Source: Octopus vulgaris
Taxonomy: Eukaryota
Assembly: GCA_951406725.2 (NCBI GenBank)
Contig: OX597815.1
Span: forward strand, 174,468,001-174,532,000
DNA length: 64,000 nucleotides
Direction: 5' to 3'
Positions 1 through 64,000 of the stretch are shown piece after piece; position 1 is the first letter of the stretch, and each line of letters begins with the position of its first letter. The notes under the pieces were generated by a model, which saw only the letters and a list, made by a program, of their open reading frames with translations, had not been told where the DNA came from and ran no database searches. A program made the position numbers and the translations under genes.

Positions 1-694
1 TATGCTTGGAATACTTTATTGAAGAAAAAATAATTACGCACCTGCCAAACAGAACACCTGCTGGTTGAAAGCTACTAAATTTAATTTAATAACGATACAC
101 GTAGATTTTAGGCCATGACAGAGTGAAGATTTTTCAAAGTGATACAACCACTATAGAAAATCAGATGATCTTTGAAAGAATGCCCACGCAAAACGATATA
201 CGGCCTTGCCCTTCGATTGTAATACCATCGATATTCATATTATTAAAAAAATCTAGAGTCGTTATTAAAAATCACACATAATAAAGCGGATAAAATACTA
301 ATATTTAACTTAAACCATCACCAAAATTGGCTAAATTATTAATGGGTTTGAGATAATTTTGAAAAATAATTTTAATCTTCCCTAAATAAATATTCATTCC
401 AAATTTGAAGGTTATATATCATATGACAGTACTTACTGAGAAAAGGGGAGTGGACAGCTAGGATGATATCTTCTTTGGTTTTATTGTATTAAAACTAAAT
501 TAACAATCTGTGATGAAAAGAAAATCACAGAAGAAAAATTATATAATTATGAAATGCTAATATAGTATCTTAGTTCCAAATGCAGTGGACGACAATAATG
601 CGTCTCGGGATCAATGTCCAAACAAGAGGATATATATCAAACGAAGAAGCTACCATCAGTTCTTATTTTCAAGACAAAACAGTAAATAACTTAC

Positions 695-776
695 GCTTTC
701 TAGCTTCGGCTACTTTCTCGGCAGCTTTCTTTTCAGCAGCCAAAAGTTGTTGTATTCCAGCAGATTGACTAGCCAT
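695..776 (-). CDS. ATP6V1G: V-type proton ATPase subunit G, first coding exon (remaining exons outside the window)
   Basis: ATG at 776-774 reads MASQSAGIQQLLAAEKKAAEKVAEARK(R), close to the animal V-ATPase G N-terminus (MASQSQGIQQLLQAEKRAAEKVSEARK). The 82-nt exon ends at a GTAAGT donor (694-689), phase 1. Not in the ORF track. Confidence 0.96.
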
Positions 777-844
777 AATAGATTTATTTGGAAGAAAATT
801 AGCGAGGTGAAGTACGTGAGGTCTTCTGCAACTGTAGTGGACTA

Positions 845-854
845 GTCATGTGAC
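845..854. promoter_or_regulatory. CLEAR/M-box element (MITF/TFEB site) in the V-ATPase G promoter
   Basis: GTCATGTGAC about 70 bp upstream of the ATG, one mismatch from CLEAR GTCACGTGAC and containing the M-box TCATGTG. V-ATPase genes are established MiT/TFE targets. Confidence 0.75.
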
Positions 855-1478
855 ATCACAAAAGCGGATGTTTGATGACGTTTTATCACTAAGTTTGTGT
901 CAACAATGAGTCGGGATTACCTCCCTTCGCTTTTAATATTTTTGTTGGTTCTCATTGCAATGCAAAGGCAATTAGGGCAAGAAATGGACTTTAGTCAAAC
1001 TATGAACCTCAGTAATATATATACAAGTTCTGGTAATTGTTCAGTTTGCATTCGTAAAAAAAAAAGTGTACAAGGACATAACTAAATACACTAAAGTATG
1101 TTCTCTGATACTTCACTCATTCATGTCACCCCTTCATCCTTATCTGTTATTTACAACTGATTTCTAGCTTCGTTTTCGAGAAAATGATTATTTACTTGAT
1201 ATATAAAACTATTTGTATCTCTCACATATAAATCTGTATTTCTGACTTGTTATCTAGCTATCATTTCTTGGTGCTTTCTTCTTTCCTTTCATAAAACAGA
1301 CTTGCAGCTAAAAGTACGCCTCAAAAAAATAAACAAGAACTGAAAAAAAAACTAAAATGTAAGTTATCAATATTATCGACAATACGTTTTGATTTTACTA
1401 ACGTAAACTGAACAATTATCCAGATTCTTATTTCATAAACACCAACTGACTAGAAAGTTAGTTCAGGCCTTGATGGAT

Positions 1479-1550
1479 GTAAAGAATACGCACACCACCT
1501 GTTTTCGGCGTAACCCTAACCCTAAACAAACGGGTGTGCGTATTCTTTAC
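1479..1550. repeat. Tiny MITE-like hairpin with internal telomere-like TAACCC repeats
   Basis: Perfect inverted arms GTAAAGAATACGCACACC / GGTGTGCGTATTCTTTAC around TAACCCTAACCCTAA; TCAGGCCT is repeated on both sides. Confidence 0.7.
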
Positions 1551-2692
1551 CTTTGCTCAGGCCTCTACTTGGTACTTTCTTCACCATCTAATAATATTCT
1601 TCATAATACGTTAGCGTGGTGTCAAATTGTAAATGGACCAAACGATTAACGAGACTGAGCTTGTGACTTAAGTTCTTTGGCTCACTGCTCTTTACATTTC
1701 TCATACTGTTAATACCTGAGATAGATATGAATATCACGCAATTTCATTCCACCTTCCGTTGGAATTATCGACGAGGACTTTGTGTCTACGTGGGCAATTA
1801 ATATTTATATTGTACAATATTTTTTAACATCACGAAGAAATGAAATATATAAAGGTCTTAAAGAATAAGGAATTTTTTAGAATTTTCCTTATAAAAATAT
1901 TTTTTGAAAATACACTTCGTTGAAATAACGATATTAAACGCTAGTGTAATATACTGAATGTCGAACGCAAGAGAAATTATAATTGACGAAGATGCACTGG
2001 AAAAAAAAAACTTATTTTATATGTGTGTCACCATGAAGAAGCAGTATCCTTGATCTTAGTGTTGTCCCCCGAGACTTGTGAGATTGAGACGGTTCATATT
2101 CAGTTTAAATGTGTAATTGGACGTCTGAAAACGAAATTCCTGACGATTAGGGAATTGAACGAGAATTGGTCATAGTGATACACGCGTAGAGTGGGGAATG
2201 AGGAAAGGAGAGACAGATGGATGTTGGTAAAGGTAGTATGCAACAAGCAAATTATGTGGACCACAGGTAATTGTAGTAGCAATGATAATAGAAGAAAGAG
2301 TAAAGAGACAGCGTTGATATGAGTTAGAGACCGAAGTTTTCTAACCCATATCAGTGAATCTTTGTCAATCAACCCATTGGCTTTCATATGGATGTGTTCT
2401 AAGTTGTTTCTGTACATAAGCAGTCAGTGTTCTATCTATGAGAGCAGTATTCCATTAGGGATCTCACTTGTAATGAATGAGCAACTGTTCAGAGCTAAAG
2501 TATTTTCTGACCCTGAAGAAGACTAGTCTTTGGTATATATTTTTTGCCATGTTATATATATATATATATATATATTATGGAGCAATAAAGATTCAAGTCA
2601 ATTTTAATGAATTTACTTGAATATGGTACCTAACTTAGATGCACCAAAAAACTATACGGTTTTAACCATACAGTAATGTGGGGTGATTATAA

Positions 2693-3013
2693 GCGAGAAA
2701 GAAGCAACAAGAATGGATAAGTTTTTAGTACAATCGTTTCATACAAAGACAGGCTTTATTAAAAGTTGCAAAAATTGCAGCATATAAACGTGTCCCGTAC
2801 TCATCAGCTAAAATACATGTGAGTTCTCTAGACATCTACATTACTTCATGAGTATAGCCTCAACCACTAAGATGTCTAGAGAACTCACATGTATTTTAGC
2901 TGATGAGTACGGGACACGTTTATATGCTGCAATTTTGCAACTTTTAATAAAGCCTGTCTTTGTATGAAACGATTGTACTAAAAACTTATCCATTCTTGTT
3001 GCTTCTTTCTCGC
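2693..3013. mobile_element. Fold-back element (about 145-bp near-perfect inverted arms), Penelope pLTR-like, in (TA)n context
   Basis: Arms 2693-2837 and 2870-3013 are reverse complements apart from a 1-nt indel; each carries a hammerhead core; (TA)n follows directly. Confidence 0.85.
2894..2983 (+). ncRNA. Minimal type I hammerhead ribozyme (mirror copy on the minus strand at about 2723-2813)
   Basis: TTTTAG-CTGATGA-GTAC...GTAT-GAAAC-GATT-GTA^CTAAAA: 6-bp stem I, intact core, long stem II, 2-bp stem III; predicted cleavage after 2977. Confidence 0.75.
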
Positions 3014-3047
<34 letters not shown>

Positions 3048-3210
3048 TGAGATAGGGGTTGTGAGTGCAACCCACCATGGGATAACATGTATCCAATATA
3101 CTGCTAGTAAAGCACCCAACAAAATTAATACATAAATGTAAAGAATTGCGATGCAATTAATTCATTCACTGTATTATATGGGCAAAGGTAAAATGTTTTA
3201 CCACACATTA

Positions 3211-3275
3211 ATAATACAAAATAAGGAAATGGAGAAATACAAGATGTATTTCTCCATTTCCTTATTTTGTATTAT
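3211..3275. repeat. Perfect 31-bp-arm palindrome
   Basis: ATAATACAAAATAAGGAAATGGAGAAATACA-aga-reverse complement, running into (TA)n. Confidence 0.85.
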
Positions 3276-3354
3276 ATATATATATATATATATATATTAT
3301 GGAGATGTACTTGCATAGAAAGTGACTTGATCTGAGATCGTGTGCTGGAACAAA

Positions 3355-3599
3355 AACAATTGCAGCGTGGAAGGTGTTTATAAGCCATTTAAGAAACACA
3401 CAAAACCGTTAGATTCACTTCAACATTTAAATTTAATTTGTTGCATCTCAGATGCAGCACAAAGCTTTGTCAGTGAACAGGTCGCGACCTGAAAGCGACG
3501 AAAATATTTTGACAAATTAAATTTAAATGTTGAAGTGAATCTAACGGATTTTGTGTGTTTCTTAAATGGCTTATAAACACCTTCCACACTGCAATTGTT
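3355..3599. mobile_element. Fold-back element (about 87-bp arms) between (TA)n tracts
   Basis: Arms 3355-3441 and 3512-3599 are near-perfect reverse complements; a hammerhead-like motif sits at the loop/right-arm junction. Confidence 0.85.
3466..3516 (+). ncRNA. Putative variant minimal hammerhead (G3-C8 core)
   Basis: TTTGTCA-GTGAACA-G-GTCGC..GCGAC-GAAA-ATAT-TT^TGACAAA: 7-bp stem I, 5-bp stem II, 1-bp stem III with a palindromic loop. Confidence 0.5.
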
Positions 3600-3972
3600 A
3601 TATATATATATGAAATCATCAATAATTGTGAGGTGTGGTATTTGTTACAACTTTGAGGGTTTAAATTGCATGTTGTTCTTGAGTATGACTAAGAGGGTGA
3701 GGTACAAGATTGTTTCTTTTATACACGTAATGATAATATCTTTGTGCTGCTGAAGTAGACAAGATTATGTTCCCAGTGGTAAGCCTCTATTCATGGAGGA
3801 AGTGCAGGTTTGATGTTAGATGTAAAGGTGGTCTGTGAATCATGCCTGTGTGCAGAAGGTTAGGGAAAAGTGAAAATTGGTAGCATCTGCATAAGATTGA
3901 GCATCATTAGGAGTGACAGCAAGTAAATCATTAATATAGTAAGGAAAATGCATGAGCAACACAGCTGAACTC

Positions 3973-4179
3973 TAACCATTTAGCATTCTGACTACTCTGT
4001 CAAATGTAACATTTATTTATTCACATTCTCTTGTAGCTTTGAGATTTTGATGATATAGTTGTTTATTTTTAAAACAATGTTATACAGCAGGTGTGAGAAG
4101 CTTGATATGACCAGTTTTAACATAAAACAAGGGAGAATATTTTGTCCAGTTATGGTCAGTTTAAATACTAAAGGGTTAA
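3973..4179. mobile_element. piggyBac-like (TTAA-ended) MITE; related copy at about 54155-54373
   Basis: TAACCATTTAGCATT...AATACTAAAGGGTTAA terminal inverted repeats; internal sequence similar to the second copy. Confidence 0.6.
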
Positions 4180-4244
4180 GGTAAGTGGGGGGTCAACTAC
4201 ATTGACTAGGTATATTTTACTGGTACTTTATTGACTCCAAAAGG

Positions 4245-4862
4245 ATCATCATCATCGTTTAACGTCCGCTTTCCCTTCTGGCATGGGTTGGACGGTTTGA
4301 CTGAGGACTGCTGAGCCAGATGGCTGCACCAGGTTCCATTCTGATCTGGCAGAGTTTCTACGGCTGGATGCCCTTCCTAACGCCAACCACTCCGAGAGTG
4401 TAGTGGGCACTTTTATGTGCCATCAGCAGTCAGGCGGTACTGGCAACAGCCGTGCTTAAATGGTGTTTTTTATGTGCCACCTGCACAGGAGCCAGTTCAG
4501 CAGCACTGGCAACGACCTCGCTCGAATGTTGTTTTTCACATGCTACCGGCACAAGTGCCAGTAGGGTGACGCTGGTAACAATCACGCTCAAATGGTGCTC
4601 GTTACATGCCACCAGCACAGAAGTCAGTCAGCAGCCCTAGCAACGATCATACTCGGATCGTGCTCTTAGCGCTCCACTTGCACGGATGCCAATTATGCAG
4701 TGCTGTCATCGAATTTGATTTCTGTTTCACTTGCCTCAACAGGTCTTCACAAGCAGAGTTTAGTATCCAATGAAGGAAAGGTATGCATAAGTGGGCTGGT
4801 TACACCACTGGCATAGGCCAAGGGTTATGGTCTCACTTGGCTTGCCAAGTCTTCTCAAGCAC
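4245..4862 (-). mobile_element. SINE 3' part with RTE-like (GAT)n tail and internal tandem units
   Basis: CATCATCGTTTAACGTCCG...GGATGCCCTTCCTAACGCCAACCACTCC shared with more than 10 copies in the window. Confidence 0.8.
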
Positions 4863-5404
4863 GGGAAATGTAAAACTAGTTACAGTATGAGTTAAACTCA
4901 GAACATAAAGTATATTAAGACAACAGGTTAACACCGTTAGTAAGAGAGGTTATGAAGGTAAAGAAGGTGGATGAAATATTGTAACTGAATAAATTAAAGG
5001 AAGCTAAAAGCAGTTACAGGCAAGACAAGAAAAGGTGAAAAGATTTTAGATTTTTTTTAAAGAAATCTCAAATCTCAGAAAAATAGATTTCAAAAATCAC
5101 TTAAAGAAAATATTGCTTGAAGAATAATATTTAAAAGCTTAGTAAACTTCACAAACTTAAAAAAGCCTTAAAGAAAAGAAAATCAAACATACATACATTT
5201 TAGGCACAAGAGAATATAAAACACAGCTGACTCACGAACTAACAATACACACACCTGTATGTGTGTTCAATTTAGTTTATAAACCTCGAGCTACTTCCAA
5301 TTCATATTGTAGAACAATTCACACCAGCATATGATCATAACATGTACAATGCATTAGTCTAACAGGATATTAATTCTACTATCCGTACTCTTAATAATAA
5401 TAAT

Positions 5405-5620
5405 AGTTGCAAATTTTGGTACAGGGCCAGCAATTTTTGAGGGGAGAGGAAGTCAATTACATCAAGCCCAGTGCTTTACTGGTACTTATTTTATCAGCTC
5501 AAAAGGATGCAAGGCAATGTCAATGTTGGCAGAATTTGAGTTCAGAATGTAAAGATGGACAAAATGCAACAAAGTATTTTGTCTAATGTGTCATTGGTTC
5601 TGCCAGCTTGCAACCTTAAT
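5405..5620 (-). mobile_element. tRNA-derived SINE with Meta-like central domain (degenerate)
   Basis: Homologous to 32310-32525 (CTGGTACTT..TCGACCCCGAAAGGATGAAAGGC). Confidence 0.65.
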
Positions 5621-5659
5621 AATAATAATAATGATGATGATAATAATAATAATAACAAC

Positions 5660-6150
5660 AACAACTGCCCTGATGCAATACCAGGCAGTGACTCTCATGG
5701 CTTTTGATCTTAACTGATTGGAAGTGTTATCATGTACATTGTTTTGTCTTGGTATAAAAGATGGGCTACAGTAAATATTCTGCTCAATACCAGAGATTTG
5801 CTTGTCAGTTGTTTGACCATAACCAGTTGAGCATGTCCTTTAGTGGCTGATGATATGTGCATCTCTGATCATGAGCAGAAGTAATGGGGGAACATCATGG
5901 CCATGTGTTGCAAGGAATTCTTTGGGGTTTGAATAATTCACCTCTGGAAACATGGGTGTTTCATTCATCATCCTTAAACCTTTTGAGCAGGATGGGCAAC
6001 TCGACCTGAAGAAAATTCTAACTGGACTCCATCTGCAAGGTCATGCACTGTTTATCTTGATATAAGATCACCATGTTACACACGTGGTTGTGATGTATGT
6101 GTCTGGTGTACCCTTATCAGATGGGTAGTCATGATGGGTACATTGGTAAT
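5660..6150 (-). mobile_element. Interspersed SINE-like repeat; opposite-orientation partial copy at about 31650-31910
   Basis: CTCTGATCATGAGCAGAAGTAATGG...GCCATGTGTTG matches the reverse complement at 31770-31860. Confidence 0.6.
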
Positions 6151-6364
6151 GGTTTCCCAGTGTCATTTTGGTAGCATGTGCTGCTCTTTCACTCAATGAT
6201 AATGATAACGGAAAATTATTTAAGAATGATCCCTGGCTTACCATCCATGCAGGAAGTGCAAAAGAGTGTCTTAACAGGGACGTCACACATACTGAGAAGA
6301 GCATTGTTGCTGTGAATTTTCTTTCTCTTTTCCCCTTTATTTTCTTTTCTCTTTTATTTTTTTC

Positions 6365-6750
6365 TCTTTTTCTTGTTTATGTCATTTGACTGTGGCCATG
6401 CTGGGACACCACCTTTTAGTTGAAAAAATCGACCCCAAGACTTATTCTTTGTAAGCTTCGTACTTATTCTGTCGGTCACTTTTGCCGAACTGCACCCGTT
6501 TATGTCCCCATTTAAGTAACGGGGACATAAACACACCAACATCAGTTGTGAAGCAACGGAGGTGGGGGGGACAAACACAGACACACACATAAATATATAC
6601 ATATATATATATATATGACAGGCTTCTTTCAGTTTCTGTCTACCAAATCCATTCACATGGTTTTGGTCAGCCCAAAGCGATAGTAGAAGACACTTTCCTG
6701 GAACCATGTGGTTTGGAAGCAAGGTTCTTACCACATGGCCACGCCTGCCA
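6365..6750 (-). mobile_element. tRNA-derived CORE-type SINE (octopus OR-like family)
   Basis: Colinear with 8583-8978, with an internal deletion near the head; a further head fragment lies at about 7030-7140. Confidence 0.8.
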
Positions 6751-8087
6751 CTAATGGCTGAATGCCACCACCACCACCCCACCCATCTTTGCTGGAATAT
6801 ATTTTTAAAAATACGACATAGTTGCTACTTACTTTGAAAGATGTGCAAGATGAAGGCCATCATACAGATATATTTATATAAAGCTATTTCAGGAAATTGT
6901 ATCTTTTATTTTTCCCGGGGCTTCTCCCCCACCCCACCCCTTTCGCGAGCGCGCATTTTTTTTTGTCATATTCGTTTAGAGGAAGTTGTTTTACACCTAT
7001 TACACTTTTCTTTGTTGTTTTTATGACCGGGTCAAACGCTTTAGTTTGACCAGATTATAAGTAGAAGACACTCAAGGTGCTGTGCAATAGGACTGAACCC
7101 AAGACCACATGGTTGGGAAGCAAGTTTCGAAAGCATGCCTACACGACATAAAAGATTTATTGGTACTGTATGTGGTGGGCTATAATGTACAGACAATATA
7201 TTACATTCATCATCGTAGCCCTCTCTAGGCTACATTCTTTCCACGTCGCAAGTCGTACGCTTACCCTAACCACTATCTCCCTCGTGATAAATTTAAAATA
7301 CTTAAAATGAAAGACGACTTGGACAGTCAAAGAGTACAAATCATTGATGCGGAAAACACAGTCTATATCACTTCATTTGAAATTACCATTACGCATCTGT
7401 ACTCATCTACATCAAAAACCACCTTAAATACGCTACCCTTTCCACCTAATTCAAGAGAAACAAAAAGAAACACAGATGTAATACTGATAGCGTTGCTATC
7501 CCTAATAACTGCGCCTAAATACACACCCTATGAAACAAGAAGGACCTACAGAATACAAAGGTCAGAGTGATCAACAAAAGAAAGATTGCGTAATGTGACC
7601 GATGTACTGAGAATAAATATTTCTTTAGAAAAACAGTTATCAAGGGAAGTAACTTTAAACAGTTTATTAACAGAAAGTGTTTGTTGGACCATGTCTCTGT
7701 CTCCCTCTCTTTCTCTTACTCTCACTTCCTCTCTCACTCGCGCGTACGTCGTCTGCTATGATTTTTTGTTTTCATTTCAAATTGTGTTATTGGAGATTGA
7801 TTTACTTTGATCTTGCGAGTGAATCAATCAACCTAATAGTTTTAAAAATATGTTTTCCCTTATAAGTATGACGTATGTGACTATCAAAGAGAACGACAAA
7901 CTGCAACTCTTTTTAACTTTTGTAAGTGCATTAATAACATAAGTGAGATAAACAAGCTGAATGGAATCAACTAGGAAAAGAAAGAGGGAAGGTTTTCTTT
8001 TGAAATTCAAATAGAGGCAGATAGGCTACAAAAAAGTGTAACTAAAACATTAAATTTATGAAACAGTTTTGAGTGTGTGTGTGTGTA

Positions 8088-8240
8088 AAGGCATGTCTGT
8101 GTGGTTGAGAAGTTTGCTTCTCAACTAAACGGTTCTGGGATCAATCCTACTAAGTAGGACTTTGGGCAAGTGTTTTGTATTTGGGCTCATCAAAGTTTTG
8201 TGAGTGGATTTAGTTGATGGAAACTGAAAGAATCCTGTTA
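8088..8240 (+). mobile_element. CORE-type SINE 5' fragment
   Basis: Degenerate A/B boxes followed by TTGGGCAAGTG and GTGAGTGGATTT..GAAACTGAAAGAA. Confidence 0.7.
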
Positions 8241-8324
8241 TTGTTTGAAAAATAGTACGTTTCCATGTTTTTGTTTTTGTTTTCGTTTCTCATTGTGTTC
8301 AAAGTTTTTTTTTATGTCCTGTAC

Positions 8325-8404
8325 CCATGTATGCATGTATATATACAAATATATGTAGGTACGTACATATATGTATGTATATATTTATATATTATTTATA
8401 TCAT

Positions 8405-8447
<43 letters not shown>

Positions 8448-8582
8448 CAAATATACATATATATATATATACAAATATACATATATATATATATATACAT
8501 ACATACAAATATATATTATATACATACATACATACACACATTTATATAAATGTCATATATGTATGTATATGTATATGTATAT
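8325..8582. repeat. (TA)n/(TACA)n compound microsatellite
   Basis: Directly visible; it explains the YI-rich spurious ORFs. Confidence 0.9.
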
Positions 8583-8777
8583 ACTCTTTTACTTGTTTTA
8601 GTCATTTGACTGTGACCATGCTGGAACACCACCTATAGTCGAGCAAATCGACCCCGGAACTTATTCTTTGTAAGCCTAGTACTTATTCTATCGGTCTCTT
8701 TTGCCGAACCGCTAAGTTACGGGGACGTAAACACACCACCATCGGTTGTCAAGCGATGTTGGGGGGGACAAACATAA

Positions 8778-8808
<31 letters not shown>

Positions 8809-8978
8809 CACACACGGCAGGCTTCTTTCAGTTTCCGTCTACCAAATCCACTCACAAGGCTGTGGTCGGCCCAAAACTGTAGTAGGAGACACTTGCCCAA
8901 GGTGCCACGCAGTGGGACTGAACCCGGAACAACGTGGTTGGTAAGCAAGATACTTACCACACAGCCACTCCTGCGCCT
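8583..8978 (-). mobile_element. Full-length tRNA-derived CORE-type SINE (octopus OR-like)
   Basis: Minus strand begins GGCGCAGGAGTGGCTGTGTGG (A box), then GGTTCAGTCCC (B box), CCTTGGGCAAGTG (CORE-like), an internal (CA)/(TA) tract and an AAACAAGTAAAAGAG tail. Confidence 0.9.
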
Positions 8979-9843
8979 AAATTAAAATTTTAAAATGACG
9001 GTGAAAAATTGAATATTAATTTGATTAATATCAATTTAAAACCAGTGGTATAGCATATACAAATCTGAAGCTGCAGAGAATTATATTACATAGATATAAG
9101 AGGGATGACCACAACGTGGACAACCCTTATGCTAGAAGTAGATCCGCTATGGTCTTACCACTAAGAAATGTTCTCAAGAAAATTCAGCAAACGTCAGAAT
9201 GTCATCGAGCAAGACAAATAAGAAATAACAAAAATATAGATTAATCATGGGCATGTTTCAATATCAACATTTACACAATTTCACTTACGTAATTCGTCCG
9301 TAACTCCTCAGCATGCTTGTCATTGTAAATATAATTTGCAGAACTATACACGAGACGTCCGCATGAGATTGGACATGTATACAGTCCTACTAATTACACT
9401 TGGGGTTATTTTTCAAAAGTCCTCGTTCTGGCGCGCTAAAATGCCAGAAATAATTCTGCAGAAAATAACTCTCTGCAGTGAGTTATGCCGGACTTGGCTA
9501 TCAGATTACCTAATAATCCAATACAGAGAAGTGTACCATGCAGTTGAAATCTAAAAGATCCAATCAGTTAAATTACTTCACAAGGAGTATATAAACCATT
9601 GGAGTTATGAGAGATGAATATATTTAGTTAACCACAACTAGCTGACATCTTTATGATTAAGGCCATTTTGTAACCTTCATGTAGTAATAATTTCAGTGGG
9701 GAATAAAATTATGTTTACATGTTTGCATTAATATGCAAGCAATGTATTATACAATAAAATTGTGTATTCACAACTCAATGCAAATAAAGCTAGCTTGCTC
9801 ATTAGATCACCAGAACATCATAGTTACACCAACAGTTCAGTGA

Positions 9844-9900
<57 letters not shown>

Positions 9901-9904
<4 letters not shown>

Positions 9905-10177
9905 CTAGTGGTTGAGATGTTGGACTCACAATCGCGAGATCATGGTTTCAATTCCTAGACTGCGTAATATGTTGTGTTCTTGAGTAAAAACATTTCATCT
10001 CACATTGCTCTGTAATCATTTCGACACCTGACGTGTTGTACACAGTGCACCTGTTCAGACAACATCAATTTGATGTGGAGAGCGAGCTAATGTGCAGCTC
10101 AAATATTTGATTACTATAAACAAATCATTTGTGCAGATTGTTCGGCAAAATGTTGAACGCTCATACGTCGTCTTCGA
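9901..10177 (+). mobile_element. tRNA-derived SINE, second family; copies at about 33175-33420 and 53540-53830
   Basis: TGGCCTAGTGG A box and GGTTTCAATTCC B box; body colinear with 53540-53830; flanked by (TA)n and (CA)n. Confidence 0.8.
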
Positions 10178-10933
10178 CACACACACACACACACACACAC
10201 AATCACAATCACATTCTTTTACGTTTCAGCCTTAAAGTTGTGGCCATGCAATGAAATATTTAGAAAACTGTATCCTAGCGGAGTAGATTTGTTTGCATGC
10301 GATATTTTGATTAAATTTTAAAATTATTTAATTATTTTACTAGAAAAGATTTGTGCTGCAATATCAAAGAATAAGTCCTGGGAGTAGATTTCTTCGACTA
10401 AAGGCAGTGCTCCAACATGGTCGCAGTCAAATGACTGAAACAAGTAAAAGAATATAAAATATTTTAGATGAGTAATACTTTCCATGTAAGTTTCAAAGTA
10501 GCAGGGTAGAGAACTCTTAACGAAACTAAATCCTAAATTTGAAGCTGTTCTAGTTAGCTACAAGTTAAACCGCATTAAAAGAATTTATTCAATGTAAATC
10601 AAACGAAGATATCCTTGAGATGGTAGATAAATTATGCTCGTACACTTAAAAAGACGGAGGAGACAAAATTAGGAAGAAAAGACAGGAAAATTTGTAAGAA
10701 ATGATAATTCGATTAATAAATAGTGGGAAAACACTTGCTTGAAACCGACTGTATGTATCTCATATTAATTTTATTGATTCTCGAGAGAGGAAAGCAAATT
10801 CTATGATGTTAGTATTTAAATGCTTAAATTTGAAGCACCGATTTTTTTTTTTTCTTTTTCTTCTCTTAAATTCATAAATTTCATTTAGCTACATATTTTT
10901 ACAGGAAGAAAAAAAAAGAAAAAGCATTAAAAG

Positions 10934-11086
10934 CAGGCACGGTCCTAGGAATTTTTCGAAGGGAGAGAAAGGAATACAATTCCAGGAGAGAGGAGCATAA
11001 TAACATTATTTAGAAGCGCGCACTTCTTTTCTTGAGGGAGCAACGTGCCCGCCAAGCTCCACCCCAACCTTTTGGGTCCGCCCTTG
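10934..11086. mobile_element. Degenerate MITE with GC-rich TIRs
   Basis: CAGGCACGGTCCTAGG ... TTGGGTCCGCCCTTG imperfect inverted ends, with similar AAAAGYATTAAAA sequence on both flanks. Confidence 0.35.
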
Positions 11087-11179
11087 AAAAGTATTAAAAA
11101 AATCAAATTATCGAGAAAGAAAGAATTGCCTCACCAAGGAAACAAAAAGAAAAATCATCGGTAGAGGAGTATTAAGTAG

Positions 11180-13986
11180 CAGAAGACTGGGTGTTGGCGG
11201 GAGTAACAGATTACAAACTCCAGACCAAATAACGTGTTCAGCCGCGTCTCGCGAACACGATTACAAAGGCGTTGCCACGGAGAATGTCCAGCGACACTAG
11301 CTGCGACAGCCACTTCACCTTGCAGGGCTCATTTCTCGGACGGACCGCAGTTATCCCGATTTTGCGGAAGAAATCAGCAGTGCGGGGTCCGAGAACACCT
11401 GAGGTCAGAACGGCGACAGGCACAAACTGATAGTGGCCGGTCAGATTCCTGTATTTGTTTGTCTTCCTCTCCTCAACGTTACGAGCGGCGATACCCGCGT
11501 TTTCGGCCGATGCAACAAGGCTGGAACCGGAGAACGTATCGCAGCATGTCGCGTCCCAGATTAAGGATTAGGGTTATTTCGTCGGGGCACTTACCATCCC
11601 TGCGGTCATGACCTACTGGCTCCAACTGTGACAGGAAGTCAGCCGCGTCGAGGTTCCTTCAATTTGTTATTCAGAGCGGCGTGTCGAGGGAACCGGCCAG
11701 CACTATGGCTGTAAGCTGAATTCATCGACTGTCGCTCCACATCGGCTTTTGTGTGGCTCACGCGTGAGGATACCGAAGCGCTGGGATGCTCCGATACGAA
11801 TGCATTCATCAAGAAGGGTACTTGATGTTAAGGAGGGCACCGAACTATTCCACGCGCCGCTGTTTGACAGCGAAGCGGAACAGAAGCAAATAATGCGGTG
11901 CTGGTTTAAGGATGTCTCAATCCGCCCGAAGACAGATTTGCATTTGATATCGTCACTGTTACGTTGAACATCTGTATTCTGGGGGACGGCAAGGTCTTCA
12001 ACGGTCCAATCGGCTAGAGCTGACTCCTGTTCCTGGTTAGGTCGGCAGAGCCAGTTCCAATGAGGAACGGCCACTGAATTTAACAGGTAATTTAGCCTGT
12101 TGCCAACCGCTGCTGTCAAAACTAACATTGCTGATCAGTTCAGCACAGCGCCTGATGGTGTCATCGATATCGCTGAGGTGATCTGTGAGAGGGCGACATG
12201 GCGCATTGCCTAGCTAGAAAGGGAGCTTAGGCAGGCAAAGCAATTCCTCGAGAGGAAGGGCACCGGGTGCGCTACAATAAGGCGCAGTCTCTCAGTCATC
12301 CTAGTCAAGTCCACATCCTTGGTCTCCAAGCACTCTGTTATGACTTTCGGGAAGATTGGGGAGCCAAGAATGCAGACAGCGTCCTGGCTGGATCCTAAGT
12401 TCGGCGTCCTGGAATTCAGCCTCACCTTAGCTCATGTTTATCACCTCCGACTTGGACCGGTTGATCTCAAGCCCACGAAGCTTTAGGGCTGGGATGGCCT
12501 GCTGAAGGTTCTCAACAACAGATTCAGTCGAATTACCCAGGGTCGCGTCATCCAGGTACCAGACATTGAGGAGTGAGAGGACTGATTGAGCAACTTATCC
12601 ACAGCCAACGCAAAAATGAGAGGATCAAGAGAATTACACTGCGAGACATTTGTGGAAGAAGTGATCCTGTTGTCAGCAGCCACGAGTGTGCTGAATGTTT
12701 CGGTGGAGAATTCCTCTCCTTCGCACGGTCGTTTACAAATGGTGACCCCGACGTGATACGCAGTCGTACGCGACGTAATTCGAACACGCAGCCCGGCGTT
12801 CACACGAACGTCTACAAATTGGTGACCCAGTACCAGCTTCACGACCAACCCACTTCTTCATCTTCGCCACAAAATGAATGGTAGGGGGCTATCTGTAGCG
12901 TACGCTTAAGGAAATTCCTCTCCTTCGCACGGTCGTTTACACTATTCTGGCGGCAAGTTACCAGCCTCCGCCCTTCTTAAATGCAGCAAGGTTGGCTGAG
13001 AAGAAATCTCGGGCATGGTGGAGGAGGCTCACACGAAGAAGACTATCTGTTACAACAGTGATAGATCAGGGCAAGCGTGCTCCCGCTTCAGTGTGACGTG
13101 ATTAAATATCTGAGGTGGCCGGGTCGCAGGCCATCTTCTCCGTTACTGCTGCTCGCAGAGAAGGATCTCAGGGCAGCAGCCACATTATCTATGGACACGA
13201 ACAAAGCCGTGTTACTGTCAGGGATTTTGAAATCTCTGATATCTGCAGGAGGGTCCGGATACTTGAGATGGAGATCAGTAAGAACATCCGTTGTAGGTTC
13301 GAGCACTGTGTCGCTTGAGGCCAGCACGCACACCACGGTTGAAACGCCAACCTCAATTAGTTTGCGATTGACCTGAACTCGAAACTTTTTTGCACAATCG
13401 GAAGGTACCTGCATGCACGATGTTGGTGCCAGTGGGTAGCCTGAGACAAGCGAGTAGCTGGTTGGTGAATAGTGGCTGAAGAAAGTGACACTGCAGATAA
13501 GCCTCGAAGTTATGGAGGGAACCGAACCCTCACTAGCCCTCAGGAACCCAAGAACAAGCGTCGCAAAACTGAATAATTTATTCCAGTCTTGCGAGTTGTT
13601 GGTAGCAAGTGCATGGCCTATAGACGACGCTAGGGCTTCGCTGCGTTGAGGATCTTGATGATGATTCTCTCCTACTGCTTGAGACGAGAGAGAGACACCA
13701 AGGCTTCGTCCAGACTGAGCGGGATCAAATCAACACCATGCCGCATCTCTGTATCCGTAGTGTCGCGAGGGTTATCTCTCCTCCCGACGTTAGGCAGCTC
13801 GGGCAGTACATCCGGGACAGGGATTCCAAGATACGTCGAGTGGGTTTGACGCAAGAGAGGTGGAAGAAATCGTTACAGTTAGAGCACTTTCTTCCCTTCT
13901 TCCGACTGTTGTGCGTAACGCAGATGTAACACTGCCCCTGCATTGCGGGAGGACATGTGGAAGACGTTTGGGCATAACCAGAGTTA

Positions 13987-13990
<4 letters not shown>
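11180..13990 (-). mobile_element. Decayed CRE-clade (RLE-type) non-LTR retrotransposon: PHD finger, RT, CCHC knuckle, restriction-like endonuclease
   Basis: Frameshifted fragments in order: CYIC..KCSNCNDFFHLSC..YCPSC (PHD); SSNGEDGLRPGHL; DPLIFALAV; WYLDDATLG (YLDD at 12547-12558); ILGSPI; SGAW; RFPRHAALN; GKCPD..WDATC; PVAVLTSGVLGP..ILRGNA. GC-rich relative to its flanks. Confidence 0.88.
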
Positions 13991-14062
<72 letters not shown>

Positions 14063-14074
14063 CTTTATTTAAAG

Positions 14075-14203
14075 CAGCAGAAAATTCAACAAAACCTGTT
14101 ACTCTGAGTTTCCCGTTGCCGTTCATCGGACATTCTAGCACAACCTGTCCGTTGAACGGCAACGGGAAACTCAGAGTAACAGGTTTTGTTGAATTTTCTG
14201 CTG
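14075..14203. mobile_element. Fold-back element (58-bp arms) carrying minimal hammerhead-like motifs, next to (TA)n
   Basis: Arms 14075-14132 and 14146-14203 differ at one base. Plus arm: ACCTGT-CCGTTGA-ACG(GCAA)CGG-GAAACT(CAG)AGTA^ACAGGT. The minus arm has CCGATGA. Confidence 0.8.
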
Positions 14204-14377
14204 GTCCCGGTGCGCGCACTCGAGTACTCGTGCATCCACGCTAGCTAGTTGTGACTAGTCGATCCTTACTTTGTGTTCTCGTGTTTTATTTACTTTGCTA
14301 GGTAGCCGTTGTAGGATTGACTAGTCACGACTAGCTAGTGCGGATGCGCGAATAAGCAAGTGCGCGCACAGGGACCA
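14202..14377. repeat. GC-rich imperfect hairpin (about 67-bp arms): MITE or 5' end of the CRE element
   Basis: TGGTCCCGGTGCGCGCACT...GACTAGTCGATCCT pairs with AGGATTGACTAGTC...AGTGCGCGCACAGGGACCA with about 10 mismatches, mostly transitions. Confidence 0.8.
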
Positions 14378-14393
14378 CTCTTCTTAAGTAGTA

Positions 14394-14444
<51 letters not shown>

Positions 14445-15679
14445 CTATATATACACACATAAACATACATGCACATATGCACGTACGTACGTACGTATGT
14501 GTGTATATATATGTATGTATACATGTATGTAAACTGTTCGTTAATTTGGTTTGAGAGTAGCGATCCGAGTATATATATACACATATAAGTATAATAAATA
14601 TATTGTGTGTTATGTAAACAAAATATATGAGTTAACATGAACTGAAATTTTAAAAAAAAGATAAATATTTTTAGATATGATTAAGTATCTGGCGCGATAT
14701 TCTGATGTTTATGTAACTCCACCCGCCTCTACCTCCACAAGGGAAATAAGATCGAAAGCGAAAGAGAAATAAAGTGATTGTTTTTTTTTTACTCTCACAA
14801 ATTGATGACATTAGCCATTATTGTTTTCTATTTTAAGCATATAATAATGACGTTTTTAACATTGATCTGTCCAGCTTCAATGAAAGGGCATCAGTTCACA
14901 ATATCCAGAGGAAATAACTATTAAAAGGCTGTCTAATAACTACTATGGTAGGGAGTTGCTGCATTTATTGTTGTTGTTACTACTGCTGCTCCTGCTGTAA
15001 TAGTAGACATCTCGGTAATAATACCACTTGATTTGGAGTTGTATGAAAGCAGCAAAGAGGCTGGGTAGCCTTATATCTTCTGATGAAGAAAAACATTTAT
15101 ATCTATGAAACAATCAAGCAGAAAACCTGTTCTGAATAGTTTCTTATTTTTGATTACTCAATTTAACAAAAAAAAGCTAATAATTCGCCATAATTAGATA
15201 TGTTTAATGTGAAGTTACTATAGCAGAAAACAGCCGAATGACTCAAGAGGACTAAACAATCGATTAATAACAAATATTTGAATTGATGTTATTGTTGTAG
15301 TTTATTGCTATTGTCATATTCGGGTCCAGCTTGTTCGTGTTTGTAATTGTAATTCAGTGGATTGATATTTTACACTTGTCTATAAATTTACCAAGATATA
15401 ACAGTGATTGTTTCCCCTCATCCTCATTACTTAGCATCCTCTCTCCACCCGGTGCAAGACATTTTAAGTTGTCAGCTTTTTTTTTTTTACCACTTTCGCC
15501 AAATTGCCATCGTTGGAATTATAAATACGTGCAGTTGGTAGTTTTATTTGATTTCCTGTCAACTGTTTTGGCGCAACGTACTCGCCTCTCGGCAATTAAC
15601 ACTTAATCACTGACTTCGACAGATCACCGACTTCTTCCTAGCAACTTAGCTTCTTATTTTGTGTTCATGACTCATAGTT

Positions 15680-15975
15680 GCAATACTCCGGCGGCCATTT
15701 TCGACCATAAACATGCTTTAAAACAGTAAAATATAAATAAAATCAAAAGAAGTAAGGAAGAAAAAAAGGCAGCAACATATAAAAATAGCATCAAATTTTT
15801 TTCCCAGCGTGATCTTCGGCTTTTAACTTGATTACTTCAGTAGTAAAAACAGAGACAACTCCCTCAGGTAACAAGTGTGATTCAAGGTGGAGGCTTGTAA
15901 GAAGACAAACAACACGTGCCCTTAAGAGTTGCAGCTATTTTGTCTGGCGCCGATATTGGAAAACGGAAGCAGTTT
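15680..15975. promoter_or_regulatory. Probable Ro60 promoter region (YY1-like, E-box and ETS-like motifs)
   Basis: GCGGCCATTTT near 15691, CACGTG near 15913 and ACGGAAG near 15963 in CpG-retaining unique DNA 200-450 bp upstream of the ATG. Confidence 0.45.
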
Positions 15976-16148
15976 AGCTTCTCGCTCAGCTGTTCAAGAT
16001 CTTTTATTGTTAAATAATACTCGTTTCACATCAGCTTTTGTTTGGCAGTGCTAGCCTGGTTGCTGGATGGCTTGTTAAAATTATTAGACATAGAAAACCT
16101 TTTCTGAATTCAGTGTTTTAAAATAAGGGTTCTGAAAAGAAAGGAATA

Positions 16149-16656
16149 ATGAGTATAGAAGCAGATGACCTGTGGAAACTAAATCGTTTCTTGTCTATTG
16201 GAACTGAAGGGCCTTTATATGAATTTGGAGAACAAATCCTCAAAAAAGAAAGCGCTCCAACTATTTCAAAACTGATTGAAGATGGGAAAGGTAAAGAAGT
16301 TGTCAAAGAGGTACTTGCATATACCAAAGAAGGTAAATCGATTCGTAAAACCCCATTGCTTTTTTGTCTGGCTCTCTGTACACGGAGTTCTGATAAAATA
16401 GCAAAACGAGATGCCTACAAGGCTTTGGCTGAGGTTTGTACTTTACCGACCGACTTATTCACATTTATAGCCTTTTCTCAGACTTTAAACAACCCTTCTA
16501 AAGGATGGGGTAAACTTCAGAGAAAGACCATTAGTTCCTGGTACAATTCCAAGGATCCCAAACAGCTAGCTGAGAATGCAACACGTTATAAATCCAAAGC
16601 CGGTTGGACGCATAAGGATGTTTTGCGTTTAACCCATACAAAAGCTTCTAATGATG
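16149..16656 (+). CDS. RO60: Ro60 (60 kDa SS-A/Ro, TROVE domain) family protein, first coding exon
   Basis: LNRFLSIGTEG..LIEDGKGKEVV..PLLFCLALC..EVCTLPTDLFTFI..WG..WYNSK..YKSKAGWTHKDVLRLTH aligns with the Ro60 N-terminal HEAT ring. Ends G|GTAAGT (donor at 16657, phase 1). An upstream in-frame TAA lies at 16119-16121. Confidence 0.93.
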
Positions 16657-19600
16657 GTAAGTTAGAAACATTATTATTATTATTGTTGTTGTAAATGCAA
16701 CAGTTAACTTATTCTGTTTACCTAAGAAAAAGAAGTAAATCGATAAAACAAATAATGTCAATTTTTCTATCACTATAATTACTTTTATAGAGAAATAGCT
16801 TGTCCTGTTCCTAATGTCAACACAGATTCCCACGCATTAGAGTCAACCTTTCTGAATTGTCAAATGAATTGATTATCAATTCTCTGTTTGTAATATCTCA
16901 CCTGTTATCTCGATTGTATATACATAATGCGTGTGTGTAGAAGCGAAAGAGATCGCGATGCACTGTACCAGTTAATTTCACAAAGTTTATAGTATTTCTA
17001 CATCTATTGTAATCGACAGATTCTGATTTGTTTGAAACAACCTGAAATACTGTTATGTGAATGGCATCATTTGAACAAAGCTTTTGACAAGCAACGATGT
17101 TTAAGTACCAATTATGTAAGTTGCAAACAAAAATAAATAAATAAAAATACTAACAAAAGCGTAGTATGAACGTAATTAAAACAAAGAAAACTATCTGATT
17201 CTCACTGGTATTTTCAATATATATTAACATTGATCAATATGAAATAAACTATTAGCAGCTTACTTATTTCGATACAGGTAAATTAGTCTCGAATGTTGTA
17301 AGATGAATTATTTTGGTAGTAAAGAAAGTGCTTAAGACTTCAGAATTTGAATAAATATTTTCTGAGAGATGAAAAAAAATGAATGAATTTAAGATTATAT
17401 TTCTCAAAACTATGCTTTTATTCGGACAAACGTATATTTAATTTCTTGACCAATTTATGAATACACACGTTTTAGCCATACAAATGCACGTGTTACTTAA
17501 GATTATTCTTCGATAAAATACACGATATGTATGTTTATTTTCATTTACATCGGATTTGGGCTAATATCTAAAACAAAAGCCAAGAAACTGGCTTCTATCG
17601 TATAATCATAGTAATCTATTCGTAATCCATTGGTTGCGTACTAGAATAATAGCTTGCGAGTTTGCTTTTATAACGGCCTATGTCGACTTTCTAATTAAGC
17701 TGCCTATAGTGCACGTATCTAGCGTAAGCACACCGGTGAGATAACGATTTCAACGTTGTAAACTTTCTGCTGGCATCTGTAAATGGATGTAACCGTTTAA
17801 GTAGTTTCCTCTTTAAATATTAAACACACTAATATGGCGAACACCTTTGGCAGTTGATGAATTTTCCGCTAATCGAGCCCGTCACTCGATTTCGATTCCT
17901 CTTTTGACACTATAATACAAGATACAAGTACATTTGTATTTTTATTGCGTGTGAGACTTTCTCATCCCATGAACATTCTACACGCCGTTTACTTCGACTT
18001 GGAAACCCAAGTCAACGAGAAAACACTAGTGTTGTCTTACTCAGACTGCTGTTTTAATTCTCGACTATATAGATTTAGTTTTCACACCTCTAGGGTTAAT
18101 TAAATATGTGTCAAGGGGACCGTTTGTAATATAGTAGAACTATAAAACTGTTAAGATGTTTGGTACAGCTGTTTAATAATTCCCTGGCTTCTGTTTAAAA
18201 TGCCATCAAAGCAAGAAAACAAACTTGCAATAGCCGAACTTGCATCCTACCCGAACAAAGAAGTGAATTTCGACCACTTAAAGTTATGCGGACTAAGCTT
18301 GCAAATGGCTTAAAAGATAAGATAAAAATGTGTCCTTTTGCAGTCTGGAGAGATGATGTTGCCCTTGGCTTTTTTAGGCCCTTCTACCCTGGGGAACTTG
18401 ATAACTGGGTGTGCTTAGTGCTTGTGAGAGATATAACGTGGAGTATGAGAGTACTTTAAGTGGGAAAGGTGAGGTTGCATAGCTGTCAATTTACCCTGTC
18501 AAAGCCATTGATGCAGACTAACAGTGGGTCAACATTTGAAGGGCGGTAGTGAATGTTTATATTTAGGATGGATATCAGAATTTATTAATGCATGCATAAA
18601 CCAAAAGTCATTAGCACGCACACACTTATATACACATATACGTGCATCTACTCTGTTTTCAATTGCTGATGGAATTTTGTTTCTTTCTATTCTATATATT
18701 CAAGACTATATTTATTATACTTAAAGAGAGAGAGAGAGATTGATGAAAACTGATGGTGGTTTGCATCGGCAAATCTTATAATAGTGAAGTTTATACGAGT
18801 TTGGACACGTTTGTATACCCATTGAAGAATAGGGATCAGGAGTTTCTAGGCTAACAGTGCATTTAAGAAAAAAAAAAAAAAAAATTTCTAACTATCTATA
18901 TATTTCTTAAGCCTTCCTTTTAAATGTTAACACTGTTAGACTTTTCAATGAATAATAATGTGATGGAGCTTGTTTTGAAAGTATTTATTTATTTTCATTC
19001 TATGTAAGCAGTAAATTTGCATTTTTCTGCAAATTTCCTCCCAAGCGGTTCTAAATCAAAATTTATTTGCGAAGTATGGGAATGATTGATTATATGGTTT
19101 AAAACATAAAAACAAGACGATTTTTTCCAAACAGTTTTTCTACCTTCGATATTTGTATATACAGTAGATACATGAATATGTTGGAAACTCATTAGGGAAT
19201 TATAATAAAGACTAATCGATACTGTATTGCCGAAAAATTGTCAAGTGTATCGTTAAAAAGTTAAGCATTGATTGTTTTATGTTGTTTATTTAGACCAGGG
19301 TTTTCTCATAAGGGTAGGGGGAGTCTGAGGATTGAACAAGAGGTCGGACAAATCACCATGTTTAATAAGACATGGTTTCAAACTTTTTAAACTTGGTTCA
19401 TCACTATGGTGAAGAAAGAAGTATATAGATGCTCTCTGTTTTGTCTTCTCATTAATAAATTGTGTGTAGGGTGGTGATTTCACTTATACCCGGGCCTGGT
19501 ATATTTTGTCAATCTTCATTGAGTAAACCTCTGAAGAAAGTCGTTTTAGATATGACAACCCGAATTGTTTTATAACATTACCTAATGAGTCCGTTCTTTT

Positions 19601-19800
19601 TAAGATGCTATGGTCTGATTTGAAAGAATGTGTTTATTATTTCTAGCAGGTTGAGAGACACCGTAAGGACTCTATAATTGTGTAGTAAAATGTATGGCCC
19701 TATAGTAAAATTTAGAAAATCTAAAGTATTAGAATATTGTTTACATGATGATATTTCGTCTAAACTAGGCCTTATTCTCTTTATTTACATATATATATAA

Positions 19801-20070
19801 AAGTACACAAACGGAGTTTAAAATTTACAACAGCTGTTTCAATAGAATTTTATTAATATATTTATTGATTACTTTATAGCATATATTCCACCATCTTCAG
19901 ATAAAATTTTGTATCCAATATGTTAGTTGGATTTGTCATCTCACCTGTTTATACCTGTTTAAAATTTTATCTGAAGATGGTAGATTACATGCTATAATGT
20001 TTTCTCTGAATACATCAATAAAATTCTACCAAAACAGCTGTCATAAACTTTGAACCCCATTTGTGTTTTC
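19801..20070. mobile_element. Diverged fold-back element with two opposed hammerhead motifs
   Basis: Minus 19824-19905: TTTAT-CTGAAGA..GAAAC-AGCT-GTT^GTAAA. Plus 19966-20047: TTTAT-CTGAAGA-TGGTAGA..TCTACC-AAAAC-AGCT-GTC^ATAAA (G12A). Confidence 0.75.
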
Positions 20071-20869
20071 TTTTATGCCTGTACCTCACCAAGAACCAGT
20101 CCTGAGTTAGATCCAGTTTAAATTGGATTTGGTACTTACATATCTACAGTTCACTACTAACACATGATACCTTCATGATTATTTTACTTCACTGTGAACC
20201 CTATGTTATTGTACCAAGCCATTTCAGGTGTCTTCCATGTTGACATGCCTAGATTCTAATGAATCCTTTAGCTACACACACACACACACACACACACACA
20301 TCAAATCAATCGATTAGAAACAATGAACATTAAGAGTTTTCCCATGGTTTAGAATCTTCTTGGACTTTTGTGATAAGAAAAAAAAATCACTTTAACCATA
20401 AGAATTCATTTCCACTGTTGTTATTTAGTTCTCCATCTGCCATTTGAGTAAACCCCTGATCATCGCCCACCTTTTTTTCAGACTTTATATACCTACAACT
20501 GTTTTATACCTTCATAATAAAAAACTTTCTAAAGATGCTCAAAATCATCATGTGGGATGTCTTGTAATTCTATACTGTTAACATAGTCAAACTTTTATCA
20601 TTTTTATTATCTTTATCTTGTGCTTCAACCTCAAATTGCTAATCCTTCTACAAATTCAAATCTTAATATCTTATAAGTATTAAAATTTTCTCATATTTTC
20701 ACTGATTTTACATTCTTCATCATAAGTTGATTTGCACTTGTTCCTAGTTATCTAAAATATTTTCAAAGAAAATAGTTTCACTTTCCTTAACCCGTATTAC
20801 TTAACCTCCCACACACACACTTTTATTCTTCATTCATCTTCTGCATTTTTCTTTTCTTTTAAGTATCAT

Positions 20870-21690
20870 CATCACCATCATTTTAATGTCCACTTTTCTA
20901 TGATTGCTTGTGTTGGATGAAATTTTCTTGAGCTAGAGTTTCTGTGGCTGGATGCCCTTACTTTATGCCAATCATCACCTGTTATCAAGTAAGCTAATAT
21001 TTCCCCATAACCAGATAACGTTTTCACAGAAGATTGAAAGCAAGAAGACAGTAGCATATGCACACACACACACACATACACATATAAGTATGCCAGTAAA
21101 ATTATGTCACATTATAATCACTTGTGCCAGTACCACATACAGGCACTCATGTTGGTGGCACATTAAAAGCACCCAGCGCACACTGTAGAGTGGTTGGCAT
21201 TAGGAAAGGCATCCAACTGTAGAAACCATGCTAAAGCAGACTGGAACCTAGTGCAGCTTGCCAACTGGTCAAACTGTTCTTCCTACATCATCATGGAAAA
21301 ACAGACATTAGAGGATGATGATGGTGATGATGATCTATACATACATACATACAATGGGCTTCTTTCATTCTCCATTTAGCAAATCTATTCACAAAGCTTT
21401 GGTCAGGCCAGTGTTATAGTAGAAACACTTGCTCATGGTGCCATGCAGTGGAGCAGAACCTGAAACCATGTGATTGGGGAGCAAACCCCTTACTAATCAG
21501 CTATACTTGTGTCTATATATATCATCATCATCATCGTTTAATGTCCGTTTTCCGCGCTAGCATGGGTTGGACGGTTCGACCGGGGTCTGGGGAGCCAGGG
21601 GCTGCCCCAGGCTCCAGTCTGATCTGGCAGTGTTTCTACAGCTGGATGCCCTTCCTAACGCCAACCACTCCGCGAGTGTAGTGGGTGCTT
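20870..21690. mobile_element. Cluster of SINE fragments in both orientations
   Basis: RTE-tail pieces at about 20870-21050 (-), 21150-21330 (+) and 21522-21690 (-); CORE-SINE head at about 21355-21490 (-). Confidence 0.75.
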
Positions 21691-22532
21691 AGAGAGTATT
21701 CAATGTAGTAATGTCGATTATGATTGGAGAGTTTCATGCCTCAGGCAAATATGGCTAGGTCTTACATATGTAATATAGTGAGTTGATAAACGTCTATAAA
21801 ATGAGATTATCTAAGTAATTAGTTGACAAAAACTCCTTTAAAAAGTCTTTAAAATCAGAAACAAAAAGATATGAAGATAACTTTAATGCTACAATATGCC
21901 TTGTCTATTTTGTCCAAACATTTCAATCAGCTGATCTTATTGAAATTAGCTCCCTTGCTTTTAGAGTTTAAAAACCCTCTGAAGGAGTATTTCTTTTCTA
22001 CTTACTTCAAAAATCTCAATTGATCAATGTTTTTCAAGTATATTATGAGATTCTACCACATTTGTGTTTAAGTCATTGTTGATATTCATAATCAGTACCA
22101 CTATTATATATCTATTCTAAATATATTGAACATTAATCATACCAACTGAATCAAATATTGTTCACTGAAGGGGGTCTAATAAGACCAAAAAATAAAGTTC
22201 ATTGTTTTCACCCAAGTAGATGGCATTAAAGACCAAATGCACTCCAACATACATTATCTATACAAATTATCATTTAACTATAGTAGAAGCTATATATTTG
22301 GTGAAAGCCAGTTGTCTTTCACTAAATGTTTGTGAAGCAAAGGATATATTAGCAAAATAGCTAGTTGCCTTGTGAGCTTTGGTATTGCAGGCTTTGCATT
22401 TCTACAAGAATGCTTCTGAATACTTTCAGCTCTGCTCTAAGTATCTATTTCTGTTTGATAAGGGGTTTTCAACCCCAAATACCACATTATACAAAATGGT
22501 TGTCTATTGTTTTATATTTTTAAAAAATGCAT

Positions 22533-22915
22533 ACTCTTTACTCTTTTACTTGTTTCAGTCATTTGACTGCGGCCATACTAGAGCACCGCCTTTAGTCAAG
22601 CAAATTGACCCCAGTACTTATTCTTTGTGAGCCTAGTACTTATTCTATCGGTCTCTTTTGCCGAACTGCTAAGTTACGGGGACGTAAACACACCAGTTGT
22701 TGAGCGTTGTTGGGGGGACAAACACACACACACACACACATACATATATACAACGGGCTTCTTTCAGATTCTGTCTACCAATTCCACTCACAAGGCTTTG
22801 GTCGGCCCGAAGCTATAGTAGAAGACACTTACCCAAGGTGCCACGCAGTAGGACTGAACCTGGAACCATGTGGTTGGTAAGCAAGCTACTTACCACACAG
22901 CCGCTCCTACGCCTA
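22533..22915 (-). mobile_element. Full-length CORE-type SINE
   Basis: Colinear with 8583-8978. Confidence 0.9.
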
Positions 22916-24544
22916 TATAGTAGGCATATTCATTATTTGAATGTGTGTGTATGTGTGCATGCATTTACACATACATGAGATTATATTAATTGTCCTTCTC
23001 AAGTGTCAGTGTTATGATAAACATCACTTGATACTGTTTAACTATAAAAATAATACAGTGTGTATACACACATGGCAACTTGATTCTTATTCATATTGCA
23101 TCCAGCTCCAAGGAATATCTTATTCTTCTTGTCTAACCTCAGCAATCATTCCAACTTATGATTAGTTGATTAGTTATAATGTGATCCACATACTGCAGTA
23201 TTTGAATGACAGAGCCATCCAATTCATGAGTGGATATTAAAAATAAATAAGAAAAAATAACTTACAAGCATAGAACATGTTTACAAATGTTGATGGACAG
23301 TTTATATCGCTGTATCTTGGGACAAAATGGGAAGAGATAATTATGTTGTGTGTGTGTGTGTGTGTGCATACATGCATGCATGCACAATATAGATCAATAA
23401 TAATGGTTTCATTTTTATTTATTTTTACTTAGAAATGATTGGAAAAATTAGATATGAGATTCATAAAAGCTTTAAACTTAAGATTAAGTTTCTGTGAGAG
23501 AAATTTTTCACTTAACAGTGGAATTTTTAATTTTTTAAAATTTGACTTCTTTTTTTTTTTTTAATAAAAACTTAATCGAAGTTTGAAACTTACAGTTAGT
23601 TTCAAAACTGGATATTTGTCTCAAAATGCAGTAACTCGTGACAAAAATAACTAGCTGCAATCTGGTTGGCATTGAGCCAGTTGGAATGTTTGAGGAAAGA
23701 TTTATTGAAAGTAACCTAATGGGGTTTTTTTTAAATTTATTATGTGTCATCAGTGTTATTTTAGTTTCCTGATCAATGAAGTTAAGTATACAGAATTTCT
23801 TGCAAAAAGTTTTTACAAATTTGTTTCTTTCTTTCATTTGCTCCACAAGTTTCGTCTCTGCTGGCCAAACTCCATATAATTTTAAAAGTGTTTCAACTGA
23901 AGGAAATTACTGACTTTCTTTATTGTCCTTTTAAGTTACCATACTTTATTACTCCTTCAATTTTTTTTGAGAGTTTTTTTTTTATTAACTTTTATACAAA
24001 TTCTAAATTTCAAACTTCCGGATCTGATTCAACAGAAAAGATTGAGAAAGAAGTTTTGCCAATTTCTACCACACCATTATCATTTGATAAACCTCAGTAG
24101 CATTTGAAAAAATTTAGTCATTTAATAATTTGTATAAAAACTGCCAACAATTCAGCACTATCTCCATTTTTTATTATCTTGATTCGTTGTTCTCAGTCAG
24201 AGAAATATTATTCACATAAATCTTCTATTTTTTTTTTGTTGGTTTTCATATTAAATTGAAACAAGTAATAGAATACACGAGTATGTAAATACATTATCTG
24301 TTCAGTACCTACATTTTGGGATTAACTAAAGAGAGTGTTTTTCTTGGACTATTCCTTTCCTTCTCTCCAGACCAATCCTCTTTCCTCCTCCTGATGAAGA
24401 GTCACAATCAAAACATCACACACACCCTCTCTTTTTACCATCTTAAACTGAGTGTCAACCTACTACATTCAATGTGTACATCCTTGTGACTTTTGTTGCT
24501 TTTGTTTTTATTTATATTTTCATTTTCAATTTGCCTATATATAC

Positions 24545-25230
24545 CATCATCATCATCGTCATTTAACGTCTGTTTTCCATGCTGGCATCAATTGGAAGGT
24601 TTGACTGAGCACTGGCAGGCCAGAAGGCTGTATCAGGCTCCAATCCAATTTGGCAAGGTTTCTACAGCTGGATGCCTTTCCTAATGCCAACCACTCCAAG
24701 AGTGTAGTGGGTGCTTTTTACATGCCACCAGCGTGGATGCCAGTCAGGCAGCACTGGCATTGGCTACACTCAAATGGTGCTTTTTATGTGCCACCAGCAT
24801 GGATGCCAGTCAGGCAGCACTGGCATTGGCTACACTCAAATGGTGCTTTTTACATGCCACCAGCGTGGATGCCAGTCAGGCAGCACTGGCATCGGCTACA
24901 CTCAAATGGTGCTTTTTATGTGCCACCAGCATGGATGCTAGTCAGGCAGCACTGGCATTGGCCACTCTCAAATGCTGGTTTTTACATGGCATCAGCCTCA
25001 ATTACAATTTCACTTGGCTCAACAGGTCTTCACAATCATGGCATATCAGCCAACGATTGAAGGGTGCTTTTAAACAGGCCAGTTATGCAACACTGACATC
25101 AGCCATAACTACAATCTCACTTGGCTTGCCAGGTCTTCTCAAGTACAACATATCTCCAAAGATCTTGGTCGTTTGTCATTGCCTTTGTGAAGTCCAACGT
25201 TCGAAGGTCGTGCTTCACCATGCCTTTCTG
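24545..25230 (-). mobile_element. RTE-tail SINE with an internal 63-bp x4 minisatellite (about 24710-24990)
   Basis: Family tail motif plus repeats of GGTGCTTTTTAYRTGCCACCAGCRTGGATGCCAGTCAGGCAGCACTGGCATTGGCTACACTCAAAT. Confidence 0.85.
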
Positions 25231-25413
25231 GGTCTACCTCTGCTATTGTCTTCCTGAGTCTACCACTTTCACAGTTCCCTCCACTGTTAGAGTGTGACAC
25301 TTCTTTACACAGCCATCCCCATCCATACGCATCACATGACGATCCCAGTGCAGTTGTCTCTCTTGCACACCATATCTGATGCTTCTTATGTCCAACTTTT
25401 CTCAGGGCACATT

Positions 25414-25842
25414 AAAAGAAAAGGAAAACAAAACCAAGGTGGGACAAACATCTCAGGTCATTTAGAATATTTGATTAAAGGTGGATCAAAAAAAGAGAAG
25501 TAGAAGTAATGTCTTACAGCTGTTTCTGGGATCTCTCAACACCCCCATACACTGGGTATTCCATCATCAGAGACAAGGTGTGTATGCAAGAAAGCTCCAG
25601 ATGGAGAATTTACAGCAGACAGAAGAATGGAACAGTAGATAGGAGAATAAAATTCACAGTTCATCTTGTTCTAGAGAGTATGGCGGTTTCTTCTATTCAT
25701 TGTAAATGCTCTGTCTGGGACTTTCCCAGAAACAGCTGTAAGACATTACTTCTACTTCTTTTTTGACTCACCCTTATTCTAATTAAATATTCCAAATGAC
25801 CTGAGATGCTTGTCCTGCCTTGGTTCTGTTTTCCTTTTCTTT
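25414..25842. mobile_element. Fold-back element (about 115-bp diverged arms), Penelope pLTR-like
   Basis: AAAGAAAAGGAAAACA..ATCTCAGGTCATTT..GTCTTACAGCTGTTTCTGGGA is mirrored at 25724-25842. Confidence 0.8.
25510..25575 (-). ncRNA. Minimal type I hammerhead ribozyme
   Basis: TGTCT-CTGATGA-TGG..CCA-GAAAC-AGCT-GTA^AGACA: intact core, 5-bp stem I, palindromic ACAGCTGT stem III. Confidence 0.8.
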
Positions 25843-26204
25843 GATATATACCTGCTGACTCAATAGCCTACTACAGATCCCTAGCTCCTATTTTAGCTGT
25901 GAACTTGGAACCTAATGGATGACCACTTACACAGCGTACCTATTGGTTTAGATCATCAGTGAACTAAACCCCTCATATTCATTACATATATATGTATGTA
26001 TATGTATATATAGACATATACATACATACATATATAATATATGTGTGTGTGTGTGTATTCACACACACATGTATAGTGCTGTTTCATTAATATTCATATA
26101 TATATATATATGTATGCAAAAGGTGGATTTTCTTAAATATATTGGTAGGTTACACTGCAGAACAATGAAAGTACAAAATTATTATCTTTTCTTTTTTTTT
26201 TTTT

Positions 26205-26700
26205 CAACTTGTTTCAGTCATTGGAATGCAGCCATGCTGAGGCACTGTGTTGAAGAGTTTTGTTTTTAAGTTTTGTGCTTATTCTATCAGTGTATTTTGC
26301 CAAGCCACTAGCTAAACAAACCAACTCCAGTTTTCAAGCTGTTGGTGGGAGGTTGAAATTAACTAAGACACAAACACACACACACACTTACATCATCATC
26401 ATCATCATTTAATGTCCATTTTCCATGGTTTGAGTCAGACAGTTTAACAGGAGCTGGTGAGCAAGAGGATTTACACCAAGCTCTACTGTCTGTTTTTGGC
26501 ATAGTTCCTACATCTGGATACCCTTCCAAATACCACCCACTTTAGAGTGTATACTTGGTGCTTTTTTGGGTGACACCAGCACTGGTAAGGTGAACAAATA
26601 ACTCACATGACAAAGACCACTCTACTAAGAGGGGGAATGGTATTCAGAGAGGTGGTTTTGTGCTGTGCTGTGCAATGTGAGGATTAACAGTGATAGAGGT
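26205..26700 (-). mobile_element. Degenerate SINE fragments (CORE-SINE tail followed by RTE-tail SINE)
   Basis: TGTTTCAGTCATT..GCCATGCTG and CATCATTTAATGTCC..CTGGATACCCTTCC motifs. Confidence 0.65.
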
Positions 26701-27079
26701 GCCTTGCTGTAGAGGAGGTACACGGCTACCTCAGTCAATTGAGAGAAAGAGTGAGAGAGAGAAAATGGTGGTGAAGATGTACAAAGAGGTGAATGTAAGT
26801 TGAGTCAGAGGATTGGACAGGCTAAGTGGGTAAGGAGTTCACAAGAATCTAAAGGGAGAGTAGAAGACAGAGAAGAGAGGAAGGGCAGTGCAGTAAGTGG
26901 TGAACACAGGTATATAGAGGAGTGGAAGGATAGTAATGACACAGTTGGCAGGGAGAGGACAAGAGAAATATTATAAAGCAGTGTTGGGCTGCAGGATTAG
27001 GTTGGGACAAGCATAGTGCATGATACAATAAAGTTTGGTTCATGGGAATGTGGTGAATTAATGTAATATAGGGAGAGAG

Positions 27080-27240
27080 CTCACAACAGGCTTCCACGCG
27101 GTTTCTATCTACCAAATTCATTCATAAGGCATTGGTCAGCTCAGGGCTATAGTAAAAGACACTTGCTCAAAGTGTTGTGCAGTAAGACTGAACCCAAAAC
27201 CATGGGATTGCAAAGCAAGCTTCTTAACCACACAGCCATA
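27080..27240 (-). mobile_element. CORE-SINE head fragment
   Basis: GACACTTGCTCAA..GACTGAACCC..CCACACAGCCA. Confidence 0.75.
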
Positions 27241-27733
27241 GAACTTGAAAGCAATTAAATAAGTATATATTTTTGATGGTGTGTTTATAAATGTAAAGCT
27301 AAAAAATCGATTTAGAAGCTTCATATGTTACCTTCAAAACTGATATGTGTATTTAACAATAGTGAATGTTAATGGCTAAATGAGCAAATGTAGTTGTAAA
27401 TTTATAGTTTGTGAAACAGAAGCAAGCTAAAAAATTTTGAACTGGGGCAGTCAGACCATTAAAAGACCAGGAATCATCTTCATCATCATCGTCATCCCCA
27501 TTATCATCATTTTGGTGTCCACTTTTCTGTGCCCTTCCAGTTGCCAACTCTCACTGGATTCTGAGCAAGACAACATTTCCTCATGGCCAGACATTCTTGC
27601 AGAATATTGGAAATGAATGACACTTCTTGTATGACAGTGGCAATCATTTACAATTTTTGCTCTACGTGCCATGCTGTGGGACTGAATCTGGAACCATATG
27701 GTTGGGAAGCAAGCTTCTTATCACATAGCCATG

Positions 27734-27873
27734 ACTGGAATAAAGATATTGATTAACTCGTGGAGAGTTGTCATTAACTTTTTTTAACTGGAATAAAGAT
27801 ATTGATTAACTTGTGGAGAGTTGTCATTAACTTTTTTTAACTGGAATAAAGATATTGATTACCTCATGGAGAG
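27734..27873. repeat. 53-bp tandem repeat, about 2.6 copies
   Basis: CTGGAATAAAGATATTGATTA starts at 27735, 27788 and 27841. Confidence 0.92.
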
Positions 27874-28710
27874 AAGCAGTCTCGTTAAGCCCATATCAAC
27901 ATGGAAAAATTACAGAAGTACTACTTATGTAACTTTATAAACAATGAATTTTGAACTTATTTTAAATAATAAGGTTATATTTTGAAATGTATTTTATCTG
28001 GTCACCATTTGTGTATTTACTGAAACGCTCAATGTATAACGGAAAGATATGAAGGTGTACAATTATCTAAAAGCTGAAGAGGTAGATTTAAGAGGGCATT
28101 TACACTTTGTCTACAGCAAGGGCTTTTATATGCACACATGTATACGCATACAAGCAGAGAAACATGACAACTATTGGACAAAGCAAATAGGCATTAGAAG
28201 TCAATACAGTAATGTCAATAAACTGTTGTGTACTCAAGAATAGATTGTTGATGTGGAGTGTTTATATACTGACAAGGCAAATAAGGGCTCACATGTTAAA
28301 GGAGTATTAAAGGAAGATAGGCCAAAAGGGAATTTCCTGGTGGAAAAAAAAAAAGAGAAATTTTGCAGAGATAGAATATCGTAATGAAGTAGTAGCACAT
28401 TTAAAAAAAAGTTAATGACAACTCTTTGCATGTGTGTATATGTACATATATATAAATATTCATATATATAAAGTCACAAATGATAGAGAAATAGTTTGAT
28501 GAAATTTCCTTATAATTTTCTCTTGCATCGTATTATATATTCTGTTTTGTAGAATGATACATTAAGGAGCTTTTTTGAGTACTACTGGATTACTTGAATT
28601 CATATATTGTGATTTAAATATATATACATATATATTGTGACTTAGATATATACATATATATATATTTATAAATAAGGATAATATATTTAAATATCGATCT
28701 TATCAAGTGG

Positions 28711-28773
<63 letters not shown>

Positions 28774-29544
28774 ACGGCCACTTTTTCATGCTTGCACGAT
28801 TCAGGCAGAATTTGTTGAGGTTGATTATCTGTTACCAAGCCTCATCTGTTTCCTAGCAAGGTAATATTTCCCCATGACCTAATGTTTTTATGGAAGACTA
28901 GAAATGAATTATATCACTGGTGTGATAACCCTCATTTATGACAATTGCATGATATCAAGACAAGGATACACACAAACACACTCACGTATGTACACACACA
29001 ATACAGTTTTGACGAATCTGCATGCGTTTTGATCAAGACTGTATTCGAAAAATTCAGCTTGTTCGAGCCTTCTAAGAGGTATAAAAAGGAAGAAGTCAGT
29101 CATTTTACTACAGTTGCCAAGAACTCAACTGTCAGTTATATACATTTTGGAATCTGATGATTACTACGAACATATGAAAGTGCTAATTGAACTTTATGAA
29201 CATTATAAAATATTTTTTTTAATGTTTAACACACTTCAGTATTGTAAAAAGATATTTTTAAATACAATGATAAAAAATGTGAAAACCAGACCATGTTTTA
29301 ACTTTATTCAACTGATATAAATATATATCATTGTCAATCTATTTTACATCTGATTTTTTTCTACTAACTTGCTGGTGCTGTTATTATCTGCAAAAGCAAT
29401 AGCGCATATTAGAAAAAGGAAAATTTTACAGGGTTTAAATTTTGAGATAATAATTAGAATTGATGAACTCAGATAAAACAGATTGCCTGGGGATTTGATG
29501 CTACATTTTATTTACAAACATAGAACTCGCTAGTTAGTTTTATA

Positions 29545-30290
29545 TACAGGGTGCAGTGAATAAACTGTTGTCTAAATTACATGAAAATGAAAATAACACT
29601 GACATCTCATTTTAACAGATATATTCATCAAAATTACATTAAAATATCTTGAAATACTAAAGAGTAAATTTATTCAATAAAATCGCCATTGGTTTCAACC
29701 ACGGCCTCCAGATGACTTTGGAATCTCCTGCAACTCTTCTGGATGGTCTCCTTGTTTAAGTTGGTGACTGCTGCCATAATGCTTGCCTTTAGTTCATCTT
29801 TGGTGTTACAAGGAGTTTTGTTAGTCTTTCACTTAACTGTGCCCCACATATAATAATCAAAGGAGTTGCAGTCTGGGGAGTTAGGTGGCTAGATGTTAGG
29901 GGTGATGTGGTTGCAGAAATTGTCTGGCAGCCATGACTGGGTTCTCTGGCTTGTGTGGCATGGTGCAGAGTCCTATTGCCAGACATAGGGTCTTCCAGCA
30001 GCCACCCTTTTGACCCAGGGCAGCACTACCTCCTTCAGGCACTTGATGTAGGCCTCTGTATTGAGTTTGAGACCATGTGGGAAGATGAATGGAGGCATAA
30101 CCTCACCATCACTAGTGATCACTTCAAATACCATGATATTGACTGGATGTTTGATTTTTTATCTCTCTTGGTACATGTCCTCAGATTGACACCGAAATGC
30201 TCTGAAATGTTCATATTGGAGCTTCTGACGCAAATACCAAGTAGTCCAGCCTGTCGTTTCCAAATTTCACCAGTATGTATGATTTTCTGA
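29545..30290 (-). mobile_element. Tc1/mariner DD37D (maT-type) transposon relic, 3' half
   Basis: Reads WQ*DSAPCHT..I*PPNSPDCNSFDYYMWG with 37 residues between the second and third catalytic D and several stops; TA-CAGGGTG TIR start near 29545. Confidence 0.88.
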
Positions 30291-30416
30291 TTTAAAGCAA
30301 AACATCTACATACTTATGTATATTTGATAACTGGAATGTGCAGATGTGCTTCACAAGGATACATCTTGAATTATAATCCTTTCTATAATATATATCTACA
30401 TATATATATATAGATA

Positions 30417-31327
30417 CTAGCTGACATACCAGATAATTCCCAGGAAAGCGGGGCTTATCTCTTGGTTCCGTTCTCATAATTGCTTTGCTAATCCAATAAC
30501 AACAATAGAAAGTATGTAGCCCTTAAAATGGTTTTTGTGCATTTACAGAGAATACCAAACTGTCTTATACAGGATCTTGTTTTTAGGAATTCCCATTAAG
30601 TTATGAATACCCAAATTGTGAAGTTAGTTATGTAATAACATGAAATTAATTACCCAATAGTAAGAATTCAAATAAAGTAGCCCCAAAAAGGGCTTTAATG
30701 CGTTCCTAGAGTAGAACATAGGAGGAAATACTAATAAGGTATGTATACTAAAATCATGAAGCATTTTACATAATAACAAGCTAATCAGATATGAGATAAT
30801 AACAATTCAAAGTAAATAACTGAAAAGGACTTTTATGCGTTCCCAGAGAATATTACCCTCAGGGGCACTAGTGTTAGTATATTCATGAATAAGTTACTAA
30901 CCGAAATAAGTGGGTCTATTGTTTAGGGAAATACTATTTACTTGTTTAAGGTTTGTACTGGATAAATTGCAAAAATAACTCTAACAATTCAAATACTAAG
31001 AAATAAGTATACTCAATTTGATTTATACCAGATATTTTAGGGAAATAAATGAGTTATTTCCCATGGCTATATATAAGGATCCCTTCCAGGGGCGAATGGG
31101 TTATTTCTCTTGGCTTTTAAAATAAAATATATTAGATATATATAAGGATCCCTTCCAGGGGCCCTGTTATCGATTTTTGTCAACAATCTGAGTATGCCAT
31201 GAGGTTTCCAGATATGAATTCTATTCACATGTCAAGTTTCATCAAAATCGATAAAACGATGGAGGAGGAGTTAGCTAACAACTCCACAAACAGACCCACA
31301 GACAGAATTTCCCATATATGTAGTAGA
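30417..31327 (-). mobile_element. Non-autonomous Helitron-like element
   Basis: Minus strand starts TC (31327) and ends CTAG (30417), inserted between A and T; degenerate subterminal hairpin; internal duplication ATATATAAGGATCCCTTCCAGGGGC x2. Confidence 0.75.
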
Positions 31328-32139
31328 TATGTTATATATGATAGTTATTCCCAATATGCATAGGGTTTGCTGGAAGTACTAAAATTAGCATCAGCAACTT
31401 TATCTCTTAAATTTTACTCTTTTATTTCTCATGTTATATTTTAGCACTATTTATGAGATTCAGTATATTGTTACAAAGAAAGAGTCTTTATGCAGTTTCC
31501 ATTGTTTTCATTGCAAAGCTTACTGAAGAATTACAGGTGAAACTTGAAATTTAGAAATTGTGGCAAATACTAAATTCTGTATTGATAGGAAATGTCCAAA
31601 TCTATATGACAGTGGGTTGCAACTTGAGCCAACCAGATTGATAACAATTTTTGTTCTTGGGTAGTAACTGTTACTTCCTATTTGCTTACCCCTAGAAAGT
31701 ATGAAAAATGACTAATATTTCCTTCAGACTTTGCTTGTGTTACATTTATTCAAACTCCAAAGAATCTTTCTCAACACATGGCTATCATACTCCATTACTA
31801 CTGCTCATGATCAGAGAAACACATTGTCAGCCACTAAGGGATAAGTTCAAGTGGTTAAGGTCAAGCAACTCACAAGTAAATATGTGGTATTGAGCAGAAT
31901 CTTCGCTATAATGATATTTCTGCTTCAGTAACTCAGCACTGAATCTGTCTGAAATGTAATAGAAAATAATAGGTCAGTTTCAAAATAGGACACAAAAAGC
32001 AAAGTTTGAAGAGAATAGTTGTAATTTCCTTTGATTACTAGATAGAAGCAAATAGGAAATAACACTTACTGACCAAATGCAAAAAAAAAAAAAAAAAACT
32101 TGCACAGTGTAATCAGTACAGACAGTTGAGGCATAAATA

Positions 32140-32525
32140 ATCTTTTCCACTATAGGCACAAGGCCTGGATTTTGCGGGAAGGGGGACAGTCAATCACATC
32201 GACCTCAGGATCCAGCTGGTACTTGATTTATCAACCCTGAAAGGATGAAAGGTGAAGTCGACCTCAGCGAAATTTGAACACAGAATGTAGTGGCAGATGA
32301 AATACATATTTCTTTACTACCCACAAGGGGCTAAACACGGGACAGACAAACGGATTAAGTCGATTATCTCGACCCCAGTGCATAACTGGTACTTAATTTA
32401 TCAACCCCGAAAGGATGAAAGGCAAAGTCGACCTCGGCGGAATTTGAACTCAGAACATAGCGACAGACGAAATACTGCTAAGCATTTCGCCCGGCGTGCT
32501 AACATTTCTGCCTGCTCACCACCTT
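32140..32525 (-). mobile_element. Two tandem or nested Meta-domain tRNA-SINEs
   Basis: CTGGTACTT..TCAACCC(T/C)GAAAGGATGAAAGG..AAGTCGACCTC occurs twice; the head AAGGTGGTGAGCAGGCAGAAATGTTAGCACG lies on the minus strand. Confidence 0.85.
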
Positions 32526-33534
32526 CAGTCGATGCATAAATAATATGTTGACAGAACAGTACTAAATTAACAAGTGAAAATAAGTGTTCTGCAGAAACTA
32601 ATAGTACCAATAGTCTAAGCTTAAAGATTGTTCTGGATCTAGTTGAAATAGTTATGTCTTAATGGTATAGCATAATACATACTTAGGAAAATAAAGCTTG
32701 AATGAGTGCTAAAAAAGATTGTATGAAGTGTTAAAACACGAATGGTAAAAATAGTAAATCTGTAATAACTCCAGGGAAATGAGCTGAGTATGTTCTGATA
32801 GTGATGTTGAGTGTGAATTTGAAAGACACATTAAAGGCAAGTGATTTCGTCATATAAGAGCTGAATATTTTGATGTTGCGTGCAAAGAATTTTAATGTAT
32901 AAATTTCAATAACTTAATGGCCTCAAAGATGCTTAGATTAGAATATTTAAACTAAAACCTCACCAAATTGAGGTTAATCTACAGTCAGCTATTGATTTGG
33001 GCAATATAATTATGATACCCTTTATAATTATGTAACAACAAAATATTCATTAGGAAATATTTAGAAAAGCAGTGCTTTTTGCTTAAATATTAAGAATACT
33101 GGAGAACCATTATGGCAATATATCACGGAGTTCTATGACTTAATATTAGTCATCTTTATATGATCAGCCTATGTGGAGGTACATAGCTTAGTGGTTAGGG
33201 TGTTGGACTCATGATCATTAGATTATGGTTTCAATTCCTGCACCTGGCAACACGTGTTCTTGAGCAAAACACTTCATTTCATGTTCCTTCAGTCAACTCA
33301 GCTGGCCAAAATGAGTAATCCTACAATGAAATGGCATTCCATCCAAGGGAGGATATATGCACCTTGGAAACAGGAAAACCAGCCCCATTGGTCTATATGA
33401 CTCAAGAAGGATCTTATATGACCTACCTGTATAATGAGAAACCATTTTATCAGCTTTGTTTATAATCACATATGTTTAATATGTATTATAATAATGTTTA
33501 ACAAAAATTTACATTTTGATAATATCATTACCAT

Positions 33535-33830
33535 CATCATCATTTAACATCCGTCTTCCATGCTGGCATGTGTTGGACAGTTTGACAGGAGCCAGCCAGG
33601 CTACTGTGTCTGTTTTGGCATGGTTTTTATGGCTGGATGCCCTTCCTAACACCAACTACTCCATAGAGTGGACTCGGTGCTTTTTACATGGCACTAGCAC
33701 AGGCAAGGTCAGCTTTAGCATGGTTTTTACAGCTAGATGCCCTTCCAAATGCCAATCACTTCACAGTGTGAACTGAATGCTTTTTATGTGGCACCAGCAC
33801 TGACAGGGTCACCAAGTAACTTGCAAAACA
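33535..33830 (-). mobile_element. RTE-tail SINE fragment with internal duplication
   Basis: GCATGGTTTTTA..GATGCCCTTCC motif twice. Confidence 0.75.
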
Positions 33831-34674
33831 AGTAATTTTGAGAGGGAGGGGGAATTCAAGGAAGTGATCTTGTGTCAGATGATGAAAGATAGGAATGTGA
33901 CAGAGACAGACACAGAAACAGGTGTCTTGTTAAAGAGGAGGTACATGATTACCTGGACAAGAGAGAGAGAGGAAGACAGAAGAGATAGAGGGAGAGAGTG
34001 GTAAAAAGAAAGAGGAGAGAAACAGGTGTGCTGCTGTAGAGGAGATATATAGTTACCCAGCCAGAGGGAAGAGCAAGGGAGAGAGAGAGAGGGAGGCAGC
34101 AGGAGAGAGGTGATGGTAATGTGTCACAAGGAATGAGGTTTAGAGCATAGATAGGATGATAGAAAGTACTGGGTTCAATTCATTCAGCTAAAACTCTCTA
34201 AGGTAGTGTCCCCACATGGCTGCAATCCAGTGACTGAAACAAATAAAAGCTAAAAGAAAAAAAATAAAGATATGTATACACTTATACATGTCATCAATAT
34301 CATTTTCTGTATAATAAAGCTTCATCTACTTGCTCAAATGTATTGCATTAATTAGTAACTTCAAAATTTATGCTTACACTGAGAGTCAATGTTTCTTTGG
34401 TTCAAAACAGCTTGACTGGGTTAACTTTTCATTTAGTTTCAAACTAATTCGATGCTAATATACACCAACTTATTTTTATTTGTCTCTGAGGACCACACAC
34501 TGCAATTAACTACCTGAATAAAATTGAGTGTAAAAGATCTTTTATGTTTCAAATAGTATAGAGAAAATAGAATGATAAACTTAGCAAGTTCTGTAGATCT
34601 AAATGCTTCATATAAATGCTTTTGCTATACAACATCTATTCACACAATTTATGTGAGAATTCTGTTAGACTTTT

Positions 34675-34860
34675 GTTGTTTGATTATTGTTTAATCTCAG
34701 ATCTGCTTTGATTTAGCAGACCCATGATTAAAAGTATTTCATCCCATCTTTTTACATAGGGCTACATTATTTAATGTCTTCTTTCCTTCTGGTGGTGTAA
34801 TTTGAAGGCAATTTGGCTATTATTTCAAGCAAGTCAGGCTCCACTGTTGGTTCATTGCTG
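34675..34860 (+). repeat. Unclassified old interspersed repeat; relatives at about 19500-19680, 44560-44800, 51175-51360 and 60810-61010 (-)
   Basis: Shared GGCTACATTAT and TGATTTGA..ATTTGGCT..TATTTCTAGCAG-type motifs. Confidence 0.5.
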
Positions 34861-35159
34861 TTTTGGTTAGATACGTTGGTATCTTCCAATTTTATCAAAC
34901 GCAGTTTTTAAAATAATGTATCTGATGGTGAGGCACTAAAAACATACATCAGTGAAATGGTGTTTACAATTTGGATGGCTGGAAAAATCTGACACCTATT
35001 GAGGTAAAGACTTGTGTCTACAGCTGTCCCCCTGTCTTCAGACAATTAGATTGTCTTGTCCTTAATGATGTGTCAGTTTTGGAGAATTCTTGTTTATTGA
35101 GATTGTTACTTTTCTTATTTGCCACCAGCAGATTGGTCTACCATCACTGGAAGCAGAGA

Positions 35160-35540
35160 TCATCATCATCATTTAACATCCATTGTCCATGCTGGCGTGG
35201 GTTGGACAGTTTGACGAGGGCTGGTAAGCTGAGGGGCTGCACCAGACTCCAGTCTGATTTGGCATGGCTTCTATGGCTCAGTGCCCTTCCTAACACCAAC
35301 CACTCCAAGAGTGTAATGGGTGCCTTTATGTGTCACCAGCACAGGCGCCAGTTACATGACACCAATATCTGCCACAACTATGATCTCACTTGGCTTGATA
35401 AGTCTTCTATTCAAGCACAACATATTGCCAAAGGTCTTGGTCATTTGTCATTGCCTCCATGAAGCCCAATGCTCGAAAGGTTCTTTTTCATTCCACCAGC
35501 TCAAGTGCTAGTTATATGACATTGCCTCTCTGAGGCCCTG
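35160..35540 (-). mobile_element. RTE-tail SINE
   Basis: Colinear with 4245-4862 and 24545-25230. Confidence 0.8.
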
Positions 35541-36619
35541 TGAGATAATTTTATTAAATCAAGAATTTATGGTCTGCATTAGTTAGTATACCTTTATTTG
35601 TGTTTGGTTTTTAAATACATACTGCTAACCATTCTGACCTTTTGTAGGATAGGTTGCTACTATAAGGTTAACTGCTGATAGCATGCAGGGAAATGCACCA
35701 TCTATTCATCTATTATTGAAACAGCTGTAAGAGACTACCTCCTTATGATCTCATATGACAACTGAAACCCCATGATAAATATATATAAATGTCACAATCT
35801 AACCTCATACCAGTTGTTTGCCTATTTGTACTTTTACTTTACATTAAACAAAAAACAAAATAAGCAACTGATTGTTTAACGAATAAGTTAAACAAATGAT
35901 CGATTAGTTAGTTGGATAGATATTTAATCAATTGACTAATGATAAAGGAGTAGAATTGAACCAGAGTGTGTGTTATTTTTATTGGCATTGTGACTCTCCT
36001 AAGACACTACAAAGTATATATAATGTGCGCATGCACACACACACACATAAATATATACTAGAAATAGAAAAATATAATTGTAAGATAGAAAAGAGAATAA
36101 TCTTCCATTCATTTCTGTTATAATTAATGATGATGATGATGATAGTGATGGTGGTGGTTGTTGTGGTGATAGTAATGGCAGTAAAATAGTTTTACTAATA
36201 GCCATATGATGATAAAACTTTTCAATGAAACAGACGGGTGATAAAAGTATATTTTGAGAGACAGTGTTCCAGATGTTTTATAATAAACATCTGTATGAAA
36301 TGCTTCATTAAATAGGGCCCTATGTTATTATCACTCACTATTTTACAGTTACAAAATGGCTGATGCTGTTATGCGACATTAATTTCCTTGTGACCTGAGA
36401 CTATGACCCAGTTTTAATTTGCGCTAGTAAACACTTCACTTACATCACTAATGTTCTTGGGGAAATGCCTCTACGTCACACTATCCCATCACCCACTTCT
36501 ATAGAAATTTCATGCTTAAATAATAAGTTAGTATTTCATTATAACACTTCAGTATATGAGGCATCTTGGTATTTTAAACATCAATATACAGTGTAACTTT
36601 ATTTTATGAACACTTATTA

Positions 36620-36992
36620 TCATCATCATCATCATCGTCATTTAATGTCCATTGTCCATTTTGGCATGGGTTGAACAGTTTGACCAGAGCAGGTAAACTA
36701 GGGAGCTGCACCTGACTCCTATCTCATTTGGCATGGTTTCTGCTGCTGGATGCCCTTCCTGATGTTAACCACTTTACAGAGTGTTCTGGGTGCTTTCCGT
36801 GGCACTGCACAGGGGCTTTTATGTAACACCACATGAATGCTTTTACATGGCGTCGCAAAGGAACATTTACGTGGTGCCACACAGGTGCTTTTACATGGTG
36901 CCACACAGGTGCTTTTACGTGATGCCACACAGGTGTTTTTACATAGCATCACACAGGCACTTTTACATTGCACTGCACAAGCACTTTTATGT
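36620..36992 (-). mobile_element. RTE-tail SINE with internal 21-24-bp tandem array (about 36790-36992)
   Basis: Repeats of GCTTTTACRTGGTGCCACACAGGT. Confidence 0.8.
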
Positions 36993-37817
36993 GGAAACAA
37001 ATCAGTTTACAAGCAATTTTTCAAATATAAAACATCTCAGGTGACAAACAGTGTCTTGAGTAATGAACATGCAAGCCAGCACCAACAGTTGGTGACAAGC
37101 TCAGAGGATCAGAGGGAGAGCATCAGTTACTGCCTAGCTTTTGCTCAGTGCACATTCCTGCTTGATATCACTGTGGTTTTTCTTGAATTTACTATCTGGA
37201 AATTTCAGGTGACAAACAGCCTTCAAGAATGAATTAAATTTGTAAACTGAGGCTCCACTGTATTATGTCTTTTTGCTTGTCAGACAAGCAGCTAACTTAT
37301 TTGAGAGATATATTTGGCAGTGATCTATAAATTAGTTTTAAGATCCCCCCTTGAGTAATTAAACTTCAATTTTCACTCCTATGAATTCAGTTAAGTTAGA
37401 AAGAGATTAATGATATTTCTAAACTCATGATGCGAAAATGGTATCTAGAGTTGTTAACCAACAACCTGATAGGTTCATAGACATTTTTGCTTTGTATTAC
37501 ATAGACTTATTTAATCAACTGCAGAGGGACAAATATAGAACTCAATTCAATTGATAAATTTTTAACTTAATTTAAAGCACCACATTAAATACAAAATATA
37601 TCTCTCTAGTTCCTTACAAAGAAGACAGAAGAATGAAATGGCAGGAAGAGAGAGAGAGTCTCAGTGTCACAGAAATACATTAACACATGCATATATGTAT
37701 ACATTTTTACACACACACATGCATTCATTATGTTATAGGTTATTACACTTTAATAAAATTTGAAATTTTTGCTGTTTCAATTCTGGTATCTTTGAGAAAT
37801 ATGTATTCACAGCCCCC

Positions 37818-38014
37818 GTGCTGGTGGAATGTAAAAGCACCCACTACACTCTTGGAGTGGTTGGCATTAGGAAGGGCATCCAAAAGTAGAAACTCTGCCA
37901 GATCAAGATTGGAACCTTGTGCAGCCATCTGGTTCACCAGCCCTCAGTCAAATCGTCCAACCCATGCTAGCATGGAAGGTGGATGTTAAACGATGATGAT
38001 GATGATGATGATGA
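37818..38014 (+). mobile_element. RTE-tail SINE 3' fragment
   Basis: GAGTGGTTGGCATTAGGAAGGGCATCC..GATGTTAAAC(GAT)n. Confidence 0.85.
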
Positions 38015-39691
38015 CACTGACTCACATAAACAGTGAAACTTCAGAAGTAAACGAAAATATCTCATGTCTTAATTTAGTTTTCTAATTTCTCTCTTTTCTT
38101 CCCTAAACTGGGAAGAAAACATGCACGCATGCACACACATACATATTTTTATTCTGTCCTACTAAATTATTCATTTTTCTTCTGTACTACTAAATTATTA
38201 ATGCAGTTTAGTGGTAGAACAAATAAAAAGGAACATATGTTCAACTCCTTTTAGTGATAGAAATTTTCAAAGGACGTTGTCGAGAATGTCAATCACACAT
38301 GAACTAACTAACTATTCTCTGAGCAGTTTTCATTTTGCATTCCTGCATGTATCATTCTCATTTTTGATGATACAAGATCACCTGTGCTTTAATAAAATAT
38401 TAGTTTAGGAATTAAATAATGTTTTTATCGTCTTAACCTCAATAAAATGCTAAATCAATTAATATATAACTTTACCTTATATTTATTTTCTTTCCATTCA
38501 ATCCTTCAAACTATTTTTGATGAGAATTTAATTAATTTTACTATACAAGTCTACATTAAATATATGGAATGTATGTTATGTTGATGTATTTATTACATAC
38601 CATTAGCAGTTTATTTCTTTTAAAATTCCTTCATTTTTAATGGCACAGCTATATTAGTATTGTATATAATGTGTGTTTTCCATTAGGCTTTGTACTATTC
38701 TTAGAAACTTGAAAAGAAATTGAGAAAATCCCAAGCAGATCAAATTTCTGGTAGTCTTCACTTATTAATGTAATTGATTCCTGTTTTTGTTAATACAAAA
38801 TGGCTTATTTTTTTCATGGAAACTCTTTGTTTTATGTAATCTTTATGAAACAACAGATTTTTGTTTTCTTTTTATCACATACATCCAAATCACTTTTAAC
38901 ATGTTACAAAATAATTTGAATTGAGTTTTATGAAAACTTATGAAATATAAATCTTCTTGCATAAAGAATTGATTTAAATCTAGCATTGAAAGATTTAAAT
39001 GAAAATGTAATAGAGCTTATAAGCTATTTAGGATTCTGAGTTATAAGATAAGGACGATTAAATTAATCCTACACTTACATTGTTTCAAGAAGACTTTAGG
39101 AAGTGAGGATTACTCTTTGTATCAATAGCCATATTAATCTTTTTTTAATTTTATTTCATATACATTATTTTACCCACTTGTTACATCAACATAAAACTCA
39201 TCAACTCAGTTAAGCATCTGAATTTAAAATATTAAAGTAACCAAATCAACTCTCTCTTGCTGTTGATATTTTGATTTTATTCAGTTTTCTTCTTGCATGT
39301 TTTGTAAATGAAACTCCTATTTGTCAAGCATCTTATTATGATTAGTGTGAACCTTCTGTTCATCACTAAATGGTTTTTATTTTTTTTTTTTAACACTTAC
39401 AGATGCCAGCTTTATAAAACACACAACACAATAGATGCACACTCAAAACTTTATATGCACTATGTGATAATATCCTTCTAGATATATGTTCAATTAATAT
39501 CATAGTGAACTTGGCCTTTCATCTTTCCGAGGTTAATATAATACATCTCTGTAAGATACCAAAATTCATTTACTTAACTAGGTCTGATCTAATTCCAACT
39601 GTGACCTTGTATCTTGTCAAAATAAATCCTCTATAAACTATATACACTATATACCTATATATATATATACACACATACATACATACACTCA

Positions 39692-39737
<46 letters not shown>

Positions 39738-40727
39738 CATACATACACTCATGCATATATATAAAATATATAAATATACATATATGTATACATATATGTA
39801 CTTACATGCATACATGTACACACGTGCACTTGTACACATACACAAAGCTTTGAGGAGTAATCTAATATTGAGCATATGACTCTAATGGGTTTAATGGAGC
39901 ATGGATTATTGCCCACTAGTCATTAAGTGAAGCCTATAATCAGTACTAAAGCCTGCACTGTGGGCAAGGTGGACTCAGATGAAGCTAGGGAGTGGAGTGG
40001 CTTCTTGTAAATGAATAAAACTGGATAGAGTAAAATTGTATGGAAGCCCATCAGGTGGCTTCAGATGTACCTGTGATTCAAAGGGTTAGTCTTGTCACAA
40101 ACCATGTCACACTAATTTTGTGTTTTTGATATACTCAGCCACTTACTAATAGAAGCAAGTAATTCACTTGGTTGAACAACTGAAATACCCATTGCCAAAA
40201 ACAAATGAAGACTCATTTACCTCTTTATATAGGCATGCATATGTGTATTATACATGTGTGTGTGTAAGAGCAAACAGATTTGTCCATATTCAATGCTCCC
40301 TCTGCCACCACATATTTCACGGTTCTCTTCCAAATATCACAGTGCTTCAGTAAAAAAAGATTGCATCAGATTCTTCTGATACCTATTACACTCTGTCTTT
40401 TTACCCCAATGTACTGCTAATCAACATTCCTTCCATCTCCTCTTCCCCCTACCATCATTCCTTTATTGACTTTCATTGCTCACTTACCAGCTAGCATTAC
40501 CCCCACTACGCTGCTAACTTCCACTCCCACTCCTGATCAGTCCTGATTAGACATTCATCACATACTCTGTCTCTCTCTCACACACAAAAACACACAGCTA
40601 CTTTGGTGCCTCTCAGTGTCTCTCTCAACACAGTACCCAAGTAATATTGCCACTCATTTTGGTCTTTTGTCATCACATATATGAAGTCCAGCTTCCTGAG
40701 ATATGACTTCATCACTCCTTCCTTTCC

Positions 40728-41012
40728 TACTCTTTTACTCTTTTACTTGTTTCAGTCATTTGACTGTGGCCATGCTGGAGCACCGCCTTTAGTCGAGCAA
40801 ATCAACCCCAGGACTTATTCTTTGTAAGCCTAGTACTTATTCTATCGATCTCTTTTGCTGAACCACTAAGTTACAGGGACATAAACACACCAGCATCGGT
40901 TGTCAAGCGACGTTGGGGGTACAAACACATACACACATACATATCTATATATACGATGGGCTTCTTTCATTTTCTGTCTACCAAATCCACTCGCAAGGCT
41001 TTGGTCAGCCCC
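40728..41012 (-). mobile_element. CORE-type SINE, 5'-truncated
   Basis: Colinear with 8583-8870. Confidence 0.88.
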
Positions 41013-43129
41013 TATGAATATCTCCTGAACATTTTTCTCCACTGTACTTTTTTATCCAACACTCATCACGCATTCACATCACATGTTCATACATGTGATG
41101 AATGGGTAATGAGGGCTGTATAGTTGTCTCTCTTTTTGTCATATATTGATATCTATAACGCCTAGTCTCTCTCTCAGGGCACTTGTGATCTAATTCATGT
41201 TAAAATTATCCATCCAATGGATCATGCTTGCCTCATTTCTCTTCAGCCTCTTCAGATCTCCTGCATTCAATGACCATTATCTTACTAATGCATGCTTCAT
41301 GCCCCTCTACCATGCAATATTATACTTCCTATGTATGCTTACACTATTTGTTGCCAAGACTATTGATGATGCAGTCAAAGAACATTGTCTTCAACACCTG
41401 GAGGAAATTTCCATTCACAACCAAAGAATTGACCACTTGCCTATGCAATGCATGTAAGATGACAATGAGGAAAACAAGACAAATGTGTGCATCACGCAGC
41501 TAGCATATCCTCTCTCATCTCCTATTTTGCAACCAAGTTTTCTGGTCCCTTGGTAAGAGTTACTTCTGTAAAGCTTGTGGAATCCACCCATCCACCTCTT
41601 TTCAACCAAGTTCTATAAGCAGGACACCCATGATTAAATCCACCACACTTAATGTCTGCTTCAATTCCAATTCTTTTGAATTCTAATCCAACTCCTGTAT
41701 TTCTCTACAATTATTAACCTGCAGCAATTCAAATTAAAAATTGCTTTCATTTGCCTCTAATTCCAATAGAATATTAACATACTAACTCATCTGCACAAAA
41801 ATTACAGACACTGCCCCCCCCCCCCTCCTTAGATAAATGAATGAAAACAACATTAAACCCCCACTACCACCACCACCATTGCTCTGTGTCCATTGTCAAA
41901 AGCTCACTTTTTGTCTTGAAAGTAAATACTTTGCTAAATATACCTGATTCAGACCTCACCTCACCAAAAAAATGCCTAAATTTTCTGGAATCTGTCTATC
42001 TTTTGGATTAATATCCTGCGTAACCTAAATCTTACTTAATTATGTCTCTATAAATGATATGTTAGTTCTTTGAGAATCTTAATTTAGTATTTCATCTCTA
42101 GAGTTGACATCTCAACTACCATAATATACTGACATACTATATAGTTTGTAAATTAAATTCTTCGTTCATTAATTTCTTGGAATTTAGTCAGTACTTTAAC
42201 AACTAAGTTGATTGAGCTGTTAAGATTTAAACCAGAAATAACACACTGTGTCACTAACTGCTTCTGTTAGTTGGATCTCATAACAAAGCTATATTGACAA
42301 CTCTTGAGTGCTAGTCAGCCATAGGTTATCATATGTTTCCATATGCTAGGGTACCCATGGGTATGTGTATGAGTAACTGAGAAAGAAAAAAGGGGAGACA
42401 GGGAGAGAGAGAGATAGGGTGGAGAGGATAAGAGCTAACTTGAGAGAACTCAATTGTCATAAAAACCATAGCCATCATTCACGAATGAGTATAACTTCAT
42501 TGGAAGTACCAAACTTTCAATAATTGCTTTAGGTGCCTATGTTGTTGGTGGTGGACATAGGCACTCTCTTAGCCTTCTCACCTTTGATCCAGTGAAACAT
42601 CAAAGACATGGCAACTCAAATGAGGGACAGCTGCATCATAACTAGGCTGGTATATGTTTTCAGCAGAGTTGACTGGAGCAAAATGAAATGAAGTGCCTAC
42701 TTCAAAGACATAACACACTGCCTTGTTCAGGAATTGTGATTGTGAGCCCAACACCCCAGTAATACCATGTTGTCATACTAAAGTTTTAACTATCAATATT
42801 TGGAAATTTTGTTTATTGGTAGGTGCCTAAAGTACTTGAGTGTTCAGAGTATTTGGAACAATAAATGTTATATCTTACTCTTTTATGTAAACAAAAAAAA
42901 AAAGACACCAATTAATCTTTAGTTGATACAGAATATAATCTTGAAGAAAATACTGGGCAAAATTCAATGAATGTAATACATTTATTCTATTGCCCAATTA
43001 AACACCACCAAACTTGATCTTTGGTAACTTTAGTGGAGTCCATTCTGTTGCAAGTATTTGGGTCAGGTCTTTAGTCAGAGGATAACTAACTCCCTACCAG
43101 TATTGGAAGCCTTCAATAGGGTTATCAGT

Positions 43130-43521
43130 TGGTTAGTGGCACTCCATCGGTTATGACGATGAGGGTTCCAGTTGATCTAATCAACTGAACAGCCTGTTCA
43201 TGAAATCAATGCACAAGTGGCTGAGCACTCCACAGATACGTGTACCCTTAACGTAGTTCTTGGGGAGATTCAGCTTCAGCGTGACATGGAGTATGACAAG
43301 GCTGGCCCTTTGAAATACAGGTACAATAGAAACAGGAAGAGTGAGAGAAAGTTGTGTTGAAAGAGTACAGCAGGATTTGCCACCACCCTCTGCCAGAGCC
43401 TCATGGAGCTTTTAAGTGTTTTCACTCAATAAACACTCACAACGCCTGGTCTGGGAATCAAAACTGTGATCCTACAACCGCGAATCCACTGCCCTAACCA
43501 CTGGACCATTACGCCTCCACT
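43130..43521 (-). mobile_element. Full-length tRNA-derived SINE with 11-bp target-site duplication
   Basis: Head GTGGAGGCGTAATGGTCCAGTGGTTAGG on the minus strand; TSD GGGTTATCAGT at 43119-43129 and 43522-43532. Confidence 0.88.
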
Positions 43522-45453
43522 GGGTTATCAGTACTACATTTATAACATATTACTAAAAAATGCATTCTGATAATTGCTAATCACTACCCAAATCTGACAA
43601 AGATTTTTTTTTTAAGCAAGTCTTTTCTCTAATTTTTGCTGTTTTGTTTTCTTTTTAAAATAGCTATGCTCATTGTTTATGTTCTGTTTTGTTAATTATT
43701 TTGAGGAAATCTAGTAAATATCCAACATAATAAAATAGTTCTGTTCTCCTGGTGGTGTTTTGTGAATTCTGTAAAGGTGTTCTCACATTGTTTTGGGGGT
43801 TTTTTTTGTTTGTTTTCATTGATTTTTTTTTCTAACATATGAACTATTTAAGTTACACACTGAAAATTCAATTATGTAAATATTCTTCCACTTTTTTAAA
43901 AGCTGTCTTTCCTTCAAAGTATATTTAGCAGTTCACTGACAAGCAGATGCAAACAAATGCCTGTTTTGAATATGAAATATTTAAAATTTCATTTATTTAC
44001 CGTGTTTTATTTTTGTTTTCGGGGTTTGGCTCTAATTGAGTCATGAATGTTTATTCTTATTTTCTCCTCTTAATATGTTTCTATATTTGTAAATTTTCAC
44101 TTCAACTTGTTCTTTTGATACAAAGCGTTATTGATCATTAGCCAAAGTTAAGTTGTTTGACACCAAATAATTGGCTCGGGAATAGATTTGTTGTAAAGAA
44201 GCACAAGATACTCTGTTGTTACACACATGAATTTCATATGTCCGCATGTGTGTATGTGCATGTGTGTGTGTGTGTATGCATTTTTGTTTAAACCAACTAC
44301 ACACACTTACATACAAATTATTCCAAATATGGAACGTTATCCCTTAATTCTGTGCCAAAGAAGCACTGCCAAACGTTGAGCCAATATACCTATACTAGTA
44401 TTTCACAATTAGAAATATTTTATCTATATAACCATCACCATCATCCCTTCACTCACATAAACACACACGCACATATTTTTTTTTTCTGTCATGGACTGTA
44501 ACCATGCTTAGTATAGTGTCTTAGAAGTACTCAAGTTTTAATTTCTACACCAGTTTGGCTTCAAAGTCAACCTTCATCAGATCTATGATTAAGGTGATTC
44601 AACAATATCCATAATGCTCCTTTTTCTCTCTCTCTCTCTTTTTTTTTTTTTTTTTTGATAGATGTGAAGACTAAGAGTCTAGAACTACACTAACCAAACC
44701 AGTGTGTCCTTTTTTTTTAAGGATTAGTGGGTATATTTTGAGGAAGATTTGGTTACTATTTCTTGCATGTTTAGTGAACCCTTGTAATCCCCTTGTTAAT
44801 TCATCCACACAGCATGTTTATCGTTTAAACATAATATTTAGACATGCAATTAAATTTTTCTAATTTTAGCCACTATTGTTGTCTGACCCCTGCTAGACAA
44901 CACTGTTGTTAATGATACTAACCACTGTTTCTAGGAACAAGTTGACAAAGCCTTCTTATAGATGCATCTAGCTATCAGGTCTCTCTAGAGTGGTTTTCCA
45001 CTCTGTCATTTTTCAACTGTTTATAAAAGGAGTATCACTCCTTGAAAGTGATGTACGTTGTTTATCCATATTGCATCTTGACTACTTTATTCAGTATCCT
45101 CATTCTTCTAGAATGCAGGGTGCAACATTCATAATTTTAATACGGTGGATTTTCAAGCTGCAATTTTAGCTTATGGATTAATGGCAACTTTGTAGCTTAC
45201 TTTCTCTGAAATTCTTTCAGATGTTTTCATACACCACACATAGTTCTTCTTTGAAGACTTTTACCTTGCTTCTGTTATGACAGGGTAGGTGGTGCCTTGT
45301 GAACTTAATGGTAGCTATTTCCCTTTACACAGTCTCAAACAATCTATGTTAATGCTATTTTTGATTTTAAGTAATTGCAGTAGCATACAGAAATTCATTC
45401 AGTAAGCTGGGAGTTCCTTTTTGCTTAGAGTGCATTAATTACTACACATCCAG

Positions 45454-45849
45454 TCTTTATATATAAAGCTGAAGTTGTCTGTGTGTGGCAGGTTTGGTAG
45501 CCTTCAACTAACACTATCTCCTCCGAGACCCTGCGGCGCAAGTTGACCAAAATTGAGAGTATGATAGAAGAAGGCTTACTCTTCATTCCATAGAAGAAAA
45601 AATTCAAATCGGACCATGTTAACACCAAAAATTATTTACATCAAAAAGGTGCTTTTTTTCTATGAAAATCCCTATTTTTTATGATTTTTTTACTGCTGTG
45701 TCGCCATTTTTCAGTGTATTTCAGCCAGAAAAATATTCACTTAAAGAGTATAACAAGTTACATAATGCAAAATTTTTACTTTTCAAAAATTCCGATTCTA
45801 AAGGGTCGAAAAGAAAACAAACCTGAGCAACGTCGGGCTATACTACTAG
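45454..45849 (+). mobile_element. Non-autonomous Helitron-like element
   Basis: 5' TCTTTATATATAAA; 3' hairpin CCTGAGCAACGTCGGG followed by CTAG|T. Confidence 0.75.
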
Positions 45850-46713
45850 TATATATATATGCATGAGTAATGAAATTAAAAGCCTATCTTTATATATTAT
45901 GTTTTGGAAATAAACTTAAAAGTAATTAATGGTGTAGAGCCTTTGTCAACTCTCATTCCATTAAACATTATTGTATTTTCATTTCTTTTAACTGATGAGC
46001 TTCAAAATATGTTGAAAAAAACCCTATATTCTACTTAGTTTTCTTTACTTTCATTTATGGTGCAAGGTTTCAACCAAAGGGAGAGTGATGGTGATGTAAT
46101 AATGATGTAGATATGGCTATAAAAGTGAAGACAAGGCAGGCTTATGTAAACTGAAAGAAAGTGGGTAGCAGAGAAAAACATCAAGTAGTTAGAGGAGAAA
46201 CTAGTTTGCCCATATTCTGCAACAGAAGGATCAGAGGTTTGAGTCTTTCAGGATTGCGAGCCAGTGTGCTTGAGAAAACCAAGCTATCATTGAGAAGTGT
46301 ATACAGAATGATAATAATGCCATTGCCTTCAATGGCACTGAAAACAAAGTGGCATGAAAGTGCTATTATGTGGGTACTATGTTGAATATGGAAATTGCAT
46401 GACAGAAGTCACATTGCTTACACTCAAAAGATTTGAAAGAAGTTGATACAAGTCAAAAGAGACTTTCAACACCTGTCAAACAAACTAAAACTAAAAACAA
46501 GAATAATCTCTATTTCTAAAATAAATTTTTTCCTTATAACATTAAAATGTTTTCCGCAACTTATAAACCAAAATCAGGTAAGGAGTAGATAGTACATTGA
46601 TTTTTTTTCTCTCTTTTTTATTTATATATATATACAGATATGAATTTTTTTTTTTCCGTAATGAGATAAAAAAACCTAGGCTGTGTAGATATTAGAGCAT
46701 TTATATATAGAAG

Positions 46714-46768
46714 GTCTTACAGCTGTTTCTAGAATATCAATTAATAATAATATCCCTTCGTCAGAGAC
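46714..46768 (-). ncRNA. Minimal type I hammerhead ribozyme (Penelope-type)
   Basis: GTCT-CTGACGA-AGGGATAT..ATATTCTA-GAAAC-AGCT-GTA^AGAC. Confidence 0.75.
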
Positions 46769-46823
46769 GGTGTGAGAGGAAAAATATATACATACATACA
46801 TATATACATACACACACACACAC

Positions 46824-47492
46824 CTGGGTATCTTGGTGGATTCCTCCTTTTCGCCTTCGGCCCAGTGTGTCCATGCTGCCAACAAAGCACGCGGAGTTCT
46901 GTTCTTGATTCGACGGTCATTCGGAATGCTCACAGCAGCCATATTCCTACCGCTCTATGTCACGCTGGTGAGACCCATATTGGCGTACAGGATTCAAGCC
47001 TCTTCTCCTTATCTCCTCAAAGACATACAGCATCTCAAAAGAGTCCAGAAGCTGGCTACCCGCATGGTTCTTGGTCTCAAGAATTTGTCTTATGAAGAAA
47101 GGCTGAAGACGCTCGACCATTATTCTCTAGAAAAACGACGATGCCGCGGAGATCTCATTCTTGCTCACAACATCATAAGCGGAAAGTGTAACCTCTCGAA
47201 AGAGCTGTTCTTCACTCCTGCTCCAGAGCATCAGCTGTGGGGGTCATTCCAAAAAGCTCTATCTGCAATGATTTCATCTCAATCGAAGGAGAGGGGCTTT
47301 CTCCGTCCAGGTTATGGATCCATGGAATAAGCTGCCAGACGAGATGCTGACGACCGCTCGGTTCAAAGTCTCCCTTGACCACAAGTGGCATGAACACCAC
47401 CCTGTACATAACTCCATGTCCCCCTACATGGCCTTGCTTTTTGCTTTTTGAGCCCCAAAATTAATTAATTAACTAACTTAACTAACTAACTA

Positions 47493-47494
<2 letters not shown>
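46824..47494 (+). mobile_element. CR1-group LINE, 5'-truncated 3' end of ORF2 plus 3' UTR
   Basis: LGILVDS..KARGVL..LY.TLVRP.L.Y..SPY..LKRVQKLATRMV.GLKNLSYEERL..SLEKRR.RGDLI; ends in a (TAAC)n tail within (CA)n. Confidence 0.9.
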
Positions 47495-47533
<39 letters not shown>

Positions 47534-48267
47534 AACTTTAATGGACTTAAAGTGCTATACATAAAAACATCATTTAACTTCTTAAAGCAATACACACACT
47601 CACAAATATCATTAATTTTACAACCACCCCTATAACTGAATTGTTCCCCCTTATCTCATTACAGTTGTTTCTACTGAACACATGGCTTTTTTCTCAGTTT
47701 TAATGTCCACTTAGGTTTTCTACATTTTGATGAAATATTTCCTCTCCTCTTCTTTAGACCATTCAATACACACACACACACACACACACACTCATATATA
47801 AATGATAATTTTGAAAAGTAATTTAAGATTGAGCATGTGAGTGCGCTGAGTTTAATAGAGAAGGAAATACTGCCTACTAGCCATTAAATGCCAATCATAA
47901 TCTGAAGTCCTGGCTTCTCCAGAAGTAGGAAAGCATTTGAACTTGTTAGTTTTGTCCATTATGTGAATTCTGTCTGCAGATCATAATGTAAGGTTATCAT
48001 CATTTTAGCATCCATTTTTCCATGTTTGCATTGGTATCATTGTTTTAACACACACACACGCACACACACACACATGATGGATTCTTTCAGTTCCCATCTA
48101 CTAAATACAGTCATGGCTTTGGTCAGCCTGAGGATATAGTAGGAAACACTTGCCCAGAGTGTCACACATAAACATTTGCACATATTTGTGAGTGTGGTGT
48201 TTGTGTGTGTATGCATGTGTGTGTGTGTGTGTGTGCGTGTGTGTAGTTAAATATATATATATATATA

Positions 48268-48440
48268 TTCTTTACTACCCACAAGGGGCTAAACACAGAG
48301 GGGACAAACAAGGACAGACAAACAGATTAAGTCGATTATATCGACCCCAGTGCGTAACTGGTACTTAATTTATCGACCCCCGAAAGGATGAAAGGCAAAG
48401 TCGACCTCAGCGGAATTTGAACTCAGAACGTAACGGCAGA
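48268..48440 (-). mobile_element. Meta-domain SINE, 5'-truncated
   Basis: Near-identical to 32310-32470. Confidence 0.88.
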
Positions 48441-48449
48441 TATGGTATG

Positions 48450-48793
48450 AAGTGGTGAAGCATGATCTTCAAACTTTCAGCCTCACAGAGGCAAAGTGGC
48501 TGAGTTCCTTTCATGTGTTGGGCCTCACAGAAGCAATGACTGAAACCTTTGGCATTATGTCATGCTTGAGAAGAGCCGTCAAGTCATGTAAAATCACAGT
48601 TGTAACAGATATCAGTGTCGTGCAAATGGCACCCATAAGCACTCTTTACACTCTCAGAGTGGTTGACATTAGGAAGGGCATCCAGCCATAGAAACCATGC
48701 CAAATCAGACTGGTGTCTGGTGCAACCTTCCAGCTTGCCAGCCCTGGTCAAACTGTCCAACCCATGGCCAACAGACTTGAAATAATGATGATG

Positions 48794-48795
<2 letters not shown>
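48450..48795 (+). mobile_element. RTE LINE 3' remnant / RTE-tail SINE
   Basis: TGAAGTGGTGAAGCATGATCTTCAAAC..GGCCTCACAGA followed by AGGAAGGGCATCCAGCC and a (GAT)n tail. Confidence 0.65.
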
Positions 48796-48827
<32 letters not shown>

Positions 48828-49971
48828 TGTATATGTATTTGGGTGGTGTGTATGTGTTCAGATATTCATTCATCATTCATTTACTGTCTGTTTTTCACAT
48901 TAGCATGGGTTTGTCAATGACTTATTTCCTGTAATATCAAGAAGGGATGTGAAGATCATATCACCATTTCACTCAGCTAGCTATAAAACTATTGTTGTAG
49001 TTGTGCATGCTCTTAGAAATATGGAGATATATCTGCAGTTTTACATGTAGTCAGACTGTCCTATCTATTCTATTCAACTAAGATGTATCAGACAGTAGAT
49101 TCAAATGCAATTATTTTATATATATACACACACACACATTTACATATACATGCATGCATGCCTACATATATATATGTGTGTGTGTGTGCGCATATATTTA
49201 CTGGTATCATGTAGATCACCTGTTCACAACTGCAGACACTTGCACAAGCAAATATATTAGTGTGTACTTAAACAATATAACTAAAAGAACAATCTATGTT
49301 ACATTTTCATACTAAAATCATGTTAATGAATGCAAAAAAAATTTTGTATGAAGAAATTCTTTAAGCTAAATAGCAACTCATTTCATGGAAGTGTTGCAAT
49401 TATTTTAAATGTTGAACTTAGGTTAAAAAGATAATCATAACATTAAAGAAATGAATTAGTTTTCCTCATTCTGTTACTAGCTGAAAATATTTGTTAGTTT
49501 ATTCTGAAATAATTCCTGAAATCTATCTAAGAATTTGTTTTCTTTATCAAATATAAGCAATATGATTTATAGATAAGATAATTGGCAATTTTCTTATTCA
49601 TAGAATTTTTGCCTTATAAACTAAGGTAAATATTCTCTCAGACAAACTGCTATGCCATGAAGTATTATGTTCAACCTATTACCTAAATGCTTGGCATTCT
49701 TTTTTATATTTCTTTTTCTTTTTTAAATCTTTTGCAACAGACATTCCTTTCTTGTTCAAAGCATGTCTGCTGAGAGATTCTTAAAAGATCCACTGCTGCT
49801 GTACAGGGTGATGAGGTTGCCAAGCTAACTTCTAGAAATGCTACAAACAATAGATATCTGATATCTTACTATACAACTGTCATTGAAAACTTTATACACT
49901 ATCTATTGCTGTGTCTCTTGGAATATTCTTTTACATGAATCTCACTTTTATCTGCTCACCTTCTCTCGTTT

Positions 49972-50600
49972 ATGTGCATTTCTATTCTACTCTCTTGGAT
50001 TTTATTTTTGCACTTCAGTTAAGGGTGGTGGGTCAGTGCCTATAGCTTTTACTGGTTCTCCCAGGTTGGTGAGGTTGATGCAGCTTATGTTTGATGTGCG
50101 GATGGGAAAATGTGGACACTAAGTGCACAAGAAGAGGTTTCAGTGTTTATCACAGAATTAGGGAGGTGAAATACAGTAATAATGGCAATGGGGGCATTAA
50201 TTAATTGAATTTGCCTGGGTACACAACTTGCTCATTCAGAAGTGTAAGCAACCATTGCAATAGAGACAGGGAGAGGATTATATCATGTGCATTTCTATTC
50301 TACTCTCTTGGATTTTATTTTTGCACTTCAGTTAAGAGTGGTGGGTCAGTGCCTATAGCTTTTACTGGTTCTCTCAGATTGGTGAGGTTGATGCAGCTTA
50401 TGTTTGATGTGTGGATGGGAAAATGTGGACAGTAAGTGCACAAGAAGAGGTTTCAGTGTTTATCACAGAATTAGGGAGGTGAAATACAGTAATAATGGCA
50501 ATGGGGGCATTAATTAATTGAATTTGCCTGGGTACACAACTTGCTCATTCAGAAGTGTAAGCAACCATTGCAATAGAGACAGGGGGAGGGTTATATCATG
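49972..50600. repeat. 313-bp direct tandem duplication
   Basis: ATGTGCATTTCTATTCTACTC starts at 49972 and 50285; the copies differ by a handful of substitutions. Confidence 0.95.
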
Positions 50601-53083
50601 GTAGCAGAGCCAGGTGGAGGATACAGCATATCAGTGTACAAATGATTGTAGAATGCTAGAGAGTGATTTTTGCCTGATCAGTTGTTGTGTTTTTTGTTTT
50701 TGGAATTTTTTTTTTTTTTTTTTGTGAGGGACTTGAACTACTTATTTATATGTATAGCTGTTACTTTGCCCCAGATACATATGCATTACTCTTGTGCGAA
50801 CTGCACATGTGCCTCGTATAAGGTTATTAATTGTTCAGAGATGGAGTAGATTCAGGCTTTAATGAAAAGGATTAACATGGAGGTGGAGTTTTGGCTATAT
50901 TTCAGATGTGTGGTTGCCATGTGAAGTCATCAGAGATTCTGAGTCTAAGCATTTTTAAGGTTTAAATATGAATGGTTTATGAGTAGAATGTAGCTTTGGA
51001 GATAGCTCCCTTAATTGATATGAGATTCAGTAATATTGTTGAAGGAGACTAGGTTATTTTATTCCCATTGCAGAATGGTTTCAAGTTTTTTGATAAAAGA
51101 AGTAGTATATGTCTTACAGGAGAAAGCTAGATTATATAGAGCTGAAGCCTTGTGGGAATCTACACTGGAGTTATTGTTGTTTAGCACCAGATTGGTCCTG
51201 GCTCAGTTGTGATCATCCAGCTTTTTCCGGCTATTTATTCTAGGCTACATTATCCAATATGTTCTTTTTCTTATTAAAGATGGTTAATGTGATTTTCAAG
51301 AGATTTGGCTTCTATTGTTAGCAGACCAACTAACCACATAGAGCTTTTACATTAGCTTGTTTGCACTGTAGTTTGTTTGGCTGGAAGTAAGAACAGGTAG
51401 GTCAATCATGCAGAGAAAGAAAAAATTAAAGGCTATTATTGGACTTGAGTCCAACAGAGATAACCAAATGTGGTTTAGAGAAAGCCCAATCAACACATGC
51501 TGTTGACTAACACAAAAGATAAGTGGAACAATTTTTCTTAGACTTCTTATGCCAGAAACTACTGAAGGGTGTACTGCTGTCTTTGTTCAATATTGTTTAT
51601 TACATCTCATTCTGCTGAAAGTAGCATCTGTGATTGTTTCACTTCCTTCGTGTATGTATGTGTGTGTGTGCGTGTGCATGCATGCACGTGCACGCATCTG
51701 TATGGCTAAGTTTCTAAATATGTTCTAAACAGTTGTTTTATATTTACATTTGATGTATCTGATATAAATATGTGGATGTGGATATATCTAGACAATCTAA
51801 GAAGAAGCAACACTTTCATATATTTGTAAGCATAGAGAAGGTATTTAGCACAGTTCTGCATTCTATTTGTATTCCAATGGACAGTGACAAAATTACATGT
51901 GGAAGAACATCTTGTCAAAACTGTTCATGCAACTGTTAGAATTATGATGAGACTATTTAGCATATGGTTAAGTATCTAGCAAGAATTTATCTTTGTTCCT
52001 TTTTTAGAAAATCACACCAGACTTCAGTCCTGGATGCTTATCAAAACCTCAGTTTACACCTTCATTTTAATTGCAAAAATTTGTTGCAACGCTTCAGAAT
52101 TCCTGACTGCTAGGAGTAATTTTCAAAAAAAGAAAAAAACTCTTAAGGGGGAGGAAACCAAAATAAAGGTGCTAACTATGAGACAAAAACATGCTTAAGA
52201 AATAGGAAGACAGTATGCAGGAACTCCATGTTGTGTGGAAACAATTGATATATGCTGACAGACAAAGAACTATCATTTTAGTTTTATCACATTCACTTCA
52301 TGCAGACATGAATTGAAGAATAGGAACTTCTTGACTATGATGTTATGCACATCCATTATCTTTCTAGCTTTCAACAAAAATTCTCTTATAAATGGTTTTT
52401 AGTACTGTTACTTTATGGATTTCTTTTTCTTTTCTCATTATACATCCAATGGGCTGTACAAGCTATTGTAGTTTTTCCATTACTATTGTCCATAATTCAT
52501 TGTAAAACACTACACTTTTGACATATATGTCATAACTTTCTTCTCAGGAAAATTCCTTGTAACCACTTCTTTCTATCTCCTACTTTTGTTAAACAATTAC
52601 TGCAGTCTATATTTAGTTCCTAGGCCAGGGCTAAATATTCTAGAAATTTAGTTCATTTAAGTATGAACTAAAGCAAACATTACTTATGAACCCAAATGCA
52701 TTATTATTGTTTACATAGAATAATTCAAAGAGCTAAGCTTATGTGGTTTTTATTTCTATTATTATTTTTTTTATTGTACAGTATGATTTTTGTTAGTGCC
52801 TTTTTTTTCCTTCATGCAAACTGTCATGGCTCTACAAAAGGCCTTAGTTTTAAAGAGAACAGGTCTTGGAGCATTCACATGTCTCCTTTGACCTCTGACC
52901 ATTCCAGATGGTATGATAGTTTCTTTTGTTTTTTTAATTAGTTGTAATGTTCTGATGTTAATTGGTATAACTTTCACTTTTGTTGCTGGGCATCTCATAA
53001 TCATGATATTTCTACTTTTGATTTAGCACTTTTCATGACCTTTTCAAATTCTTTGTCGGCAATGTTTTTGTCTGAAGGAATTC

Positions 53084-53112
<29 letters not shown>

Positions 53113-53117
<5 letters not shown>

Positions 53118-53506
53118 TCCGCCAAGGAAGGAGGTTATGTTTTCATCAGCGTTGGTTTGTCCGTCTGTGTGAAAAATAACTCAAAAAGTTGTGAACGGTA
53201 TTTGATGAAACTTGCAGAAAAAGTTGGTAATGACACAAGGAACAGATGATGAAATTTTGGTAGTGATCTGGGAATTTTTATGGATTCTTGAAGGATTTTT
53301 CCTTTTGTTATATTTACTTTACATGAAGTATTACAATGTTGCGTTCTTTGATTATCTACCTTGAAAACACGTTCGTTGTTTCACATAACCTATGGTGGCG
53401 TTGCTGTTTTCAAAGTTTATTTTTGTTTCTCTATTAGTAATTTTACTCGCATATCTATCTTAAAATGAGCTTGGCGGAGGTCTGCGCTCTCTGAATGCTT
53501 TTCTAG
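53113..53506 (+). mobile_element. Helentron-associated (HINE/DINE-1-like) non-autonomous element
   Basis: Subterminal inverted repeats ACCTCCGCCAAG (53115) / CTTGGCGGAGGT (53470), 3' stem-loop, CTAG end, (GTCY)n tract; inserted in (TAT)n. Confidence 0.8.
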
Positions 53507-56174
53507 CTATTATTATTATTATTTTGTTGTTGTGTGTGTGAGGGCACATGGCCTAGTCGTTAGGGTGTTGCACTTACAATTTCAAGATTGTGGTTTCAAT
53601 TCCTAGACTGGGTGATGTGTTGTGTTCTTGAGCAAAACACTTCATCTCACATTGCTCTGCAATCACTGTGACACCTGACGCATGGTATACCGTGCACTTG
53701 TTCGGACGATGACAATTTGATGGATAGATTGAGCTCATGTGTGGGACGAACATTTGATCATTATAAACAAATCATTTGTGTACGTTGTTCAGCAAAAGCT
53801 GATCGCTCATATGTCGTCTTCAATGGGAAAGTCCATCATCATCAGTAGTAGTGGTGGTAGTAGTAGTAATAGCAGCAGCAGCAGCAGGAAGAGGAGAAGC
53901 TGCAACAGTAATAGTAGTTGTAGTATTTACATCATTGTTGCTTTGTTTTATATGCTAATCATAAATATTGTCCATTGTTCCTGGGTTGATAAAATAAAGT
54001 ATCAATTTTATATCTGTGGTCTTTTGCCCATATTAGAAATCAGTATTAGAAGGGTAGCAAATTGGTTGAATTGGTTTGGTAACTTGTCTTTTTGTTTTTG
54101 TTTTTGTTTTTTTACTTGGTAATGTCCTTTTACATCTTTACATTCTGATTTCAGTCCTTTAGCATTCAGATTACTCTGCAAAATATTCATTTATTCACAT
54201 TGTTTTGAATTTATCAGGCATTATCTCAAGCCTTCAAGATTTCAAAGAAATGATTTTATACTATTTGAATGACATTGTAGAGTAGGTATGAGAGGCCAAA
54301 TCTAGTCAGTTTGAACATAAGGCAGATAGATTATTTGGGCTAGATATGGCTGGTTTAAATGTTAATGGGTTAAATGCTACTAAATCAACTTAGCATTTCA
54401 TGTTTCTAGTGTCTATAAAATAAAGACCCTGTCAAGTGGGTTTATTTCATCAAATAGCCCCTCCCCTCAAATTTTTGACCATGTGCCTATCTTAGAAATT
54501 ATTGTTATTGTTATACATCTATGAAAATGTTTTATGCTGTTCATTTTTGCATGTCGATGTTTTGCTAATAAAATATTCAAGAACTAGTTTACATGGAATC
54601 TACTGTGGCCTCGTTGACATCATAACAAGAAAGTTCCCAAGTGCTGAAATGAATGAATAAACACTAAAAAAATAGAGCATGAGCCAATTTCATTGCTTTA
54701 CTGACATATTTCTATATGTGTATCATTAGGAACCAATTATTAACTAAATAATTGGTTACTACACTATTTTCCAATAACCATTTCAACATTGCTTATCAGT
54801 ATATCATTCAATGAGCAGCTGCTTACAAAAGATGTCATCAAAAACCTAGCCTTCATTTCTGCTTGCTTAGGAACATCTCAAATTCATATATATTCAAATA
54901 AAGAGCAAGAATTTCCACATATATAGAAGTGCCTAAATAGGACTGAATGTTAGAATTAATCTCTTGAAAGGTATTTTAATAAACTACTAATTAGGCTGAT
55001 AGAACTAATTTTTTTCTATCTCAATATGAAAAAACAAAGAGCTTAACTAAAACTTATTTCAAGGACAAAGGGCAACTCCAAATATTAACAAAGTGGAGTA
55101 TGTGAGAAATAATGTTTGTAGTACTTATTCTGTGTCATATTGAACCTGTGCAATATGATTCCATGAGCAAATTTCTCAGAAAACTATCAGTCATTTCTCT
55201 CAGGTTTCTCCACATTCCTACACTTCTTTATAACATATTTTTCTTCTTGGATTTACTCCAAGCTACAAATTATTTCATATCTCATATTATATTTTTCAGT
55301 AGTCTTCATTAAGGTTCAGTTTTTTTGTTAGTCTCCTCACTATTTACAAAATTAACAATTTTTCGGAAATGAACAGAACTCAATCATAGTTTCATTTCCT
55401 ATAATTTCTTGTAATTGCCAACTGGCAGCAAACTAACTTTTATTGTAGCAGTGAATTCAGTATGTTATATTAAAAATAATATATTCTCATTCATTTATAT
55501 TCTTCCAGAAAAATTATAAATCACTGCAAATCTCTAAAGATATTTTGAAGGAATTATCATGGCACTCATTTTATAAAATTATTCTGAATTGAACATTGTG
55601 AGTGCAACAAATTTTACGTACAATATTTTTTATTCTTTGAACGTGTAGCCTTCTTTATATGTATTTTTAAACTATGTCCTGTAACTTAGGCTACATTGAA
55701 TTTTAATGAATAATACTTATATTTTGCTTTGGTTGTTAGTAATTATTTTTACAGAGTTAGTTGAACAGAACTGTTCTAAGTGAATGCATATTTCAGAAAA
55801 TTTTCGAGATTTTCCTTTTAGCATCCTGAATGTTTCTTTCAAGCAGACAGGATATACCATCTTGATAAATTAGGTATTTCTGCTCACAAAATGAATGCTC
55901 CTTTCTTATACTTTGAATATTTCCTGAAGATTACTTTGAAATATTAGGTAACAATATCTACAACATTTCTCTGTTAAAATAATAAATATCGAAACCAGTT
56001 TAATTTCATTAATATAAGACTTTTTTTTTTGTAAGTACATACTGTTTTAAAGATGTAACACAGTAAACAAAAAAAATAATGTTCTATATTTTAGGTATTA
56101 TTTGATACTTATGACTAACATTTATAAGAGGATTGTAGATCATATCACAAAATGCATTGATTACCATTTAACAT

Positions 56175-56650
56175 CTGAAGCAGCATGGATGTGTGGTAAG
56201 AAGTTTGCTTCCCAACCACATGATTCCAGGTTCATTCCCACTGCCTGACACCTTGAGCAAGTATCTTCTATAATCCTGGGTCAACCAAACCCTTTTAAGT
56301 GGATTTGGTCCATGGAAACTGAAAGAATCTGTTGTGTGTGTGTGTTCATGCACATGTATGTATGGGTGTGAGTGTGTATGTTACTGTCTCCTTGCCTTGT
56401 CATCATATGATAATTGTAAACAACTGTCATCATCATGCAAGCAGCACTCTTTGTTTTCAAACTTCCACAAAACCATATCTGGTCATGAGGGAAATATTGC
56501 CTTAGTTAGAAACAGGTGATAGTTGGTGACAGGAAGAGCATCTGACTCTAGAAAAGCCACATCATATCCCAACCAACTCATTCACTTCCATTCTTGCATG
56601 GGCTGGGCAGAATACATTGAGATAGATGTTAAAATGACAACGACAATGAC
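56175..56650 (+). mobile_element. Degenerate SINE: CORE-type head with RTE-type tail
   Basis: TGTGTGGTAAGAAGTTTGCTTCCCAACCAC..CCTTGAGCAAGT, then GACAGGAAGAGCATC..GATGTTAAAATGAC. Confidence 0.7.
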
Positions 56651-58958
56651 ATCAACTTTAACTGTGTTAGAGAAATGTTTCTAAAAGTACATAAATATTT
56701 CCAGTCTTGAATCCTCAATTGATGCCAGATGTCTCAATTTGTTAAAGTATACTATTGCAAATAGATAATATCTTGTCTTATTCCACTACATTATAAAGCA
56801 ACTAATAACCCTGCTTCATATCTGACCTCAGTAACCAAGTCCTCTTTCTTTAAGTTTTTTAATACACTGTTAGTTATCTACATGCTATTGAAAATTTTTC
56901 ATGGAATTCCTTAATTTTCATCTCTGTTAAATAATTTTAAAGAGCTGTTAAGTCTGTAGAAATAATTCTACTAGAGAATTTGCTCTTTGCTAACCGCAGT
57001 TGAATCTATCTTTGCATTGTTAATCTAATATTTGCTGACAGCAAAATTATTAAGAAAGTTTTTATTTATTATTTACTTATTTTTGTGACTTAGTGGTGAA
57101 AGAGCAGTGTCTATGAACTTTTTATAGGTCCTCTAAGACTGGTGGATGGAAAGTGGAAAAGAAAAATCACAACATAGGGATTGTTGTAATAGGAAGCAGC
57201 TCACCAAGAAATCAAGTCATTTTTCCTTAGACAGGTCACTTGGTATAATTGCTAACAAGTGAATGGACTTTGCTGCAGGCACCCCAGGATCAGGTAATGA
57301 TCTTAACCAAATGATGGATTAAGTCTACTATCCAAGAACAGGTATAGTCCTTCTAAAGGGTCCACACAACTTCCATTTATTTGGGACCATGTGTTTTTGA
57401 AGCAAACCTGTTAATCATATTGCTATGTCTATCGCAATATGGCAGTAAATGGTTTAAGTTTTTTGTATTGAATCCAGTTAGTTATTGTGGAATTTAGAAA
57501 TATGATTTTGTCTCTTGTGTGCATTTCTGACCTTCCTGTATCTTTCATTCATTGAAGATCATCAATGAAAATTGTACTCTCAATCTATTTATGATATGTA
57601 TCTAGCAGTTAACATTTGTTATATTTTATTACATTTATTGTAATACTAGGAATTCGCAATTAGTCTTCAGTTAGGCTTCCACTTTGTGTGTATTCCACAT
57701 TTATTTTATATTATGTCATATAATCATTGATTATATTAATCAAAGTATAAATCTTGGGTAGCCATCAGAATATTGGATAAGATACCTTTGCTATTTGTTG
57801 TGTCTGTTCCAGCTCACTGTTCTAGTAGCAGTTTTTTTCAATGACACTTGTGTCAAGCTGTGTCAGCCCATGTTGGTGACCTTTCCTTTGGATAAGGAGA
57901 TGGGAGACTTGCATGCATGAGCAACTGTCAGTTCTCCTCACTAAAAATATCTTACCCAGGCCTATGCATACATGTGCAGATGCATGATCAACCTCAACTG
58001 ATATAACCCACACACACACATACACATCTCAGCCAATAAAAATAATATTTATAAATTCTTGCATATGAATGCATGTGATTATTTTACCGTTTGATCTTTT
58101 GTTAGCAAATTAAAGGTTGCCCAGTTTCACTTCTGTAAACAGCAAATTATTTTCATTATCAATTTTGCATTCTTTTTTCACCAGCATGATCTAACTATAA
58201 ACCTAGTTTTCTAACTGTGTAAGTTGTACGTCATTAAGTCTTTATTTATTTATTTATTTATTTATTTACTTGTAATTATAGAAGGTAGACAAAGTGAAAA
58301 TGGCTTCTATTATTCAACAATTAAAATTTAGTTGCAATAGTGTGTAGCAATGTCATTATTTTCTGTTGCAGTCTTTCAATTTGTTCAGAGGAGCTAAATT
58401 AAATTTTACATACTATCTTGTTCATCTTCCCAGACAACTTACGAAAGACTAATAATGGTGGGGGTGGTAATGATAGTTGCAATGGACGTGGTGATGGTAG
58501 GGAAGGTGTTAGTCATAGTTGCTGTGGAGGTAAACAGTGGTGGGGATGAGAGTATAGTGGCGATGGTGGAGATAATACTAGTAGTTGTAGTCACAGCAGC
58601 TGCCAAAACTTTAAGTGATACAAAAGATGAGTTCGTACCTTTTATATGAGCCAAGCAGTTCCCAGACATTACAAACATTCCTGTTTTCATACCACATATT
58701 ATATCCTTAGCTCCCTACCACCACACAAGGTTCATATTTTCTTCACACATATCTAATATTCTTTACTATTTATGTAAATGTAACTCAGTCAATTTCAAAA
58801 TTCTTAACTTGTTTTGCTTTTAGTTTTCAACTGACTTAAATTTATTTTACCCCATTGGTTAAAATTTTAAAAAAATGAAACTGGAATGAAAACTAAAAAA
58901 AAAATAACCATTGTAATGCTGCAAAAATTATAGTTAGGTTAATAATTTAAAAGAAGCC

Positions 58959-59005
58959 CTAATTTTTAAGAAACCATTAAGAAACAATGGTTTCTTAAAA
59001 ATTAG
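58959..59005. repeat. Perfect 20-bp-arm hairpin
   Basis: CTAATTTTTAAGAAACCATT-aagaaac-AATGGTTTCTTAAAAATTAG. Confidence 0.9.
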
Positions 59006-59219
59006 TATATAAAATTATACTGACAGGATTTTTTGCTGTGTATTTGTAATTGAGAAAATAACTTTGTATAATTTTCTTATTTCATCAAGTATGTAATAAA
59101 TCTCAGAAATTGTTGATACCAGTAGTATTAGTTACTATACACTGACATGCGACAGTCCTATTCAGATAGACTGGTTTTCTATGCTTTAGAATCTAAAACT
59201 CTCATAACTATTTTTTTTT

Positions 59220-59740
59220 GTCTTTTACTTGTTTCAGTCATTAGACTGCAGGCATGCTGGGGCAGTACCTTGAAGGGTTTCAGTTGAACAAATTGATCCT
59301 AGTACTAACTTTGAAATCTAGTACTTATTCTTACAGTTTCTTTTTGCCAAGCTGCTAAGTTACAGGAGCATTAAAAAAACCAACACTGGTTGTCAAGTTG
59401 TGATGAGTTACGAATACAAACACAAAGATACACACAGGTTCCAGTCTGATTTGGAACCTTGTGCAGCTCTCCTGCTTGCCACCTCTGGTCAAACCATTCA
59501 ACCCATGCCAGCATTAAAGGAGGAGAATACATGTATGTGTGTATCTGTCTGTGTGTCTTTGTGTTTGTCCCTCCCCACCATGACAGGCTTCTTTCAGTTT
59601 CCATCTCCAAATCCATCCACACAGCTTTGGTCAGCCTAGGGCTATATTTAGGGTTAGTGTTAGGTGCCACCTACTGGAAACTGAACCTAGAACCTTGTAA
59701 TTAGGAAACAACTTCTTACCATGCAGTCACATCTGTACCT
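59220..59740 (-). mobile_element. CORE-type SINE with an oppositely oriented RTE-tail piece (about 59437-59520)
   Basis: Colinear with 8583-8978 but interrupted by GGAACCTTGTGCAGC..AACCCATGCCAGCAT. Confidence 0.7.
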
Positions 59741-60493
59741 ATAGAGAGAAGTTTATAAATTTGGAGTCTAGCTTAAAACATAATTCTCTTCTTCTCACAG
59801 GATATGAACTTATCAACCAAATTTGCAAACTTCACAAAATAATTTCTGCCAATGCAGACTCCAGCTTGTTTTTTCAAACTTTGTTTATTTACAATGGTTT
59901 CAATTCTTTATAAGCCTACTGGCTATTGGCAACACCAGTGCTTGAATAAGCCCTGTGATTCTATGTATATCACTAGCAGAGCAGTCACTGCTATTTCCAA
60001 TGGTCAGGCATCTACCATTGACAAGGCCAAGGAAGGCCAAAATCACATGATCTGATGGTTCTGGCTGCAGCAATGGCAATGATTATCTACCACTAGCAAT
60101 ATAAACTAGAGTGCTTATATGTATCACAAAACCATATGAGAGGTTTTAATACAACATCCACTTTTAAGTGGTGATAAATATTACTTTTTGGTGTTAATAC
60201 TACTTCTGTCACTCTAATTATATTTTGAGATTTTTAAGTTATAGAAATAGAATGGTAGTTTGCTGGATCAGTGAAGTTGCCCTTCTTGAGAATGAGATAT
60301 GCAAAAGTGTATATCCATAGAAAATAAGAACTCCTTCCAACCCTGTTGAAATTATTATATTCCTTGTTACTTCTATAACTATTAAAAAACAATTCTTATT
60401 CCTATTTCTTATTGGAGCAAAGTTCAATAACATAATTAAGCATTTGAAATCAACAAATATTTTTATAAAAGTGTTTCCGCTAAAGATATAGAG

Positions 60494-60767
60494 CGGTAGT
60501 TCTTAGCTAGGGTCCATATGACCCTTCGAGAGGTGAGGTGGAGAGTGTCCATGTAAAGTTTTGTTTGTTAAAGTTTATGTGCAATAAATCAATTATACTT
60601 CTACAGTACTCAAAATATTTTAACATGTTTTTTATACAATTACTAATAATATTTAATTATGTAAATACAGTAAGATTTTTTTATATAAATCGAAATGCTA
60701 TGGAGGTCCAGTAGAATTAAGTAGGAATCAAAGGGACCCATAGGCAAAAATTGATTGAGAACCACTG
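60494..60767. mobile_element. hAT (Charlie-like) MITE with 8-bp TSD
   Basis: TIRs CGGTAGTTCTTAG / TTGAGAACCACTG; TSD ATATAGAG at 60486-60493 and 60768-60775. Confidence 0.85.
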
Positions 60768-62678
60768 ATATAGAGATTTTAACTATATATGTTCACAATT
60801 TCTCTTCTCAGGCCAATGACAAAACTATTTGATAGGTGAACCGGTTTAAAATAGCAGCCAAATCTACCTCAAAACACACTTGGTATCTTAGAAAAGAAAG
60901 GCTACACTGGACACCATAGTCTCAGTTGTTAAAAGAAGATGAAATGCATATGGTTTAAATCTCTTTGTCCATAACTTTGCTTGCTTAGAGTTGATCTGGG
61001 TCTAAACAACAGCATTCTAGAATTTCTAGCTTCCAACATTTCATATAGTAGCATCTCTTGACTGAAATGAAAATCAGAAAGCTAATTGACAAAGAAAATA
61101 AAGTTATTCACAATATTATGTCATTCACGTAGTATGCAGTAGTAACATGTTTCATACCATATTAGTTATATTCTCATATATTTGATGTTATGCTGTATTT
61201 TACTTTTATCATTATTTTATCTGATTACTTTGGCAAAGAGAATAAAATATTTGATGTAAAAGTACATATTTTTACAATTATCAGTTCAAAAATATTTTAT
61301 ATGACATTCCTTTGCAAGGGTGTATATTTAGTCACATGACAAATATCTTTACAGACATTGCCACTTAATATATTCACTTGCTTAAACTATAGAAACAAAA
61401 TAGTTTTGCATGTCATTTCATAATTGTTCAAGTAAGGTTGCTTGCAAACCTGTGTTTAACTCAATTATTTTTGTGTGCATTTCAAACAGAGGAATTTCTT
61501 GTATCTTTTAACAATTTTTTTCTTTACAGGTGTTATTTCTTTTATTATGGGTTAGCTACTGACTGACTGGTTGACTGCAATGTTCAGTTAAATCTTTCAA
61601 TTACTTCATACCTCCTTATCATCTCCATCATAAGCTGAAATAGTCCAGCCATTCATTCCTTCTAAAATAATGCAACTTTGACAGTCATTTTAATCTAACA
61701 CGTTGACGAGTTTATTTTTAAATTAATATATTTTTCTCTTATCCTCTAACACACTCTTATCCTCTAACATCCTCTCTCTCTCTTTTCTACTCTTCCTTTT
61801 ACATTAAAGTTCTATCCTATTTTTTTCTTTTATATATTTCATTTCTCTTCAAATGTAGAAAAGGCTGTTCTGTAGATATCTATCGTAACAATTCTACTCT
61901 TTCATTTCAGAACCAGTGGAATGCATTTTATCCTTCTTGATAACTCTTAGTCATTATACAAGTTTAGTATTTTGTTAATTCACTATATACATTTTACACC
62001 TATCCTATGTTCAAGGTGTGTGCATAGTCTACCTGGCTCTTACCCAAAGCCTTGTACAATTTATAGATATTGTCTTTTATGAGGTGACGATACCACTTAC
62101 ATCTAACATTTAACTTGAGTCATTACAAAAACTTTATCTAGCTTCTGCCTGCACCAGGCCTGGTGTTTTTCAAGAAAAATCTAGCACATATTTATTCCAA
62201 ATGGTTGGTTACTGACCAATTTCACCACTCTTAGTTATTTTCTGTAGCTTTCTAAAGGAACAACACTTGTGAAGAAGTGTTTGTATTTTAAATCAGAAAT
62301 CTACAAGAGAACTAAATGTAGAAAAGATCAGAACAGAACATCTAGACATGTAAATAGAATACTTTTAATCTCTTGCAGTAGGTATTTCCTATAGAAATAG
62401 GTATTTCCTATAGAAGGGGTTAATTGACTTTTGTAATTCTTTTCTTTTTTTTGCGTAGAATTTTCTGAGCATTTTCTGCATCAGAATTTCAGTAACACTG
62501 TTCTTTCTTTTGAATTTTAACTTTATTTTTGAACTATTTCAAGCTAACTATCAAGTTTATTATTTGTTGCATATATACACTGTAAGTAGTTGTACTATTC
62601 AAAATTATTACATTTGGAATAGTAGTGTGTGACAAGGCACCCTGAACTATCAACTTTTCATATAACAACAAATGTGTA

Positions 62679-62734
<56 letters not shown>

Positions 62735-62993
62735 TTTTGTTTTGCAACTATGGTAAGACACAGTATTGACTTATAAACCTGTACTATGGTGCATTGTTAG
62801 GTCATTTGTAGGATCAACAAAAAAAGTACTCCATCCAGTGAGAAATAATTATCATATAATATAAACAGGATTTAAATGCAAGGAATGATTGCCCAATAAT
62901 ACATGTCACATTATACAAGCTTTTCTGACTATTGTGTTATCTGATGCATGAAACCTATAGCAGCTCACATTAAATTTTGTATATACCAAGTGA

Positions 62994-63031
<38 letters not shown>

Positions 63032-63719
63032 TTTATCAACCATACTATTGGATGCACTGACAACAATGCAATTCCTCACATTATTTTATTTTAGCTTTCA
63101 AATGATGCCACTCTGTTGGCTAGGTGGGCAGACTTTATATATATATATATGAGAGAGAGAGAGAAAAGAAAAAGAGAAATGAAGTGCAAAAGGCAAAAGC
63201 TTTCTTTTGATATCAGTTATAATTCCATTTAAGGGTTGTTTTATGAAAATATGCTTTATTTATTTTTGTCTTATATTTTTAAACAAATAGTTTTATATAT
63301 CAGGGAAATAATTATTTGCTTTTACTGAAAAATGCTTTTAATATATAAAATTTGATGACTAGAACTACTTTTATAATAATATACCTGCTGTTTCTAACAC
63401 TTGTAGTAGGAAATAGATCTGACTGGCAGACTGTCAAGTCGGATGTTAGCAGTGGCTATTCATAAAATATCAGTTCACTTTTGTCTGACTTCAAATTTCC
63501 AAGATGGTAAAATCCTTACTTTGTTGACTTTTACAACAGTTGGAGTACTTATTGTATTTATGGTTTGCTGCACTTAGCCAAAAATAAATTAAAATGTTTC
63601 CTTCAAGGTTAATTTATTCTAAAGCACCTGAAGCCATTTATATACTTATTGAACTACATTTTAAATATATATTTAGGCTGATATGTTCACATGCTTGAGT
63701 GTGTTTTGATGTGAGAAGA

Positions 63720-63858
63720 TTGATTGCTGTGAAGGGCATCCAGCTGTAGAAACCATACCAAACCAGACAATGGAGCTTGGTGCTGCCTTCCAGCTTGCCA
63801 GCTCCTATCATACCATCCAGTCCATGGAAGCCAGATGTTAAATGATGATGATGATGAC
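63720..63858 (+). mobile_element. RTE-tail SINE 3' fragment
   Basis: GAAGGGCATCCAGCTGTAGAAACC..GATGTTAAAT(GAT)n. Confidence 0.8.
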
Positions 63859-63962
63859 TGAGGAAATATATTACTATGGTTCATCAGATCTACTGTTTCT
63901 TATAATGATGCTTAAACAGTCCTCTGTGTGTGTGTGTGTGTGTGAATGATTAAATGTCTATA

Positions 63963-64000
63963 AGGTGCAGGAATGGCTATGTGATTAAGAAGTTTGCTTC
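63963..64000 (+). mobile_element. Start of a CORE-type SINE (cut off by the window end)
   Basis: AGGTGCAGGAATGGCTATGTGATTAAGAAGTTTGCTTC matches the family head. Confidence 0.7.

Follow-up and report, generated by a model that had tools for sequence, protein, structure and literature searches.

A Twin-Hammerhead Inverted Repeat of Octopus vulgaris, Very Likely a By-Product of Penelope-like Element Insertion and Perhaps of Twin Priming

Introduction

The commonest arrangement of Penelope-like elements (PLEs) is described as a head-to-head one (PMC3846280, PMC8557442, PMC8969392). That a ‘tail’ is present at only one end has been published as well (PMC3846280, PMC8557442), and how tandem or inverted PLE insertions form has been called an open task (PMC8557442).

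Certain PLEs also carry hammerhead motifs. A single minimal hammerhead motif is reported not to cleave in vitro, and dual minimal hammerheads, located on opposite strands and 100-700 bp apart, were reported in 2014 (PMC4209133). Activity of the hammerhead of an anole PLE needed protein, with that hammerhead being dispensable for insertion. The purified PLE protein of the same work, predicted to be dimeric, cuts and extends both strands and possesses two tail-defining starts, with cleavage by the hammerhead being unnecessary for it (PMC11167929). For Octopus vulgaris, recently active Penelope families have been listed, in a paper the main text of which is without hammerheads (PMC13282606).

Anatomy of the Insertion

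The ‘window’ is the whole stretch of O. vulgaris DNA that was analyzed, 64 kb in length. A sequence-only reading of it had described a near-perfect, 145-bp inverted repeat with one outward-pointing hammerhead per arm, and this description is borne out. The arms, at 2693-2837 (145 nt) and 2870-3013 (144 nt), are separated by a 32-nt loop and mismatch solely by a 1-base indel within a T run, and both of them match a strict hammerhead descriptor. The same reading's assignment of a Penelope-like origin, along with a minimal hammerhead possessing a tiny, palindromic stem III, is upheld as well. Two features had been overlooked, i.e., that (TA)n borders the insertion on both sides and that the element continues leftward, as a ‘tail’.

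Read from the left, a (TA)n target microsatellite (2553-2575) is followed by this tail (2581-2687, minus strand), which consists of nucleotides 1-109 of a next unit, is found on the left or short arm only, and is 95% identical to a full-length copy, L047. The left arm as a whole (2688-2837, minus strand; 99% identical to L047) corresponds, in inverted orientation, to approximately the final 150 nt of the unit. Its inner end, ATCT (2834-2837), is a 4-nt microhomology at the inversion junction, common to both arms, and loose ends of contigs at 2834 show natural upstream sequence. The loop (2838-2869) is ordinary element sequence, a 5' extension of the right arm. As this sequence is sense on the plus strand, the right arm is the long arm, the one that is tail-less. 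That arm (2870-3014, plus strand) is an element 3' end with an extra G before the (TA)n of the right flank (3015-3044). In terms of L047, that is, the order is (TA)n, tail (unit 109 to 1), last 150 nt inverted, ATCT, last 185 nt in sense, G, and (TA)n. Because both flanks are (TA)n, a target-site duplication cannot be delimited at insertions of this family.

At 3014, as at most tail-less ends, the extra G separates (TA)n from the end of the element, in place of a T that is present in the element itself. Tailed ends, along with both ends within a second family that is represented at 14075, mostly display G followed by TATA too. This G could reflect either untemplated addition of C or a cut after TATAC.

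That the repeat is an assembly or sequencing fold-back artifact is scarcely credible. Contigs from four runs, three presumed RNA and one presumed DNA, contain sequence of this family, and none bridges the 2693 junction, which is weakly in favor of an artifact as contigs break in repeats. The ends, however, are asymmetric, with tail on one side and extra G on the other, the junction has its 4-nt microhomology, one indel distinguishes the arms, and the same anatomy is seen at 62 loci with different junctions.

The Parent Element

The genome searched consists of 2.8 Gb in 227 contigs, among which the 2693 arm has 43 scored matches at 98-100% identity. One protein match, at 71%, is named from Octopus sinensis. 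Core patterns of its family have at least 798 exact matches, with a second pattern having 1,116 and controls 0. The natural full-length copy, L047, has a 4,650-nt unit (4.65 kb) with a 984-aa frame consisting of RT and then a C-terminal GIY-YIG. A Pfam scan of this whole ORF gave no match, with weak ones coming from sub-domain scans only (RVT_1, E 4e-4; GIY-YIG, E 2e-3), both under the curated cut-off, and a PDB profile search with the element protein returned 0 matches. YRDD, DKTG, and Cys/His residues can be read directly in the frame, the CCHH motif being a feature of EN+ PLEs. A Cys-rich linker, CKCRIKSKCPAPGLC, precedes the GIY-YIG. This linker and the (TA)n preference seen in the flanks both are features of the Neptune clade, with such a linker being common to Neptune and Nematis (PMC8557442). 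Partial tandems, forming a pLTR, are found at L047, L060, and L063.

Between RT and EN, at residues of approximately 520-830, the L047 ORF contains long Asn-rich inserts, as described in rotifer PLEs, and the element's 1.6-kb 3' UTR contains an internal repeat of approximately 160 nt as well as an A/G-rich tract. L063/L149 (G000:C2:37617241-37627973) is a palindrome of approximately 10.7 kb, made up of two full units plus pLTRs, one outer end of which is tailed and the other tail-less.

We consider it very likely that the 2693 repeat is a 5'-truncated insertion of a young, endonuclease-bearing PLE in (TA)n, that is, a by-product of PLE insertion. A MITE or fold-back DNA transposon is excluded by the asymmetric ends, by a centre which varies from copy to copy, and by linkage to an RT ORF.

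Hammerhead Motifs and Their Polarity

The strict descriptor, applied to both strands of the window, has three matches: 2894-2983 on the plus strand (core 2900-2906, GAAA 2966-2969, predicted cut after 2977), 2813-2723 on the minus strand (predicted cut after 2729), and 25575-25510. The first two, which are type I minimal motifs, thus point outward from opposite strands, and each consists of a 6-bp stem I (TTTTAG/CTAAAA), CUGAUGA, a 59-nt stem II, GAAA, a stem III that is complementary to itself, and GUA as the triplet. The conserved core is present, as are all three stems, with the hammerhead fold obtained only under constraint, and at 10.1-11.1 both arms have G-U instead of the usual G-C pair. 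An Rfam scan returned no hammerhead match at E<=1, only sub-threshold matches of the miRNA-hairpin type. For an isolated 90-nt motif, the hammerhead fold is predicted to lie 3.6 kcal/mol above the motif's own free fold, and stem III strands are predicted to pair intermolecularly at -7.8 kcal/mol. As the two motifs are on opposite strands, they never are found on one RNA and are unable to form the cis dimer which such motifs are thought to need.

Counted back from the unit end, the motif starts at 126 nt and its predicted cut is at 41 nt. Any arm longer than 126 nt therefore includes a hammerhead, such that twin hammerheads are passengers.

Polarity of the arms is not random, as had been noted in the sequence-only reading and as genome matches now confirm. 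Among neighbors up to 10 kb apart, for the first 100 of 798 matches of the 2693 family, 36 are head-to-head, 0 tail-to-tail, and 2 tandem. For the first 100 matches of the 14075 family these numbers are 23 head-to-head versus 2 tail-to-tail, with both exceptions being gaps between neighboring insertions. Polarity is fixed because both outer ends are the element 3' end. That the antisense arm comes first on either strand is correct too, this being simply the meaning of head-to-head.

The sequence-only reading had seen in this layout self-masking ribozyme cassettes, in which dsRNA keeps the ribozyme silent until transcription from the loop, or ADAR editing, activates it. In part its premise holds as prediction: the inverted-repeat strand has a predicted fold of -254 kcal/mol (z -45 versus 100 shuffles), which in read-through RNA would pair the motif within a 150-bp duplex, that is, a long duplex predicted to be without active ribozyme. 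Motifs also are intact in 162 of 169 scored arms, these representing loci largely picked by those same motifs and a family that is young. As an insertion by-product also would display fixed polarity, the polarity test cannot separate these two ideas. Selected cassettes of this kind nevertheless seem highly improbable, and the functional claim is not sustained. Arms range from 90 to 4,408 nt in length, inversions carry two complete hammerheads, one, or none, with the second motif being incomplete in 5 of 62, and 26 insertions consist of one arm only. Old pairs within the window are decayed, a hammerhead at 3466 is unpaired, the isolated motif is disfavored against its free fold as noted above, and the loop, which differs from insertion to insertion, consists of ordinary 3' UTR of the element. 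Three of four A>G places in the run contigs are frequent in the presumed DNA run too; the fourth, 2878, is rare there and is paired with a C>T change. As a ribozyme device the 2693 pair is unimportant, being an ordinary truncated retrotransposon copy.

Other Repeats of the Window

Recurrence of this layout at 14075, 19801, and 25414, another claim of that reading, stands in terms of polarity, but these are sequence families distinct from the 2693 element and none has two intact motifs. The stump at 14075-14203, itself head-to-head, comes from a second PLE family, which is very abundant, with 6,029 core matches, and has an RT plus GIY-YIG ORF between arms. Neither arm of the stump has an intact motif, with the right-arm core reading CCGTTGA (A6 lost) and stem I of the left arm being only 3 nt. 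The right-arm end is interrupted by an unrelated, palindromic, MITE-like repeat (14204-14385; 1,433 candidates). The pair at 19797-20076 is old and decayed, with one core left (minus strand, 19900), AAAA for GAAA in the right arm, and arms that are 79% complementary. The pair at 25415-25842, also old, retains its complete motif on the minus strand (25575-25510), with the right arm truncated inside stem II and without CUGAUGA.

A neighboring insertion of another family, at 3286-3600, consists of tail (3286-3354), short arm (3355-3441, minus strand), and long, tail-less arm (3440-3600, plus strand), and a GIY-YIG ORF remnant is found beside a relative, L189. Its single hammerhead (3466-3516, plus strand) lies unpaired in the loop of the inversion and has a naturally swapped core pair, G3-C8 (GUGAACA), as do 11 of 14 relatives by descriptor, with 2,832 first-look candidates. 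A U3-A8 hammerhead variant has been reported (PMC4209133), and G3-C8 is known as an engineered partial rescue (PMC11167929).

A 65-nt hairpin beside (TA)n, at 3211-3275, is without hammerhead and possibly is a very short stump of yet another PLE family. A tandem repeat at 24605-25257 gives rise to repetitive open frames. The plus strand at 16122-16691 contains a TROVE-domain exon (Pfam E 1e-13), which we take to be Ro60-like.

Tails, Arms, and Junctions

Mapping covered 102 loci, picked by hammerhead or ORF matches such that arms of very small length are under-represented. In 65 entries, two adjacent arms both extend to the unit end, and exclusion of 3 of these (two insertions), which run into a further unit, leaves 62 simple inversions. 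Exactly one tail is present in 62 of the 62: on the long arm in 25, on the short arm in 18, and in 19 with arms that are symmetric (within 10 nt). In 12 simple inversions the tail-less arm exceeds the tailed arm in length by more than 100 nt. Those set-aside or complex loci which are readable (L047, L060, L063/L149, L085, L100, L117, L146, L148) similarly have one outer end tailed and the other tail-less, with the inverted piece of L148 being tail sequence only. The 14075 family has one tail in 40 of 42 inversions, the exceptions being the window copy, with its interrupted right end and no tail found, and another with a 22-nt partial second tail. Single-arm insertions, 26 in number, are tailed in 13 cases and tail-less in 13, and a search of these for remnants of a second arm found them at L148 and L051 only. 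Outer ends are fixed at two TATA-like motifs of the element.

The published reading of such insertions is one of self-priming, whereby antisense RNA or nascent cDNA folds back, a hairpin copy is made, and endonuclease resolution leaves a tail on one side (PMC3846280, PMC8557442). Several observations are in keeping with this. Near-symmetric palindromes are enriched, with arms stopping no more than 10 nt apart in 17 of 62 inversions versus a permutation mean of 1.75 and maximum of 8. Arms also are nearly identical, differing within insertions at 59 of 18,749 sites (0.31%) versus 2.3% between insertions, with the closest arm being an arm's own partner in 43 of 58 cases, though gene conversion or assembly polishing could raise this identity. 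An inverted copy at L143 resembles a snap-back. Here, however, the loop marks the primary strand, and in 18 of 43 asymmetric cases, 2693 included, it is the short arm which is tailed and the long arm which is not, whereas a fixed staggered cut would always tail the same arm. A tail on the short arm that is absent from the long arm could not come from copy-back of one cDNA, but is naturally fitted by two cDNAs primed from both target ends at the two start sites. Where the centre is a 4-nt palindrome without a loop (TGCA in L097; CTAG in L252, L255, and L263), annealing of two ends also is a better fit than a hairpin. As the route to the 2693 insertion, self-priming therefore appears doubtful, if a serious possibility.

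No recurrent difference between arms was found in the 2693 family. In the 14075 family an apparently systematic A/T arm difference was rejected as query bias, T being present in 0 of the first 100 family matches.

Junction sequence is noisier, even upon remapping to many references after mapping to a single reference had proved too noisy. Overlap of at least 2 nt is seen at 18 of 29 insert-free junctions versus 17% at random, under this noisy mapping and with the choice of best among many references inflating overlap. Apparent inserted bases are found at 33 of 62 junctions, several copied from nearby sequence and some being a mere effect of SNPs relative to the reference. Many junctions of the 14075 family (L251-L266) precede the hammerhead core by 5-20 nt, recurring on a CTAG palindrome.

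Twin Priming as a Possible Route

The presence of one tail, on either arm, in combination with arms copied from a single template, is an argument against self-priming as published and favors instead twin priming with joining of cDNA ends. We lean toward twin priming as the route of the head-to-head 2693 insertion. For the fuller version of this mechanism, i.e., twin target-primed reverse transcription in which a dimeric enzyme uses each end of a double-strand cut as primer, at two fixed, adjacent starts on one RNA, and the cDNAs then cross-prime their second strands, we would put the chances as about even. Such a route would combine L1-type twin priming with the activity, at two starts and on both strands, that is demonstrated for the anole PLE protein (PMC11167929).

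In this mechanism the GIY-YIG domain would cut both target strands. Of the two 3'-OH groups, one would prime where the unit ends and the second approximately 115 nt further downstream, where the tail ends, with a TATA-like RNA motif at each site. Antisense cDNAs would then stop, at 2693 after about 185 and 260 nt, and their 3' ends would anneal through a few bases, ATCT in this instance, with each cDNA templating the other's second strand. Symmetric palindromes would represent cases in which both cDNAs run to the same template end.

The two cDNAs might also have been copied, from the two target ends, on separate RNAs, usually of the same source locus. This would account for the one-tail rule and for independent arm lengths, and there are a few more divergent arm pairs (L003, 8/454; L032, 8/594; L064, 6/442). 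It leaves unexplained, however, the shared stop position of arms, and most arm pairs have just 0-1 substitutions despite the coexistence of several subfamilies. We view separate RNAs as improbable.

Twin priming from a single RNA has counterexamples of its own. The 42-nt inverted copy of L143 and an internal inverted piece of L048 begin at neither start site, and further internal inversions are present at L085, L100, and L135. Symmetric palindromes and arm identity, moreover, suit fold-back copying equally well. If true, twin priming would supply a single model for tail, head-to-head polarity, and second-strand synthesis, taking the place of self-priming from an antisense template. As a side effect, perfect hairpins, present in the genome by the hundreds to thousands, then could be a source for small-RNA silencing directed at the element.

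Comparison with Known Systems

With the twin priming of L1, for which Ostertag and Kazazian (2001) reportedly is the source, both target ends are said to prime cDNA on one RNA, with a microhomology junction. These are also the points of likeness to what is proposed here for PLEs. With L1 the second primer lies far upstream, resulting in inversion without duplication of the 3' end, whereas PLE starts are fixed and adjacent, and the 3' end is duplicated. In a literature search, none of the papers listed put forward twin priming for PLEs, with co-mentions of ‘Penelope’ and ‘twin priming’ concerning other subjects.

PAc Poseidon of the green anole (PMC11167929) is similar in having two RT starts which bound a tail, a hammerhead just upstream, and an AT-rich target. 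It differs in that the octopus starts are upstream of the ORF, at TATA-like motifs which are able to pair with the target. Inverted insertions are not addressed in the consulted portions of that paper.

Non-LTR retrozymes (10.64898/2026.07.22.740005) resemble the 2693 repeat in being short hammerhead repeats which are non-coding and originate from the ends of PLEs. Retrozymes, however, have their units in head-to-tail tandem and their motifs on a single strand, whereas the 2693 repeat is an inverted, truncated copy of a coding element, and as a candidate identity for it the retrozyme was rejected on this basis. Minimal type I hammerheads known from metazoan PLEs (PMC4209133) share with the octopus motif a CUGANGA/GAAA core, a tiny palindromic stem III, and location within terminal repeats. 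The octopus motif differs in its 59-nt stem II, G-U at 10.1-11.1, and GUA triplet.

The 2693 element is a further EN+ PLE of known kind, with a paired layout that already is published. Canonical EN+ PLE insertions (PMC3846280; PMC8557442, including its Fig. 2) likewise have an ORF consisting of RT and then a C-terminal GIY-YIG, partial tandems, a head-to-head inverted copy, a tail at one end, an AT-rich microsatellite target, and Asn-rich ORF inserts. Tails differ in length, at approximately 115 nt in the 2693 family and 70 in the 14075 family versus 30-40 nt in canonical PLEs. A strict count of tails on either arm was not found in the portions of these two papers examined, which invoke self-priming or EN resolution, whereas in octopus the one-tail rule is strict and applies to either arm. 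Holding in two families, that rule allows self-priming to be told apart from twin priming at the sequence level, a matter of modest importance.
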